Source: Flectonema sp. DT1601
Lineage: Eukaryota
NCBI GenBank assembly: GCA_964019425.1
Contig: OZ025796.1
Coordinates: 124,001 to 188,000 of the forward strand
Direction of reading: 5' to 3'
Length of the DNA: 64,000 nt
Position 1 is the stretch's first letter. The number at the start of each line of letters is the position of its first letter. The translations under genes were made by a program, and so were the position numbers. The notes beneath the pieces are model-generated. The model ran no database searches. It was not told the origin of the DNA and saw only the letters and a program-made list of their open reading frames with translations. This document shows positions 1 to 64,000 of the stretch, piece after piece.

Positions 1-954
1 TTTCTTTTTTTTTTTCAATCAGTCGAACCCTCAATTTCCTCCCAGGATGGAAAACTGTGTTAACTTCTAAAACGATTTTTTCTCTGAATAGGATTTTTCT
101 GGTCGGTACTTTTGCCTTTGACTGATAAACTCTTTTTCTTATTCTGTTAAGTTTTTTTTTTTTTTCCAGTTTTTTCTCACTTTCCTTCAACAATTTGAAA
201 TACGACCAGGCAGCACCTTTAGCTAGAATTCCGTTTCAAAAAAACAAACAAAAATCATCAAAAAAAAAAAAAAAAAACTGGAAGGAAAGAACTAAAAAAA
301 AGAAGGCATAGCTTGCTGACCCACTAACAAACGAAAAAAAAAAAAGAGAGAAATATCTATCGATATTTTGCATAAGGGAAAATCATCACAATAACATTTG
401 ATCCTTCGAAGACCTCATCACAGCGGCCCAATCAAGTCTGCTCGAAACAACATTCTGTAAACCTGGGCCAACTATGAATAAAATTATTGCTGTCGACACT
501 AAACAAAAACTATCTGATGATGGGTTCACGTAAACATATACTCAAGTCCTCACACGTTTTCTTTTTTTTTTTTTTTTTTTTATTCAGTCGCATTCCTTCT
601 TTTGTGGGATGATACAACCTAATTTACTATTTTTTTTTTTTCCTCTTTTTTTTTTTTTTATTCTTTTTTCCCTTCCTCCCTCAAGCCAAACGAGCTAGCT
701 ATAAAAAAAAAGAAGTTCATCAGATATCCACTTGTCAGTTTTTTCTTAAAACTAAAAATCACAATTGAATAAAGGTTTAAATGTTCTTTGTTAGTTTCAA
801 AAAAACAATTCCGAACAGAACGGCGTTGAAGTTTACTTCAACCGTCAACCTTTTGACTCTCCCGCTGTGACTAGCCTCCAATGACAATACAACTAAATCT
901 GGACCTGCCAACAACCATCAGGTTTGCAAGTTCAGAATTATAGTTTTTTGTGTA

Positions 955-2379
955 CTACGCAGATTTTAAATTACTCCATTGGATGTCGAGGTCTTGTCCT
1001 TCCATCTTTGCTTCCCACAGAGGAGATAGTTCTCTGAGAGTCTTAACCGCGTGGACCACAGATTTTGCTGTGAAATCAATTTCTTCACTTGTAGTAAACC
1101 TTCCAATTCCAAAACGTAGTGAGGTGTGTGCAGTTTCCTCCGCTACTCCCAAAGCTCTTAGAACGTACGATGGTTCGAGAGAAGCAGACGTGCAGGCGCT
1201 TCCACTGCTGACAGCGATTTTGTTAATTCCCATCAGCAGGGATTCACCCTCAACACAATCAAAAGAAATATTTAAATTACCCGGGTATCTTGCTGTTGAT
1301 GCTAAGTCTGGTCCATTCATAAAGATTTCTGGCAGCTCTGAATTTAACGTATTCCAAAGTTGGTTAGCTAAGCCATTGATGTGGTCGCTGTCATTCTTCA
1401 TCTCACGAAGTGCTACTGAAGCAGCCTCACCTAAACCAACACAAAGTGGGGCCGGGACAGTTCCGGAACGAATTCCCTTCTCCTGACCTCCTCCACTGAT
1501 TGGTGAAGTGATTCTTGCTCTTGGTCTCTGTTCGTTTTTAGTTTACATCTAGTCAAAAAAAGATAACTACAATAAGAAATAAACACATACTCTTCTCACG
1601 TACAGGGCACCGATACCCTTCGGTCCATACATTTTATGACCAGAAATGGAAAGCAAATCAATCTTCAGTTTCTCAACATCAATTGGAATCTTTCCAACAG
1701 CCTGAGCAGCATCACAGTGGAATAGGATTTTACGTGCTCTGCAGAGTCGGCCTATTTCTTCGAGAGGTTGAATAACTCCGATCTCGTTATTAACAGCCAT
1801 GATACTCACTAATGAAGTCTCTGGAGTCATCGCTTCTTCTAACATGTCTAAAGCAACTACTCCTTCCTTATTAACAGGTAGGTATGTGACTTTAAAACCT
1901 TCCATTTCAAGTTGACGACAGCTCTCAAGAACGCACTTGTGCTCTGTTTGTAATGTTATTATGTGCTTCTTGGTCTCTTTACGGAAGTTTGCAGCTCCTT
2001 TTATTGCGATATTGTTCGACTCGGTTGCTCCGGAGGTGAAGAATACTTCGCGAGAAACATCGGCACCGATGAGGTTCTTTAACTGTTTTTTTTTGTTGTT
2101 GTTGTGCTACCGTAAAGTATTGAAAGAGTTAACGAAAATGGTACAAACGTTTTCTCTCGCTTGTTCCACTGCATGTTCCGCATCCCAGCCGTATTCGTGA
2201 GTTCTGCTGTGAGGGTTGCCATAGCTTCCAAGCATGAATGGCATCATTGAGTCTAACACTCGAGGATCAACTGGCTGGGTTGCTTGAGCATCAAGGTACA
2301 CAGCCCTCCCTAAAATATCCTCTGAGTGATGCATGTGACGTACACCTGAACGGCGTACGCATCTAGCAATTGTCTTCAT
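955..2379 (-). CDS. NFS1: Mitochondrial cysteine desulfurase, 3 exons (2379-2149, 2082-1591, 1527-955; 431 aa)
   Basis: Motifs [45 protein letters not shown] (PLP lysine) and SSGSACTS (catalytic Cys). Removing introns 2083-2148 (GTTTGT..CAG) and 1528-1590 (GTATGT..CAG) joins the ORF-track pieces in frame. Confidence 0.96.
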
Positions 2380-2849
2380 TTCCTTACAAAAGTATCCTGT
2401 TATATAAATGGTATATTTATTTATTGATTTTTTTTACAACGATTAAACTTTATTTTTTTTCTCTGAATCCCAACAAGACGACTCACTAAGGTTAGACTAG
2501 GCAATCGCTCGCTCTGTTTTTTTTTTTTTTTTTTTTCATTAATTCGAATCACCTCTCGAGGTGACCACACTATAAATTAATATCAATAACATTATATGAA
2601 TATTAATATCTTCCATGAGTTAGACAAGTAGAAAGATTAAATAAAAAAGTGTAAACACAGACGAGAGAGTCTCTCTTCTCTTTATTACATAATAACTTAT
2701 AGGAGAGCTACGAAAAACCAATTAAAAAAAAACATCAGATAAATAAAAAAGAAAAAGTGGCTATTAAGATAACAACCAGATTGAGATAATCAACGTAAGT
2801 TCAACGAAAACAGGTTTTTTTTTTTCTCTCAATAATTTAGAAATAAACG

Positions 2850-3797
2850 CTAACTCATGATGTTGTTATTGTGTATGTTTTTATCCATAGCTTTTAAAGT
2901 GTTAAGAGCCTGTGGTCTTTCAGAAGGAGGGTTGAGAATTAAGGGGATCCCTCCAGCGTCACCAGAGCCACCAATTACAACAACTTTTGGATTGCAATTT
3001 TGAGCAAGTGACTTAGTCACTTCGATTCCTTTCCATTCAAGAAGACGAGGCGTGATTCCTGAGCTAACGATGTTTTGAAACTTTGCGATTCCTTCTGCGA
3101 GAATTACTTTTTGATCTGCGAGAAGTCGTTCTTTTTGGAGTATGTATTTCATTTGTTCTGCTTGTTGTTCCATCGCCATCTTCTTCTCAATAGCGACTTC
3201 TATCGTTGCAGGTAATAGTAGCCTGTTTATTAATGCGATCTCAACAATTATTCCTCTTCCCTTAACAAGCTTATCAATCCCTTGAAGTAAATCTCTTGAC
3301 ATGGCCAGACGAGCTTCCGCTGAATATAAAGCCTGACTGCTATGAGCGGAGGTAACTGCCCTGACGACACTTTGGAATTCGGGTAACAAAATCTTTTCTT
3401 CAAAGTTATTTCCGACACTTCTATATAACTCAACAGCCATTTTTGGATCTATTCTGTTAATGCAAGAAGCCGCAAGATGGACGTTTACACCCTCTTGAGT
3501 TGGGACATTATCAGCGAAATGTAAAACTTTCAGTCGAGTACTCATTAAGATTACACTTGATAAAGGATTTATCAAGTGCCATCCATTCGGTAGAGGAGCT
3601 TCTTGAACACTTCCTAAGAAGCTGACAACGCCTAACGATCCCACTGGTACGATAGTAAAACACGCTAAAAGAGCTGTTAACAAAATAGAAACTAGCATCC
3701 CTGCTTTTATTATTGTTTGAGAGTATGGTCCTCCACCTCCTCCTCCTCCTCCGTCATCTCCTAACCTACGCCCTCCTGCTCCTGTTAATAGCGGCAT
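2850..3797 (-). CDS. SPFH/Band-7 (prohibitin-like) membrane protein
   Basis: N-terminal TM segment, then VPVGSLGVV..GWHLINP, VRAVTSAH, AIEKKMAMEQQAEQMKYILQKE..AEG, LLEWKGIE. First ATG is at 3797; the ORF-track start at 3875 is not an ATG. Confidence 0.88.
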   Translation of the reverse strand: MPLLTGAGGRRLGDDGGGGGGGGPYSQTIIKAGMLVSILLTALLACFTIVPVGSLGVVSFLGSVQEAPLPNGWHLINPLSSVILMSTRLKVLHFADNVPTQEGVNVHLAASCINRIDPKMAVELYRSVGNNFEEKILLPEFQSVVRAVTSAHSSQALYSAEARLAMSRDLLQGIDKLVKGRGIIVEIALINRLLLPATIEVAIEKKMAMEQQAEQMKYILQKERLLADQKVILAEGIAKFQNIVSSGITPRLLEWKGIEVTKSLAQNCNPKVVVIGGSGDAGGIPLILNPPSERPQALNTLKAMDKNIHNNNIMS

Positions 3798-4010
3798 ATG
3801 TTCTTTAGAAGAAATTTTTATGTATTCTTTTTTTAAAGTATTCTTATGTGAGGAAAAAAGAGATAATATGACCAATTATGAATATTGTTATTACAGAAGA
3901 CAAGATTGTGTAAACTGCGGAAAACTAATTGAAAAAAAAGGAACTGACAGAAAGAGGCAAAAAAAAATGAAAGAAAAAAAAAAAAGAGAGAGAGAGAGAG
4001 CACTCAGCAA

Positions 4011-5753
4011 TTAATAAATAAAAGAAATCGGAGGTGGGTTGTGGCTGTTTATGTCTTCCAACAGCAAAGTAGAATTCGAGTCTTCGAGATTTGATAAAAT
4101 CTCAGTGGCACCCTGAGGATCGTTGTATATTAAGAAAGTCTTAACAGCACGGTTATATGGTTCCCAATTGTCCTTGTTTTGTTTAGTTAGCTCATACATC
4201 CATTCCTCTCTTGATGGCATGGTAGGGGTCGAAGCCGAATCGGTAAATATTATTTCCCAAAGAAGAACAACACCATCAGTATTATTAAAACTTTCTCTAT
4301 AAAATTTAAACTTCTTTGGAATGAGTCTGGTGTCATGAACAATCCCCGCATCTGATCTAACTCTACTACACGTCAGTAGTGGAATACCAAGATCTCTGCC
4401 AACTCTTTCGATACCATAAATAAAAACAGACACCTCTCCCATGGTACAGAATCTTCTATTTTCACCGTTTCCCAAATCTCCAACTACCGCGAAAGATGAA
4501 GCACAAGAAGAATTTATCTTTAACTCTGACGTTTTCATATCTTGAATGACAGCAACACACGTATTCACACTCGCAGTTGTGTGAGTACTGCAACCTTTAA
4601 CAGCGTTGTATGACAACATGATATGATCTCCCAGAATGATGTCAAGAATTCCACGATTTTCTTTAGAACGAGTGACAGCTGCGTCTACCAGAGAGCAGAA
4701 GTTCTCAGCAAAGTGTTTGCTGTTTTCTTTAATTAATGTCAATGATCCTTGAACGTTTATAACAGAAACAGTAATGTTGATATACCGACATAGTTTTTTA
4801 GGAATTATTACGTCAGTGACGTCATCAGCGGTGCTATTGGTTCTTATAGATGTGTTTAACAACCCAGTTGGATGAAAACTGTTACTTCGATTTAAACCGT
4901 CCACTTCATCAACAACCATTGGAAAACAAGACTGTGGTAAATAAGGTCGATACAGTGTTAAGTTATTAAGCAACCCTTCTAATGCAATGTGCAATCCCTC
5001 AGGCATCATCGTTGCTTGTTTTAATGAATGACGAGCAGCGTCTAAATCAAAATTATAAAGAGAAGTCGCAATACAAGAAGTAATATCAATACACTGTTGA
5101 GTGTTGGCTTGTTGTTGTTTGACGTTATTAGCGAATCCTCTCGTTAAGTAGTAGTCGATTAAGAACGTAAATGAGTAACCAACAAACATAGCACTCGAAG
5201 ATAAGAATGATTTTTTACATGGGAAAGTATCTCCAAATTGCAAGCATTTCAAACTGTTTGCGCGTTCTGATTCACTTGGCATTCCAGGAAGTTGCGCAAT
5301 GCCAATTCTATAGGTTTTTTCTAAAGCAGATATAGCTAACCACAAAAGCATTGCTGATACTATACCGAGTGAAACAAAAGTGTGAAGCCTTAGTAGAAGA
5401 CAAGTATCGAGTATAAGAATCGCAACTGACCACACTCTATACTCTCCCAACACCAACAACTCCGAGTCAATCACAATTAAAGATATCAACAAAAGCCCAA
5501 CGTAGCCATCAAGAAGATATAACGGTGCGGTTCTCGTTATGAAGATGTATAAGAGCATTAAAATACTTCCTCCCAATCCCAGAACACTTCCACTAAACAC
5601 ATAAAGATTTCCTCCATAGAATAACGTAGGCATTAGCGTCATACAGCACACCATAAGTATTAGTTTTACTGCTGTTTTTTTTACTTGCTTTACATCTTCG
5701 GTATCGCCTTCAATAATTAAATACGTCTCACAAATCCCCAAACAGTTGAACAT
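4011..5753 (-). CDS. Multi-pass membrane protein with a degenerate class III nucleotide-cyclase-like domain
   Basis: Several hydrophobic helices, then a YRPYLPQS linker and GILDIILGDHIMLSYNA..AVVGDLG, resembling the K-F-I-G-D and G-x-x-G cyclase motifs. The first metal-binding Asp appears replaced (VINVQG). Confidence 0.7.
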   Translation of the reverse strand: MFNCLGICETYLIIEGDTEDVKQVKKTAVKLILMVCCMTLMPTLFYGGNLYVFSGSVLGLGGSILMLLYIFITRTAPLYLLDGYVGLLLISLIVIDSELLVLGEYRVWSVAILILDTCLLLRLHTFVSLGIVSAMLLWLAISALEKTYRIGIAQLPGMPSESERANSLKCLQFGDTFPCKKSFLSSSAMFVGYSFTFLIDYYLTRGFANNVKQQQANTQQCIDITSCIATSLYNFDLDAARHSLKQATMMPEGLHIALEGLLNNLTLYRPYLPQSCFPMVVDEVDGLNRSNSFHPTGLLNTSIRTNSTADDVTDVIIPKKLCRYINITVSVINVQGSLTLIKENSKHFAENFCSLVDAAVTRSKENRGILDIILGDHIMLSYNAVKGCSTHTTASVNTCVAVIQDMKTSELKINSSCASSFAVVGDLGNGENRRFCTMGEVSVFIYGIERVGRDLGIPLLTCSRVRSDAGIVHDTRLIPKKFKFYRESFNNTDGVVLLWEIIFTDSASTPTMPSREEWMYELTKQNKDNWEPYNRAVKTFLIYNDPQGATEILSNLEDSNSTLLLEDINSHNPPPISFIY

Positions 5754-5989
5754 ACTACTGTAGGTGACTGATTATGAGGTGTTATAAGGATTTATTTTTC
5801 TTACACGTAGAATAGGAATAAAAAGAAAAAAGTCGTTGTTTAAAAAAAAAAAATCATAATTACGCGGCCTTGGAAAAGACCAACTACTGTGTAAGTAAAA
5901 CCAAAAAAAAACCGTTCAGAAGGTTGCTTTATGTTGATCGCAGATAGCATGACGGCACACACAGGCAACCAACACGTTAATTCATATGT

Positions 5990-6439
5990 TCAATTAACGA
6001 CCATCATTTTTCGAAATTCGTCGAAATTCATTTTTCCGTCACCATCAAGATCAGCTTCTCTGATCATCTCATCTGCTTCTTCTGCAGTCATTCGGAGTCC
6101 AAGTTTTCCCATCGCGTATTGAAGATTCGAAGGAGTGATTAGACCCGTTCCATTAATGTCGTAGAATTGGAACGTATCTCTCATATCAACGTCATTGTCA
6201 GCCCTCTCCATCTTTTCTGCAACCAGCGTTAAGAATTCTGGAAAATCGATAACCCCATCATCGTCCATGTCGGCTTCTGTTAGCAAAGCTTTTATTTCGT
6301 CATCACTACAGTTCTGACCAACACTTCTGAGGACTTCACCCAATTCCTCAACTGATATGGTACCACTGCCATCAGCGTCAAATAAACTGAATGCATCTCT
6401 GAATTCTTGGATTTGATCTTGAGAAAGTTGATCAGCCAT
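5990..6439 (-). CDS. Calmodulin-like EF-hand protein (149 aa)
   Basis: Four EF-hand loops (DADGSGTISVEE, DMDDDGVIDFPE, DINGTGLITPSN, DLDGDGKMNFDE) and a calmodulin-like N-terminus, but divergent from canonical calmodulin. Confidence 0.92.
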   Translation of the reverse strand: MADQLSQDQIQEFRDAFSLFDADGSGTISVEELGEVLRSVGQNCSDDEIKALLTEADMDDDGVIDFPEFLTLVAEKMERADNDVDMRDTFQFYDINGTGLITPSNLQYAMGKLGLRMTAEEADEMIREADLDGDGKMNFDEFRKMMVVN

Positions 6440-7090
6440 TTTATTATTACAGAAAACTAATTTTATAAAAATAAGAATGAAGTTTTTAATCTATCGATCC
6501 CTTTTCATTGTCCTACTCCACTCCTGTGGTAGTGTCATTCTGTTAGCGCGTTTCTCGATTATGTCAGAAAATCTGTTTTTTTCTTTTTTCCTTTTTTTGA
6601 GATAAAGTCATCAAGCAAACATATTTCCTCGTTGGTACTCTTACAGCTGACCGAGTTAGAATTAAAAAGTCACTTTTTTTTTATTTTATTTTTGACACTT
6701 AAGACGCCTCACTCTTTTTATTAATTTATTTTAATTAAACAGTGGACAATAGACAAACAAATATCAATAAACGAAACCTATTATGAGTGAAACACAATTG
6801 AGAACTGAAGCCCTATCATTGAGATAGATAGACTGTAAGGGATAGTAGAGGAGTATTATTATTCAGTCAGTAAAGAAACAAAAACAAAAACAAAAAAAAA
6901 TCAAATCAATAAATCGTAGGATTCAGTGGATAATATTAAAAAGAAATCTTTCTTCAGACAATTCCCCGCAAAGGGGGTGGCATGCTCATCGCGTTTGCCC
7001 TTCTCAATAGAGGATAGTAGAGGTCGTTAGTTGTTTGATGATGGGTTCCTCAATTCAGTTTTTCGATAAGCCCATGAATGTATTATTTAT

Positions 7091-7900
7091 TTATTTACTG
7101 GATGCCGTTGTGTTTTTTGGAGCAACAACAGGCAACCCTTCATTGCCTAGAAATATTACCTGCGCATTGCATGATGCTCCGAGAAGTTCCGTAGCGTGGA
7201 TAGCATTCCACTTCAGCATCTCATCAGTTGTGTTTCCCGAGATGATTCTCTGTGCTGTTGCTGTTCCTTGAGCTTCAATTACTTTTCGATCAGCTTCTTG
7301 ACGTTCCTTTTCAAGAACAAACTGCATAGCCTCAGCTTCTTGTTGAAGCTGCATCTTTGTTTCAATCGCATCTGTGATCAGTTGTGGGAGTGCCAATTTG
7401 TTTATTGGAGTACTTTCGATTATAATCCCGTAAGACTCGACTATTCTAGTCAATTCTTCTTTTAACGTGTCAGTCATCTGAAGACGAGCAGCTGCCGTGT
7501 ACAAGGCTGCAGCACTGTGAGCAGATGTAACCTCACGCACTGCTGCTTCAAATTGTGGAACTAAAAGAGTTTTTACGATATTAAATCCGAAAACTTCGAA
7601 TACCATCACAGCCTTACGCGGCATCATATGAAATAAACAAGAAGCTTCTAAATGAATATTCACTCCTTCGATAGTCGGAACGTTATCACTAAAGTGTAAG
7701 ACTTGTGTTTGAGTATTCATGATAGCGACATGACTGAGCGGGTTAATTACGGCTAGACCAGGAAATAGTGGATCAGATAACAACGTTCCCCAAAACGAAA
7801 CCACACCAACATTCCCAACTGGGACAACTGTTACCCCAAACAGCATACACAGCGTTAGCAGTGTCGCTCCAAACAGACTTGCAGCTAAGTAAACTCTCAT
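7091..7900 (-). CDS. SPFH/Band-7 (prohibitin-like) protein, paralog of 2850-3797
   Basis: Shares VPVGxxGVVSF, INPLS, VLHFxDNVPTxEGVNxHLxASC and VRxVTSAHS with the other SPFH gene. Confidence 0.88.
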   Translation of the reverse strand: MRVYLAASLFGATLLTLCMLFGVTVVPVGNVGVVSFWGTLLSDPLFPGLAVINPLSHVAIMNTQTQVLHFSDNVPTIEGVNIHLEASCLFHMMPRKAVMVFEVFGFNIVKTLLVPQFEAAVREVTSAHSAAALYTAAARLQMTDTLKEELTRIVESYGIIIESTPINKLALPQLITDAIETKMQLQQEAEAMQFVLEKERQEADRKVIEAQGTATAQRIISGNTTDEMLKWNAIHATELLGASCNAQVIFLGNEGLPVVAPKNTTASSK

Positions 7901-8007
7901 TTGGCTTTGGTTGAGTGTTTTTCTGAATGGAAAAAAAAAAAAAAGTTAAAGTATTACGATGTCTGTGGGTATAATTATAATAATAAATAAGATTTTAGAA
8001 CATTAAT

Positions 8008-9600
8008 TTAAGCAACTCGATAAGATGATATATTATACTCATCCATCAGATCATCGAAACACCGCTCCCACCGACCAGCTATTTTTCGATACTTTTCAAG
8101 TGACTCAGAAGACCCTTTAGAAAATCCCATCTTCTCAGCTCTGCTACTCCAAGCCTGAGATGTTAAAAATGGAGATTTCGGACCGCAGAGATTTTCTGTC
8201 CGAGCGGCCTGATAAGGACCAGTGCAGGTCTCTCCCCAGTCAGAGGGATGTGTGCAGTTTGGTTTATTACGAAGAGTGTCGGGGAAGAGAGATTCAAACA
8301 TGTTCATGTATTGGTCAGATGTTTTTAGTTTTATAATTTCAGACATCTCAAGAAAACGAAACTGAGACGCATCAAAGTAGTGCAACCAATACTTGACTCC
8401 AAGTGCTATAAAACCAAATGGAAGAAATAAAACGTCATTCTCTCTATTACCATAATACATACATCTAGAGAGAGATTGACTTATGAGATTTATGTTCTTT
8501 AATACTCTCTTTGGGGAGTAAAGCATCAACTTGCAGATAGGACGGCTTTCTAGAACAGACAACTGTTCGTCAAGTCTGTCAGAAAACACTTTTAGTGGTT
8601 CCTCTCCCCATTTCCATTGTTTCCTAAGTTCAGAATGTAAAAGATAATGTGAGAATGCCCGAGATATAATATCACGGCGGATGACTAAGAAAGTTGGTTT
8701 CCAAGGAGATCCCAACAAGTCTTCATAGACAGCCTGAGCTACTCCGTATATCATTAGTTGATCAGGTGTACCGTCGTATAGAAACCAGTTCTTTGATTCT
8801 ACTTCTACAGGAGGAAATCTCATAACAGAAAGTTCAGGAAAACATTTATCTGAATACCTTGCTATCTCTGGGTAGATCCAAAATTCTTTAGGGCAGTCCC
8901 ATCTCCGAAATCCAGTTCGCTTCCAAATCCTCCGAACCAGAGACGGAGATTTCAGAAATTTCGGTTCTCCGAAATTAGTTTCATTTACAGGCCACCTCAT
9001 TGAGGCAGCTGGGTATGGTAAGTTACTGTCATTCCCATTCATAGCAGCTGCAAAGCAGTGGCTGAGGAATGTTGTTCCGGTTTTTGGAGGACCGAGGAAG
9101 AAATATCGAGCTCGCATTCTACCTTTCCAATGCCTCGGATATCCCAAAGTTGCCGAAAAGCCAACAGACTCAGCCACCGACAGAGCATCAGCAGTTGGGG
9201 GAAATTTCGACCATCTCTGATCTGTTTTGTCTCTCGATGGAAAACGAGCAATAAACTTACGTAGCAAAGTCCCTCTTGACTTACAAATGGGAGAGTCATC
9301 TGCGGCAGAGTTTTTAAAAGGCAGCTTCATTTGGTTAAACATTGAAGCGATCCTACGTGAGATGCTGTCATTGAGTACTTTTATAACTGATTTCTCATTA
9401 ACAGTTGTCCTTCTCACTGACGCTGTGATGTTTATTTCATGCAATTTACTGATAATAATATCCGTCTCTGTTCTCTTCGCTGATGTGGAAATTACTACAG
9501 TCGTACGCACGGACTCTCCTTCAAGTACAACATGAACCCATAAAGGAAGTAACGCTACGATAATTATAGTGATGAATAGCTCAATTCTCACGTTCTTCAT
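8008..9600 (-). CDS. Type II membrane (Golgi-type) sulfotransferase-like protein
   Basis: N-terminal signal anchor, 5'-PSB motif FLGPPKTGTT and 3'-PB motif RDIISRAFSHY. Confidence 0.8.
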   Translation of the reverse strand: MKNVRIELFITIIIVALLPLWVHVVLEGESVRTTVVISTSAKRTETDIIISKLHEINITASVRRTTVNEKSVIKVLNDSISRRIASMFNQMKLPFKNSAADDSPICKSRGTLLRKFIARFPSRDKTDQRWSKFPPTADALSVAESVGFSATLGYPRHWKGRMRARYFFLGPPKTGTTFLSHCFAAAMNGNDSNLPYPAASMRWPVNETNFGEPKFLKSPSLVRRIWKRTGFRRWDCPKEFWIYPEIARYSDKCFPELSVMRFPPVEVESKNWFLYDGTPDQLMIYGVAQAVYEDLLGSPWKPTFLVIRRDIISRAFSHYLLHSELRKQWKWGEEPLKVFSDRLDEQLSVLESRPICKLMLYSPKRVLKNINLISQSLSRCMYYGNRENDVLFLPFGFIALGVKYWLHYFDASQFRFLEMSEIIKLKTSDQYMNMFESLFPDTLRNKPNCTHPSDWGETCTGPYQAARTENLCGPKSPFLTSQAWSSRAEKMGFSKGSSESLEKYRKIAGRWERCFDDLMDEYNISSYRVA

Positions 9601-9836
9601 ACGGTTCGATTAATGTATTTATCTCATTGAGTTGATTTAGTGTAAGTGTCTGCCATATTATTATTGGTGAAAGGAAAAGAGTTTATTAAAATTTGTGATC
9701 CCAACTTTATGAAAAGAAACCAGACGAATGTGACAAAAAAAAAAAAAAAAAAAACACTACTTCGCAGCAACACTATCAATTTTAAAGCAATTTTCTTTTT
9801 TCACTTTTTATGTGTGGTAGTATTCACACTTTGTTA

Positions 9837-12745
9837 CTATGCATTATCACCTTCTCGGAGCCTGTTTAGAAGGTCAGTTTTCTTACCTGTTGCTGGGATG
9901 CTTCGAGCGGTGCACTCCACCTGGTTAGTTTTGAAATTGATAACGTTAAATCATAAGAGGGTAAAAAGTTAAGTAAAACCCATACTTGTAACTCACGATA
10001 AGTCATAGACGAATACTTGTCAGCAGCAGCATCTGCCTGACCAGGTGATGCCACCATTTCAACATCTTGATCTTGATCAGCTGCTTCTGTAGTTGTGGTT
10101 TCTGGTTCTGGTTCGTCGTTGGCTTCCATGTCCTCCATCTCAACGTCTTGTTGATCGACTACTCGTTCAATTGCACAGAAGTCTTTGATTCTTAAAGTTC
10201 TTGGGACGTCTATGAACGTATCACGTGCCTCTTTTAAACTAATAGATCCATCACACTTCGCTGCGAGAGTAGCATTTATTAAAGTCTTTGCATTGAACGT
10301 CTCTCCTGCTGTTGATGGTTTTCCCTTCTCTACGACTCTCGCGAAATATTGAAAGGCGAGTACTCCATCTCTGTCAATGTCTTTTGTAACTTCTTTTTGA
10401 GGTCCAGTTTCCCCAGTCTTCGATGATTCGATTAGCTCGCTGTACTTCGCGTTTGTTTCTTTGAGAAGCTTGTCTTTGATCTGTTTTTTTTTTATTTTTT
10501 TTATTCATAGATGGAAGTGCCCTACAATTTGGAGGGCCTGTAGGGCATCCGACGAAGCAACAGGTTAAGCGACACAGATCATTTCTGGAACTGATACTCA
10601 CAGTTATCAGCCCAGCTGTTGAATTACTTGAAGTTCCGTACAACAAAACATTCTTTGTGGATGAACAATGGGGAGGTGAAGCGAAATAATCAAGAAGAGG
10701 GGCTACCAGCTACAATCCCCCATCTTATAAACAATCTCAACGCTCCTGGAAGAACAGAGAACTACAGTCTCTTTCAGGCTCACTACCCACTCTAGTCGAG
10801 TAGATAAAACAGGCGATATTGCCCATTTACACTGACGAGATGGGTGCCGAATATGAAAACTGGATTGGACCAAAGGTGAGTTCACAGGTTTCTACTGTCA
10901 GGAGGCATGGCAGGATATTCTTCAAGATGACTATCCTTGTCTAGATAGTGCCTTTTCTTCTCTTGACGTCATCGCCTCCAACAAAAGGCGCAGGACAGAC
11001 TGTTGCAGCTTTTACTCGTAGAGCACAGCTTTTCATTAACAAGGATATAGGTTCTCTCAAACCATAGCAATGCTGACACTCAAGAGGAAGGGTACGGAAC
11101 TTCCAGCGATGGGAGTATTAGTAATTAAACTAACGCTGGTTCGTTCATCATATGGGATTCCTTTTATCGGGGTTTGTTTTATTTTGGCAATGCTTTCCTG
11201 TTGCACATTGCTGCGAGCTACAAGAAACTCTCAGCAAAATCCCTACGGTGTAAAAAAGAAACCTATCATCCCCGTATCACTCACATCATCCCGTACTACC
11301 CAGGTTGGAATTGGAATGCATAGACTGCACAGTTATCACATGTTACTTTCATTTTTCTCTCAGAACAAGAAGGATCTAACTATTTGTTGTGGCTGGTCCT
11401 CACGGTACCTTGTGAGAAAAAAAAAGAAGTTTACTGGTGGCAAGTAAACTGATGTCCGCCATGTTTATTATTAAATTTAATTATTGTAATATTGGCTTAA
11501 AAGAAAAGGCGGAAGACATACCGCAACTCTGCCTGGCTTCTTTTCTTCAACTTCCATTTCTGTTTCACCGCAGTCGTCATCGTCCCATTCAGCTTGTAAT
11601 TTTTTGAGATCTTCGGCGATTTCGTTTGATTTTTGAAGTTCCAATTCCTTAACTCTGTTGATAATCTTTTCTTCAGCACTCTTCAACATGTTTCTGTATT
11701 CTGTAACAGCCTGAGCTTCGTCGGATCTACGAGACAAGAAATTAGACACCTCCGACAAAAGTACAGACATCGTGATCTCATCAAGGATTTGAAATGCCGT
11801 ATTTACTTCAAGAGACTTGTTAGTTATTCCAGCAGAGCCTTCTCCTAAAAGAGTTAGAAATGGAACTGTAACAGGTGTCACTAGTCTGGTTGTTATCGCT
11901 GGTTTTGCTTCGATCTTTTCCGCTGTTTCGGTTGCCTCAACTGCTTCTACCGCAGCCTGTTCTTCAGCCAAACTCTTAAATACAGCAGCATCAGATATTT
12001 GTCTAAGGTCTGGTAGGACGTAAGTCGTTGTGTAGGATTGTGATCTATCTTTTTTCTCATGTGTAATCTCACATATTTTTGTCCAAGTAACTCCTGAGAA
12101 GTCGACACCAGTTTGCTGCTGAAGAAGAGTTTGAAGACCAGAAAGTGGATCATCTCTACTAACAATACCCCCATAACAGAATGGATTCTTATCAGTACCG
12201 GTACTATTCTTAGCACACACTAGTGATAGTGATTCAAGGATTGATGAGTTTTCAGATGTTGGATTATTAAATACGATTAGAGCTCTGTAACATGTTTCAC
12301 TCTCACCAGGAACACCATTCAAAGGTTTCAGAGATGGGTTCACTTTAGCAGCTCCCTTCTCTTCAGCAGCAATAGTTTCTTTATCGTTAACAGTGTGTTG
12401 CAATGGTTGTAAGAATGGAAGTGATGTGACCTCGTCAATAAAAGACTGTACTGAAAGTACACTCTCTGCCAATTGATGAGTAGCTGCTTTTCCTGTTCTA
12501 GCAAGTTGCTCATGAGCTGATCTCTGACCAGTGCTAAATGGAAGAAATGAAAGAATCTCAGCAAACACTTGTGGTCTCTTTACTGGTGCAGGTGTTGGTG
12601 CTGTTGCTCTACCTGCCTCACCTCTTGATGAATAAGGAGAGTACCGTGTTCCTACTATTGGTGGTCCACCACCTCTCTTTCCACCACCACCACCACCACC
12701 ACCACCACCGCCGTTTCGCCGTCTGTGTGTTGAGGGCCCTCCCAT
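9837..12745 (-). CDS. CCAR1/DBC1-like nuclear protein with C-terminal SAP domain, 3 exons (12745-11522, 10480-9986, 9920-9837)
   Basis: DBC1-domain-like QQQTGVDFSGVTWTKICEI..TTTYVLPDL, a coiled coil, an EF-hand-like LAFQYF segment and SAP motif YSSMTYRELQ/VECTARSIPATGKKTDLLNRL. Introns 10481-11521 and 9921-9985 restore a continuous frame. Confidence 0.75.
10510..11462 (-). ncRNA. Candidate ~950-nt structured intronic RNA of unknown family
   Basis: GC-richer, nearly homopolymer-free block filling a 1041-nt intron. It has many local hairpins and long-range helices (12 bp 11092-11103/10630-10641; 9 bp 11039-11047/10932-10940). Several stems extend only through G-U pairs on the minus strand. Confidence 0.6.
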
Positions 12746-12939
12746 TATTTTATTTGTCTTTTGATGCTGTGAATAGTTTGGTCAAAAAAAATGTAATAAA
12801 AAAATTTAAAAAAAAAAAAAAAAAACACAACCAAACCACAATGTTATGTCATTTGAGCACACAACACCAATGAAAGACATCACTGACTGAAATATTCTTA
12901 TTGAGAAAGGAAACAATCTCTCAGTTGATAGTAGCCTAC

Positions 12940-13197
12940 CTACTTGTCATTATTTGTGGTCACTTCAACATCAAATACCCTTCCTTTTCGTTCTCTGCTT
13001 TCTAATAGTATGCGTTCATCATTCATCCTCTTTGCGTGAAGTTCTCTCTTAAAACCATTTCTCCGTTTCACAGCTTCCTTTGCCCACAATTTCTGACTGA
13101 GTCTATATAACTGAGTTGTGTCTTGAGCTGCTTTTTCACTCATGTTGTTACTTATTTCATAATATCGTCGTTGGACCATTAGTGAAGAGCGATACAT
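12940..13197 (-). CDS. Small hypothetical protein (85 aa), possibly mitochondrial
   Basis: ATG-started ORF without homopolymers, on the same strand as its neighbours, with an Arg/Ser-rich N-terminus. No recognisable domain. Confidence 0.55.
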   Translation of the reverse strand: MYRSSLMVQRRYYEISNNMSEKAAQDTTQLYRLSQKLWAKEAVKRRNGFKRELHAKRMNDERILLESRERKGRVFDVEVTTNNDK

Positions 13198-13622
13198 CTT
13201 ATTTCAAATCCTACTTCGAATAAAAGGAGACGAACTTTATCAATACGATCTATTCTTTGCCTTCCTTCAAATCATTTTTTACCTTTGAGATGTGTAATTG
13301 AAAGTTAATTACAATCGACTAACACAAAATAGAAAGTTGCCTACAATTGGAAGCTGTTTTTCCCAAAAGTGGGAGGTAAACGACTCGACTTTTTTTTTTC
13401 TTCTTTTTTTTCTTCCGTTTACGGGGGGAAACTTTTTTTTTTTTTTTTTGCATTTTCCTGCTGAGAATTTACAAACTCTCCATAACAAGAATGCCTCATT
13501 TTTTTTTAATTTTTCCTTCCCCCCTCCTGCCTACATAACAAACGTAACGAATGCTTACAAAAGGTGAGGACCTCTTGCTTAACTAAAATGACAAAATTCT
13601 CACTTTTTACAAACCGACTTGG

Positions 13623-14080
13623 CTATGCACCGAAGATGTTTGGGTACTGGTTACGAAGCTTGCACTGTGTGTGTTGTGTTGGTTGTGTTTTAATGTCATT
13701 TATGAAATTAATAATCACAAAAAAGTACATACGATCTCACTGTAAAGCTCTGTGTCGGAGTGTTCTTCAGTCATGGAAACACTTCCCTCATCTCTGATTC
13801 GGATTTCTACGGAGGCTCCTGCCATTTGTAAGTTGACAGTTCCTCTGATTAAAACGTTGTCTAGGAGTTCATCACCGGGGTTTTTCTCTAGAGTAATTGT
13901 TACTCCGTCTGTTGTCACGGCTGTTACTTCACCCCCTACAACCTGAGCAATTCTGGCTAAGATCGAAACAGTCTTTCCATTCCATCTTGAATCCCCTAAT
14001 TCGCATCCCAATACCATCGGGTATGTCTTTCCAACTTCACCCATCACTCCTTCTGTAGTAGTTCCAGATTCGAAATCCAT
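13623..14080 (-). CDS. RPA3: Replication protein A 14-kDa subunit-like OB-fold protein, 2 exons (14080-13733, 13664-13623)
   Basis: PMV..L....GKTVSILARI..TTDG..ITL..VLIRGTV..DTELY pattern. Intron 13665-13732 (GTATGT..CAG) gives the C-terminus CKLRNQYPNIFGA. Confidence 0.72.
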
Positions 14081-14248
14081 TTCTTTTAACAAATTCGATA
14101 GAGATAAAAAATCTGTGATAACTAACGTTAAATAACAACCACACAAGACACATATAAAGATAACTAAATAAGTATAAAGAACTATAGTATTACCACAGTA
14201 GTGATCTCCAAATGAACAGATACAAAATAAAATTGTGTAAATGATTAA

Positions 14249-17200
14249 TTAATGTAAACATAAAACAGATATCAGCAAGACAATCATCACATAATGAGGT
14301 CTGTCGACTGATGCTATTGAACTATCAACTGGTCCGTCGTAATAAATACCTTCAGAGCTATATGACCAAGGAGGTAACACCGGCTCTGGAGTCGGCGGTA
14401 AAGTCACCAACTCTGAAACTACTTTGAACGATTGTTGCAAGATACTCTCACTACCTCCAGGTGAGACAGCATCTTGGAGAAGAAACAAAACAGAATCAGG
14501 ATTAGAAGATGAAACGGTAAAGAAAACTTTATAAATAGTCTCAGCAAACTGTAAGACTCTATACGTTCGGGAGTCGCATGATATTCTTTCACCAGTTTTG
14601 ATAGAATGCCTACAAAGTTTATCAATTCGCATATGTGACACATCCACAGCTGTTGTAGTTTCAATAACTGATAAGAACAGCAGCGGATCAAATGTAGTCC
14701 CCTGAACGCTTAATACAAAATGAACATCAGATAAAATTTGTTGAGTCAGAGTAAAAGAATTATATCCAACAAGTTGAACTGTAAAGGTTAAGTTCCCAAC
14801 CTCAAGATCGAGAGTCCCAGATTGAATTTCAGTTTCGAGTCGGAATAAGAATTCAACGACACCACCCACCGCAATGACATTCGTTGTATTTCCAACTATG
14901 AACGAATTATCTGAATTTGAAACCATCAGCGTGTGTTCCGTGAAATAATCACCACTGTGTCTCTCACCTGAAGCTGTAGTCGTTTCTAATTTTATGATAT
15001 TATTACGCAGCGCGAATACCTCTAATTGTTGATTAGAAAAGAGTCTTAAACCTGAAACAGGAACCCAAACAATATTTGTTTTGAGAATTGGAAAAGAATC
15101 CATCCTCACAATAAACCAATTAACAATATCAACAGTTGAGGTATCATTACTGACAGAATCAAAGTCGTCATTTGGTTGTGATAGAAATAGTTCACCAGAT
15201 CCGTTGAAGAAATTAAATCCAAAACCTGACGATAATGGATTCATTAGTTTCCAAGGGTCAAACTGATCATCTTCATCTGAAATAAAAACAGCAGTGAACT
15301 GCTCTCCATTAATAGAACTGTCAACGTTACCAAAGTCATCCACAGCTGATATTTTTATAATCGCTTGTTTGGTTCCTTGAACATCAACACCCATGGGTAG
15401 ATCATTTACCAATTTTGTCGCTTGAATGCCAATTGTGAAATTATCACTCTCTCCATGTATCAGTCGATTACTACCTGTAAGGTGGATCTCAACAGAGAAT
15501 GAGCATTTTTTATTTTTAAACGTCGGCTGTAATGCTTTCACCGTGACTGTAGATTCACCTTCGACAGTGTTTTCACTTCTAGTTTCGATGTCACAAGTTC
15601 CATTGTTTGATATTATAACAACTGAAGATCCACGGTCACCCAAAACAATATTGTTATTTTTATCTAAAATCGACACAATAAAAACAGCATCAACCCCAAC
15701 AACTATATCACTAACCTGGTTCACCACAGCTGAGTATGCTTCTTGAGAAACAAACACCAACTCATAATTTATTATTGGCAGACTCCCTTTAAACAACACA
15801 GCACATGTTCCAACAGCGTTAAACGACAATAACACAATCGACGTATTGGTAAGAGTGTGAGAGTATAGCCCAGATATGGATTGTTTTGGAATGTCACAAA
15901 CACTTCCATAAATTGAAACATCAATCGAGATTCTATTCATTTGATAATTGTGAACAGTATTTCCAAGTGAATCTTCTACTGCTACGACGATATTCACTTC
16001 ATTCCCGAGTACAACATTTAAAGAGCTGACATGCAATCGAAGAGCTGTTGCTGTTGGTTCAATAAGTGATATCGCAATGCTACCTTTTGATGTGATTCCT
16101 GGATTGATTTGAAGGATGCAAATCTTTTCAGTTGTCGCAGTGAATCTAACAGACAATTCCATAACAGATCGTTCCTCAAAGACTATCGTTTTATTATTCG
16201 ATATGCTTTCGATACCTCGAACAGCAAAAATACAACTGCTGTTAAGTACGACTAGTGATTTTTTAACATAAACGACAGTTGGAGGTTCGTAGCTGGTAAT
16301 TGATACTGCGAACCAGTTTAAAAAAGCAACAGGTGATCCCCAAGATAGTCGACGTTGACTGCGTTCGATTCCGAATAGAATCTTATTTTGAATCGGCGAC
16401 ATGATAGAAATCTTTTTACTTTCACCGAAGATCTGCATGTTTGATGTGAAACTTGTACAACAAGTAACTGATATCGTTGACACTCCTGAAGACGTAAACG
16501 ATCCATTAATAGAAACTTCTCCATCTCGAAACAGCAACAACTCCCCTTCAGATACTTGGAATGATCCCTTCGGTAATATCAACGAATACCTCGCAAATAA
16601 ATGTCTCATCGAAGTGTCTCCACCAACACTGAAATCCCTCCAACCGAAATTATCGACTGCCGTTACTTTTACCATCAGCGTTTGATTAACGTAGAATGGG
16701 GGTTTTGATGTTATTGTAATCATCAGTGTTGAAGCTGATGCATAAATTGGCATTACCCAATTTTGGTTTGTGTCACTTCGTAATGACAGAAGACACCTTG
16801 AACATGGATGTGATACTTCCAATAGAATAGAATACAATCCATTATCGATTGTTGAATCTTTTACTCGTATCAACACTGATCCGTTGGTTACAAAAAGACT
16901 TCGTCTTGAATCGATAAACTCCCTGTGTTGTAACACAGTATTACCACCACCATCAATAGCCTCCAGTACTACTGAGAAGGCTTGTAGTCTTATCGCTGTT
17001 TTCGGATGGTATCTTATGATGTATTTCTTAAAAGGGGCTTCAATACGAAACACTTGTCCACTGACACCTGTCAGGTAGAATTCTCTCTCAGATAACCCTC
17101 CTCCGGGAACATTCATCGGACGTACTGCAATCCTACAGGCAATACAGCTTTCACTAAAGAATAACACCACTGAAGTCTCCGCTGAGGTAAAAAAATGACT

Positions 17201-20200
17201 CTTAGGTTCAATTCCGAGTGAACGATTCTTTTGATACATCTGATTAGAGATGTGAGTAGGATCTGGAATGACAGAGAAGTGCAATGTGACACCAGAAGAC
17301 GGAGAACTGACAGCAATCTTGTTGAACATTTTTAAGACAGAGGAGAAGCTGATTGGGACGCCAACAGCAACTGAGAGCATATTTGATGGCAACACGTGAT
17401 TTAGTGCCACCAACTGAGGAGTACCAACTTTAACAGAAACATTAACATCAACATACGAGTACCTAGCTGGCAGCACGCAGTCAACAGTTGTGCAGGAGTC
17501 TGGAAGAAGTGAAAATCTAATTTCACAGTTCTCGCAAGGTGATCCAAAATGAAGCCAAACAATCGAAGCACCATTAACAACCTTTGCTGGAGAAGTCAAT
17601 AACGGAAGTCCAGCATTACAACCTGTAGTAGGTGATAATAAAGTTGGGGTTACGATACCTGATATTGACAGTGATGGATATCCGTGAGAGTCAACAACAT
17701 TGACGCTAACTGGGAATGCTTGTTTTGCTATCGCAGTACCATCTTGTAATGACCAAGAAGGGTTACCAGATTGTAAAACATTATCAGATGAAACAATCTG
17801 AACTGATGAACCTGACACTCCACTTACAACAACTCTTGATGGTAGTTCTGGTGCTCTCCAGTATGTTGAATGTGGGAAGGTGTAAGAGCCGAGTGGGAAT
17901 CCCAATTGGTTAGTTGCCTCAGTCATAACTTTTAGTCTTCCCCACATATCTCTCGATAAGGAATCATCCTTAGTCGCTGGGTTCAGTCCAAGTATTGAAA
18001 ATTGTAATCCACTTCGATTCCCATTTAGAACATCTGAGAGCCGCCGTTCAATTGACGAGGTTCCCGAAAGCCATTTAGATATGACTTCTTCTCCATCATC
18101 TTGACACTGTGAGTTGGGACATGTGAAACGTTGAACACCAACACCCCCTTCTTTACGTAGATAAACTCTCGCAGATAAAGAATAATCAATAATCCCAGCA
18201 TCATCAACAGCGTAGACCTGAAGGTTTATGAGAGGATCAGTAACTGGATACGCACCTCTAGCTGGTAATCTCGTAGCGTTGGTGTCATTAACCGGCAGGT
18301 CAGGTTTTATAAACAACGATGTGGCTACAGGTCTCAACGATACAGCTATCTTACTACCAGATACGACTTTTGCAGAATCTTCAAAAGAGATAAAACATTG
18401 AAGACAAGGTGACGTAATATGAAAATGAAACACAGCTTCACCCTTTACAAAAGGAGCTCCTAATTTTGAGTGATTCACATTAGACATTACCAAAGAACCC
18501 CCATTACCTTCTGTTGCTTTATTACCAACAAATTGCGAAGACAAAACTGCGTATCCTCTCTTCGATTGCCCAGAGTAACTGGCGTCAGGTGTTTTGTAAG
18601 CGTCAGCAGCAAACACAGTCATTGTAACTTGTTCTTTGGTTTTTAACTCGTACCAGTTTGGATTTAATTGTGCAACGACCCCGGGTCCTTCAAGTGTTTT
18701 TATTAGGTATTGAGTTGCAACTGGTCGAGAGAAGATCTCAAATGATGTGAGTTCACAGCTGCGAGTTGTTTCTAACTGCGTCCAGGAATCTGATGAAATA
18801 GGTGCTGAAAACTTTATAAAACAATTCGAACAAACAGACGCAAACTGTGCGAGGATATGAACCATTCCGTTAACAAGTTGATAATTTTTATTTTCCTCAA
18901 CCAGATTAACTCCACTACTACCAGACAACTTTACAGATATTGACGATCTAATATTTAATCCCGTTGAGCTCACTGTTCTAACAATTACATAAAACTGAGA
19001 ACCAACTGATGCTCTGTGAAGTCTTGGATTCGGATCTGCTGAGCATTCTATTCTATCAATAGTACTGACAACACTAAAAGGTGATAACGACAAGATAGAT
19101 CCTCCCCATGAATTTCTAACTGAAATGATACATCTCTGACAAGGTGTAGTAACTCTGAGGTTTTTAAACGTTGCGATTCCGTCAACAAAACTAGCCGTAA
19201 GATTTCCCAATAAGAGTGGTTTATCATAATCTAAACCACAGCAATCGGATAAGAAGACCGTTCCCAAACCCTGATTGCCATCATCTCGAATACCACGACC
19301 ATCAACAGCTGTTATTACTAGTGTTTCAAAATAAACATTCATTCCAATCATATTTGATAGCTCAGACAACAATAGTAATCTACTGCTAATAGTTCTTATC
19401 GACACAAATATAGAACAGTTTGAAAACTTGTTTCCGTTTGATAAAATAACTGTTAGCTTACACTTACTTAATTTGCTACATCCCTGAAGCATTTTAATAC
19501 TTATAATTAAATTTCGTTTATCGTGTGGTGGTGTTGGAGATGAAGTTGAAATCGGAACAGCAACAATACGACCAGATATGGGAGGGATGTGTAAGGTGTG
19601 TTGAAGCATCGCATCAACAGAAACAGGGATTCCTTCATGATTCTCACCTCTTAGCTCGAAGTCATAGATCTCCCCAACTTGAAATATACCCTCGGGTACT
19701 TGATTGAGTGATATTATCCTTTCAGCTTTGACTGGTTTTATTAATACATCTAATCTACCCATAGTAATCCACTCTCCGTCATCACGATAAATACCTACAT
19801 TAAATACCAATACTATACTGTTCATTAATGGCTTTGTTGGTTTCAGTTTAAATATTGAACTGAGCTCTCCTTTTTTAAATTCCGACTTAAACACAAGTCC
19901 CGTATCACTTGCACATCCTCCAACACAGTTAATGTTGATTTGTCTGAGCGCGCTTGAGTGACTTTCGTTGAAAAAAACCCACGCAGGATACGATGTCGAC
20001 TCAGCAAAAACTGAGTTGTTGTTTAATAAAAATGATTTTATTAAAAGCGATTGTCCTTCCCAAAGTGTTTTATAATACAAATTACCTGGATTGATATGCG
20101 GGATAGGTACGATAACATTCACCATACTGGGTGACAATATCACTGGAGCAGACTGAATACCATTCCAATGCATTGAAGTATCTGACAGAGTGGAAATCGC

Positions 20201-23200
20201 TTTTCCCTTAACAACACATTCTTCATAATAGCATCCATGTGGTATTTGGATCACGACAGATGCGTGTCCTTTGTTAAAAAAAGTTTTATCTTTACCCCAT
20301 CCGTATAAATTATTGTTATCAGTACAAGTTTGAGAAGTGACAGAGTATGAGTTTCGTAAGAATGATTTACCTGACAGGGTGACTATAATGTAACATGACC
20401 AGTGATCTACTACTACTTGTCCTCGGTCTGATAGTAGAAAAAATGATAATCTAAAAAACGAACCTTCACTAACAACGTCATTCGTATAATTGTCTAAGAC
20501 AGTAAATGAATTTGATAATATTTCCAAATCCTCGTATGTAACGTTCATTGATTTAATTTTAAAGTCTTCACTCCCAGTTGTTAATTGTTGAGTTCCAAGA
20601 GACGCACTCTCTCCATTTCTCAACGCTAATGTTGGAATTTGAATCCAAACACCAGATCGTATCCTAGTCCCAACAGCAGAATTCCTTCTTATGTAACAAA
20701 CAACATTAAATGTGTTTGATTTCCATGATTCTGTTGACAGTACTAAAGTTTCAGCTTGTGATAAATAACCTGATGAACTAAGAGATGATGTCAATGGATG
20801 TAGTGAAGTATCACCTGACAGACATCCGAGTGGATTAGTTAAAAGTGATATTACTTTTATACTGTCAGCTGTTGACACTTTTTCAGGTATTTCAGTTTCC
20901 TGAACTGAAATCGCTGATATAGACGGAGCTGATTCCGGGATTGGTACACTCGTAGCCCACTCATCTATTAATGAAACTTTTCTTACCAAACTATTCCATA
21001 AGTAGTAGACAGCTGATTGGACTACATCTATCCTACCAACACTTATCCAAATATCAACCCTACTGTAGTAATAACATAAAGTATACTTACCTTCTATGGG
21101 AGGAACAACAGCTGAAATAGTCATCGAAGTAGTGGTAGAAGATGATAAGTTACTAGTTTGGGTGGTTATGTTGATGGAAGTATCAGTGCAACTGTCAGGT
21201 AACTCTTCAGATACAATCATAAATAAATCAGTATCCGAAGAAATAGAATTACTAACACCGTCTACCTTGATACTATTCTCTAACACAGACCCAGCCACAA
21301 TCGCTGTCGGAACATCCGTAGCGTTGTAAGATGAACTTCCAGTGAATGATGCTTGTCGGACTTCCTCGATAATTTGAAGGAGGGAGGTGCTATTTAATGG
21401 TTTAATCTCCAACCAAATACCTCCAGTAGCTTCATTCTTATAACATATTCGATACTGTCCTGATTGCCTAGGTAGTGTTATGGTTAATAATGAATATTGT
21501 AGATTCTTATAACCACTCGGTCTGATTATGTTAGTCGCTACTCGTGGAGATCCAGATCCACAGAAATACTTTTCAGATATTATCTCAGCAAAGTCGATGT
21601 CAGGATTGAAAGAAACACATTGCGGACAACTACTCCGAGAGAATCGAACTTGAACGATACTTCCTCCAATATAAGTATCTGTTCCTAGAGAAGGTAGTAT
21701 AGAGTACATCATAAAGGATGATGTGATACTAACAGAGGGTGTCATTTGAAACCAAGACTGCGACGTTCCATAACAAGCAACCATCTTCTGCGGTATTTTA
21801 AAATCGTGAACCGGATTTGTATATTTTGATATCGCGATTTTTGATCCATTTAAAGATGTTTTTAATTGAAAATTTGACGTTAAAGTTTCCTGAACAGCTT
21901 GTTGTTGACAGTCGATGTCGGTTCCTTTATACAAAACTAATTTAAAGGAATCAGACGACTGCAAACTATGACCAAAATCACTATAAAACACGATCTCTGA
22001 TAACGATCCTGAACGACTTGATGACACGCTATGACGAACAGTGAAACCATTCGATGGAGTCAAACCTTTTGTTCTTTCATTCGTATTGGTTACTTCTATC
22101 GATAGCTGTAAAACATTTTCTGATCCAAAAGGAAAATAACACAACGAATACGACTCTCGACTCCCAATCTGTTTTGGTAATAAAACAGAAAACGTTGCTG
22201 TACTATAACCCGAAGAATCAGTGACTGGAATTGAAATCGTTTGATAAGACTCCAGAGGAGTTAAATAGCAAAATGATTCGTTTTGAAGAATTGAGATTAT
22301 GTCATTTGGATTCATGATGTATTTGTCTTTGTGTGATTTTAACGTAACGAGAGTTATCGATGATTCAATTAGTTCAGAAACAGATGCGTAGAGTTGTATC
22401 TCAGCTGATGTTCGAAGTATAAAAGAATCCTCTTGTCGATAAACAACTCCATCACTTCCGGGAGCTCTGTAATATCGGTTTTCAAAATAGTTCGGATTCT
22501 CAATCGTTATCCAATTCCGAGAACCTAATTTCAGACATACGAAATATCCATCTGTCTCACCACTACTACTTCCTGAGACCAGTGATGGGAATGAGAAAGG
22601 AGGTAATAGTAACCATGCTGTCAACATCCCTTTGTTAATATTAGTATCGATGGAGTTGTACTGTGAGATGTCCCACGTCTCACTTAGTGGATGTAAAGGA
22701 TTGTCTGCGAGACAATTCCCATTCACATATGAACTTATAATTTTAACAGCGATGCTTCGTTCGTCAACGATGGTGTCAACTTCGTGCCAGGTATTTTTCA
22801 CCGGGCTTATCGTTTTGCTCGAAACGACGTCAAAGAGAACGACCGGAGCAAAAGTACCTCCGCGGGTATCGTTGATCGAGTAAGTCACGTTTACGGTGGT
22901 CGCAGTCGGGTGGACCAAACTTCCTAAAACTCTCCAATTATCATCTTGTTGTCGATAGCAAACAAAACTACTTTGAGTAGGTACCTTAAAGTAACCGTAC
23001 GTAGTATTCGATATTTCTTCATCGACTTTCATAAAATTAATTTCTCGTGGATTACCTCCCAAGTCAAAACTCTCCAGATCACTATCACTATGCCAACATC
23101 CTTTATAAGGATATAAAGTCTCAGAAGCAGTGTCGTATAACTGAGAAGGATATGAAAAGAAAACACTATACGGGACGACACGAAATGCATCACCACCAAC

Positions 23201-24577
23201 GTGAGTGAAATGACTGTTACTTTGACTAGGTGATGATGATAAGAATGAAGTAAATTTTGAATATGGTTTTGTAAATTTTAATATTCCCCATGACTTCTCA
23301 GTTAAGTCAAGTGAACTCCACTCGACGGTATCAATTTGATTAGCTGATGAAGGGACTGGGTAGACTGTTATCAAAACATCATTCTCACTACTTACATTAC
23401 TAAGAACTCTCCAACCAGGACTCTGCAATGTGACGTCAGCTGATTTCAATGAAAGCCTTTCAGACGATGCCGAATAACATAGTTTATAATCCGTAGTCTT
23501 TGTAACTGACGGTAGTTTAATATAAACAACTGGTACTCCAGTGTATAAAATAGTTTTATCATATTGCCATGGAACATGTTCATTTGTTCCCACTGATGGT
23601 GAAAAACCACCTTCAGTAGATCCATATGCGATAGCTTCATAGTAACCAGATGCGATAAAACTTGATACTGGCATTGCATCAGAATGAGTTCCTGGATACT
23701 TAACTACTCCTGATTGGTATAAACTTGATGATTCTGATAAACAAGTTGCTGTTGCTGGTATTAGTTTAGCAATGTCTCGTCTCCAGCTTGACTCCTGATG
23801 AACAGTCGATGGGTTAAATGAAAACAAGTCTGTATAAGAAGTACTTCCAATTACTTCAAATCCAATAAAATCGTTCGAATAGAATTTCGATCCAGAACTG
23901 TGTCGGAAATACAATTCCGATGCGTTTGGAATGTGGGATTCGTATCCCGTTGTTGGAGTTTCCCATGACCGAGTTTTACTTGTTTTTCCTATGAAGTTCC
24001 AACTTGATTGAAATTTCTCAGTACCCCAGTTGTCCATTCCAGACTCATTGAAATATGACTTTGATTTTCTAATACAAAGTCTCCATGCTGTTTCTGGGAC
24101 AGTGAATGTCGCATATCCAGTGGAACTCATGCCGTGTGGGGATGTGCCGATAGCGTCCAGTAGGTCTGTCGATTCGAATATCGTGTCATTCTCGTAGTGA
24201 GTTTCACATTTTGTTTGTGTTCCTTCCCAATAGAAATTACCAAACTCATCCGTATCTCGTCTCCCTCCTCCAACATAAGCGTTTATCATTCTGATACCTG
24301 CCTCGTTTTCTGAAATATTTAATAGTTGCCAAGTATTTGCTATGTCAGTGATATTTACATCTGTTCCAAGACCAGATATCTTCAACTCGACTCTAAATAC
24401 AATTCCAGTTGCCATCGTTGAGGAATCACAACCTCCGCATATTACGGTCAGATCATAATTAAAGTTTTTATCATTCTCTGGATTAGGATAGTCACCCCAA
24501 CTATCTGAACCGTGTACTAGTGAGGATGTTATTATTATCAGTAACAGTCCCACAACACAAACAGGTGGTATACTCAT
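14249..24577 (-). CDS. Giant intronless secreted/surface protein (~3440 aa) with repeated beta-rich modules
   Basis: Uninterrupted ORF of about 10.3 kb. Signal peptide MSIPPVCVVGLLLIII, recurring Y-x-[LIV]-C-Y...W modules in the N-half, Ig-like A-V-D-x-x-G and PCxxC modules in the C-half, a Pro-rich stalk and a hydrophobic C-terminus (TM or GPI signal). Confidence 0.85.
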   Translation of the reverse strand: MSIPPVCVVGLLLIIITSSLVHGSDSWGDYPNPENDKNFNYDLTVICGGCDSSTMATGIVFRVELKISGLGTDVNITDIANTWQLLNISENEAGIRMINAYVGGGRRDTDEFGNFYWEGTQTKCETHYENDTIFESTDLLDAIGTSPHGMSSTGYATFTVPETAWRLCIRKSKSYFNESGMDNWGTEKFQSSWNFIGKTSKTRSWETPTTGYESHIPNASELYFRHSSGSKFYSNDFIGFEVIGSTSYTDLFSFNPSTVHQESSWRRDIAKLIPATATCLSESSSLYQSGVVKYPGTHSDAMPVSSFIASGYYEAIAYGSTEGGFSPSVGTNEHVPWQYDKTILYTGVPVVYIKLPSVTKTTDYKLCYSASSERLSLKSADVTLQSPGWRVLSNVSSENDVLITVYPVPSSANQIDTVEWSSLDLTEKSWGILKFTKPYSKFTSFLSSSPSQSNSHFTHVGGDAFRVVPYSVFFSYPSQLYDTASETLYPYKGCWHSDSDLESFDLGGNPREINFMKVDEEISNTTYGYFKVPTQSSFVCYRQQDDNWRVLGSLVHPTATTVNVTYSINDTRGGTFAPVVLFDVVSSKTISPVKNTWHEVDTIVDERSIAVKIISSYVNGNCLADNPLHPLSETWDISQYNSIDTNINKGMLTAWLLLPPFSFPSLVSGSSSGETDGYFVCLKLGSRNWITIENPNYFENRYYRAPGSDGVVYRQEDSFILRTSAEIQLYASVSELIESSITLVTLKSHKDKYIMNPNDIISILQNESFCYLTPLESYQTISIPVTDSSGYSTATFSVLLPKQIGSRESYSLCYFPFGSENVLQLSIEVTNTNERTKGLTPSNGFTVRHSVSSSRSGSLSEIVFYSDFGHSLQSSDSFKLVLYKGTDIDCQQQAVQETLTSNFQLKTSLNGSKIAISKYTNPVHDFKIPQKMVACYGTSQSWFQMTPSVSITSSFMMYSILPSLGTDTYIGGSIVQVRFSRSSCPQCVSFNPDIDFAEIISEKYFCGSGSPRVATNIIRPSGYKNLQYSLLTITLPRQSGQYRICYKNEATGGIWLEIKPLNSTSLLQIIEEVRQASFTGSSSYNATDVPTAIVAGSVLENSIKVDGVSNSISSDTDLFMIVSEELPDSCTDTSINITTQTSNLSSSTTTSMTISAVVPPIEGKYTLCYYYSRVDIWISVGRIDVVQSAVYYLWNSLVRKVSLIDEWATSVPIPESAPSISAISVQETEIPEKVSTADSIKVISLLTNPLGCLSGDTSLHPLTSSLSSSGYLSQAETLVLSTESWKSNTFNVVCYIRRNSAVGTRIRSGVWIQIPTLALRNGESASLGTQQLTTGSEDFKIKSMNVTYEDLEILSNSFTVLDNYTNDVVSEGSFFRLSFFLLSDRGQVVVDHWSCYIIVTLSGKSFLRNSYSVTSQTCTDNNNLYGWGKDKTFFNKGHASVVIQIPHGCYYEECVVKGKAISTLSDTSMHWNGIQSAPVILSPSMVNVIVPIPHINPGNLYYKTLWEGQSLLIKSFLLNNNSVFAESTSYPAWVFFNESHSSALRQININCVGGCASDTGLVFKSEFKKGELSSIFKLKPTKPLMNSIVLVFNVGIYRDDGEWITMGRLDVLIKPVKAERIISLNQVPEGIFQVGEIYDFELRGENHEGIPVSVDAMLQHTLHIPPISGRIVAVPISTSSPTPPHDKRNLIISIKMLQGCSKLSKCKLTVILSNGNKFSNCSIFVSIRTISSRLLLLSELSNMIGMNVYFETLVITAVDGRGIRDDGNQGLGTVFLSDCCGLDYDKPLLLGNLTASFVDGIATFKNLRVTTPCQRCIISVRNSWGGSILSLSPFSVVSTIDRIECSADPNPRLHRASVGSQFYVIVRTVSSTGLNIRSSISVKLSGSSGVNLVEENKNYQLVNGMVHILAQFASVCSNCFIKFSAPISSDSWTQLETTRSCELTSFEIFSRPVATQYLIKTLEGPGVVAQLNPNWYELKTKEQVTMTVFAADAYKTPDASYSGQSKRGYAVLSSQFVGNKATEGNGGSLVMSNVNHSKLGAPFVKGEAVFHFHITSPCLQCFISFEDSAKVVSGSKIAVSLRPVATSLFIKPDLPVNDTNATRLPARGAYPVTDPLINLQVYAVDDAGIIDYSLSARVYLRKEGGVGVQRFTCPNSQCQDDGEEVISKWLSGTSSIERRLSDVLNGNRSGLQFSILGLNPATKDDSLSRDMWGRLKVMTEATNQLGFPLGSYTFPHSTYWRAPELPSRVVVSGVSGSSVQIVSSDNVLQSGNPSWSLQDGTAIAKQAFPVSVNVVDSHGYPSLSISGIVTPTLLSPTTGCNAGLPLLTSPAKVVNGASIVWLHFGSPCENCEIRFSLLPDSCTTVDCVLPARYSYVDVNVSVKVGTPQLVALNHVLPSNMLSVAVGVPISFSSVLKMFNKIAVSSPSSGVTLHFSVIPDPTHISNQMYQKNRSLGIEPKSHFFTSAETSVVLFFSESCIACRIAVRPMNVPGGGLSEREFYLTGVSGQVFRIEAPFKKYIIRYHPKTAIRLQAFSVVLEAIDGGGNTVLQHREFIDSRRSLFVTNGSVLIRVKDSTIDNGLYSILLEVSHPCSRCLLSLRSDTNQNWVMPIYASASTLMITITSKPPFYVNQTLMVKVTAVDNFGWRDFSVGGDTSMRHLFARYSLILPKGSFQVSEGELLLFRDGEVSINGSFTSSGVSTISVTCCTSFTSNMQIFGESKKISIMSPIQNKILFGIERSQRRLSWGSPVAFLNWFAVSITSYEPPTVVYVKKSLVVLNSSCIFAVRGIESISNNKTIVFEERSVMELSVRFTATTEKICILQINPGITSKGSIAISLIEPTATALRLHVSSLNVVLGNEVNIVVAVEDSLGNTVHNYQMNRISIDVSIYGSVCDIPKQSISGLYSHTLTNTSIVLLSFNAVGTCAVLFKGSLPIINYELVFVSQEAYSAVVNQVSDIVVGVDAVFIVSILDKNNNIVLGDRGSSVVIISNNGTCDIETRSENTVEGESTVTVKALQPTFKNKKCSFSVEIHLTGSNRLIHGESDNFTIGIQATKLVNDLPMGVDVQGTKQAIIKISAVDDFGNVDSSINGEQFTAVFISDEDDQFDPWKLMNPLSSGFGFNFFNGSGELFLSQPNDDFDSVSNDTSTVDIVNWFIVRMDSFPILKTNIVWVPVSGLRLFSNQQLEVFALRNNIIKLETTTASGERHSGDYFTEHTLMVSNSDNSFIVGNTTNVIAVGGVVEFLFRLETEIQSGTLDLEVGNLTFTVQLVGYNSFTLTQQILSDVHFVLSVQGTTFDPLLFLSVIETTTAVDVSHMRIDKLCRHSIKTGERISCDSRTYRVLQFAETIYKVFFTVSSSNPDSVLFLLQDAVSPGGSESILQQSFKVVSELVTLPPTPEPVLPPWSYSSEGIYYDGPVDSSIASVDRPHYVMIVLLISVLCLH

Positions 24578-24659
24578 GTTGCATGTTACTGAATAAAGAC
24601 ATAAGGTTAAGCAGACGCCGAACACAAAGTATCACTAAAACGTGTAATATTTTAAACCC

Positions 24660-24800
24660 TTTGCCACTACCAGTTGCCATAACCTCCACATGTTACGATC
24701 AAATCATAATTAAGGTTTTTATCATTCTCTGGACTGGGATACCATGTGTACTAGTGAGGATGCTTTCAATAACACAAACAGCTGAAGACTCATGCTCATG
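24660..24800 (-). pseudogene. Degenerate tandem copy of the 5' end of the giant surface-protein gene
   Basis: Shares plus-strand blocks ccagttgccat, atcataattaa, ttttatcattctctgga and gtgtactagtgaggatg in the same order as 24404-24530, with internal deletions. Confidence 0.85.
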
Positions 24801-24935
24801 ATAGTTAGTATCATTAATTTTAGAACAGAAAAGTGAGAATAAGAAAAGTAGAGATTAGTAAAAGAAAAGTATTCATGTCAGCAGTAATAGAATACGTAGT
24901 TTAAGGCCTTAATCTTATACCACTGCTCATGATAG
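24793..24935 (-). mobile_element. 5'-truncated copy of the Penelope-like element 3' end (insert 24805-24923) with 12-bp target-site duplication
   Basis: Near-identical to 62571-62710 apart from substitutions and one short internal indel. Flanked by the direct repeat tgctcatgatag at 24793-24804 and 24924-24935. Confidence 0.9.
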
Positions 24936-25990
24936 ATAGAAAAGGAAGTCCAATACATTACGTACTGTGCATCGCTGATACAGCAAACTAAAGAGCATCG
25001 GGTTAACTCATGGAATTTGTGTTTTTAATGAAGGGGGTGAAAAAAATATTTAAAAAAAAGTGTACATTGTAAGTAACTTTCAATCATTGCAAAACAACTA
25101 TTTAACTCATTCTTCCGAAAGTTAGAATACGAGTTTACTATTAGATTGTCATCAAAATAAAAAAAAATGAAAAAAAAGTTATTAAAATCTTCCAAACAAC
25201 TAATAAACCCATTTCTTCGAGCCTGACATAACTCTGTCGAGTACCAGTTAGATAGACAGCACAAGGAGGAATGGTTAACCACCTGAGTCCCCAATACTAC
25301 GACACTGATCCCTGAGAGGATCACTTTTTTAGCTTCTGCGAGGAATAGTTATATTCGGGAGACCCGAATATCCCGATGATTCCGCCTTGACCGAAAAGAA
25401 GACTTCCATTGATAAAGAAATATAATTTTTTTTTTTTTTTAAAAAGAATACAAGAAAGCTAAGAGAGGGAAAACGACAAACAAAGACTGCGAATATAGCA
25501 GGTTACATTTATTCAAAACAAATCGGGGAATTTGAAAGCATCAACAAAAAGAAAAAAAGCATACGGGGAGGGAATACTTACTAAACTTAAAGAAGATTAT
25601 GTCTAACCCTCTTGACGGATGTGTTATTTGTTGATGATTGAAGACAATAACAATTTTAAAAAAAATAAAAAAAAATAAATAAACAGGAAGGTGTGAGTGA
25701 GAGAGAGAGAGAGAGAGAGAGAAAATGGGAATAATAACACAAAGCTTTCTTGTTCCGGAAAACAAAAAAATAATAAATCTATAAAAAAAAAAATCAGATC
25801 TTTTCTTGATCTTTTTTTTTTTAATTTTTTTTTTTCTCTATTAAATAAGAACTCTACCCTGCGATTGGTCGCAGAAACAATCAAAAATGAAACATAATTA
25901 TAAAAATAAATAAACAAAGTCTATTCCGTAAGATCATTAAAAACAGAACACAGAGGGAATCACACGCACATAAAACTGCTCGTCGCAGAC

Positions 25991-27844
25991 TCAACATCTC
26001 GTAAGCCGCTCTAAACCTCCATATCTAGCAGTAGCTGTTGGGAATCTTAAGCTTGGGGCTGATCTTACAGGACGACCACCGCTTGATAAACGAACAGCTT
26101 CCGGCTGCTCTCTCATAGCCATACGCGACTTTGGACTGCAAGCCGGACTTCTAACTGGCGCTCGAAACATAGACAACGATGATAAATGATTTTTGTATAC
26201 ACACATAAATCCATTCTGTTCATTATGCGTGTACTCTGATCCTGCAGGAGGAGGGAATACAGGTTCTACTATAACCTCAATTAGGTCTTTCATCATACCT
26301 TCGAGAAGGTATTCAGCTGATGCTGGAGACCCATTTATTTCTATTAACCACGCTCGCATATCATCATCAAGCATAAAGTCAAAACCAAATAACTGAAATG
26401 ACCCGGCTCCATCACTTCCAACACAAGCTGATTGAATGACAGAAGGCTTTGCGCAAAGGAGAGTATCCTTTATGATTTTGTTTACCTGAGGGAGGATATC
26501 TTTCTTTAGAGAAATTCCATGACCAGGTTTCCCTTCAGGAAGGTCATCTAAATATGACTGAAATTGATCGTACCACATTTCATTTCCGATTTCATATTTT
26601 CCAAAATTTGGTCCAGTCTCCTGAATACAATGGTTTGTCAAGTGTGAGAGTTCATCGTCTAGATTGTCGACTTGAAAAGCTTCTGAAGCAGTTCTCATAA
26701 CACCTTTATTGTAAACATAAATATCATATTGAGGAGTCACTACGCACCATGCACGAAGATCAAACTTTCTTCGATGAATCAAAAAAGGTCTTTCGATATA
26801 TTTCTGTGCAACGTATTGCGTGTTTTTATCAACCTCGTTTGGATTGTCAATAAAGCTGACGATGTCTGTGTAGCTGTCGAATACACGAATTCCAATTCCC
26901 TTGTTTCGATGAGAAGGCTTTAGGATCCAAATGTTTTTCAGTTGCGGTTCATTAAATTTAATATCTTTAAAAGTTCGGTGCAGGTCCCTTCTTTCATCAA
27001 CTCCGCTCATCTTAGAGTTTAGTATAAAAGTTTCTGGTGTTACACTCCAAGGATTTTTAAGACCCTTTCTGAGACACTTGATCATCGCAGCTTTCAGAGT
27101 TAGACATTTCGTACCGCTGTAACTGTTTATAAGTGTGAGAGAGGTTTCGGAGTTGATTTGGGAGTCTGTTGATCTTCTCTTTTTTGAAATCCCATTGTGT
27201 CTCATCCAATTCTCAATTATTCTATCTGAAACATAACGATCATCGAGTAGGAGATCTATCGAAGGAAGTTGTCCGTGGAGAGCTTTCGCAGCTCCGATTT
27301 CACTTTTCACAGCACTTTGAGATTGCGGTTTCCAAAATGGAAGAAGAGATAACTGTCGGTGGATTTCAACGAATACAGAACCAGCCTTTGGATTCAAAGC
27401 CATTGAGTAATTTGTGGTTTCTTTTGCAGTTCGTGAGATTCTGTCGACGAGAAGACGTCGACGAGCCTCTGCAGATTCAGAACCTCTGACGTGAGGAATG
27501 ATATCATAATTAGAATGAATTGATGGCGGTCTTGGACATGTTCTCTTCAGAGCTCCTGAAGCTCTTGGTGTCATTACTCGAGGACTGCAGCTTGGACTTG
27601 CACGTGGAGTTCCACCAGCTGTTGCTGATCTGGTGAAGAGTCTTCCTGGACTACCAACTCTTTGTAAATCTAATACAGGGAATCCTACTCTAAAAATCTT
27701 CCTCGGCGATATCATCGTCGGTGATCTGATTTCCTCCACTTGCTTTACATTTGAATTTCTCGTTGCTAAGGGACGAACTCGACTGCCACACCTCTCAACT
27801 TTCTTCTTTCTACGGGGCTCAGTACTACTGGAACGCTTCATCAT
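25991..27844 (-). CDS. TTL: Tubulin-tyrosine ligase family protein (closest in motifs to TTL itself) with basic N-terminal extension
   Basis: WILKPS..KGIGI, QKYIERPFLI..RKFDLR, HLTNHCIQ..NFGKYEIGNEM and FQLFGFDFMLD..WLIEINGSPA. Confidence 0.88.
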   Translation of the reverse strand: MMKRSSSTEPRRKKKVERCGSRVRPLATRNSNVKQVEEIRSPTMISPRKIFRVGFPVLDLQRVGSPGRLFTRSATAGGTPRASPSCSPRVMTPRASGALKRTCPRPPSIHSNYDIIPHVRGSESAEARRRLLVDRISRTAKETTNYSMALNPKAGSVFVEIHRQLSLLPFWKPQSQSAVKSEIGAAKALHGQLPSIDLLLDDRYVSDRIIENWMRHNGISKKRRSTDSQINSETSLTLINSYSGTKCLTLKAAMIKCLRKGLKNPWSVTPETFILNSKMSGVDERRDLHRTFKDIKFNEPQLKNIWILKPSHRNKGIGIRVFDSYTDIVSFIDNPNEVDKNTQYVAQKYIERPFLIHRRKFDLRAWCVVTPQYDIYVYNKGVMRTASEAFQVDNLDDELSHLTNHCIQETGPNFGKYEIGNEMWYDQFQSYLDDLPEGKPGHGISLKKDILPQVNKIIKDTLLCAKPSVIQSACVGSDGAGSFQLFGFDFMLDDDMRAWLIEINGSPASAEYLLEGMMKDLIEVIVEPVFPPPAGSEYTHNEQNGFMCVYKNHLSSLSMFRAPVRSPACSPKSRMAMREQPEAVRLSSGGRPVRSAPSLRFPTATARYGGLERLTRC

Positions 27845-28616
27845 TTTGTGTGAGCTCCCTGAGAACTATTTGGATGTCAGTATTGTATTATCGTGTTGTA
27901 TTATCGTGTTGTATTATCATTGGATTTCACTTCTAATTCGCTTGCTGTAATAAAAAAAACAAAATAATTAAAATTTAATGTCCATATGAGAAATCCAAAA
28001 ACAGTCAACTCAATCGGGTAAGGCGAGCGTATTACTATTTGTACTTCTTCATTCTTACTCTTGTTAAGTTTTTTTTTTTTTTTTTTTTTTTTTTTCCTTC
28101 CCCATTTTTTATTTCTATTAAAGTCAAGGAATAAACAAAAAAAAAAAAACTATTCAGACTAAATATTTCAAACGCAGACAGAACCTGAGTCATGGCCATA
28201 AGAAATATCGGCAATCAATTCTGAATAGTTTTTTTTTTTCCGACTACGCTACGTCGGTACAACAACAAGATAGGGTTGAAAAGCAACAGAGCACTTACCC
28301 TTGTAAATAATAAAAGGGGCCCAATATGTTTTTTTTTAATTTTTTTTTAAAAATAATTGGTAGTGCTCAGTTGGCTTTAATAGATTTTTGTGTAGCCAGA
28401 ATTTTTCAAAAAAAAAAAAAAATTATAATTCATTTTATATCACACAGAAGGTCTCATACAAAAGTATAATTTCTTCATTTTTTTTTTTTTTTTTTTTTGT
28501 TATGTCAGCCGCTTGCTTACTTTGAAAGCAAACTATAATTTATATCACAATATTAAGACACAAGGCGGAGCAGCCTCATGAAAGCATTCAAAATCCCAAC
28601 AACCTCTAATGAGTGA

Positions 28617-31239
28617 TTAAGGATCTTCGTAAGTATTATAGCTCCAGTCATCTCTGTCTTCTTCTTCTTCCTCTTCCTCTGCTTCTTCTATTTCAGGATC
28701 GTGTTGGTTGTCATCGGTACTGGATAGCTCATCTAAAGGATCGACGTGTTGGTTTTCTTCTTCAATTTGTTCTGGAGCTGGAAGAACTTTTGGTGTCCAT
28801 ATTCTAATAGTTTTGTCATCACTACAGCTGGCGATGATGTCGTGATGAACAGGGTTACATGCGACACTGTTGATTGTTTATTTTTACTTTGTGGTTTTTA
28901 CACAACTATGGGGAGAAAAAAAAAAAAAAAAAAAAAAAAAAGACAAACCTATTTGCAGACTTTAAATGCCCAGCCAAAGATGATAAAACTTTTCCCGTCT
29001 TTCTGTGAATGACTACAATACGACCATCCTCAGAACCTGATAGAACAAAACCTTGAGTATGACCTCCAAAGACTGGTCGGATAACGTGAGTTAGTTGTTC
29101 CATTCCGGTGTATTTTTGAATTCGCTTCTTTCTATGAAGATCATACAGATGAGAGCAACCACGAGATTCCTTAATCGATATCCCACACAAAAGATAACGA
29201 CCACAATCAGACAGCTGACAAGTTACCAATTGTCGTTCCCTCTCTTGCAGAATCCATCGAACAGGCTCACAGTCACCAGTTGACTGAAGCGATAAAAGTC
29301 CATGAGAGTAGTCTTCCAAAGGTTTTTTATGAAACATATTATCGTGGTCACCTGCTGCTTCTAAATTGTAACAAATAATCTGCCTCTCTGAATCAATTGT
29401 GATCAAACTTTTACCACAACTAGTAACAGCCATATCAAGAACAACAGGTGTGACCCAGTGCGTTTGTAAGTCACCAGTATGGACACACCATTTAAATATG
29501 CTTCTGTCCTCACTTGAGCTAAAGAAACAGTCACCACATGGTAACCATCGAACTGATAAAACTGGTTCTAAATGTCTTGAAAAGGTATGTAGTAACTCTC
29601 CAGTTAGTACCTTCCAACACTTGATGGTCGTATCTGTCGATGCCGATAAAAGTTTTTGACTGTCGTTGCAGAATGATAAGTGTGTAATCGATTGCTTGTG
29701 ACTCTGAAGACGTTTTGCTGTTATGGCTCCTGTTGATGATGTGATATTAGTAACATTGTGAAGAAGAACACATCCATCTCTGCATCCAGATGAAAGCCAC
29801 TTACCATCAGGTGAGAATTCTAAGTACCAAATCTCATCATTACTTTGTCTTAATACAGCCATCGTATGCTGTGGTAAGTTGGATTCCTCAGCAGTGTAGT
29901 CTCTTAGTAGTGTAAACCCATCGAGTGGTCGGTTTAAACTAACACACTGCTCTCGTTGACGCTGTTGGGCTTGTTTAACGAGTTTCCACAACCGATTGTA
30001 CTCCAATAGAATACTGCAGTCAATACAAGTGTGTAGAGTTTGAATTAATTTCTTTCTACTACTCACAACAGATGTGTACGCTGATCTATTTGATAATTGA
30101 TATTTATTACTACATGTTAATAGAGTCGCTAATGAATGCAACTCTGATGGTGAAACGCAATAAGGAGAGACGTGATTCTGAAGTACTGTAAGAGCACAAC
30201 TTGATTTTCCGCATTCCAAATTTTCTAAATATCGTTGACGACCAATCAAGAAAGATGCTTGTGGGACACTCTCCGCGTCTGTTAGTTTTGGTAGTAGTTG
30301 TACGGCATTGTCCCATTCAGCAGTCTCAATACAATTCCTGAAATTTGTCGCATCTGGAGACTCACAGTGAACACCTGTTTCCTTTTCTATTTGAGTAAAG
30401 GTTTTTAAAAACCCGCAATCCCTTAGCAGTTGAAGTACAATTCGAATCATGTCATCTCTGTGAGTTATGATAAAATTACTAAGGTCTGGGTCTGATTGAT
30501 CATCTGTGAACCCGACGTTATTTTCTTTTGAACTTCTACTGCAGTCTAAATCATCAGTACAGTCCCGTAGCAGAGTAGAGATAGAATCAACGTCGTTGCA
30601 TTGTTCTATTTGATGTTGAGAAGATTGAAAAATTAAATTCCACAATCGATTTTGATCGATCATCGTATCAGAGGATATGTCTGACTGAAGTGACTTCGCA
30701 AGACGACTCCTTTCAATCTCATCACCAGCATAGTCACATCGACATCTCAAATCATCTTCATTACTACATGTCACCAGTGATGATAATTGAGCTATTTCTT
30801 CATCACTCGTAGAAGTTGGGACTACCTTGTCACGTAGTATGTGAAGAGCTGATAGTCTCTCTCCCTTTGATAATAATTCAAGATACCGTTGTTTTGCGAG
30901 TTTACATTTTACAGAAGTAGTGGCGTTATTGTTTTTAGTTTTTATTACAGTTGCGAGTTGCTCTACTTCTTCCCAGTTCCCTTTAGTAATTCCTTTACGA
31001 AATTGTGATATCGTCTCTGGCTCAAGCGTGATGTGCGATTCTTTTTCTAACAGACTGGAGCATTCTTCGAGTCCCATCCCCTGAAGTAGTTGCTGAATTA
31101 ATCGAATCATTTCCTCCTTTTGCTTCTCTGAAATTTCCATACCTTCCGACTCTTCCAGAAATGATTGTTCATTTTGAGGTGCCATCTTTCTATGTTTCTT
31201 ACTATGCCGTCGGAATGGTTGAGGGATGCTTGGCAGCAT
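28617..31239 (-). CDS. WDR26: WDR26/GID7-like LisH-CTLH WD40 protein, 2 exons (31239-28949, 28866-28617)
   Basis: Two LisH/CTLH modules (EMIRLIQQLL..LEKES, DMIRIVLQLL..IEKETG) and WD40 repeats (EIWYLEFSPDGKWL, FVLSGSEDG). Intron 28867-28948 gives SVACNPVHHDIIASCSDDKTIRIW and an acidic tail. The start could instead be 31185. Confidence 0.85.
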
Positions 31240-32870
31240 GCCCTGCCTACCTGATGAGAAAAAATGTTAATTAATTGTAAGTAAATTAATCTCACAAAAG
31301 AAAATTAAATATACAAGTTGTTAGCAAGACCCCAGAGAAAGCTGCAGAGTCTTTTTTTTTTTTTTTTTTTCCTTTTTTTTTGTTGTTTTCTTTCATTTAA
31401 ATTTTTTTTTTTCTTCTAAGTTTTTTTTTTTTTTTTTTTTTTTTCCTTCTTCTTTTTTTTCAAAAAAAAAAAAAAAATCAGTCCCTCACTAACCCACACA
31501 GCTGTCGAATTCCCTTATTCTTAGAAGGCTTTTTTTGCACTCCTCTGTATACGAGACTCGTCTGTTTGATTCAGATAATAAAAAGGATATACGATATCTA
31601 TGTATAGCAACAGCGACGGATGCAGTGCCGTCAGTTCTATTCAGTAGGGATTTTTTTATTTTATTTTTATTTTTATTTTTATTTATTTTTTTTTGACACA
31701 CGAAACCTAACAAACGCGAGGACAGCTGCTTACCTTAAAGTAGGCAACAAAAAAAGAAAAAAGGAACGGGCGGGAGCTCATAAAAAACTATAAGCTACGC
31801 GTGCCTAGGTGGGGGTTACCCAAACATAAAAAACAGAAACAAAATAGTGACACAAAAGCAATAAGAGAGCAAAATTGTAATTATTTCAATAAATATCCTC
31901 TTTTTTATTTTTTTCTTTTTTCAGAATTCAGCTATCAAGAGTCGATGAACAGAATTTGAAAAGAAATTAATGTATGTATAACCCACTAACAATAATTTAA
32001 TTTAAAAAAAAAAAAAAAGGCGCGAACAAAATCAACATGAAGAAACTAATCGCAAACTGTCAGTTGTAGGGAGATCACGCAAAGAAGTGCCATCTGCATC
32101 AACTTGCCTCCCGTTAATAAAACAATTCACTGATTTTGAATTTCTTTTTTTTTTTTGATGAACGCACAAGAAAACAATAACAAACACACTCGCTGGATTC
32201 GCTATGCTTCTTCACATAGTCCTCCATATAACAACATCATTTCATCTCTTTTTGAGTGCAAAGTGAGTCGACATGGGTACTGCGGAAGAGAATATCAACG
32301 CTAACAAGAAAAGGCTCGCCGAACGAAGACATCGTCGGTTCTTTTTGTTGTTTAAAAAGATCATCAAACGCATTAGTGAAAAAATAACATTCATATTGGT
32401 GGTTTTTATCAAGTTTTTGCTTCTCGTTAAGACACAAAATACATTTAATTGTAGAAGAAAAATTCTTCTCTTTTTTTTTAAAAGCAAGATGGCAACGTAA
32501 CAAACAAAAAAAAAAACAAAAAAAAAGGGGGGATTACAGCCCAAAATACACCGAACCTGGGGCTCTGGCCTGACTGTGCTCCTGTGGCTCGGTTTTGGGG
32601 TAGAGACACTTGTGGAAAAAAAGAAAAAAAAAGGGGGGAAAAATGGATCTCTTTCCCCCTTTTTTCAAACAGCTAAAGGTGATCTAAAAACGCAGCTATA
32701 TAGCTGGCTGTGTCTTGGTTGTTGTTGTTGTTGTTTTTTTTTTTTTCACAGATAGTTGACAGTTTTCTTCTTACGTTGAATTATCGTATTGAAAACAGAC
32801 AGTAGCCTGCATTGTATCGACTGAACCAGCTAAGCTAAATATTATCAGACAGCAGCTGTCAGAAATTGTT

Positions 32871-33704
32871 CTAATCAGTGAAATTTATCTTAACAGCAAC
32901 CTTACAAGAATCCATACTCGAAGCAGATGCCTGCACAGCAGAAGAAAGTGAAGGTGTCCAACGATGGCGAATAGAAGCAGCTGATCTACCAGATTTCGTG
33001 TCCGTACGTAGAGACAATTCCGTGTCGTTAGAAACGTCAAAAGACGCACCAGCCACTATCGATGGTGATTCTGGAGCTTCCGTATTCCATCGAGGCATAG
33101 CAGTTCTTAATGCGAATGTTACCTTTTTAGAAGGACGAATTAAACCTTCGATAACAGCATTCTTCTCATCAACAGTCGCACCCATAAAGAAGTAATTCGA
33201 GTTGTAGGTCACCGCAGAGGCTACTTTAGGAGCTGATGTGCTATCAAGAACAGCAGATGCTCCAATTCGTATTGAGGAGGTTAATGAAGTGGTTCCATTG
33301 AAATGGAATATTGGAGATTCCTTTAATTGAGTTGAATGTATTAATTTAAAAGAACGGGCACCATAACTCGCCGACAGGGAGGGTTGTTCAGAAACCGCTC
33401 CACCCAACTCAAGTCCAGGGTATATACCGGTAAGCTTGGCGCTGGTTTCGAGTGCGATCTTTCCGTTATTCTTCTGTTGCAGTACAGGGTTGATCGTCAT
33501 ATTTAACCCTTCATATAAAACTGATCCCTTCGCTCCAATCATTCCGACCGTCTCTTTATCGTCAGAAGTATTTTCCATCACAACGTGGAGTCCATCACGT
33601 TTGATTTCACTGCGAACTTGCAATCTGTGATTTAAAACATCACTACCCAGCACATCTGACACTGGCTTCATAAGTTCTTTGTAGGGAGGTGGGATTGCAG
33701 CCAT
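32871..33704 (-). CDS. Eukaryotic mitochondrial porin (VDAC-like)
   Basis: 277 aa, N-terminal PPPYKELMKPVSDVL helix, alternating beta-strand pattern and a C-terminal beta-signal-like KVAVKINF. Confidence 0.8.
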   Translation of the reverse strand: MAAIPPPYKELMKPVSDVLGSDVLNHRLQVRSEIKRDGLHVVMENTSDDKETVGMIGAKGSVLYEGLNMTINPVLQQKNNGKIALETSAKLTGIYPGLELGGAVSEQPSLSASYGARSFKLIHSTQLKESPIFHFNGTTSLTSSIRIGASAVLDSTSAPKVASAVTYNSNYFFMGATVDEKNAVIEGLIRPSKKVTFALRTAMPRWNTEAPESPSIVAGASFDVSNDTELSLRTDTKSGRSAASIRHRWTPSLSSAVQASASSMDSCKVAVKINFTD

Positions 33705-33777
33705 TTTATTATTTTTCTTCCTCCCCTTTTTATTTTGTTGTTATTTACTGTTTTGTGAATAGAGTGAAATAGTTTTC

Positions 33778-33808
<31 letters not shown>

Positions 33809-34211
33809 GTTCTAGCACCACTCATTGGTATGTCCTTTTCCTGGATAAATAAGTAATTAATACGTTTCTGCTTATGAATGGGAAGTTCTTTAAAAATGAC
33901 AACACAACGGTCATAGATTCTCAGGTAGCTTCACACAATATTTGCCAAAAGAGAGAAATAATTTTCGTTGAAGTAGTAATAAGTAGTTTTTCTTTTTAAT
34001 TTTTTTTTTTTTCATAGAGAGGTAACTGTGCGATACAATAGAACAAATACTCTACCGTGAAAAAAAAAAACGCAACAGTTTTTTTTTTTTTTTTTTTTTC
34101 GGTGTAAGAGAGAAGGAAATACTTTGTCTGACTGACAACTAAATGAGATCTCAATGATCACTAAACTAAAAATAAATTTTATGAAAAAATTATCAGACCT
34201 CGAATAAGAGA

Positions 34212-35108
34212 CTAATAATTTCTAATCATGTCAATAGCAAACGGGTCGATGTGTACGTCAGACTCCACAGATATCATTGAACTATTGTCACCGTAAATAC
34301 TAATGGATCCTCCACTATTTAGAGAGGTGAGTAGTGATGTCAGACTTTGACCAAAAGACAATTCTCGATTTTGAATGTTCGGTGAACTTCCATCAGCGGT
34401 CGATGTGAAATCGAATTCTTTAAGACACTTTGAAATCCTCTGAAATATCGCTTGTTTTTTTTTCAAAGTCGCCTCTCGTTTGTCAAGAATCTTCGCTCGC
34501 ACATCGTGCTTGTGGAACGAACTGGAAAAAGCGATCCTCGTTGCTATTTGAGGAAGTCGGAGAATATCACGAGCAGTGCTCCCAATCGAAATGTCACTGA
34601 ATATGTTTGTAACGCAGTTCAAAGGAAATAACTTATCGATTGCAACACAAAGATCACTAATAGAAGTTAATGGAAATGTCTCATCACAGACATACCATGA
34701 GATCAGCAGAGCCTCTGCTTGGCTGTTGAACGAGATAGTTAGCTTACCTCGATGAGGTTGGCAGCAATCTTCAAGGTGACTCAAGGCTCGCAATGTTTCA
34801 ATTGTGACTTTCCAAACTAATTCTTCACAATCAATTATCTTATGGTCAGTTTTCATCGATTGTAAATCATATGAGGGCTCACAAACAACATAAACTTTAT
34901 CACCGATTTGCTTACATTCAACAACTTGTTCCAAATGTCTGTAAGACGGTTCTTTTATTGCTATTTTTATTGTTTCAGAGTCTCCTTTTAAAACTTTTCC
35001 ATAAAACCATTTCGTGTTGTCCTCAATGTCTCGAAGGCGATAATTACTACCACCGCTGCAATACTCAACGAAATACCCTAATGTTGGAAACTGTTTGCGA
35101 GCCTGCAT
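34212..35108 (-). CDS. Hypothetical protein, possibly a highly degenerate kinase-like fold plus coiled coil
   Basis: 298-aa ATG ORF. VYVVCE, LVWKVTIETLRALSHL and STARDILRLP loosely resemble kinase subdomains V, VIa and XI. No catalytic motifs. Confidence 0.6.
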   Translation of the reverse strand: MQARKQFPTLGYFVEYCSGGSNYRLRDIEDNTKWFYGKVLKGDSETIKIAIKEPSYRHLEQVVECKQIGDKVYVVCEPSYDLQSMKTDHKIIDCEELVWKVTIETLRALSHLEDCCQPHRGKLTISFNSQAEALLISWYVCDETFPLTSISDLCVAIDKLFPLNCVTNIFSDISIGSTARDILRLPQIATRIAFSSSFHKHDVRAKILDKREATLKKKQAIFQRISKCLKEFDFTSTADGSSPNIQNRELSFGQSLTSLLTSLNSGGSISIYGDNSSMISVESDVHIDPFAIDMIRNY

Positions 35109-35613
35109 GTCAACGATATTATAATAATATGCTGAAGAAAATAAGTAAAAAAAAATCGAAAATACTATTTACGGCCACGGTACACTACTGTCGCAAGCTG
35201 ATAGGGCTGTTTGTCACTCTTGTAAAGAATAATAATGCCTAAATATATTTGTAAAAATAAATTACATTTGCAAACTTCGACATAACAAAATGTCGTTAAG
35301 CAATTAAGAACATAAAGGAACTGAAGAGAGACTACTTTTTCAACTACCTTGTAGGGAGAAAAAAAAAAAAAAAAAAAAGAAAAAAAAATATTGCTGGGAA
35401 TCGCATTATTTAAAATAGCGTTTCTTCTTTTTTTTTAATTTTTTTTTCATTGTCGTTTCTGGTCGTAGCGATTCTCATATTGAGACATAAATATTGAATG
35501 AATCAGGTGGTTGTTTAATTAGAAATCTTCTCACGTTAGAGAGAGTTCAGTAGTTCTGTATACTAATCAGGTGAATGAGCGAATAAACTACAAGGCAAGA
35601 AGATCAACATGAC

Positions 35614-36094
35614 TTAGTACCCCGGACCCGGTGGTGCTGAAGGCGACGGGTATGGGTTTTGAGGACCACAAGACTGACATGTGAGTGCAGTAATTGTATT
35701 TTGAAAATGACAGGACTGGCAAACCCAAACCTGAGGCTGACCTTGATCAGATGGTGGAGCTTGTTGCTGTGGCTGTTGCTGTTGTTGCGGCTGCTGTCCA
35801 GATCCCATTCCCTTCTTTATTCCTTTTACGAACCCAGTGAGAGCCGTACCCCCGACTTTAGCCATTTTCCCAACCTGGGCACCGATATTTTCAGATTGAC
35901 TACTCTGACCTGGTTGTGCCTGCTGTTGTTGATACTCCTGTGGCTGAGGTGGTTGCTGTGGTTGTTGTTGCTGTTGTTGTTGCTGCTGCTGCTGACCACT
36001 TGCATAACCACTTTTTAGAGCCCCAAGAAATCCACCCGATTTCTGTTGTTGTGGCTGCTGTGGTTGTTGTTGTGGTTGTTGCTGTGGCTGCTGC

Positions 36095-36138
<44 letters not shown>

Positions 36139-36578
36139 TTGCTGTTTCTGCTGTTTCTGCTGCTGATAACCACTCTTTAGTCCCCCTAAGAAGCCCCCCG
36201 AAGCTGGCTGCTGCTGAACAGGTTGCTGCTGTTGCACCTGCTGCGGGTACTGATACTGCTGTGGAGGTGCTGTAGTGTACACAGTAGTAGTAGTAGTTCC
36301 TCTGTTTGGGTTTTATTTATGATTTCATGATCACCAAAAAGTATATAATATTACAATACTCCATCAGAGTGTGAATGAGAATGAATTCGTACTAAGGAAA
36401 ACACACACCGCGGAGCTACAGCTGCTTGTGCTACTCTCATAGCTCTCGTTGGATCGTTTCTTACAGCGTTAACAGCCCCTCTTGCTGCCATACTAATCGC
36501 CTGATTAGCTCCTTGCGATACCGCACGTTGTACTGGATTCACAGTACGTGAGGTGTAAACAACTTGTTGGGGTTGCAT
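35614..36578 (-). CDS. Gln-rich protein with C-terminal RanBP2-type zinc finger, 2 exons (36578-36409, 36301-35614)
   Basis: WVCQSCHFQN..TCQSC motif, polyQ tracts and a twice-repeated GGFLGxLKSGY. Intron 36302-36408 (GTGTGT..CAG) joins the two ORFs in frame. Confidence 0.8.
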
Positions 36579-39186
36579 TGTTGGTTTATCTTCTTTGTCT
36601 GTGATATATAAGAAAATAAATGATAAATAATTTTAACACCTAATCATCTTCTACATAACTACCTGTTGAAATAATAAAAGTAACAATGAGTTTCAGACTA
36701 TAACATCTACCTAGCCGGAAGGGCTACCTGCGGTGCTTCAACCGATAAACATAAGGGACGTGGAGCGAGTGTTGGATTACTTCACGAAAAAGAAGTAAAG
36801 GAAAATAATAAAAAAAGGAAAGGAAAATAAAAAGAAAAAATAAAAAAGAAAATAAATAAGTAACTGAAGATAACCTTGGTAGGTATTAAAAAGAAATCGC
36901 GCGTACGGTTCAGGTGAACGAGCAGCATGGTGACGATGTTTTTTGTTGTTGTATAATTAGTTGATTAAAGCATTATCTTGTTTAATTAAATGAACATGGA
37001 AATCGCAGTGAGTGCAGGAGGTGACCTTTCCCGTGGGATCAGAGACTTTCACAAGATGTTCACGTGCACGTACATAAAAGAAAAAAATTGATCACTCAAA
37101 AGACTAGAGTCGATTGGCTCGACTCATTTATTGCAGGAAGACTTGACCCCCCCCCTGCAGTAAAAGTTTGCACTTCTGAGCGAACAGCAAGTCGATTTCT
37201 AGGCCTCAGGTCCTGGTTAATTGTTCGTAACTTGGAAGAGCAAAAAAAAAAACCATTCAGAAAGCCTTATGTATATATATTGTTGATCGCAGACAGTATT
37301 ACTGGCTCACAGGGAAAATAGATAACATTTTTGACGCAATAAATAAACGGGCTCCTAATCTGAGAAGCTTTTTCTCTGACTTCGTCAGTGTAACAAAAAA
37401 AAAAAAAAAAGACGGGGATGTATGGGAAAACAAGTTTTTTTTTTTTTTTTTTTCCATTCCTCCCATTTTTTTTTTTAATTTTTTCAATTAATTTCCCAGA
37501 AGTGACAACATGTAGTGAAAATATACCTTGTGACTAGTGTCTGCTACATGCTACATGTTTCCTTTTTTTTTTATTTACACCCTTTTATTTATTTTCCCGT
37601 TCCATTAGGGTATGGCAACATAATACGGACCTAAACAAAATCATCCAGCTGGAGAGCGGATACGATCTTTTACAATGTTATTTTATTTATTTTTTTCGTT
37701 CCAAAAACAGAAGACAGACGTCATTGTACAACTAAGCAGTTGGATTCGCTTGTTGTTGTTATTGTTATTGTTGTTTTGTTTTGAATAAATCAATCAAGGT
37801 AGAATCATGGTAAATATTACTTACTACACAACATCAGAACGACAACCATCGAATTCAGATTTCGAAATTGGTTTTTTTTTACATCTGAACGCTGTACAAC
37901 GCAATAAATCTCAATACCGATTCTGATTACCTGAAATGTAATATTCCATTGAGATACGTGGGGATTTTAAAAAAAAAAAAAAAAGAAAAAAAAAAAAAAA
38001 AATTTCAAACCTTGAAAAACAATAATATAATAATTCAGCAAAGCCTTAATCGACTTCGTATTTGTAGAATTAAAAAAAAAAAAAAGAAAGAAACTATTCT
38101 TGTAGACGAACCTACAGTAGAAAGGAGGAGGCAAGCTGAAAATCACTAATTCCACAAGCTCATCGAGTGACTCGATAAGTGTTATTTAGAATGTCTGTGA
38201 AGCATCTTCGTATCGTCAGAGGTCAGAGGCAAGCCAAAAAAATAAAATAAACTAAAAAAGAAATGAGGAACTTATTGTACATAACAGAATAATTCACTTG
38301 TGAGATTTGTTAGTAAATATTGTATACTTTTTCGAGTGAGAGACTCGAATTTCGGATCGTAAAAATAACAAAAAAAAAAAAAAAAAAAAAGGAAGCAAGC
38401 AGGAATCGAACTAAAAGCTAAATTTGCAAACTTTTTTTTTTTTTTTTTTTTTTTTTTGCAACACTGAAAAAAATAAAAAAGACGTCCGGGAGGAATAATG
38501 AAAATAAATTATTTCATTCGCAATGAAAAATCAAACGAAACCCAAAGTAAGACTTCTGAATGGCATTGCTATGAAACAAGCCAACTATGAAGTGAACTCA
38601 CAACTACAAGGAGAATATCTCGGTACGTTGCTTATACCAACATGCTCTCATTGTCCTGACCTAGTAAAAATCCCCGTGTTGAGTCAAATTAAGCCGCATA
38701 TTCCACGCCTGGTGGTGTGCATTCCGTCAACTCTTTTCAAGTTGAAAAAAAAAGAGGAAAATACTAAAACTGTTTGTGATGGGTTAAATATGTTTTCGAC
38801 AGCTAATAACATCTATTTAGAAAAAGCCTTTAATATTTTGTTGATCACAGATAGATAGTAGACCTTTTTTTTTTTATGTCAGTGCAAAAAAAAAAAAAAA
38901 AAGAAAGAAAGAAAAGGAGAAATATACCGGTTTGACAATGACCAAGTTAATTCAATTACTTGAGGAGTTCTTTTTGTTTTTTTTGTTTTTTTGAAAAAAA
39001 AAATTTGGTTAAATTGGGGTAATGTTTTCTTCATAAAACAAAGGAAAAGGAAAAGGGAAAAAAAATTAAAAAAAAGAGTAATTCCGTTCTCCAATAAAGG
39101 GGCGTTAATCAACGTTTCTTTTGTACAATAAAAAAAATGCTCCCCTGAAAAACGAATTAAAAAAAATGGGGAAAAAAATGTTTTAA

Positions 39187-39607
39187 TTAGTTAGCAAAAT
39201 ACAGAACTGATGACTACGAGGGGTCTGGGTAGCCCGCATCAGTAAGGATCCAATCGCGAAGATTGTAGTTTTATAGCTTCGGCTGGAAGTGATAGACTCC
39301 CAGCTCCCACCTTGCCCAGAGGCTAACAGGTTGAAAACAACTACAGAAAATAAAAGAGAAGTAATCTGGGAGGGGGAAGGTAAAAATAAATAAAAAAATC
39401 TTTTTTATTCCATAATACAGCATCTTTCTCTATAATACGGCCACATGTGCCATATGCCCAGCATTACAAAAATTGGGCAGCACACAGCCATATCACTCAG
39501 CAAGAAATGAAAACAAAACGATCAGGTAAGATGACAGTCTGTTTATGGAGTTTTTTAGTTAGTTGAAGTAAGAGGGAGTAATTTGATACTGCATTCTTAA
39601 GCTCAAA
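39187..39607. repeat. Dispersed structured repeat, copy 1 (39187-39366 plus a displaced continuation at 39571-39607)
   Basis: Aligns by eye to 47418-47620 in the same orientation. It begins with TTAG tandem units, and about 200 bp of unrelated sequence interrupts it. Confidence 0.85.
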
Positions 39608-40477
39608 GGACGGGGGAAAAGGGGTAAATAAAAAAATAAAAACGGAAATGGGAAGATCTCTGCACCCAGGAATGCCAGTCAAAAAAAAAAAATGAAAACC
39701 TTTTGTTGCTGACGACATATTTAAGCGGGGCTCTTTTATTCTATTCTTTTTTTTTTTTTGTTCTTTTTTTATTCTCACTTTTTTTTTTTTTATCTTGAGA
39801 AATCATTTTAAACCGTGTATGGTAAGCGCGCATTCAGGGGAGAAGGAAAAAAAAAAAAAAAAAAAAAAAAAAATAGAAGGATGAGGATCCGCTCCTTAAT
39901 TCTATAGTAAAAGGGCGTCGATTTTTTTCGTTAGGTTTTTTTTTTTTGAATTTAAACTTAAATTAAAGTATATTAGTTATAATAATAATAAAAAAACGAC
40001 AAAAGTTCGATTACCAATTCGTTGTGTACCTTTCTTTACTTCCTCTGTTTTGTTTCCCCCTTTTGGTTATCTTACAGAAAACCTTTCCTCTTTTTTTTTT
40101 TCCATTCTTGACTAGTAGCTGTCCCTATTGCTGTATTGCACAGTAATTAGATAATTGTCAAAGAATGTAAATCACAAAGTGAGAAGGAGGGCTCCGATTC
40201 CGACTTAACGTTGAATAGAAGTTGTTTGAAATAGGGAGGATTTGATTGCTCCACATGAAGCATGTCGTTTCTACATCTGAGCCCAGAGACCTGGCCAACA
40301 GATACTAAAACTGTTACCTCCGTTATCAGAAAATCATCCATCGCGTAAAACACGAACAGTTATTTTTTCCAATCTCATTTTTTTTTCGGGAACTATGTGT
40401 CACCCAAAAAAAATTACTGAACGTTGATTGCTTTTGCTTTCTTAAGCATTTCTCCATTAATACTTTTTGAAAGGGGG

Positions 40478-40509
<32 letters not shown>

Positions 40510-40929
40510 AGAAAGTTTTTTTTTTGGTTGAAAGCTGCTTCATACCTACTGAGGAGCCCACAGGGCTCACCCAAAACTACTTACGTGCGATCTGCTATTA
40601 GCAGGATCATAAAAAAATAAAGACAAGTCGAAACTTGACTATTGTTGTATTTTCTAAAAGAAAGAACGGGGGAAAGCTCACGGAATGCGAGGTGGTTAAG
40701 TAAATTATTTTCTTTCTTGTTTTTTTATAATATCCGTCTACTAAGGGGACTACCTGTCTTATTTGTTATTACAACAATCGACTTCATTGTTGCCTTTCGG
40801 AAATATGATATTAACATGGCTAGCGTTGTCAATATCAAGGAGGGAAAAGAAGAAGAAAACAAAGAAAATCAAATCAAATCAAAAGATCCTTAAACATCAC
40901 TGTACTAGCGAGTAGTTTCGGGTGGGAAG

Positions 40930-40960
<31 letters not shown>

Positions 40961-43722
40961 TAAAGCTCTATGGTGCTTCAAGTTGGTATTTCACTCAAAC
41001 ACCAAACCTACTTCGACTACCAATTAAAACTCGCTTTGAAAAACAGGAATATAAGGTGATTGTTAGTCCCTTTAAAAAGAGAAAGGGAAGAAAAAAGAAA
41101 GAAAAAAAGTGAACAACATCGGACACCAGGTTCCTTAATGTTGAGATGCAAGCAACAACGTATCTTCTTTTGAATTAATACCCTGAATTATTAGAAGAAA
41201 AAAAAAACTGCAACTAGAAAAAAAAAGAGTAAATTTTCAACCAACACAAGTATTGTAACTCGCAGTGATCACACCCATACCAAAAAAAAAAAAGATAATG
41301 CGCTTAGCGAATAACAAATACAGGTGCATAGACAAAGACGTAAGTGATGCATAATAGGATCAAACAAACATAAGCCTAAAACAAAAGCCCTGAAGTAATT
41401 GTGCTGGAGAGATGCCGAAATATAATAGCACTCGAGGAGTCCTAATATACCGTCGTGTGTTTTATTTTTAGAAAGGCATTTTTGCGCACCACCACTAAAG
41501 CTGGTTAAGCCTTGGTAAAATAAACAACGGTTGTACAATTTTTTTTTTTTGTGGAAAAAGGGAATACACCATCCCATTTTCTTTAGCCTTTTCAAAAAGA
41601 AAAAGAAAAAGAACAAGAAAAAGAAAAAGAAAAACAGCTACTTGCTTTTATGCTTCCTCGACTGTTTCATTTTACTAAATGGGGTAATGCTGTAGTCGAA
41701 GGGAACGCAACCATCTTGCTGTACATGCAGCAAGACAGGGATAGGTAAACTTACTTACGAAACATATATAAGTATGCTTTCTATTTCTATTATACTTTTT
41801 CTTCCATTTTTTTTTTTCGTTCTCAATCTCACCAGTCTCCTTCCGGGCTGTACTTTTTAAAAATAAAGTAAAAAGAGTTAGTAAACGACAAGTACAGAGA
41901 TACTTTTGAGGCTCACGTAAATAAAAGAAGAACTCTGCCAACAAAAACAATCAAAACAGACGAGAGAAATACGTAGAAAACATAAGGTGTGGCTACAGTT
42001 TTTCGGACATAGAAGAAAGTCAACGTTCTTAAAAGACTATTCGCTTTCTCCAGTCATGATCTTAGTGAATCAATTGCTTTATTGTTACCGAAGAAAGAAA
42101 AAAAAAGCTTCCTCCACGGTTGCTACAGAAGGGAATGTGGGGGGTGACAAGAAGAATACTCAGTTTTCTCGCAATTTTGAAAGCAACGAAAAAAAAGTCG
42201 TAAAACACGGTATACGATCATACATAATGTGAAGTATGAATGAAATGGTGGATAAGTTAGGGAATTGTTGAAATTCGCTGCTAATCTTTTTTTTTTTTTT
42301 TTTTTTTTAAATCTGCTGTGAAACGACTTGTTTGGTATCCAGCCACCATAAAAGCAGATTAAAAGGTAAGAAGCATTGCCAACAACTACTTTCCTCAACT
42401 CTACCTTACGAGCGAGGCAGTGACACACTTATACAGAATAAATTTCAAGTAGGCCAGTCTATGACTCTACTATTGGAGAAAAGGTTATTTTCGGGGGTTA
42501 AAAAGAATGGAACTTTACTTTTATGAAGTGATTCGAAATAAGAAATACTCAAGCCTCACAAAGCATTGTAAGAAGGAGGGATGGGGGAAAAAGAATAACT
42601 ATTCAAACTTCCATTCTATTGTAGCGCATCTAAAATAAAATTTAAAAAAATTCGTCGATTGCTTCCGTAACTGATAATGTTAGGACAATAAAAAAAATAA
42701 TAAATCATAGACACGAACAACTACTAAAATTGAAGTTACTTTTTTTTTTTTTTTTGAATTTTTTTTTCTTTTCATCGTTTTCCTTTTCCCTTAGAAAGTT
42801 ACAACAAAAAAAAAAAAAAATAATAATAATATTAATAATAATTTTCATTAAAAAAGAAAATAAAATAAAAGCAGTATCATGACTACTACCTGCTGCATTT
42901 TAACGAAAACAATTTCATATTTTTATGTATCAAAGTCAGGTAAGCCAACCTCCAAAGTAAGCAGACCACAAGATCGTAAGAGGCAGACTTTGCCGAGCCA
43001 TAAACAAAAGAGGGCATGTAAACTCCCCCATAATTAAACCTCATTGTAAAGCGGAAACTTAACTAAAGCACCACCTGAAATGGAAAGGTAAGCACAAGAT
43101 GACGTAGAAGCGATAAAACAGTGTCGTGTTGTGTGATGGCATACAAATAAAAAACGAAATCGATTTAAAAAAAAAAGGAAGACAGCAACCACAAGGGAAA
43201 AAGAAATTCTACAAAATTGATGAACAGCTCTCACTTTTCAGCAAGGTGCTTCATTGATATATATTTCATTTTTTTTTCCATTTTCCTCTCGAGCCCTCGA
43301 GCCACCATCGTGGCTGCACACAGACATTTAGATGAAGGAGAACTGGACTCGTCCGGATCACAGAAAATATCGAAAACTACGCTGCTGTTGTGAATTAACT
43401 GGATGCTTATCTTATTCTGTTCACATAGATGTTGTGCTCTGGTCATCGGTGTTTGCCCAGGCTACTATTATTTGCAATACCAGTTGAAGAAGAAAGAAAG
43501 ACAAAATGAAAAAAAAAAAACGAAAAAATGAAAAAATGAAAAATGCAGTAAGAAGGCGGAGGAAAAATAATAATAATAAAAAAACATGAATGCAACGTCG
43601 TTCAAGGACAAGAATAGGAAAGACAGGGGAGTGAAAAAAAAGATTTGGTAGGGAAAGAAAATAGGGAATTATAGACAAAAAAAAAAAAGAATACGTTAAT
43701 TGCATATTCGCATAGCTTATAA

Positions 43723-46026
43723 CTACCCACTTCTCGAATCACTAAAAAAGCTGGTTGAGGATTCGGATGTTAATCCTTCGTTTGAGTCACTCTGTTGAGT
43801 GAATTTTCTTAACGAGTCAAGCCCAGGGATAGAAGTCGTATTAATATTATGTTCAGCTCCAGACTTTGCCGATAATAAATACTTCGATTGACACGCCTGG
43901 TGAGAAGATAATCTCAACGACGGATCTGGGTTGAGCATTCCTTCAACAAGTTCCCTAGCATCATGATTAGATGTGTGTTTAAACACTGGTGGTCGTGATG
44001 GAATTTTTCCATATTCATAAAGCTGATACAAGATAACACCCAATGCAAACACATCCTCCGAACTTTCAGCGCTGCTACTTCCGTCAGGTGCTTTAAGTTC
44101 CGGTGCTGTGAAGGCACTGATATTTGGGATATCATTTACGACGGTACCACTCTTTTCAGCACTACCAAAATTTACAAATACAAGTCTATCATTCACCTCA
44201 TCAACAATGATATTGTGAGGATTTACTTGCCTATGTACTATTCGGAGTTGGTGTAAAAATGATAGCGTGCTTAGTAACTGATGGGTGTATCTCAATCTGT
44301 GACACAGCTGTGATCCAATTGATCTATTTGTGATTTTCTTATGAAGAGTGTCTCCAGGAACAAAGTTAGACACTCCGTACCAAAATCCATTATCCTCAAA
44401 GATCTCTCGTGTGCTTTGTACGCAGTTAGAGTTGATTTTTGATAGGATTTCTGTTTCCTTTACCAATGCAGTTAGACATGACAATGAGGATGTTCCTGCA
44501 ACTCTTAAACAAAGTGTTGAATCATCTTTACCAATACAAGAATGAATAGTACCAATGTAGTCTCTACCTAATGGGATCCCAAGAGTATACTCTCCAACTA
44601 CTGCTGGTGCTCCACTAGAAACTGATGACTGAGAAAGTCTCTTCCCCATTGATGACGATGAATTCAACCACGGATGTTGAAGGATCTCTTCAGCAGTAAT
44701 TCTCATGCTTGGATCTCTTACGAGCATCTTATCAACCAAATCACGAGCTTCTGGTGAGACTGATGCGAGCCTCTCTTTTGGATAGCTAGCACTTTGAATA
44801 AGAGCGAATAATCCTTTTACTCGATCTTTACTACATAAAGTTCTGTTGTTGTTTTCAAATGGAGCCCGTCCTGTAAGTAGCTCGTAAAGTGTAGCCCCAG
44901 CAGACCAAATATCAACGGGTGTTGGTTCGTAACGGATGATATCATCTTGACCAGAAATAACTTCTGGTGCGACGTATTGCGGAGATCCACACGGATGACG
45001 AAGTAGCTGACCAGTTTCAAATTTGCAAGCGAATCCAAAATCTACAAGTTTTGCTTCATCCAGAGTAGTGTCAATTAAGATGTTTTCTGGTTTAATATCT
45101 CTGTGAACTACATTCATATTGTGAAGTACGGCTATGGCTTCAACGATTGATTTGAAGTAAGTTTTTACTCGATATTCACTTAGATGTTCTGTTCTGATGA
45201 CCTTCTGTAGATTTGACCCTTCGACAAGTTCCAAAATTAAATAGACGTATCTCTCAGATTCTAACACCTGTCTTAGGTTTACGATATTCTTCGACCTGTT
45301 GCATACAACTGTTAGGATTTGAGCTTCAGGCCAAACATGTCGACGTAGTTGTCTTTGAGACAGGCTATGTTTGTCAAATGTTTTTATTGCGTACTTTTGA
45401 TTTGATGTTTCATCCAATGCCGCGAATACAGTTCCATAAGAACCGACTCCAACACGAGATTGAAGTTTATAAGTTCCAACATAATCAATGAACCCTTCTG
45501 ATGTAAAAGTTTCAACAACCGTTGAGATCTTCATCTGCATAGACTTAGCCCCTTGGTGAGATGCACTTGAGTCACTGAGTCCTTGAGAACAGGGTGATCC
45601 AGGAGGTAGGAGAGACGGATTAATATTCGACACCGCATTATTTAAATTAGCGAGATTGAGTGCGGCGACATTCCTGTGGGTGATTATACCGGTTCCCTTT
45701 CCCATTGAGCCCATCCTTTTTATGGTTCCTTCTCTTCCTATCGAACCAACCCTTTTTATGGTTCCTTCTCTTCCTGCCGAACCAACCCTTTTTATGGTTC
45801 CTTCTCTTCCTGCCGAACCAACCCTTTTTATAGTTCCTTCTCTTCCTATCGAACCAACCCGTCTCATAGAATTTTCTCTATACAAAGGAGGTATTCCTTC
45901 AGGCATTGATCTGGTTGAGCTTCTTCGTTGCTGTTGTGGATTCAGTGACTGTCTTCGTCTTGGTCTTGGTTGAGGTCTCACATGCTTCTCTTGAACATGT
46001 GCTTCTGTCGCACCGCAATTTCCCAT
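43723..46026 (-). CDS. Acylated CAMK/AMPK-like Ser/Thr kinase with a second, degenerate kinase domain
   Basis: MGNC N-terminus. Domain 1 has GVGSYG, YAIK, HRDIKPEN, DFG and CGSPQYVAPE. Domain 2 has HRQVNPHN and NFG, so both catalytic Asp residues are lost. Confidence 0.92.
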   Translation of the reverse strand: MGNCGATEAHVQEKHVRPQPRPRRRQSLNPQQQRRSSTRSMPEGIPPLYRENSMRRVGSIGREGTIKRVGSAGREGTIKRVGSAGREGTIKRVGSIGREGTIKRMGSMGKGTGIITHRNVAALNLANLNNAVSNINPSLLPPGSPCSQGLSDSSASHQGAKSMQMKISTVVETFTSEGFIDYVGTYKLQSRVGVGSYGTVFAALDETSNQKYAIKTFDKHSLSQRQLRRHVWPEAQILTVVCNRSKNIVNLRQVLESERYVYLILELVEGSNLQKVIRTEHLSEYRVKTYFKSIVEAIAVLHNMNVVHRDIKPENILIDTTLDEAKLVDFGFACKFETGQLLRHPCGSPQYVAPEVISGQDDIIRYEPTPVDIWSAGATLYELLTGRAPFENNNRTLCSKDRVKGLFALIQSASYPKERLASVSPEARDLVDKMLVRDPSMRITAEEILQHPWLNSSSSMGKRLSQSSVSSGAPAVVGEYTLGIPLGRDYIGTIHSCIGKDDSTLCLRVAGTSSLSCLTALVKETEILSKINSNCVQSTREIFEDNGFWYGVSNFVPGDTLHKKITNRSIGSQLCHRLRYTHQLLSTLSFLHQLRIVHRQVNPHNIIVDEVNDRLVFVNFGSAEKSGTVVNDIPNISAFTAPELKAPDGSSSAESSEDVFALGVILYQLYEYGKIPSRPPVFKHTSNHDARELVEGMLNPDPSLRLSSHQACQSKYLLSAKSGAEHNINTTSIPGLDSLRKFTQQSDSNEGLTSESSTSFFSDSRSG
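45709..45862 (-). repeat. Coding 36-bp tandem repeat (about 4.3 units of R-V-G-S-[I/A]-G-R-E-G-T-I-K)
   Basis: Visible directly in both DNA and translation. Confidence 0.95.
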
Positions 46027-47013
46027 TTTTTAATTATAGCTTTTTACTCAACTTGTGTAGTTGAATGGTAGCCTTTTTTTTATTTTTCTTTTTAATGAGA
46101 GAATAATAAGAAAAAAAAATCATCAATACTTTTCCTAAGTTAGTAACTGCTATCTGCATTTTCCCCATGTCTATGTCTCATATCTATATCTGTACTTAGA
46201 GAAATAAAATAATAAGATTACCAAATTGCCTTCACTGAATCTTTAAATCAGATAACGAGAAAAAAGTTGCTTTTTTTTTTTTTTTTTTTCTTAAATTTGC
46301 AGAGCTTCAGCCAACATATTTTAGCGTCGTTTACAGCGACTCAGATCAAACTCTGAGAATGCTAATTTTTTTTTTTTTTTTTTTTATACAATAAATTACT
46401 TCACGCAAAAAAAAAAAAAAATAAATAAAAACGGACTTCATTTTCATTTTCATTACGCCCAGTACTCGTGGTAATAATTACAACAAAGCAGGTCATTTAG
46501 ATTTTAAAAGTGCGATAAAATAAAATAATAAATAACATAACTATTTCCACACTTTTTTATACCATTACAGAATAACAAAAACAAAAGCAGATGCTACGTG
46601 TTGCTACAAGTGTTTCCTAAAATAGGTTTTTTTGCTGGGGTCAGAATAACTAAGCTCAAGACAGGTTCCGAAATAAAAAAAATAAATAGAATCACATATT
46701 TTTGGTACATTACACTCGTATTTAGTTAACTTAATGTAATGACGTGATTCAGAAAAAAGAGGAAAAAAAAAAGAAGAAGAACCATACAGAAAGACTTATA
46801 ACCAGATTACGATTTTTTCAATTTGAACTCTTGAAAATTTATTTATTTATTTATTTTTATCGAAGCAGGATTTACATGAGATCGCACAAACCATGAGTGT
46901 CTCATGTGTGTACAGGGAAAAAAAAAAAAAAAAAAAAAAGGGAAAAAGGGAAAAAGAAGGAAATAAATTCAACACCCGGATTCTTACCCAACCCACACTA
47001 CTTACTTATCAAT

Positions 47014-47185
47014 GGACGCAAGTTAAAAAGGTTTCCCATCTTATTCAAGTTTTCAAGCTAGCGGATGAATTCAATTAGACTCGTTTAATGCGTCAGTGTA
47101 GTGATCGTGCAGTCTAGGACATTTAGGAACATCACAGACCTGCTATTGGCTCGCTCTTACGCGTGCTGAAGGCGCAAGAATCGAA
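47014..47185 (-). pseudogene. Isolated, degenerate SSU (18S) rRNA fragment (3' major domain)
   Basis: The minus strand reads CAATAGCAGGTCTGTGATGTTCCTAAATGTCCTAGACTGCACGATCACTACACTGACGCATTAAACGAGT, matching the conserved eukaryotic CAATAACAGGTCTGTGATG..ATGT.CTGGGC.GCACGCGC.CTACACTG block. GACGCA can pair with downstream TGCGTC as in the rRNA helix. Confidence 0.85.
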
Positions 47186-47417
47186 ACGAACGGAAAACAG
47201 TTTTCAACTGTTTTCTTTATTTATAATACGAACACGTTTACTTATTTCGTCACAAAAGGGGTGCGTCGAGGCGTAAAATATGAATCACTTCCAATAATAA
47301 ACCATGGCTACTGTTTATTGTTTACGAGTCTGCTTGCGTCATGTCGTCGCAATGAAGTTTTATATTTGTGTTAATTAGTTTAGTAACTCAGATTAGAATC
47401 AAAATAGTTAATTTAGT

Positions 47418-47620
47418 TTAGTTAGCAAAATACAAACTGATGACTACGAGGGGTCTGGGTAGCCCGCATCAGTAAGGACCCAATCGCGAAGATTGTAGTT
47501 TCATAGTATTGGCTGGAAGTGATCGACTTCCAGCCTCCACCTTGCCCAGAGGCTAACAGGTTGTAAACAACTAAAGAAAATAAAAGAGGGGTAATTTGAT
47601 ACTGTATTTTCAAGCTCAAA
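47418..47620. repeat. Dispersed structured repeat, copy 2
   Basis: Homologous to 39187-39366 and 39571-39607. Contains a perfect 10-bp hairpin GGCTGGAAGT-N5-ACTTCCAGCC and is preceded by TTAG/TTTAG units. Confidence 0.85.
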
Positions 47621-49460
47621 AGTAACAACAATTTCTCCGACAATCTTGACTGTCAGCGGCAGCGTAGTAAATGACTGCAAATAAATAAATAATACCACTG
47701 GAGGCCACGTGAACATAGAGGGGGGGAAAAAATCAACTGTGTCATCATTTATATAGTATATATGGGCTGAAAAAGTTCAGGCTGCTCCATTTTTTTTTGA
47801 TAATGAATGCAACATTACAAATAGAATGAGAAATAATCCTCGGGAGTTTCTTCACATGTGAAAACGGAAACCACCACTCACCTATTTCTCTCTGAATTGC
47901 TGCTCATGGTCGGTTGACAATACAATACAAAAAAAAAAAAAAAAAAAAAAAAACAGTCATCTGAGCTTCCGCACAAAGTATATCACATCCTACAGAGAGA
48001 TTAATGCTTCGCTCATAACTATTAATGGCGACATGAAGAGTATGAAAAAAGAAAAGAAAACATATTTTCGACCGAGTGACTTGCATCCACCAGGCTCATT
48101 TATTTCACTTCCGTTTTTAAGATGGAACATCAACGACGACAGAAGATCTTCCTGTCTAAATGCTTAAGTCATAAAATGATTTAAGAACGTAACTTTGTTA
48201 CGATGCCGTTGTCTTGGAAGAAAGACGAAAAATTAAAAATCACAGAAAAAGCAGCAAATCGTTTCTACCAATAAACAATAAGAAGATTCTACACAATTGG
48301 GCAGAATGAAAAATTAGAGGAGAGAGAAAAAAAAAATAATTAGCCCTACTCAAGTTCTCTGATATCTATCACTATGATTTTCAGGTAAAACTTGTGTATG
48401 GCTGGTTTGCAAAAAGCTGCTGTTATTTCTTATTATTATTACTGTTTTTTTATTTTATTTTTTTTTTTTTTTTACTAATGTATTCAAAATATATTAAAAA
48501 ATAAATAAATAAAAAAGTTATAAAAAACGCATTCTCTCTTTATGAGATATGGAGTTACAATAACTTTTAATGAAAACCAAATCATCAGTCCTTCTTAATG
48601 TGAATTAGGTACCAAAACTAAAGATCAACTCAGAATACAAGAACAATTATTTTGTTGCACCCGGTCAGTTTGTCTGCGAGGCAAGGACTATCAGTTTACT
48701 TTTTAATAAAGAAAAGCTACAAAGGACAATTGCTAGAGCCTGCTAAGGAAAAGAAAGTGGAGCGAAGGCGTTCAGACAGTAGTCAATTCAACAGAAAGGA
48801 CTCCATCTGATGCTCTTTTCCTTTTATACTAACAGAAGGGCGTTATGACAGAGAACTTTCGTATTTCATCGAAAGACTTGTTTCACACCGCAAAAAAAAA
48901 AAAGAAAAATAGAAATAAAAAAAAAATCAGCGAAGGCTGACAAAACGTACTGAAAGAACAAAGAGAGACGACCACCGATGCAAACTGCCGCTTATCAAAG
49001 CAGCGGAGGCACTTCACAATTACTACAATACCAGAATCGCCCAGAAGAGAAGATACATGTTGATGGCAAAAGTAATACAAACAAAAAGAAATATTATATT
49101 AAAAACATTTATTCATCAGGATTGTGATCCTGAACAGGTGGGTGATGAGTTTTTTGACGATGTAGAAACAGTAATAAACTTTATTATACTAAAATAAGTA
49201 ACAAGGTTTAAACTGAAAAAAAGAAAGCGACCCGATCATGGGGGGATATTCTTGACGCAACGGATATTTATGACCAGGGGGTTTGACCTGGCACATACAA
49301 AAAAAAAAAGAAAAATTCACTTGTGGAGAGAGAAACGAAACAAAGATGAACAAAAAACTTAACAACAGAACCGCTTGAAACGGGAGAGACCGAAAAAACA
49401 AATCGCATTAATCAGATTTAATCACCTCGACTTGCATCACTATTTTTATAAGCATCGCAG

Positions 49461-52400
49461 CTACATATAAAAAGGTGATTCTAACAAAGAACCAGCAGTC
49501 GATCTCTCTTGTGGATTCTCATGCAGCGACCCACTAAGAACATCCTGAGCATCATTGGGAATATCATCAGGGATTCGTGGTCTTTTACCATGCATCAACA
49601 TGTATATAAATTGAACAGGCAACACACTCGTCATGTCCACATCGTATATAATCGTACCTGTTAACAATTCCCCAAATGATATCCCAAATGACCAAATATC
49701 TGAATGAACTCCCGTGTCCCTGCTAATAACTTCAGGTGACATATACATTGCTGTTCCGACTAAGGTATCAGAAGACGACTTCGCATGTCCACATGATCCG
49801 AAATCAGCTAATTTACAAACACCATCACCAGCGACAAGTACATTTCCTGGTTTTAAATCTCTGTGAATGATCTCATTCTCATGAAGGTAACATAATCCTT
49901 TTAGCATGTCTTTGCTGTACCTTTTAACAACTGATAGCGATAACTTTCCGAAACTTGAGAGGATATTCGCCAAAGAACCTCCAGGCATATATTCCATTGA
50001 AATAACGATGACGTCAGCAGTGACGGCAGATCCGTTGTAACCAACAATGTTTTGGTGTCTGAATTGTGATAAAACTGATACCTGTTTTATTTATATTTTG
50101 TACCTACAAAACCTATTGTCAGCGTCACTGGTTGCACAGAACTAAAAACAAAAAATGAGGGGGGAAAAAAAGTTTAAAAAAAAAAAAAAAAATCACAAAC
50201 CTCATTCACTAAATCTCTAATCTCATCTTCAGTCAAATTCTTATTTAATTTAATCGCTTTTAATGCGATAAGATCACCGTCAGGAGTCATGCCTGCAAAC
50301 ACTTTACCATAAGAACCCTTACCAAGCATGTTGTTACTGGTGAACCAGATTTGTTTCTGTTGTTGTTGTTGTTTTTTTTTGTTGATTAAAAAGAAAAAAA
50401 AAAAATAAATTTAAAAAATGAAACCACAAACCTCCTTACCCATTGATGTTATCGTTGGCGGTAATGACAAGTCTACCGAAGAAAAGTTTCCGAGATTCAG
50501 AGTGGTACTGGTACCGGGAAGTGAACTGAATTCAGAATTGGTTACCGAAGTTGGTTTTCCGAAATCAGATAGAGGATTTTGAAGGTTTTTTCGATTTCTT
50601 TCAATTTCTAAAACGAGTTCAGAACCGTCGTTTTGAGAAGGTTCACTCGGAACATCGAGTGACACAGAATCAAAAGACACTGGTTGATCATAAGCAGGAA
50701 CCTGACACTCAAAATCATCCCACGGCATTCTCGACTTCCGTAAATATGAAAATCTTCCTTCAGCTTGACTCCAAAACTTCGCCAAAGACAGCAGTCGCAG
50801 AGCTTGTCGATCTGCTGCAAGAGAATCATCACTAAGCAGATCTGTAGCTTGTATGAATTGTCCCTGACATAATCTAGTCCAAGCTTGATTATATAGAGTA
50901 TTGCAAGAGTCACTGGCTTCTTCAGAATTCTTAACTTCATATAAAAGTACAGTTCTGTCTTGACCAGTGTGTGAAGAGAGAAGGATTTTATCGACAACAC
51001 GTGCGTTAATAGTTGCCCTCACCATGTCATATGTCTCAGCAGAGACTAAGACTCCGACTCGTAGGTAAGCTGCTAAGGGGAGTGCTCCTGCACAAATATC
51101 TAATATGTCACCTGCTGCTGCTACTGCTCTTGAGTGATGGTCTCCTACGCTGCCAGCGTAGATCTGACCAGTGGCGATTACTGAGAAACACCTTCCTGAT
51201 GATTTGTTTTTTATATCGATTGCACAGCTGCAAGCATCCCTAGCATGTTGATTACTCGCATTGTGAACATTCCAAGTAGCAACACATTCTAATGGCGATA
51301 GTCTTAGTATGATCCCACCTTTCTTCTTCACCGACAACAATACTAATCGCACAAACCAAGACACACGATCGCTGTCAATATCATCTCCTTTCAAATCTAA
51401 TTTTACTTGTAAAACAGTTCCGAATTTTGACTTCAAACCAACTTCACGAAGTCTTTCAATTTTTCGAGCATCAGCTGCTGCTGGTGATGGGGGAAGTTCG
51501 CTGGAAATATGCTCCGCTTCGGGAGTCGAACCTGTCAAACCTTGAGGCATAAATGTTAAGTATTCAGTCAAAAATCGTAACGTCCGATTAAAAGAACGAG
51601 TGAGAGCGTCAACTTCTCTGAGGCCGATCACGTTAAAATCACATGAGGAATTCAGCATTTCTGATTTTGCTGCTTCGACATCTAGGCTTGCCATTGCTTT
51701 TGTTGCTTTTGAAAGGCTTTGTAATGGTCTTCCAATGATGAAGTATTCCATAACAGCTAAGAGGATGTCAACGACTAAGACAGCGCTTGAGAATATTAGC
51801 ATTGTCACGAGGGCTTTGTTTACTTCTCCATCGACTGATGAAACTGGTCGAATCCAAATTATAATTAAATCAACACTGGGAACACCATCTGTGACTGACC
51901 TATACACCGTTCGATATCGAACAAAGAACTCTGTTCCGTCTAAGTTTGCTTCTAAAAACATCGTATCTTCAGTTCCAATATGTTTGACAGCACCTGAAAG
52001 AGCAGCTCCGTAATTGTCCCGCCACGTTGATACTTTTGCAAGACACGAATCGATTTTTCTTATGCTGTGAGTGTTTCGTAGACCATCAAAGCAACCCTTA
52101 ATAACAACTTCTTGACCAGTATTAGTTGTGTAGATGTGACCATGGTGTCTATCGTAGACGTACACGTTAGTACTCGTATCAAAGGCACCATCAAATTGAA
52201 AATTAAAAACAAAATAACCTTGCAACATAACAGCTGTATAATTCGACCATGGATGTGGATGTGCAGGAGGCTCGTGAACAGTTTCAAACGAAGTGAACTG
52301 ATACGGCGATCCATCAGAAGAAAACCAAATTTGAGGTTGTCTCCAACGCTCTCTATTTTTATAAGCAATTGTCGGGACTGTGTTCCAAGCATGGATGGGT

Positions 52401-53242
52401 TTTCCGTATTCAAATTGCTTCCAGGTTTTGGTTTGTTCTCCGTATGCTTTTATGTTAAAACTATCATAATGCGATCTATTGTCGATGTGACCTGTTTCAG
52501 AATTTAATGAACTAATCGAAGCATTTATTATAACTTCACCATCGATACCTCCTTCAGAGTAGTCCATACCGTATTCATAGTGAGCATAGATGAATTCTCT
52601 TGTTGGGATACCAGACTCATTGCTTATCTCATGCCAACTATGAGAGTACATTATATCTGGGGAGGGATATTCTTGAGGGAGTAGAACAACACCTGATTCT
52701 TGAACATTACTGATACCTGTGATCGCTAACAAGTCTACCCATCTCGCGTGTTTTAACAGCTCACTGGCAGACTTTGAGGTAGTCGCCGCGTGACTATGAT
52801 ATAAGAATTTCTTCATTCCCTCAATATATTTAATCGGATTGCTGAATGACAAGCTGATCCTGTCACTCAGAATTAACGTTTCGGACTTACTTATCTCGTC
52901 AACAGTTGCCTTGAGAGATTCAAGTGATTGAAGATAGATAATTACTGCTCCAAAAACCGATGCGAAAGTACTGACCATCATTACAGTGAATAAGATACAG
53001 CTGAATGGTAATTTTATTATAACGCTTCGTGGAGCAGGACTGTTAATTTCTGTTTCTCTAACTGGGGAACCCTTATCATCGAAACTCCCATTATTCGAAT
53101 CGGAATTAAATAAAGGCGGAACTCTAACATTCGAATTTCGTGGAACTTCCAGCTGAAGCGCAGGGGGGCGAACGGCTCTGTGATAGCCGCCGCCTTCCGT
53201 TTCCATTTTTATAGAAGAGCTGTCCGCATGGATCACGGGCAT
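49461..53242 (-). CDS. Receptor-like protein: TM, extracellular domain, TM, HAMP-like, degenerate cyclase-like domain, STE/MAP3K-type kinase; 3 exons (53242-50432, 50356-50201, 50081-49461)
   Basis: Introns 50357-50431 and 50082-50200 (both GTTTGT..CAG) supply LGKGSYGKVF..IALK..LVNE/VSVLSQFRHQNIVGY in frame with MEYMPGGSL, HRDLKPGN, DFG and GTAMYMSPE. Confidence 0.88.
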
Positions 53243-53490
53243 GACTGTAAGGGAGAAAAAAAAATTTCAATATTTTCTAAATTCTTGCCCAATAAAAAAT
53301 AATACCTGGATAGTGAAGTAGCATATAATTAACTATACATCACTTTATACAGCATCCTAACCGCCTAAGATGTAAGGCGGCCTATAAACCTTCAAACTAA
53401 AGGTTTTTTAAACTGAGAGGGCAAAAAAAAATACCTCGTTATTTAACTACCACGGATCGTACAAGAGAGAGAGTCAAAAAAAAAAATATT

Positions 53491-54774
53491 TTATTTTGTG
53501 AAATCGTCTGTCGTGTACTGTGAAAATGTTTCCGCTGATATGTCACCAGAAGCTAATCTGGAAGCAATTGATTGACTACCACCGAGTCCTTTTAGTAAGG
53601 ATTTCACGGTAGTTCTGTATTTCCCAGCAAGGTTTGATCCGCATGATGCCCAGAGCTGTTGTTCTATTTCTTCTCCTTTATCAGTTCCTCCTTCTCCTCC
53701 ACTTTCTTCAATTTGTTTTTGAAATCTGAGAGCGACTTCTCCTCTTACCCTCGAGATCTTCGCGTCTCTTACTGAGGTGTCATCTTTGGGACGCTTATCA
53801 GCTTGAGAATCGTCTTCGGCTGGTCGCTTGATCTGTTTTTTGTGTTATCTTAAGAGGAATAACAAAACAATAACTACAGTAGAATGAATACAAACCTTCT
53901 CAGCGCTCGGCTTGTCAGGACTCGGTGAAGGATGGCTCTCTTTTTTAACAGCCGGAGGCGTTGGAGGAGGATCGCTAGCCTTTGGAGCTTCGCTAACCTT
54001 TGGAGCTTCGCTAGCCTTTGGAGCTTCGCTATTACTTGTTGGGGGTGCTGGAGATTCTTGCAGAGGTGGGACGTAGTGAAGTGCTGACCCTGAAGGGATT
54101 CCTAAGTCAGTAAAGGTTAGAGTGAGGTCACTAATTCTACATCCATTATAAACAATACGACCAGCTTCATCAGGAAGTCCTCGACGGGTAGCAATAGCAG
54201 TGCGTAGTTGAAGGATTGTTGAGGACGATGATAAATTATGAATTTGAGGTTCACCACCAAACAGCTTAACAGTAATAGAGAACTTCTCATCCTCTACATC
54301 TCCGGCAGCGAATTGTGAAACTGTTTGACTGTCACTCGGAATGTGAGGTGACGATTCCACTGATGGTTTTGGCATCGCTGAAACCTCCGTTCCACTTGAT
54401 ACGATCTTTTCATCTTCATCATCATCATCATCACTGTCATTGGTTTTGATTATTTTAAGAGTTTTCTTGGGGGCACTTTTTTTCGCTGCTGCTTTCGCCT
54501 TTTTAGGTGCTGCCTTTGCCTTTCTCGGAGGTGAATCAGGATCTGGGTGTTCTGATAAAATGTGAGATTGAACTGCGTACCTGACTGGTAATCTATCGTC
54601 TTCTGGGATACTCATATCAACTTTAAATGTTTTATCACACATTGGACAGGTTTGAGATTCTTCACCGAACTCTTCAGAGTCAAGCGGATCTTCCTTTTCA
54701 AAGCTTAATTCAGACCCGGATGATGATGGGCTTCTCGCCCTTCTATTCCGACTACTTCTCACACGTGCGGGCAT
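53491..54774 (-). CDS. Protein with C2H2-like finger, ubiquitin-like domain and C-terminal TFIIS-central-like domain, 2 exons (54774-53896, 53832-53491)
   Basis: CPMC..HILSEH, and a UBL domain FSITVKLFGG..TILQLR..RIVYNG..LTFTDLGIPSGSALH. Intron 53833-53895 gives EEIEQQLW..KYRTTVKSLL..LASGDISAETF. Confidence 0.72.
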
Positions 54775-55051
54775 TCTTTGTGATGCTGCTTTTTAGAAAT
54801 AGAATTGTTTGTTTCATCTTTAAGCGAATTCAAGAACAGCTGTAGTAATCTGTTAAGGTAGTTCAATAAAGAAAATAACAAATATAACAACGAAGAGAAA
54901 AAAAAGGGAATGAAAATGTGTAAATATCTTACAGGCAGAATGATCTGTAAAGATTTATTCTAGATTGGTGGAAAGAAGAAAGGCAGCCGAAAAGAGAACA
55001 AAGAAAACGTTCGATATAAGCGAAAAAAAAATGACATCAAAAAAAAAAGAC

Positions 55052-56743
55052 CTACAAGAGCCGTCTCCCGCTGCTATACCGAGCAGGTTTTGGTTGTCTC
55101 TCTTCTCGAAGTTTAGCAGCATGGTCATGACGACATTCAGGTACATGTTTCGCTTGTTCAAGAGCGATGATTTGTTTTCGCCTAATGTTCGCATGATGGA
55201 TCTTAGCAGACGGAGGTAGAGGGAGTAAAAGATGAGGGTCAAATTTAAATATTCTCGGCTCAGCCTTCGGCAGTACATCAGATCCTAAGTAGTCAGGAAA
55301 AACAGAATGAGATTGAAAACAAATAGAACTATTGACATGTTGTTTAGTGCAAGATTTCTTTTTTAGAATCTTCTGCGGAGGGACAAGATCACCTCCGCCA
55401 CCAGATGGTGGACGCCAACCAAGTCGGAGTAGTTTCCTTCGTTGTCGGTCTTCGTCGGTTTCAGCATCTCTGGTGAAGATGTTACCTCGACACCAAGCGG
55501 AGTCTTTATCTTCGTCATCACATATGTCTGCATCACAGCATGCTTCACTCACTACATATTCAAAGTCAGACGTGTGGGTGTTTAGGTCATCAGGTGGTGA
55601 GAATAACCCTCGTGGGATTCGTCGGGTTTTAAGGTCTTCAGTCATTGCAGCCAAGTAGTCGATTCCATGATATGAAAAAACTTTTTTATGAGATTCATTC
55701 CAATTAACGAGAGTCGGGTACAACACCCTCTCAATTGCTAGTAATCGCGGGTATGCTTGTTTTCGGAATTTTGCTTCCCGAAGTAACCTTTTGCTATCTC
55801 CAAAGAGTCGAAGGGGTGATTCAGCTGAGGCCTCGACGTCTTTTACTAAACCTAATAGTGCTTGTCTGTCTTCTATTAATCTCATTTTCTTTTTTACATC
55901 TTCCATGAATGTTTTTTTGTGTTCTTCTTCACTAAGAAGTTGTTCCTTTCTTTCAATCAAAACGTTCATAACATTCGTCGATGGTGATACCGCGCTGATT
56001 CCTTGACAGGCTTCCTTTTTAACGAGATTAAATGCCAGTTTATCAACTTTAGAATTGTCACTCCTCTGAGCATCGTCAGTGGTAACAAGATAACTAACTA
56101 ACTCATTAGCAAGTTGTTTTATTGTTTTTTGACGTTGATAACGTGTTTCGCACAAATCAGTTATTTCCGTTTCCAACAGCGATATAAAAGTTTGAGAAAC
56201 ACCATAAACACGTTCGTTATAAGAATAAGTGTTATTACTATTCTTCGTGATGGGAGGTAACTGTTCCTGTAGTTCTCTTATTAAACGATTTCTCTTTAAG
56301 AGGAGGTCGTCAATTTCTTGTTTTCGCTGATTCATTGTCTCTGTTAGCCTTTGAATTGAGACATCAAGTGATAGGACTATTTGTGTTAGGGACATCTTAT
56401 TCAAATTCTGATCAATAAAGCTATTAATATTTTCCAACATGTTGCAACAAATACTTATTGCCTCTTCTTTCTTTGCTGTTATCATTTTTCGTTGCCATTT
56501 TGCGTCTTGAGCTCCTTTTATTTGGGCTACAAGATCTTTCATGTCATCTAATTTTGGACGGACTATTTGAATTCGTTTTTCTTCTTCAAAATCGTCTTCT
56601 TCCCAAAGCATCCAAACTGTTTTTAGGGATGAGAGCATTTCAAGAATACAATTCTTACTTTTGGTGTTGTTGGTGTTGTTGTTTTTGCTATCTCCAAACA
56701 ACCAATCTGAAACGAGTAGTAAACTATCTTTCTCAAGAGACAT
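55052..56743 (-). CDS. MAP65/Ase1/PRC1-family microtubule-bundling protein
   Basis: Coiled-coil N-half followed by the conserved-type motif RLFGDSKRLLREAKFRK..PRL..WNESHKKVFSYHG.DYL. First ATG is at 56743. Confidence 0.78.
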   Translation of the reverse strand: MSLEKDSLLLVSDWLFGDSKNNNTNNTKSKNCILEMLSSLKTVWMLWEEDDFEEEKRIQIVRPKLDDMKDLVAQIKGAQDAKWQRKMITAKKEEAISICCNMLENINSFIDQNLNKMSLTQIVLSLDVSIQRLTETMNQRKQEIDDLLLKRNRLIRELQEQLPPITKNSNNTYSYNERVYGVSQTFISLLETEITDLCETRYQRQKTIKQLANELVSYLVTTDDAQRSDNSKVDKLAFNLVKKEACQGISAVSPSTNVMNVLIERKEQLLSEEEHKKTFMEDVKKKMRLIEDRQALLGLVKDVEASAESPLRLFGDSKRLLREAKFRKQAYPRLLAIERVLYPTLVNWNESHKKVFSYHGIDYLAAMTEDLKTRRIPRGLFSPPDDLNTHTSDFEYVVSEACCDADICDDEDKDSAWCRGNIFTRDAETDEDRQRRKLLRLGWRPPSGGGGDLVPPQKILKKKSCTKQHVNSSICFQSHSVFPDYLGSDVLPKAEPRIFKFDPHLLLPLPPSAKIHHANIRRKQIIALEQAKHVPECRHDHAAKLREERQPKPARYSSGRRLL

Positions 56744-58712
56744 ATTATAATATACTTCCGCAGTCACAATCAAAAAGAAGAAGTTATTTACTTTCTAACT
56801 AAGGTGGTGATGTTGACGGTAATGGTGATACTCTGTTAGAAAATAATATTTAAATTTGAATTATTTAAATGTTTGTTTGTATTTTTTTTTAAAGTACTTT
56901 TGTTGTGTCAAATTAATCTTCCTTTTGTCATTTTACTATCCAGATTATTATTATTAAATTTTTTTTTTTTTTTTTTTCCTTCTTTTTTTTCCCTCCTCCC
57001 CACCTTTTTTTTTTTCCCTTCTTAACATGTTTTTTCCTCGTTGTAATTTTTTTTTTTAATTTATTTAATTTCTTCCTTCTCACTTGAAGGTTACGAAGAA
57101 ATATTTATGTGCGGAAAGAATCTGAAATTGTCAAACCGTTAAAACTACGAAGCACTAGGATGTCACATCGGGGGGTAGCAATAACCTACCAATTTGAAAA
57201 CACAAGAAAGAAATGGGGGAAACATAGTATAAAGAAAAGAGGGGGAACAAAAAAAAAAAAAAAAAAAAAAAAAACTGTCAATTTTGTTTCATTACTTCAG
57301 CGGTAAAGAACGACTGTTTTCACTGGTACAAAAAACAAAAAAAACTTTTAAAAAAAAAAAAAAGAAATAGTAATTGCTTCAAAATTATTTTTCCCTCAAA
57401 TTTTTTTTTCTTTTTCTTCTGTTTAACAAGAAGAGGTTGTTCAGTTACGATAAAGAAAAGAAAGGAGGGGAAAAGAGGAAAAGAAAAGGGAAAAAAAATA
57501 ACTTAATTATAACTGGGGGTTCGTGAAGGGTGGGGTAGGTAACATGCCCTTAGTATCAAACAAGTTTTTAGTGGAACGAAGATCCAAAAAAAAAAAAAAA
57601 AATTTAAAAAAAATTAAAAACAACACGGAAAAAAGTGGGCAAAAAAGTAACTCGTTTCATCCTTTCGGTTAACTATTAACTATTCATTTCCATTTTTTTT
57701 TTTTTTTTTTTAAATTCTTTTCCAAAATCTTACAGCAGCTAGCCACAACCAGCACGCCATGGAGACTTACGTTTCTTGTAGCCAGTATAATTAGTTTTTG
57801 TCTTTCATTATTCGCTTCTTTTTAAACAAGTAGTAGTACTACATCTACTTCAAAGGTCACCGCATTAACATTTTTTTTTTTTTTTTTGCCGACAGCAAAT
57901 TCTTAAACGGAAGCAGCATAGTCATTGAGTCTTGCAAGACTTTTGTAAGGTTGCGGGGCATCGAGGCAGGGATAAGACATAAAAATTGGGATATTAACTA
58001 ACATAAAGGTTCGTGAGAGCGGGCTTTCTTTGTTTGCTTTGTTTTCTCTCCTACTTCCACGCTCTTCTGTTTAAATGAAACATGTGTAGTAACTTGTTCA
58101 GCAACCTGCAGACACAACAGAAAAAAAAAAAAAAATCTTTTTCATAATTTGATATGAATAGCGTTTCTATATGTGAAACAATTCCTGAAGGTTCCAAAGC
58201 TACTCAAGAGACTTTTTGTGGCTATTGCTATTGCATTGCCAGAAAAAGGAAAATATTTTTAAAAAAAAAAAAGGGGGGAAAATAATAACTAACAAGACTT
58301 AAGTGTAAACTAGGATACGAGTCCCAGAGAGCAGCGGCACAGAAAGAATCGCAAAAAAGAAAGAAGAAAAAAAGGAAAATAGTAGCTTATAGCAGTATTA
58401 AATTAAAATTGAAAAATCCTTTCTTTTCCTAAAAAGGATTTTCTCGTCCTTATTACACAACGAGAGGGGGGACATTATTTTATTTTGTTTAATAAAAACC
58501 AATAGAAAATGTTGAAGACGAGTATACTTGTCCATCCCATGTTTGAAAATAAAGAGACAATCAATAGGAGACAAGTCCCACGTTACTGAAGTTCGCGATC
58601 AGAACGCCAACGTCATTTGTGTAGCTGCCCTAAAGGAGCGACTTCAAGCGCAGCTCATTCTTTCCTTTCCTTTTAAGTGTAATCAAAACAGTGCGGCTAC
58701 ATTACCTCACCG

Positions 58713-61675
58713 CTAGAACTGTTGCTGAGGGAATGAGTAGCAACTGCTGCCTGGTGGTGGGTATGGTGGTGCTCCCTGTAGTGATGTTATATAAAACGAT
58801 CGAATCAATCACACAAGTAAACAACAACAACCAAATAATAATAATAATAATAACACATACGGGAGGAACAGCTACCATCGTCACTCCTGGCGGGGTGTTA
58901 AAAACCTGTTGAAATGGCTGCATCCCTGGTGCGAATTGTAAACCCTGTTTTATGTTAAAATGTGAAGAGATTCATAAACAACTCTTACAACCATTCTCAA
59001 CGACAGTAATCTGTGAAGAGTTACATCGCTGATGAAGTGATACTGAATTGAACCAACCCAGCTGTAGGTCTATTCACAACACATCTATTTAATTAAAACT
59101 AATCTACATACCTGCATAGGTGGAGTCAGAGACAAGTGCGGAGGTGTTGCCTTTGATTCCACGTCCTGCCCGATTCCCTGTAGCTGTGGCTGCGTTGATG
59201 CTCCAATTGGAAGAACACTAACCAAATGAGGCACCGCACTCGACTGAATAAAACCAGCATGGCCAGTCTTACTGATGTAAGGAACTCCTGTTTTAATTAT
59301 TTTCTATTTAAGTTTTTGTATATGAATATGAAAAAGGAAAACAAACACAAACCATTCAGCAGTGCTGGTGGTTCCATACTAGCAGTAGGTGGTGTATCCT
59401 TCGGGAAGAAAGCAGCAGCCTCGGGATTGAGATGCGGCTTGTCTTGATACTGAAGGTGAGAGAGTTGAGAAATTGGAGGTCCCAATGCAGGTGGTGACGG
59501 TAGGTCAGACTGGTATGAAGCCTGTGAGAGGGAAGGGCTGGTTGATCGGACGTGAGCAACATCAACACGGGGGTGAGGCGGAGGGGATTTTTGCTGCGGA
59601 GGACGAATATTTTGATCAGCGATAGGAATGCAAGACTCAGTAGCCATGGCTATAAGATCATCATCAGCTGACTGACTTTGTTTAACATCATAACCAACAC
59701 CTGGTTGTCCTTCACCAGTTCCCCAACTATTCATTGCCTGGGGTTGTACTTTAGAAGGATGTAGTTTACCATTTCTTAACAAAGTATATTCATTCTCACT
59801 AACTGACCCATCAGGTATGTCTTCACCAAGCCAGAATCCCTCAACTACTCCAACCTCACCTTTCCTTTGTTCATTACTGAATATAATTGTTCTTCGTTGC
59901 TTTCTGTTAAGTCCTGGAGGATATAAATAACCTTCGTGAATAAATGCACTGCTGCTGGATTTTCCTTGACCGTATCCTTTGCCTCTGCGTTCTGGAGGTG
60001 GGGAACGTCCATCTCTTGTAGTATTGTAGTAGTGAGCTTCAGCAGCGCCATTACCGCGGCGGCCTTCGTAAGAATAGTCTGAGCGACCTCCCTTGAAATC
60101 ACGATATCCCTTTCCTGTTCCTTTCTTTCCTCCAAAACGAGATCTATCACTCCACTCATCGTAGCTGTAATTATTATTAACAGGATTGTCCTGTTTCATA
60201 ATTGAGGTTACAGTATCCTTCTTAGCCCACATACTAGTTCCTGTTGTTCCAGAAGACATTTGAGTTACTTGAGCTGGTGCTGGTTTCCCTCTGCTACCGG
60301 AACTAGCATTAGCATTCCATGCAGGGGAGTCAGGGTTAAATGGTGAATCCGCCCAGCACTTTATTGGACTTGGACCTGCAGGAGGTACAAGTACTGACGG
60401 ATCTTTAGGTGATGTCTGTCCTCTACTACTACAAGGTGTACTCTTTTCAGATCCAACTGGTGTGAATACGGCAAACGATGACTTAGCAGTTGTCGTTTGA
60501 GGAACGAATCTCCTTGCAGAAAGAATAGGAATACAAGGGATGCAAAGAGTGCTTTGATTTCCTGAACGTGATCGACGACCAACTGTTGCACTGCGAGACT
60601 CGTGTCTTCCACGAGCTGGGGTGGGAGTAGCCTCGATTTTCGATTCAACAAGTTCTGGGTTAAGACATTTAATACCAGCCCTCTTAGCTTTAGCATTACT
60701 AGCGACTATCGGTGCCGGAGACACGACTTGTTCTTCAGTAGGTGCAGGCAACACTTGACGAAGTGATGTTTGATAACCTCCTGCAATAGGCGTCATGACT
60801 CCAAGTGTTCTCGTCGACATTATTCCAAAATAATTACTCACGTCAGCCTCGCCCAACAAGTCCTGTGACGTTAATGGCGGCGGGGCAGAATGAGGTCTTC
60901 TCCTGTCTATTAAGACACTGTAATCCAAACTGTCTCTAACAGGAGAATGCTCAACAACAGTACTCGTCAGGTTCTTTTTAATCTTGTTGTGGGGTTTGAA
61001 TAACAGCTGAACTCCTCCTAATTTCTTTTTTAACTGAAAACTCATCATATCTTCTAAGGCTTTGTCACGTGATCCCAGCCATATTTGTAGGGTGCATGAT
61101 GAGCCTTTGTTGCATATACCAACTCCATTTATTAGATCGGAACCTTCAAACTGACCAGCAACAACTGCGAGGGTGACATCCATCCAGAGATTTGCGGTGT
61201 TCATTTCGTCTGAAATTAATGCTGTGAAGTGACCTCCAACTTTGTTTGGTTCATCTTCCCATCTTGGTCTAATTTTATTTTTAAATAAGTAGTGCGATGT
61301 TCCCTTTTCTTTAGGGAGTCCTAATGCTTCAAACCAATCCCAATATGATCTAATTTGATTAAATGAACCCAAATCCTTTAATTCCTGGTGTTCAGATCCG
61401 GGCCATGTTGTAATCCAGAAGGACCAAACCTTATCTAAGAATTCCGATGACCCCCATACTTTTGATGTTGGTGTTCTGGTGCTTACAGCCGGAGTGATAT
61501 CCAACGTTGCTAGCAGTCTTTCTTCAAGCATTCTAGGCGATAGTGGTCTCACGACATCTAACGATCTTGCTTTAGTTGCTGTTGTTGGAGCACTTTGAGG
61601 TATTTGTGAATACAATCCTTCTTCAACATCAGCAAAGCAATATCTTCCCTTATCATATCCAGGTGTTTGAGACAT
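58713..61675 (-). CDS. eIF4E-domain protein with very long low-complexity C-terminal extension, 4 exons (61675-59353, 59287-59112, 58944-58861, 58775-58713)
   Basis: WSFW, LGSFNQIRSYW, LFKNKIRPRWED..NKVGG, LWMDVTLAVVAGQF, INGV and LQIW. Three GT..CAG introns restore a continuous Pro/Gln-rich frame to TAG at 58715-58713. Confidence 0.85.
58958..59080 (-). ncRNA. Candidate intronic AGA-box or H/ACA snoRNA
   Basis: Inside the 167-nt intron 58945-59111. A hairpin with GTGAA/TTCAC lower and GCTG/CAGC upper stems is followed directly by AGATTA (fits the ANANNA H box and the AGA box), then a weak second hairpin and ACA-TTT. Confidence 0.4.
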
Positions 61676-62673
61676 TACTATTGTCTTTTTTGTTTTTTTT
61701 CTCGATGTTTATAAATGAAGTTTTCGAATTTACCGATGAAAGAAAATCCCGTTTGCTTTTATATTTTTTTTTTTTTTTTTTCTTTGGTTTGTTGTAGTTT
61801 TTTTTTTTTTTTTTTTTTTTTGCTGCTTATATTTGTATTCCCGTGGAAAAATAAATCCTCAGTTCATAGTTACTATTTTAATGTGTGGGTTTTAGTGGGT
61901 AACTTTTTCCCCTGTTTATGAAAAATATGAAATTAGTTAGAATTAGTTTATGAGATAAAAAAGAAAAATCATCATTATGATGTTCCATAAAAAAACACAC
62001 TTGGACGTGAAATTCGTAATAATTTCAGCAGAACTAATCTTTTCAAAAAAAGATTTTTTTTTTTTTTTTTTTTTTTTTTGATAAAAATCGAGTTTATCAA
62101 TGCTGGTGGTTAGTATTACAAACAAATAATGGTTGGCTTTGGTATTTATTTTGTATCCCATTTAACATAGTTCCCCTATATCAATGAACACGCGTTACCA
62201 ACTAATGAGTGTTACTTAGTTACATTGATGGGGGTGAAACTTTGCCAAGGTGAAAACATAGATATTAAAAACAAGATTAATATCAAAAGTACATGACTGA
62301 AAAGAAATATTTGTAGTTGTTAATCAAAGAAAAGGTACGTTTAGAACATAAAAAAGGGAACATCTTTTGTCTTATTGACCAGAAGACGTTGTCCAATCTG
62401 ATGTTGATGAGAGGAATAATGAAGGTTTCCACTCATAAAAACAGATTTATCGATTTCGGTTAGCTAGTTGGTATTAATAGTTGTCAGTCAATCAAAAAAA
62501 AAAGAAAATCAAATGCAAAAATTCGTAGGACATCAAACAAAATGGTTGGTTTCTTAGGGTAGACATTGGTTAGTTAGTATCATTAATTTTAGAACAGAAA
62601 AGTGAGAATAAAAAAAGTAGAGATCAATAAAAGAAAAGTATTCATTTCTGCAGTTTCCTAACATCAAAGGGTA

Positions 62674-62760
62674 ATAGAATATGTAGTTTCAGGCCTTAAT
62701 CTTATACTACTTGTCCCTTTTTAGGCCTTCATCAGTAAGTTCTAAGGGACTTCATTCTAT
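62674..62760 (-). ncRNA. Hammerhead-like ribozyme with non-cyclically permuted strands
   Basis: CUGAUGA (62735-62729), GAAA (62690-62687) and a GUA cleavage triplet (62707-62705). Stem I CUUA/UAAG, stem II AGGCCU/AGGCCU, stem III ACUAC/GUAGU, plus extra helices GUCCCUU/AAGGGAC and AUAGAAU/AUUCUAU. Confidence 0.72.
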
Positions 62761-62839
62761 GTTGAAGTTGCTATCGTTCAAAGATAAAAATCCATCGGAG
62801 CTCGCCAGGATAGGGCTAGCAATGTTTATTTGCTTTTGC

Positions 62840-64000
62840 TCAATTTGAATTTTTGACGTCTGATCGTTTCACTATTACAGTCGAGTTAATGGATGAGTCG
62901 TCATCCAATTTGCGTTTTACTTTATCTTCGCATATCATCAAAGGTCCTATATTCGCTGGTGTCATCGTAACATCCATATCAGTCTGAGCTTTTATTGGTA
63001 TCATATGGAAACTATACTCTGTAGTTCGGTACATCTTGTCAAAATGATCGAAAGGGAGTCTTAAATCTTTTGTGCCTTTAAGAATGTCTCGGATGATCAT
63101 GGACTCAAATGAGACTAGCGCAACAATAAAGTGAGTCATCCTTGTTTTCGCTTTATGTAGAATAAGTGCTGCGGCTGCTTCAGGATAATCGAAATCTGCT
63201 GGGTTAACGAAGTACTCGATTCTTCTGTTGAATTTAGTCATGCAAGCCATGTTAAGTACTTGTAGCGAGAACCAACCATCTGGTGATGGTTTATGCTCTG
63301 AGTTGTTCGGTTCTACTTTAAGAGATTCTTCATAAAATCGCTGTTGGTAGTTTTGCAGAAAACTGAAGTTAATTCTATCGATATATAAATGATCTGCAAT
63401 GAAGTTGAGCGCTGCCCATCCGCATTCTCCACCGAGAAGACCTTCTCCTGATGTTTGATGTAGGGATGGTGGAAATCGTTTATCCAAGGAATGGCTTGTA
63501 GAGCCTGTGTGGTTAATTGTATCCTTTTCGATGCTTAATGGGACTTTGTGACTAAACTTCTCAAAAGTAAGGTTGATACGACGCATTGCAGCTGCTGTAT
63601 TACCATCATCAATGTGAGAGCTAATGAAGCGGAGGCATGCTGCTCTGATATTGTCAGATTTATAGCCCCGGTTGAGTAATCTATAAGTTACCGCTTCAAG
63701 TTCCTGTAAAAAGTCTGCCTGGTTGTTGCAGATTTTTAGAGCTCGTAAGATCATGGTGGTAAAGATACCTGAACCCATTGACTCTTGAGCTGCGGAATGC
63801 TGATGAGTAAACCTTGTTGGCGTAATATGCCAACCCCTGGCTTTGTCATTAACACTTAAACGAATCCATCGTTTATTTGTGTTAGTGATCTCTATTCGGA
63901 TACGAATTCCTATATAAGAGACATCATCAATATTATTCGAAGTATCAGTGTAATCCATTGAGTACAGACTTGCTGGTGGAGGGTCACAACTCCAGGTGAG
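62840..64000 (-). CDS. C-terminal part of PLE reverse transcriptase fused to a Josephin-like protease domain (5'-partial)
   Basis: The frame is open to the window edge (LTWSCDPPPASLYS-MDY...). VSYIGIRI..LSVNDK..RFTHQHS..GIFTTMILRALKICN..F..E....LLNRGY matches PLE RT motif 7 and thumb. It is followed by ECGWAALN, DGWFSLQVLNMA, THFIV, IIRDIL and EYSFHMI, which parallel the Josephin domain. Confidence 0.85.
   Translation of the reverse strand, partial: LTWSCDPPPASLYSMDYTDTSNNIDDVSYIGIRIRIEITNTNKRWIRLSVNDKARGWHITPTRFTHQHSAAQESMGSGIFTTMILRALKICNNQADFLQELEAVTYRLLNRGYKSDNIRAACLRFISSHIDDGNTAAAMRRINLTFEKFSHKVPLSIEKDTINHTGSTSHSLDKRFPPSLHQTSGEGLLGGECGWAALNFIADHLYIDRINFSFLQNYQQRFYEESLKVEPNNSEHKPSPDGWFSLQVLNMACMTKFNRRIEYFVNPADFDYPEAAAALILHKAKTRMTHFIVALVSFESMIIRDILKGTKDLRLPFDHFDKMYRTTEYSFHMIPIKAQTDMDVTMTPANIGPLMICEDKVKRKLDDDSSINSTVIVKRSDVKNSN

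Follow-up and report, generated by a model that had tools for sequence, protein, structure and literature searches.

A Penelope-like element in a probable diplonemid genome

At one end of the 64-kb stretch of DNA analysed here (the window) lies the 3' part of a Penelope-like open reading frame, which runs on the minus strand from 64000 to 62840, encodes 386 aa and remains open at the window edge. Its residues from about 1 to 130 match reverse transcriptase (RT) proteins behind the YIDD/FIDD motif, in the thumb region, and agree with RTs of the PLE type. The closest RT relative is from Flectonema neradi (52%), and others are from Diplonema papillatum. A second domain, about aa 171-347 (63490-62960, minus strand), is predicted from a structure model and from relatives to have a Josephin fold of the cysteine protease kind. 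With a 9-row alignment the model of this C-terminal domain reached a pLDDT of 87, and four of five structure matches at E<=0.001 were Josephin domains with a TM of about 0.55; a fold from the single sequence reached a pLDDT of 40 only, and a profile run against PDB sequences returned only an ataxin-3-like match at E = 0.94. By analogy, we take C193, H290 and D305 to be the candidate triad of this domain. The protein P0001 had no Pfam match, and no longer homologue was found for it by word search.

A phmmer search with the ORF protein yielded 82 relatives. Among the 35 that were scanned for domains, five carried an N-terminal GIY-YIG domain, eight RVT_1, eight a C-terminal UCH domain and two a Josephin domain, and a CxC motif preceded the RT in eight of 11 relatives inspected; GIY-YIG and CxC are thus features of the relatives, the N-terminus of the element itself being located beyond the window edge. 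The deubiquitinase-type module behind the RT, Josephin or UCH/USP, seems to have been swapped among related elements. The domain set of the relatives matches the features of the Chlamys elements in the accessible part of the study by Craig et al. (2021, PMC8557442), on which all statements about Naiad and Chlamys elements made here are based. Naiad and Chlamys elements share the N-terminal GIY-YIG domain and the CxC motif with the relatives of the Flectonema ORF, and Chlamys-1_cBra has a C-terminal Josephin-like motif as does the Flectonema element. Judged from sequence comparison and modelling, the element is a Chlamys-like Penelope element with an RT thumb and a predicted Josephin-fold domain. 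The accessible text of Craig et al. lists no diplonemid host, and such Penelope-type elements may be undescribed in diplonemids. Regions of Penelope-type RT or of GIY-YIG occur in several D. papillatum gene models that go by the names of kinesin, ubiquitin hydrolase 26 or V-ATPase subunit.

The host is likely a diplonemid, because the RT relatives include proteins from F. neradi and D. papillatum, the best named match of the host prohibitin is from D. papillatum (64%) and the ORFs are confined to one strand. All 19 ORFs of at least 200 aa are on the minus strand, as are both copies of the element; this one-strand arrangement is that of euglenozoan gene clusters, among them those of Diplonema, which are likely co-transcribed according to the accessible part of PMC10161547. 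Elsewhere in the window, an aminotransferase class V (cysteine desulfurase-like) gene at 955-2106 (minus strand) is divided into two ORFs by a short intron or a frameshift, and a 3460-aa open frame without Pfam match occupies 14249-24631 (minus strand).

A hammerhead motif of type CSG in the 3' untranslated region

The 3' untranslated region of the element extends on the minus strand over 62571..62839 and ends at about 62571 at a CTAA-type repeat, this end being common to a second copy of the element at 24.9 kb. Eighty nucleotides past the stop codon of the ORF, an 87-nt motif starts (62674..62760, minus strand) whose RNA, read from 62760 to 62674, contains all hammerhead core nucleotides and five helices in which every pair is of the Watson-Crick type. 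The letters and helices read as originally predicted, with a complete core and with each of the three stems (I, II and III) directly next to it.

The motif is built from three blocks. Block C (62723..62739) comprises the 5' strand of stem I, CUGAUGA (62735-62729) and the 5' strand of stem II; block S (62701..62710) consists of a stem III strand, the GUA triplet, the cut site and the 3' strand of stem I; block G (62683..62696) contains the 3' strand of stem II, GAAA (62690-62687) and the other stem III strand. A linker of 4 nt (62697-62700) connects S to G. Stem I (CUUA/UAAG, 62739-62736/62704-62701) has 4 bp, stem II (AGGCCU/AGGCCU, 62728-62723/62696-62691) 6 bp and stem III (ACUAC/GUAGU, 62710-62706/62687-62683) 5 bp. 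Two further helices of 7 bp each are formed by a leader strand (62744..62750) that pairs with 62719-62713 and joins stems I and II, and by a closing helix (62760-62754/62680-62674) with 62754..62760 as its 5' strand. By analogy with other hammerheads, cleavage is predicted after GUA, between 62705 and 62704, which is 135 nt past the stop codon and 134 nt before the element 3' end common to the second copy.

Stem I is AU-rich, an isolated 4-bp duplex of this sequence having +0.3 kcal/mol; pair 10.1-11.1 is A-U, and the two strands of stem II are the same self-complementary palindrome. A nested fold of -20.5 kcal/mol (z = -2.95; equally good in two of 200 shuffles) comprises stem III together with the closing and leader helices; stems I and II would form between the two loops, a pairing that nested models do not allow. 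Within the leader helix the pair probability was 1.0 for five of seven pairs. The minimum free energy fold has competing pairs within the leader loop.

The block order had originally been described as A-C-B and put forward as a topology of which no description was known. It is in fact type CSG, one of the six hammerhead block orders named by Eckert et al. (2023, PMC10085705; here and below as given in the accessible part of the article). The Flectonema motif has the blocks in the order C, S, G, with CUGAnGA, GAAA and UH abutting stems of 4, 6 and 5 bp and a 7-bp helix that connects stem I with stem II. Type CSG is represented in that article by two similar soil-metagenome sequences, named CSG-1 and CSG-2, which were cut at the predicted site in vitro and, while being transcribed, cleaved with rates of 0.004 and 0.026 per min (PMC10085705). 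The authors called the evidence for biological relevance of CSG weaker, and none came from a known organism (PMC10085705). Their structure line has a leader helix and a stem I of 6 bp; AA is the spacer that precedes stem III, and 5 nt link S to G. A helix like the leader helix was shown to be required in SGC-3 (PMC10085705).

Block order, leader helix, the 2-nt AA spacer and an S-to-G linker of 4-5 nt are common to CSG-1/2 and the Flectonema motif. The latter differs in having GUA instead of GUC at the cut site, a stem I of 4 bp instead of 6 bp, A-U instead of G-C at pair 10.1-11.1, a palindromic stem II, spacers of 3-4 nt around the leader helix and an extra closing helix of 7 bp. Of the two helices thought to be additional, the leader helix is the I/II-joining helix already drawn for CSG, and the closing helix, although present, looks optional for reasons given below. 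A further difference lies in the setting: CSG-1/2 are from anonymous soil metagenomes, whereas the present motif resides in a eukaryotic genome and in an identifiable retroelement. In the literature searched, which covered few subscription journals, a printed link between CSG and a retroelement was not found; the accessible parts of PMC13725137 and of bioRxiv 10.64898/2026.07.22.740005 add none. We conclude that 62674-62760 is a new example of the published type CSG and that its setting in a eukaryotic Penelope element is what is new.

To assess chance, a CSG descriptor with stems of at least 4 bp and G-U pairs permitted was run over both strands. It returned 62674-62760 as the only match in the window and no match in 400 dinucleotide shuffles. 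Both extra 7-bp helices arose together from random 30-mers of the window in 0.05% of 20,000 draws. Rfam 15 gave no match in the window at gathering scores. When all six block orders were searched over 62200-63200, the CSG fold with stems of 4, 6 and 5 bp was accompanied by two weak alternatives, in which stem I had 3 bp, stem III 2-3 bp and the site was 170-280 nt off. A type III fold at the upstream GUC (62750-62748) was rejected, as none of the six orders gave a fold that made use of that triplet, and a circular type I, II or III three-way junction was likewise discarded given no Rfam match and only those weak, distant alternatives. The 87-nt motif is real, and its interpretation as a pseudoknotted hammerhead of non-circular permutation, situated in the 3' untranslated region of a Penelope-like element, is upheld.

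Copies and relatives of the motif

Parts of the stretch are covered by contigs from three sequencing runs (X1, X2 and X3); as RNA ends and expression are beyond the reach of contigs, X2 is not taken as proof of transcription. A 709-nt X2 contig from an RNA library spans 62646-63348 and differs at 44 of 703 positions with eight gaps, no difference being listed within 62674-62760. Compared with the ORF rate of 8%, zero changes in 87 nt correspond to P = 7e-4. The whole 193-nt 3' part is conserved in this contig, with 0/87 changes in the ribozyme and 3/106 in the flanks of the untranslated region (Fisher P = 0.25), so that the ribozyme block is not distinct from its flanks in X2 conservation.

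A second subfamily, represented by one contig each in X1 and X3, departs from the sequence past 62677. In its X3 contig the stretch 62677-62744 is shared, with two other letters and the loss of one spacer A, while both flanks differ; therefore the core is the part that was kept. If the 5' strand is unchanged, at most four of the seven closing pairs are left in this subfamily and, judged by sequence, this helix seems to be optional. An insertion of 2 nt in stem II of one X3 copy speaks against strict constraint. No compensatory change was found among the close copies, that is, the contigs and the 24.9-kb copy; stem letters that differ do keep pairing in CSG-1/2 and in five Naiad elements described below, as parsed by eye.

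The 24.9-kb copy (24805..24924, minus strand) is a 5'-truncated, decayed 3' end with an 18-nt deletion and eight mismatches in 123 aligned positions, three of them in the first 38. It is flanked on the same strand by an 11-nt direct repeat resembling a target-site duplication, with the upstream copy at 24925..24935 and the downstream copy at 24794..24804; the first 3 nt of the latter also match the element end, and the repeat occurs only twice in the window. The copy shows that the 3' end of the element was mobile. Its first nucleotide, at the stem III base, precedes the predicted cut by 7 nt instead of coinciding with it, and we infer that the copy was reverse transcribed across the cut site from a template that was uncut or rejoined. 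GUGGU in stem III, which had been put forward as a change that keeps pairing, is indeed present, but the copy lends no support to the ribozyme since it is without the leader and the CUGAUGA block and carries G12U (UAAA for GAAA). Its changes are neutral decay, and its use as covariation was ruled out for a decayed fragment. A tandem (pLTR) arrangement was absent from the window, where this single 5'-truncated copy with its flanking direct repeat was seen.

In other collections, none of 169 loci picked for carrying core words (at least 120 viral, followed by 13 viral, 20 metagenomic and 16 prokaryotic) formed stems of 4/4/4 bp. One 3/3/4 match among the first 120 was dismissed as a coding-like chance match, and tblastn found no PLE protein at loci L121-L153 of the pattern scans. 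A family-specific pattern had no viral match, and protein P0002 identified no related loci in viral contigs. The metagenome pattern had a fixed AA spacer and stem III, so that variants of the Naiad type would escape it, and the published CSG contigs were not returned. The metagenome, viral and prokaryote scans gave chance matches only and no close relative with compensatory changes.

Candidate type-CSG motifs in Naiad elements

According to Craig et al. (2021), canonical hammerheads are missing from Naiads and from most Chlamys elements, and eight cases termed "HHR_half_core" have halves 35-50 nt apart for which no fold was proposed (PMC8557442). The Flectonema motif resembles this class, its core halves being 38 nt apart and located in the 3' untranslated region. 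We inspected core words in the supplement of that study (CTGACGA 23/23, CTGATGA 60/62, CTGAAGA 12/43 and CTGAGGA 10/25), a procedure that words split by a line end escape. The sequences of Naiads and of CSG-1/2 were parsed by eye, neither aligned nor scored, and the family names of Naiads were deduced from the next header and from table order.

Five Naiad 3' ends parse in this way as complete CSG hammerheads, namely Naiad_Parc, Naiad-2_Nbra, Naiad-3_Nbra, Naiad_Hcon and Naiad_Smim; a sixth 3' end probably belongs to Naiad_Ppac. In the five, the leader helix has 7-13 bp, stem I 5-6, stem II 4-5 and stem III 6-12 bp, with linkers of 3-5 nt. Their stems are unrelated in sequence and stem II is palindromic in none; three of the five belong to the eight half-core families. 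No Chlamys consensus sequence parsed as CSG at the core-word places inspected. The CSG hammerhead may be the ribozyme that the Naiad/Chlamys group was thought to lack. Type CSG had rested on two anonymous sequences without a known organism, and the absence of canonical hammerheads from Naiad and Chlamys elements had been taken as a sign of a dispensable or parasitic ribozyme. The CSG motif in a Chlamys-like protist element, together with the same design in several Naiads flagged as half-core, joins these two gaps, and short testable constructs as well as a descriptor for a clade-wide search result from it.

Proposed mechanism and alternative explanations

We consider it probable that the motif is a type-CSG hammerhead in the 3' untranslated region of a Chlamys-like Penelope element, likely folding within one molecule, with a predicted cut after GUA by standard hammerhead chemistry that would trim element RNA from longer transcripts. 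In the computed fold, a nested scaffold of leader helix, stem III and closing helix would form first, leaving block C in one loop and the partner strands of stems I and II in the other. Two loop-loop pseudoknots, stems I and II, would follow and complete the standard core, the leader helix standing in for a loop I/II contact. The cut would set the ends of RNAs transcribed from tandem copies (pLTR) or by read-through from the host; for other Penelope hammerheads a role in RNA processing has been proposed in the accessible part of PMC4209133, the source of all statements on these ribozymes. Because 22 bp span the predicted cut, the products would stay paired, giving a nick and not a release, and an RT crossing such a nick would explain the 24.9-kb junction.

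Of the competing explanations, the one that fares best, though we judge it unlikely, is that the motif derives from CSG and is slow or inactive here, carried along in a conserved 3' end, an RT-binding structure being one example of such a part. The weak stem I, the A-U pair closing stem II, the competing pairs within the leader loop and the conservation of the entire 3' part in X2 all fit this explanation, as do the apparent origin of the 24.9-kb copy from an uncut or rejoined template and the slowness of the published CSG RNAs. It is at odds with a core in which every nucleotide is intact and none is listed as changed in the X1 and X2 contigs, and with the second subfamily, which keeps mainly the ribozyme block.

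The original prediction had also considered a dimeric or trans-cleaving design, in which self-complementary stem II would pair between two RNAs or tandem copies. Both stem II strands being the same palindrome, and a nested cofold of two copies being 6.5 kcal/mol better than two monomers, speak for such a complex, and in other Penelope elements minimal hammerheads of type I act as dimers (PMC4209133). These resemble the Flectonema motif in that their core lies within the terminal repeat region of such an element, but are circular in order and often have a weak, palindromic helix III that needs the dimer, whereas the order here is non-circular and helix III is a stable 5-bp stem, so that the need for dimers is absent. 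Moreover, in the predicted dimer the two G blocks pair with each other, a non-catalytic arrangement, and the monomer energy omits both pseudoknots. The idea is further weakened by stem II of CSG-1/2 and of the Naiad examples, which is non-palindromic, and we find a dimer as the active form rather improbable, even slightly more so than a slow or inactive motif. Cleavage in cis is favoured because the CSG stems of Naiads are unrelated and non-palindromic. A chance arrangement, or a conventional type I, II or III hammerhead with its site at the upstream GUC or far away, we regard as highly improbable: the window without any Rfam 15 match would suit it, but it is opposed by the 400 empty shuffles, by an upstream GUC left unused in all six orders and by a likeness to the published CSG design that reaches the spacers.

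The preferred cis-cleaving CSG hammerhead may be set in a wider frame. Some six further Naiad 3' ends (PMC8557442, supplement parts 10-12 and 24) parse by eye in a different order, with the 5' strand of stem II, then S, then G and then CUGAUGA. These other-order 3' ends share an S-linker-G module with CSG. We tentatively raise the possibility, to which we give less than even credence, that the entire Naiad/Chlamys clade, with hosts ranging from diplonemids to nematodes and spiders, has non-circularly permuted S-linker-G hammerheads as its native ribozyme, and that this clade is the home of the orphan type CSG; about 20 bp across the cut would keep the products unreleased, and the cut would be a reversible nick that RT can cross.

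Repeats at the 3' end of the element

Contigs of run X1 stop at 62569 and those of run X2 at 62574, close to the shared end at about 62571. CTAA-type repeats are present at the 3' end of the element (62571-62560) and directly upstream of truncated X3 copies, whose loose ends are behind 62810 and 62845; they point to a microsatellite as the target or to tandem insertion. Pieces of 62300-62560 are matched by contigs of X2 and X3 as well, so either the element or a different repeat may continue beyond 62571.

Follow-up and report, generated by a model that had tools for sequence, protein, structure and literature searches.

A Chlamys-type Penelope-like element carrying a C-terminal Josephin-like domain, a likely deubiquitinase

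We report that positions 62840-64000 (minus strand) of the window, the 64-kb stretch of DNA analyzed here, probably encode the last 386 residues, including a Josephin-like domain that is likely a deubiquitinase, of the protein of a multicopy Chlamys-type Penelope-like element (PLE). Of the major retrotransposon classes PLEs are the least understood, and few of them carry accessory enzymatic domains. A sequence-only reading that preceded this work had taken the architecture to be unknown in PLEs; it is not new, because the relevant sections of Craig et al. (2021; PMC8557442) already describe it for Chlamys-1_cBra and Chlamys-4_cBra of Chara. What appears to be new, judging from sequence comparisons, is the host group, the nearest named relatives all being diplonemids, together with an interchange of deubiquitinase families at the same place in related elements; our literature searches turned up no report of either.

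The window ORF and its full-length paralogues

The ORF consists of the final 386 codons of the element's coding sequence and a TGA stop at 62840-62842 (minus strand). It is free of stops up to the window edge, runs past it, and is the only copy of the PLE ORF within the window. Its extent (62840-64000) agrees with the sequence-only reading, and all the motifs quoted there are present: NDKARGWHITPTRFTHQHS...LLNRGY, HQTSGEGLLGGECGWAALN, DGWFSLQVLNMA, THFIVALVSFESMIIRDILKG and EYSFHMI. A word-indexed search for longer relatives of the ORF (P0001) gave no match, and an exhaustive phmmer search found them: 82 matches at E<=1e-3, 25 at E<=1e-10 and 4 at E<=1e-30, covering both the RT-thumb and the C-terminal parts of the ORF. 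The resemblance to these relatives is far above chance. Pfam searches with the ORF and phmmer against the PDB yielded noise only (Longin at E 0.057; fructose bisphosphatase and urease at E>1).

The encoded parts follow one another as the end of the reverse transcriptase (RT), its thumb, a linker, a domain of about 160 aa and a disordered tail, all on the minus strand. Alignment with P0101, P0095, P0087 and P0002 assigns residues 1-45 (63866..64000, containing YIGIRI) to the end of the RT palm; in these four proteins RYIDDF stands directly before LTWSCDPP, and the part encoded inside the window starts right after YIDD, which itself lies beyond the window edge. The thumb (residues 46-135, 63596..63865, RFTHQHS...RALKICNN...LLNRGY) is matched by most phmmer relatives, most of the 82 matches falling within query residues 1-155 and including proteins with RVT_1 and an N-terminal GIY-YIG. 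The linker to the protease domain, delimited by paralogue alignment (residues 136-174, 63479..63595), has one Arg fewer in the window copy than in the paralogues, an in-frame difference. The Josephin-like domain (residues 175-335, 62996..63478) is followed by a poorly conserved tail (residues 336-386, 62843..62995), predicted to be disordered (pLDDT <50).

The ORF is identical to the C terminus of P0095 (1279 aa) at 385/386 positions and to that of P0101 (1350 aa) at 383/386. The upstream two thirds of the window copy lie outside the window, and this portion was read from such near-identical paralogues (99-100% identity across the 386 aa in common), in which the complete protein measures about 1280-1350 aa. 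They encode, in order, a basic N-terminus, a GIY-YIG endonuclease domain without CCHH, CxC, GxKF and DKG motifs, an RT with YIDD, the thumb, the Josephin-like domain and the disordered tail. Both the upstream YxDD and the N-terminal GIY-YIG that the sequence-only reading had proposed to look for thus occur, as YIDD and GIY-YIG, in full-length paralogues of 99.7% identity.

The endonuclease motif reads GVIYALF...VYVGQT...R..HSHW...PREQYYINSF..LLN and lies N-terminal to the RT. The Pfam GIY-YIG model scores weakly in P0105 (17 bits) and exceeds its curated cut-off of 22.6 bits in P0005 (23.5), P0069 (24.5), P0130 (23.0) and P0138 (23.1), always N-terminal to the RT, and a profile of 12 full-length relatives aligned the GIY-YIG core with I-TevI at E 0.95. 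In P0101 the endonuclease stretch (about 231-345) holds a single Cys, with none between GIY and YIG, and lacks CCHH. Between endonuclease and RT, P0101, P0095 and P0105 carry CxC as ATCPCLRT / STCNCS (CSPCPCC in P0105); the same three proteins show GxKF as RGQKFRVP and DK(G) as LKVDKGQHD. Further RT motifs in the full-length proteins are PHLYGMIKLHK, FDFTTMY, IGIPMGG and RYIDDF; about 70 aa, a length given without a canonical PLE for size comparison, separate FDFTTMY from IGIPMGG (the RT3(A)-RT4(B) insertion-in-fingers interval). CxC, GxKF/Y and DK(G) are motifs of Naiad and Chlamys elements according to the sections of Craig et al. (2021; PMC8557442) on these groups. Absence of the CCHH zinc-finger motif separates Chlamys from Naiad. 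Judged by the motifs and domain order of its paralogues, the element is classed as a Chlamys-type PLE of the N-terminal-endonuclease clade.

The family is multicopy, forming two 90% clusters of 59 and 24 members; the 30 members listed range from 99 to 1367 aa. Between subfamilies the thumb is the best-conserved segment (85% identity), followed by the RT (70%), the endonuclease (67%), the Josephin-like domain (64%) and the tail (42%). Compared with a contig 93% alike, the listed changes in the core are 14 synonymous and 4 non-synonymous, and those in the tail are 6 synonymous and 13 non-synonymous (13/19 alter the residue).

Downstream of the stop, 62677..62839 (minus strand) probably forms the element's untranslated 3' end, a weak assignment from few contigs whose boundary is uncertain: the match of a low-depth contig from run X1 ends at 62677, that of another continues to 62569, and the 93%-alike contig, from run X2, reaches 62646. 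The X2 contig comes from an RNA library, which does not in itself prove transcription. No hammerhead or other Rfam family was found in 61000-64000 at E<=1, an interval that covers the 3' end of one copy.

A Josephin-like domain behind the thumb

The last folded domain of the ORF is supported, by structure prediction and profile comparison, as a papain-fold Cys-His-Asp domain, predicted to be a deubiquitinase, whose closest fold and profile relatives are Josephins. Its AlphaFold2 (AF2) model has a mean pLDDT of 75.5, with 80-96 in the core and >80-95 over residues 166-339. Foldseek against the PDB placed the Josephin domains of ATXN3L and ataxin-3 at ranks 1-4 (E 7.9e-5 to 2.1e-4), with bacterial Josephins and Josephin-2 next. 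When P0056, a member with 20% identity, was modeled as well, Josephins took all of ranks 1-5 (best E 3.3e-5), and the match to 3o65_A had a TM-score of 0.56/0.62 and an rmsd of 3.7. Taken over both models, the Josephin matches have E values of 3.3e-5 to 3.4e-4 with modest TM-scores (0.45-0.62), and C39 bacteriocin-processing peptidases come close behind (E 3.8e-4 to 5e-4).

Profile comparisons point the same way. Using hhalign, we aligned the family profile with five PLE relatives that score 27-40 bits to Pfam Josephin (PF02099); over 133 columns (E 8e-4, probability 24.6%) Cys superposes on Cys, GWFS on GFT, His on His and Asp on Asp. A profile search of PDB sequences reached ATXN3L at E 0.95, and in the HMMER alignment dGWFS..L pairs with GFFSIQVISNAL and gHW with QHWF, His290 falling on the His of QHWF. 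The PF02099 model itself matched neither the window domain nor any of 10 aligned members (0/10), even at E<=10, and so we file the domain as Josephin-like and not as a member of PF02099. Neighbors in a protein atlas were papain-like proteases of the C39, YopQ and IpaJ types, not Josephin, at scores of 0.89-0.92 that lie in the range of chance matches. The sequence-only reading had proposed a PLE-type RT C terminus fused to a Josephin-like domain; RT motifs in the paralogues and Josephins as top Foldseek matches bear this out.

Cys193 (ECGWAALN, codon 63422..63424), His290 (THFIVAL, codon 63131..63133) and Asp305 (IIRDIL, codon 63086..63088), all on the minus strand, form a conserved predicted catalytic triad in Josephin order and positions. 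Cys193 was placed by the model, in which it opens a helix, and by family alignment, and the other two by profile and family alignment. Among 42 domain matches, the first column holds Cys in 35 of the 37 that cover it (Ser in 2; 5 gaps), the second His in 33 of 36 (Gln in 2, Arg in 1; 6 gaps) and the third Asp in all 34 (8 gaps). These are the residues that the sequence-only reading had singled out as C179, H276 and D291, counted from Met15; our numbering starts at the window edge.

Ataxin-3, ATXN3L and JOSD2 (PF02099; PDB 1yzb, 3o65, 6pgv) provide the best structural matches of the two models and share with the window domain the order of Cys-helix, helical arm, G-aromatic-F-S helix, His strand and Asp/Asn strand. 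Identity to them is only 9-19%, however, the PF02099 match is absent, and Asp replaces Asn as third residue. Ataxin-3 Josephin also has a Gln five residues before the Cys, which has no obvious counterpart here.

Deubiquitinase families at the same position in relatives

Scanning of 76 matches revealed a UCH/USP domain in 8, a Josephin domain in 5 (4 of them above the curated cut-off) and an OTU domain in 2, and all 15 of these deubiquitinase-family domains (15/76) lie C-terminal to the thumb. In P0120 (1412 aa; KAJ9437456.1, annotated as 'Ubiquitin carboxyl-terminal hydrolase 26'), for instance, GIY-YIG spans residues 210-297 and UCH residues 1137-1406. Such USP-bearing ORFs of Diplonema papillatum resemble the window family in the N-terminal GIY-YIG and in having a domain of a deubiquitinase family immediately behind the thumb, and their RT and thumb are 38-40% identical to the window's, whereas their C-terminal domain is USP/UCH (PF00443) and not Josephin-like. 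An unrooted thumb tree unites the window family and these ORFs in a single 30-row clade (SH-aLRT 95). One can argue from a USP, OTU or Josephin domain at the same position that deubiquitination, and not a particular fold, would be the selected activity, and by sequence these relatives favor a deubiquitinase role for the Josephin-like domain.

The elements closest in published description are Chlamys-1_cBra and Chlamys-4_cBra of Chara braunii, whose C-terminal Josephin-like extension was noted as weak homology in the sections of Craig et al. (2021; PMC8557442) devoted to them. As described there, they share with the window family an N-terminal GIY-YIG without CCHH, CxC, the RT, the extension and a multicopy state; in 61000-64000, the interval examined here, no canonical hammerhead was found. 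They differ in host, a streptophyte alga, whereas that of the window element appears to be a diplonemid-like protist, and in having ORFs of about 1800 aa with a second C/H-rich motif not seen in the window family. The Josephin-like domains of the two groups are likened through the published description. Josephin-related cysteine proteases are also described, in the passages concerned, for Dualen/RandI and other APE-type non-LTR elements (PMC9977147), and Josephin deubiquitinase domains for the N terminus of a Haematococcus ORF2p (bioRxiv 10.64898/2026.06.17.732966). As far as described, Dualen/RandI-type elements have an APE endonuclease, a LINE-type RT and an N-terminal or internal domain, whereas the window's domain follows a PLE thumb. 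P0060 of Flectonema neradi carries a domain of the window's own family (31% identity) before APE and RT.

Discussion

In the reading that we prefer, GIY-YIG would nick the target and target-primed reverse transcription would follow, as in other endonuclease-bearing PLEs; the protease may remove ubiquitin, or a modifier resembling it, from host factors or the element protein itself, and this could keep the retrotransposition complex from being degraded or restricted in a ubiquitin-dependent way. A papain fold with an intact triad would suit any cysteine protease, and the domain might instead act in cis, cutting its own polyprotein to free, for example, the RT or the domain itself, in the manner of papain-like proteases of RNA viruses. 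C39 leader-peptide peptidases, which cut after Gly-Gly, are indeed among the close structural matches. Viral OTU and papain-like proteases often perform both polyprotein processing and deubiquitination, and the two roles may coexist here. We nevertheless consider a processing protease unlikely: the stretches between the domains showed neither a conserved Gly-Gly nor any other candidate for cleavage, relatives fill the same position with USP, OTU and Josephin, all known families of ubiquitin/Ubl hydrolases, and most PLEs function without any protease, as stated in the part of Craig et al. (2021; PMC8557442) that treats their domains. We also weighed the LLGG just ahead of Cys193 as a place for self-cleavage and dropped the idea, since family members do not conserve it.

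Still less probable, in our judgment, is an origin of the domain outside Josephin, in a C39-like or comparable lineage of papain-like peptidases, with general clan-CA similarity behind its likeness to Josephin. It would accommodate the PF02099 result (0/10), a Peptidase_C39 trace at E 0.11, the C39, YopQ and IpaJ atlas neighbors (0.89-0.92) and the rank of C39 domains near Josephins in Foldseek, but two different members both rank Josephins first, hhalign connects the family with domains that match PF02099 and occupy the corresponding position in related PLEs, pairing all three catalytic columns as well as the G-aromatic-F/T motif, and HMMER pairs both dGWFS..L and gHW with their ATXN3L counterparts. 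We regard it as very improbable that the ORF has been domesticated as a host gene or is a dead relic, its protease serving the cell or nothing. The ORF does lie on the same strand as a host gene cluster (23/25 ORFs of at least 150 aa are on the minus strand), the window shows its 3' part only, many paralogues are truncated or internally deleted (P0004, P0086), and P0141, a relative of the domain from Diplonema papillatum that is fused to CCCH-like fingers, carries Ser in the Cys column and Gln in the His column. Against this, near-identical copies number in the tens and sit on different contigs, full-length GIY-YIG-RT frames among them, and the window copy is 1-3 residues and one in-frame codon away from full-length copies; near-identical copies together with full-length frames mark a mobile element with recent activity.

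Beyond the single element, we suggest, as a tentative view that falls somewhat short of an even bet, that the Chlamys-like PLEs of diplonemids and other protists are a radiation with a standard, exchangeable deubiquitinase module after the thumb, in which Josephin-like, canonical Josephin, USP and OTU domains were swapped at one position and the Josephin-like domain is common to LINE-type elements of the same host. If so, ubiquitin removal would be a general requirement of retrotransposition in these organisms and a counter-defense against ubiquitin-dependent restriction.

Taken together, our findings extend endonuclease-bearing Chlamys-type PLEs to what appears to be a euglenozoan-like host; the consulted sections of a kinetoplastid mobilome paper cover CRE, INGI, TATE and VIPER only, and those of the Diplonema genome paper leave PLEs unmentioned. 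They add structural and profile support to what had been published only as 'weak homology to Josephin', and place three deubiquitinase families in the same slot of related elements. A small soluble domain also makes it testable whether ubiquitin removal is needed for retrotransposition or protects it. PLE frames are further contained in mis-annotated host 'genes' of Diplonema papillatum, for example 'Kinesin-like protein 3' and 'Ubiquitin carboxyl-terminal hydrolase 26'.

A Chlamys-type Penelope-like element at the window edge

The open reading frame at 62840-64000 on the minus strand comprises 386 codons followed by TGA (62840-62842), runs to the window edge with no stop before it, and forms the 3' part of a Penelope-like element (PLE) ORF of which the 64-kb window holds no second copy. 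With this ORF alone as query, Pfam and PDB sequence searches returned nothing. An exhaustive phmmer search gave 82 matches at E<=1e-3, and residues 1-135 (counted from the window edge) match RVT_1 proteins with an N-terminal GIY-YIG domain (P0005, P0018, P0055, and P0069). A profile search for longer proteins identified P0087 (610 aa), which shares 98% identity and represents a 59-member 90% cluster, as well as a second subfamily of 24 members, P0088. Full-length proteins from these clusters include P0101 (1350 aa), P0095 (1279 aa), and P0105 (1367 aa); the window ORF is identical to the end of P0095 at 385/386 positions and to P0101 at 383/386, one Arg codon being absent besides.

In these full-length paralogues, a basic N-terminus precedes a GIY-YIG domain (GVIYALF...VYVGQT...HSHW...PREQYYINSF), CxC (CPC/CNC), GxKF (RGQKF), and DKG (VDKGQ) motifs, followed by the RT motifs PHLYGMIKLHK...MRWI, FDFTTMY, IGIPMGG, and RYIDDF, the thumb, and the C-terminal domain. 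The N-terminal GIY-YIG and the YIDD, which the sequence-only reading had proposed to seek beyond the window edge, are both read in P0101, P0095, and P0105. In Craig et al. (2021; PMC8557442), this feature set is diagnostic of the PLE clade with an N-terminal endonuclease, and the Chlamys type is marked by the absence of a CCHH finger, which the full-length proteins also lack, since their GIY-YIG region contains a single Cys. The Pfam GIY-YIG model scores weakly in the window's own family (17 bits in P0105, no match in P0101 or P0095) and at or above its curated cut-off in the relatives P0005, P0069, P0130, and P0138. A 12-sequence profile of full-length relatives reached I-TevI at E 0.95. No hammerhead or other Rfam family was found in window positions 61000-64000. 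Two members of the element's family, P0004 and P0086, are internally deleted: in one layout the protease domain follows straight on the RT palm, in the other its second half follows on the end of the RT. This suggests from their sequences that they are deletion derivatives of the element.

The C-terminal domain is a divergent relative of Josephins

The sequence-only reading had proposed a PLE RT fused to a C-terminal Josephin-like protease with a C179/H276/D291 triad. Every motif it quoted was found again in the translation, and, as its numbering starts at Met15 of the window ORF, these residues are C193 (codon 63422-63424), H290 (63131-63133), and D305 (63086-63088), all on the minus strand. 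By phmmer, the stretch of residues ~165-383 finds a small family (P0003, P0004, P0021, P0027, P0029, P0046, P0056, P0060, P0062, P0066, and P0080), in whose alignment the nearly invariant positions (G, E, G-W-A, N, and G..F) fall within the motifs ECGWAxxN and DGWFS. Pfam Josephin matches 0/10 aligned family members, even at E<=10, and the family profile reached ATXN3L among PDB sequences only at E 0.95, pairing dGWFS..L with GFFSIQVISNAL and gHW with QHWF.

An AlphaFold2 model of residues 160-386 (mean pLDDT 75.5, 80-96 in the core; pTM 0.72; last 47 residues disordered) places Cys193 at the very start of a helix, His290 just before a strand, and Asp305 after the next strand. In a Foldseek search of the PDB, the four best matches of this model were Josephin domains of ATXN3L and ataxin-3 (E 7.9e-5 to 2.1e-4; TM 0.45-0.57). 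The C39 peptidase of ComA came next (3.8e-4), ahead of PcJOS, a bacterial Josephin, and JOSD2. For a model of P0056, a member that shares 20% identity with the window domain, the first five ranks were all Josephins (E 3.3e-5 to 3.4e-4; TM 0.56/0.62 and rmsd 3.7 against 3o65_A), and the C39 domains of PCAT1/ComA followed. At the profile level, hhalign aligned the window's family with five PLE relatives carrying Pfam Josephin at E 8e-4 over 133 columns, with a probability of only 24.6%, pairing ECGW with vCGLH, GWFS..L with GFtLqtLL, the HW/HF His with gHFva, and Asp with Asp. The earlier observation is real and its structural guess essentially right. By fold and profile the domain is a divergent relative of Josephins, and not a member of PF02099 by that family's own model, which is why we call it Josephin-like.

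A local HMM of the family found 42 proteins among those fetched, with 35 Cys, 2 Ser, and 5 gaps in the Cys column, 33 His, 2 Gln, 1 Arg, and 6 gaps in the His column, and 34 Asp and 8 gaps in the Asp column. The Ser/Gln pair belongs to P0029/P0141 from Diplonema papillatum, whose domain may be an inactivated, domesticated, or decaying derivative; in P0141 (770 aa), CCCH-like Cys/His clusters follow the domain copy.

Deubiquitinase domains follow the thumb in relatives

The best argument for a predicted deubiquitinase role is comparative. A Pfam scan of 76 of the 82 phmmer matches (the other six being short near-identical fragments) found eight USP/UCH, five Josephin, and two OTU domains, 15/15 downstream of the thumb. 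Pfam Josephin follows the RT thumb in P0022 (40.3 bits), P0064 (36.7), P0024 (34.2), P0035 (27.0), and P0041 (20.0, below the 26-bit cut-off). GIY-YIG, RT, and USP are complete in a single frame in P0120 (1412 aa) and P0118 (1365 aa). USP/UCH (PF00443) also lies after the thumb in P0010, P0013, P0017, P0032-P0034, and P0018; several of these USP proteins are from Diplonema papillatum, and some carry host-gene annotations ("Ubiquitin carboxyl-terminal hydrolase 26," "Kinesin-like protein 3," or "V-type proton ATPase subunit a3"), probably through fusion of gene models with a PLE. The third deubiquitinase family, OTU (PF02338), occupies the same position in P0038 and P0077 (34.1 and 27.3 bits). 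The domain could conceivably act as a processing protease instead, but no conserved cleavage motif is visible in the domain-family alignment.

Deubiquitinase type has no simple correspondence with RT lineage, which is all that we read from a short, unrooted thumb tree (IQ-TREE, LG+G4, 140 columns, 66 rows). Its input was 86 rows with matches of at least 90 profile positions, minus 20 near-identical cluster members. The window's family falls inside a 30-row clade (SH-aLRT 95) with 12 USP-labelled rows, 11 Pfam-verified and one (P0125) labelled by cluster membership only, and the PF02099-bearing relatives fall in a different one (SH-aLRT 97).

P0101 and P0105, one from each subfamily, share 49% identity in the N-terminus, 67% in the endonuclease, 70% in the RT, 85% in the thumb, 64% in the Josephin-like domain, and 42% in the tail. 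A marine metatranscriptome library (run X2) contributed a 709-nt contig that spans 62646-63348 with ~93% likeness to the window; among its 37 listed coding differences, classified singly (9 further differences fall outside the listing), the core (residues 246-328) has 14 synonymous versus 4 non-synonymous and the tail (336-386) 6 versus 13, a pattern consistent with purifying selection acting on the fold. That the contig comes from an RNA library gives no more than a hint of expression; Flectonema neradi also contributes transcriptome-derived relatives, P0002 and P0060.

Comparison with published elements

The sequence-only reading was not aware of this architecture in PLEs; Chlamys PLEs with a Josephin-like C-terminus (Chlamys-1_cBra and Chlamys-4_cBra of Chara braunii) were, however, already published by Craig et al. 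(2021), and the window element is of this kind in a new host group. A Josephin-related protease is known in Dualen (PMC9977147), and a 2026 preprint reports Josephin and OTU deubiquitinase domains at the N-terminus of ORF2p (bioRxiv 10.64898/2026.06.17.732966). P0060, a 1748-aa LINE-type protein with APE and RT from a Flectonema neradi transcript, carries the window's domain family, but at its N-terminus (31% identity over 121 aa); the domain therefore occurs in two classes of retroelement within a single host group. The interchange of deubiquitinase families after the thumb is an unreported side result: a full-text search, with most subscription journals and Repbase reports outside its reach, found no paper on USP or OTU domains in PLEs. 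For diplonemid Penelope elements it gave unrelated papers only, and the Diplonema genome paper mentions neither PLE nor GIY.

Host and neighboring genes

All named relatives are from diplonemids (Flectonema neradi, Lacrimia lanifica, and Diplonema papillatum), and among the 25 ORFs in the 64-kb window that reach 150 aa, 23 are encoded on the minus strand, with no apparent introns. Such a one-strand layout is typical of euglenozoan co-transcribed clusters, and together with the named relatives it suggests a diplonemid-like host. The neighborhood consists of intron-poor genes of eukaryotic type (eIF4E-family, MAP65, protein kinase, WD40/CTLH, tubulin-tyrosine ligase, porin, and Band 7), and the cluster includes a 3460-aa ORF at 14249-24631 (minus strand). 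A 315-aa ORF at 53845-54792 (minus strand) encodes a ubiquitin-family domain (PF00240, E 3.3e-6; residues 173-241) and is, as far as seen, unrelated to the element. The next same-strand gene downstream of the element, an 803-aa ORF at 59297-61708 (minus strand), encodes an eIF4E domain (PF01652, E 3.3e-22; residues 91-230) and then a long low-complexity extension. The spacer between them contains long homopolymer A runs in the minus-strand reading (61770-61850 and 62055-62085), skipped as repeats in the contig comparison.
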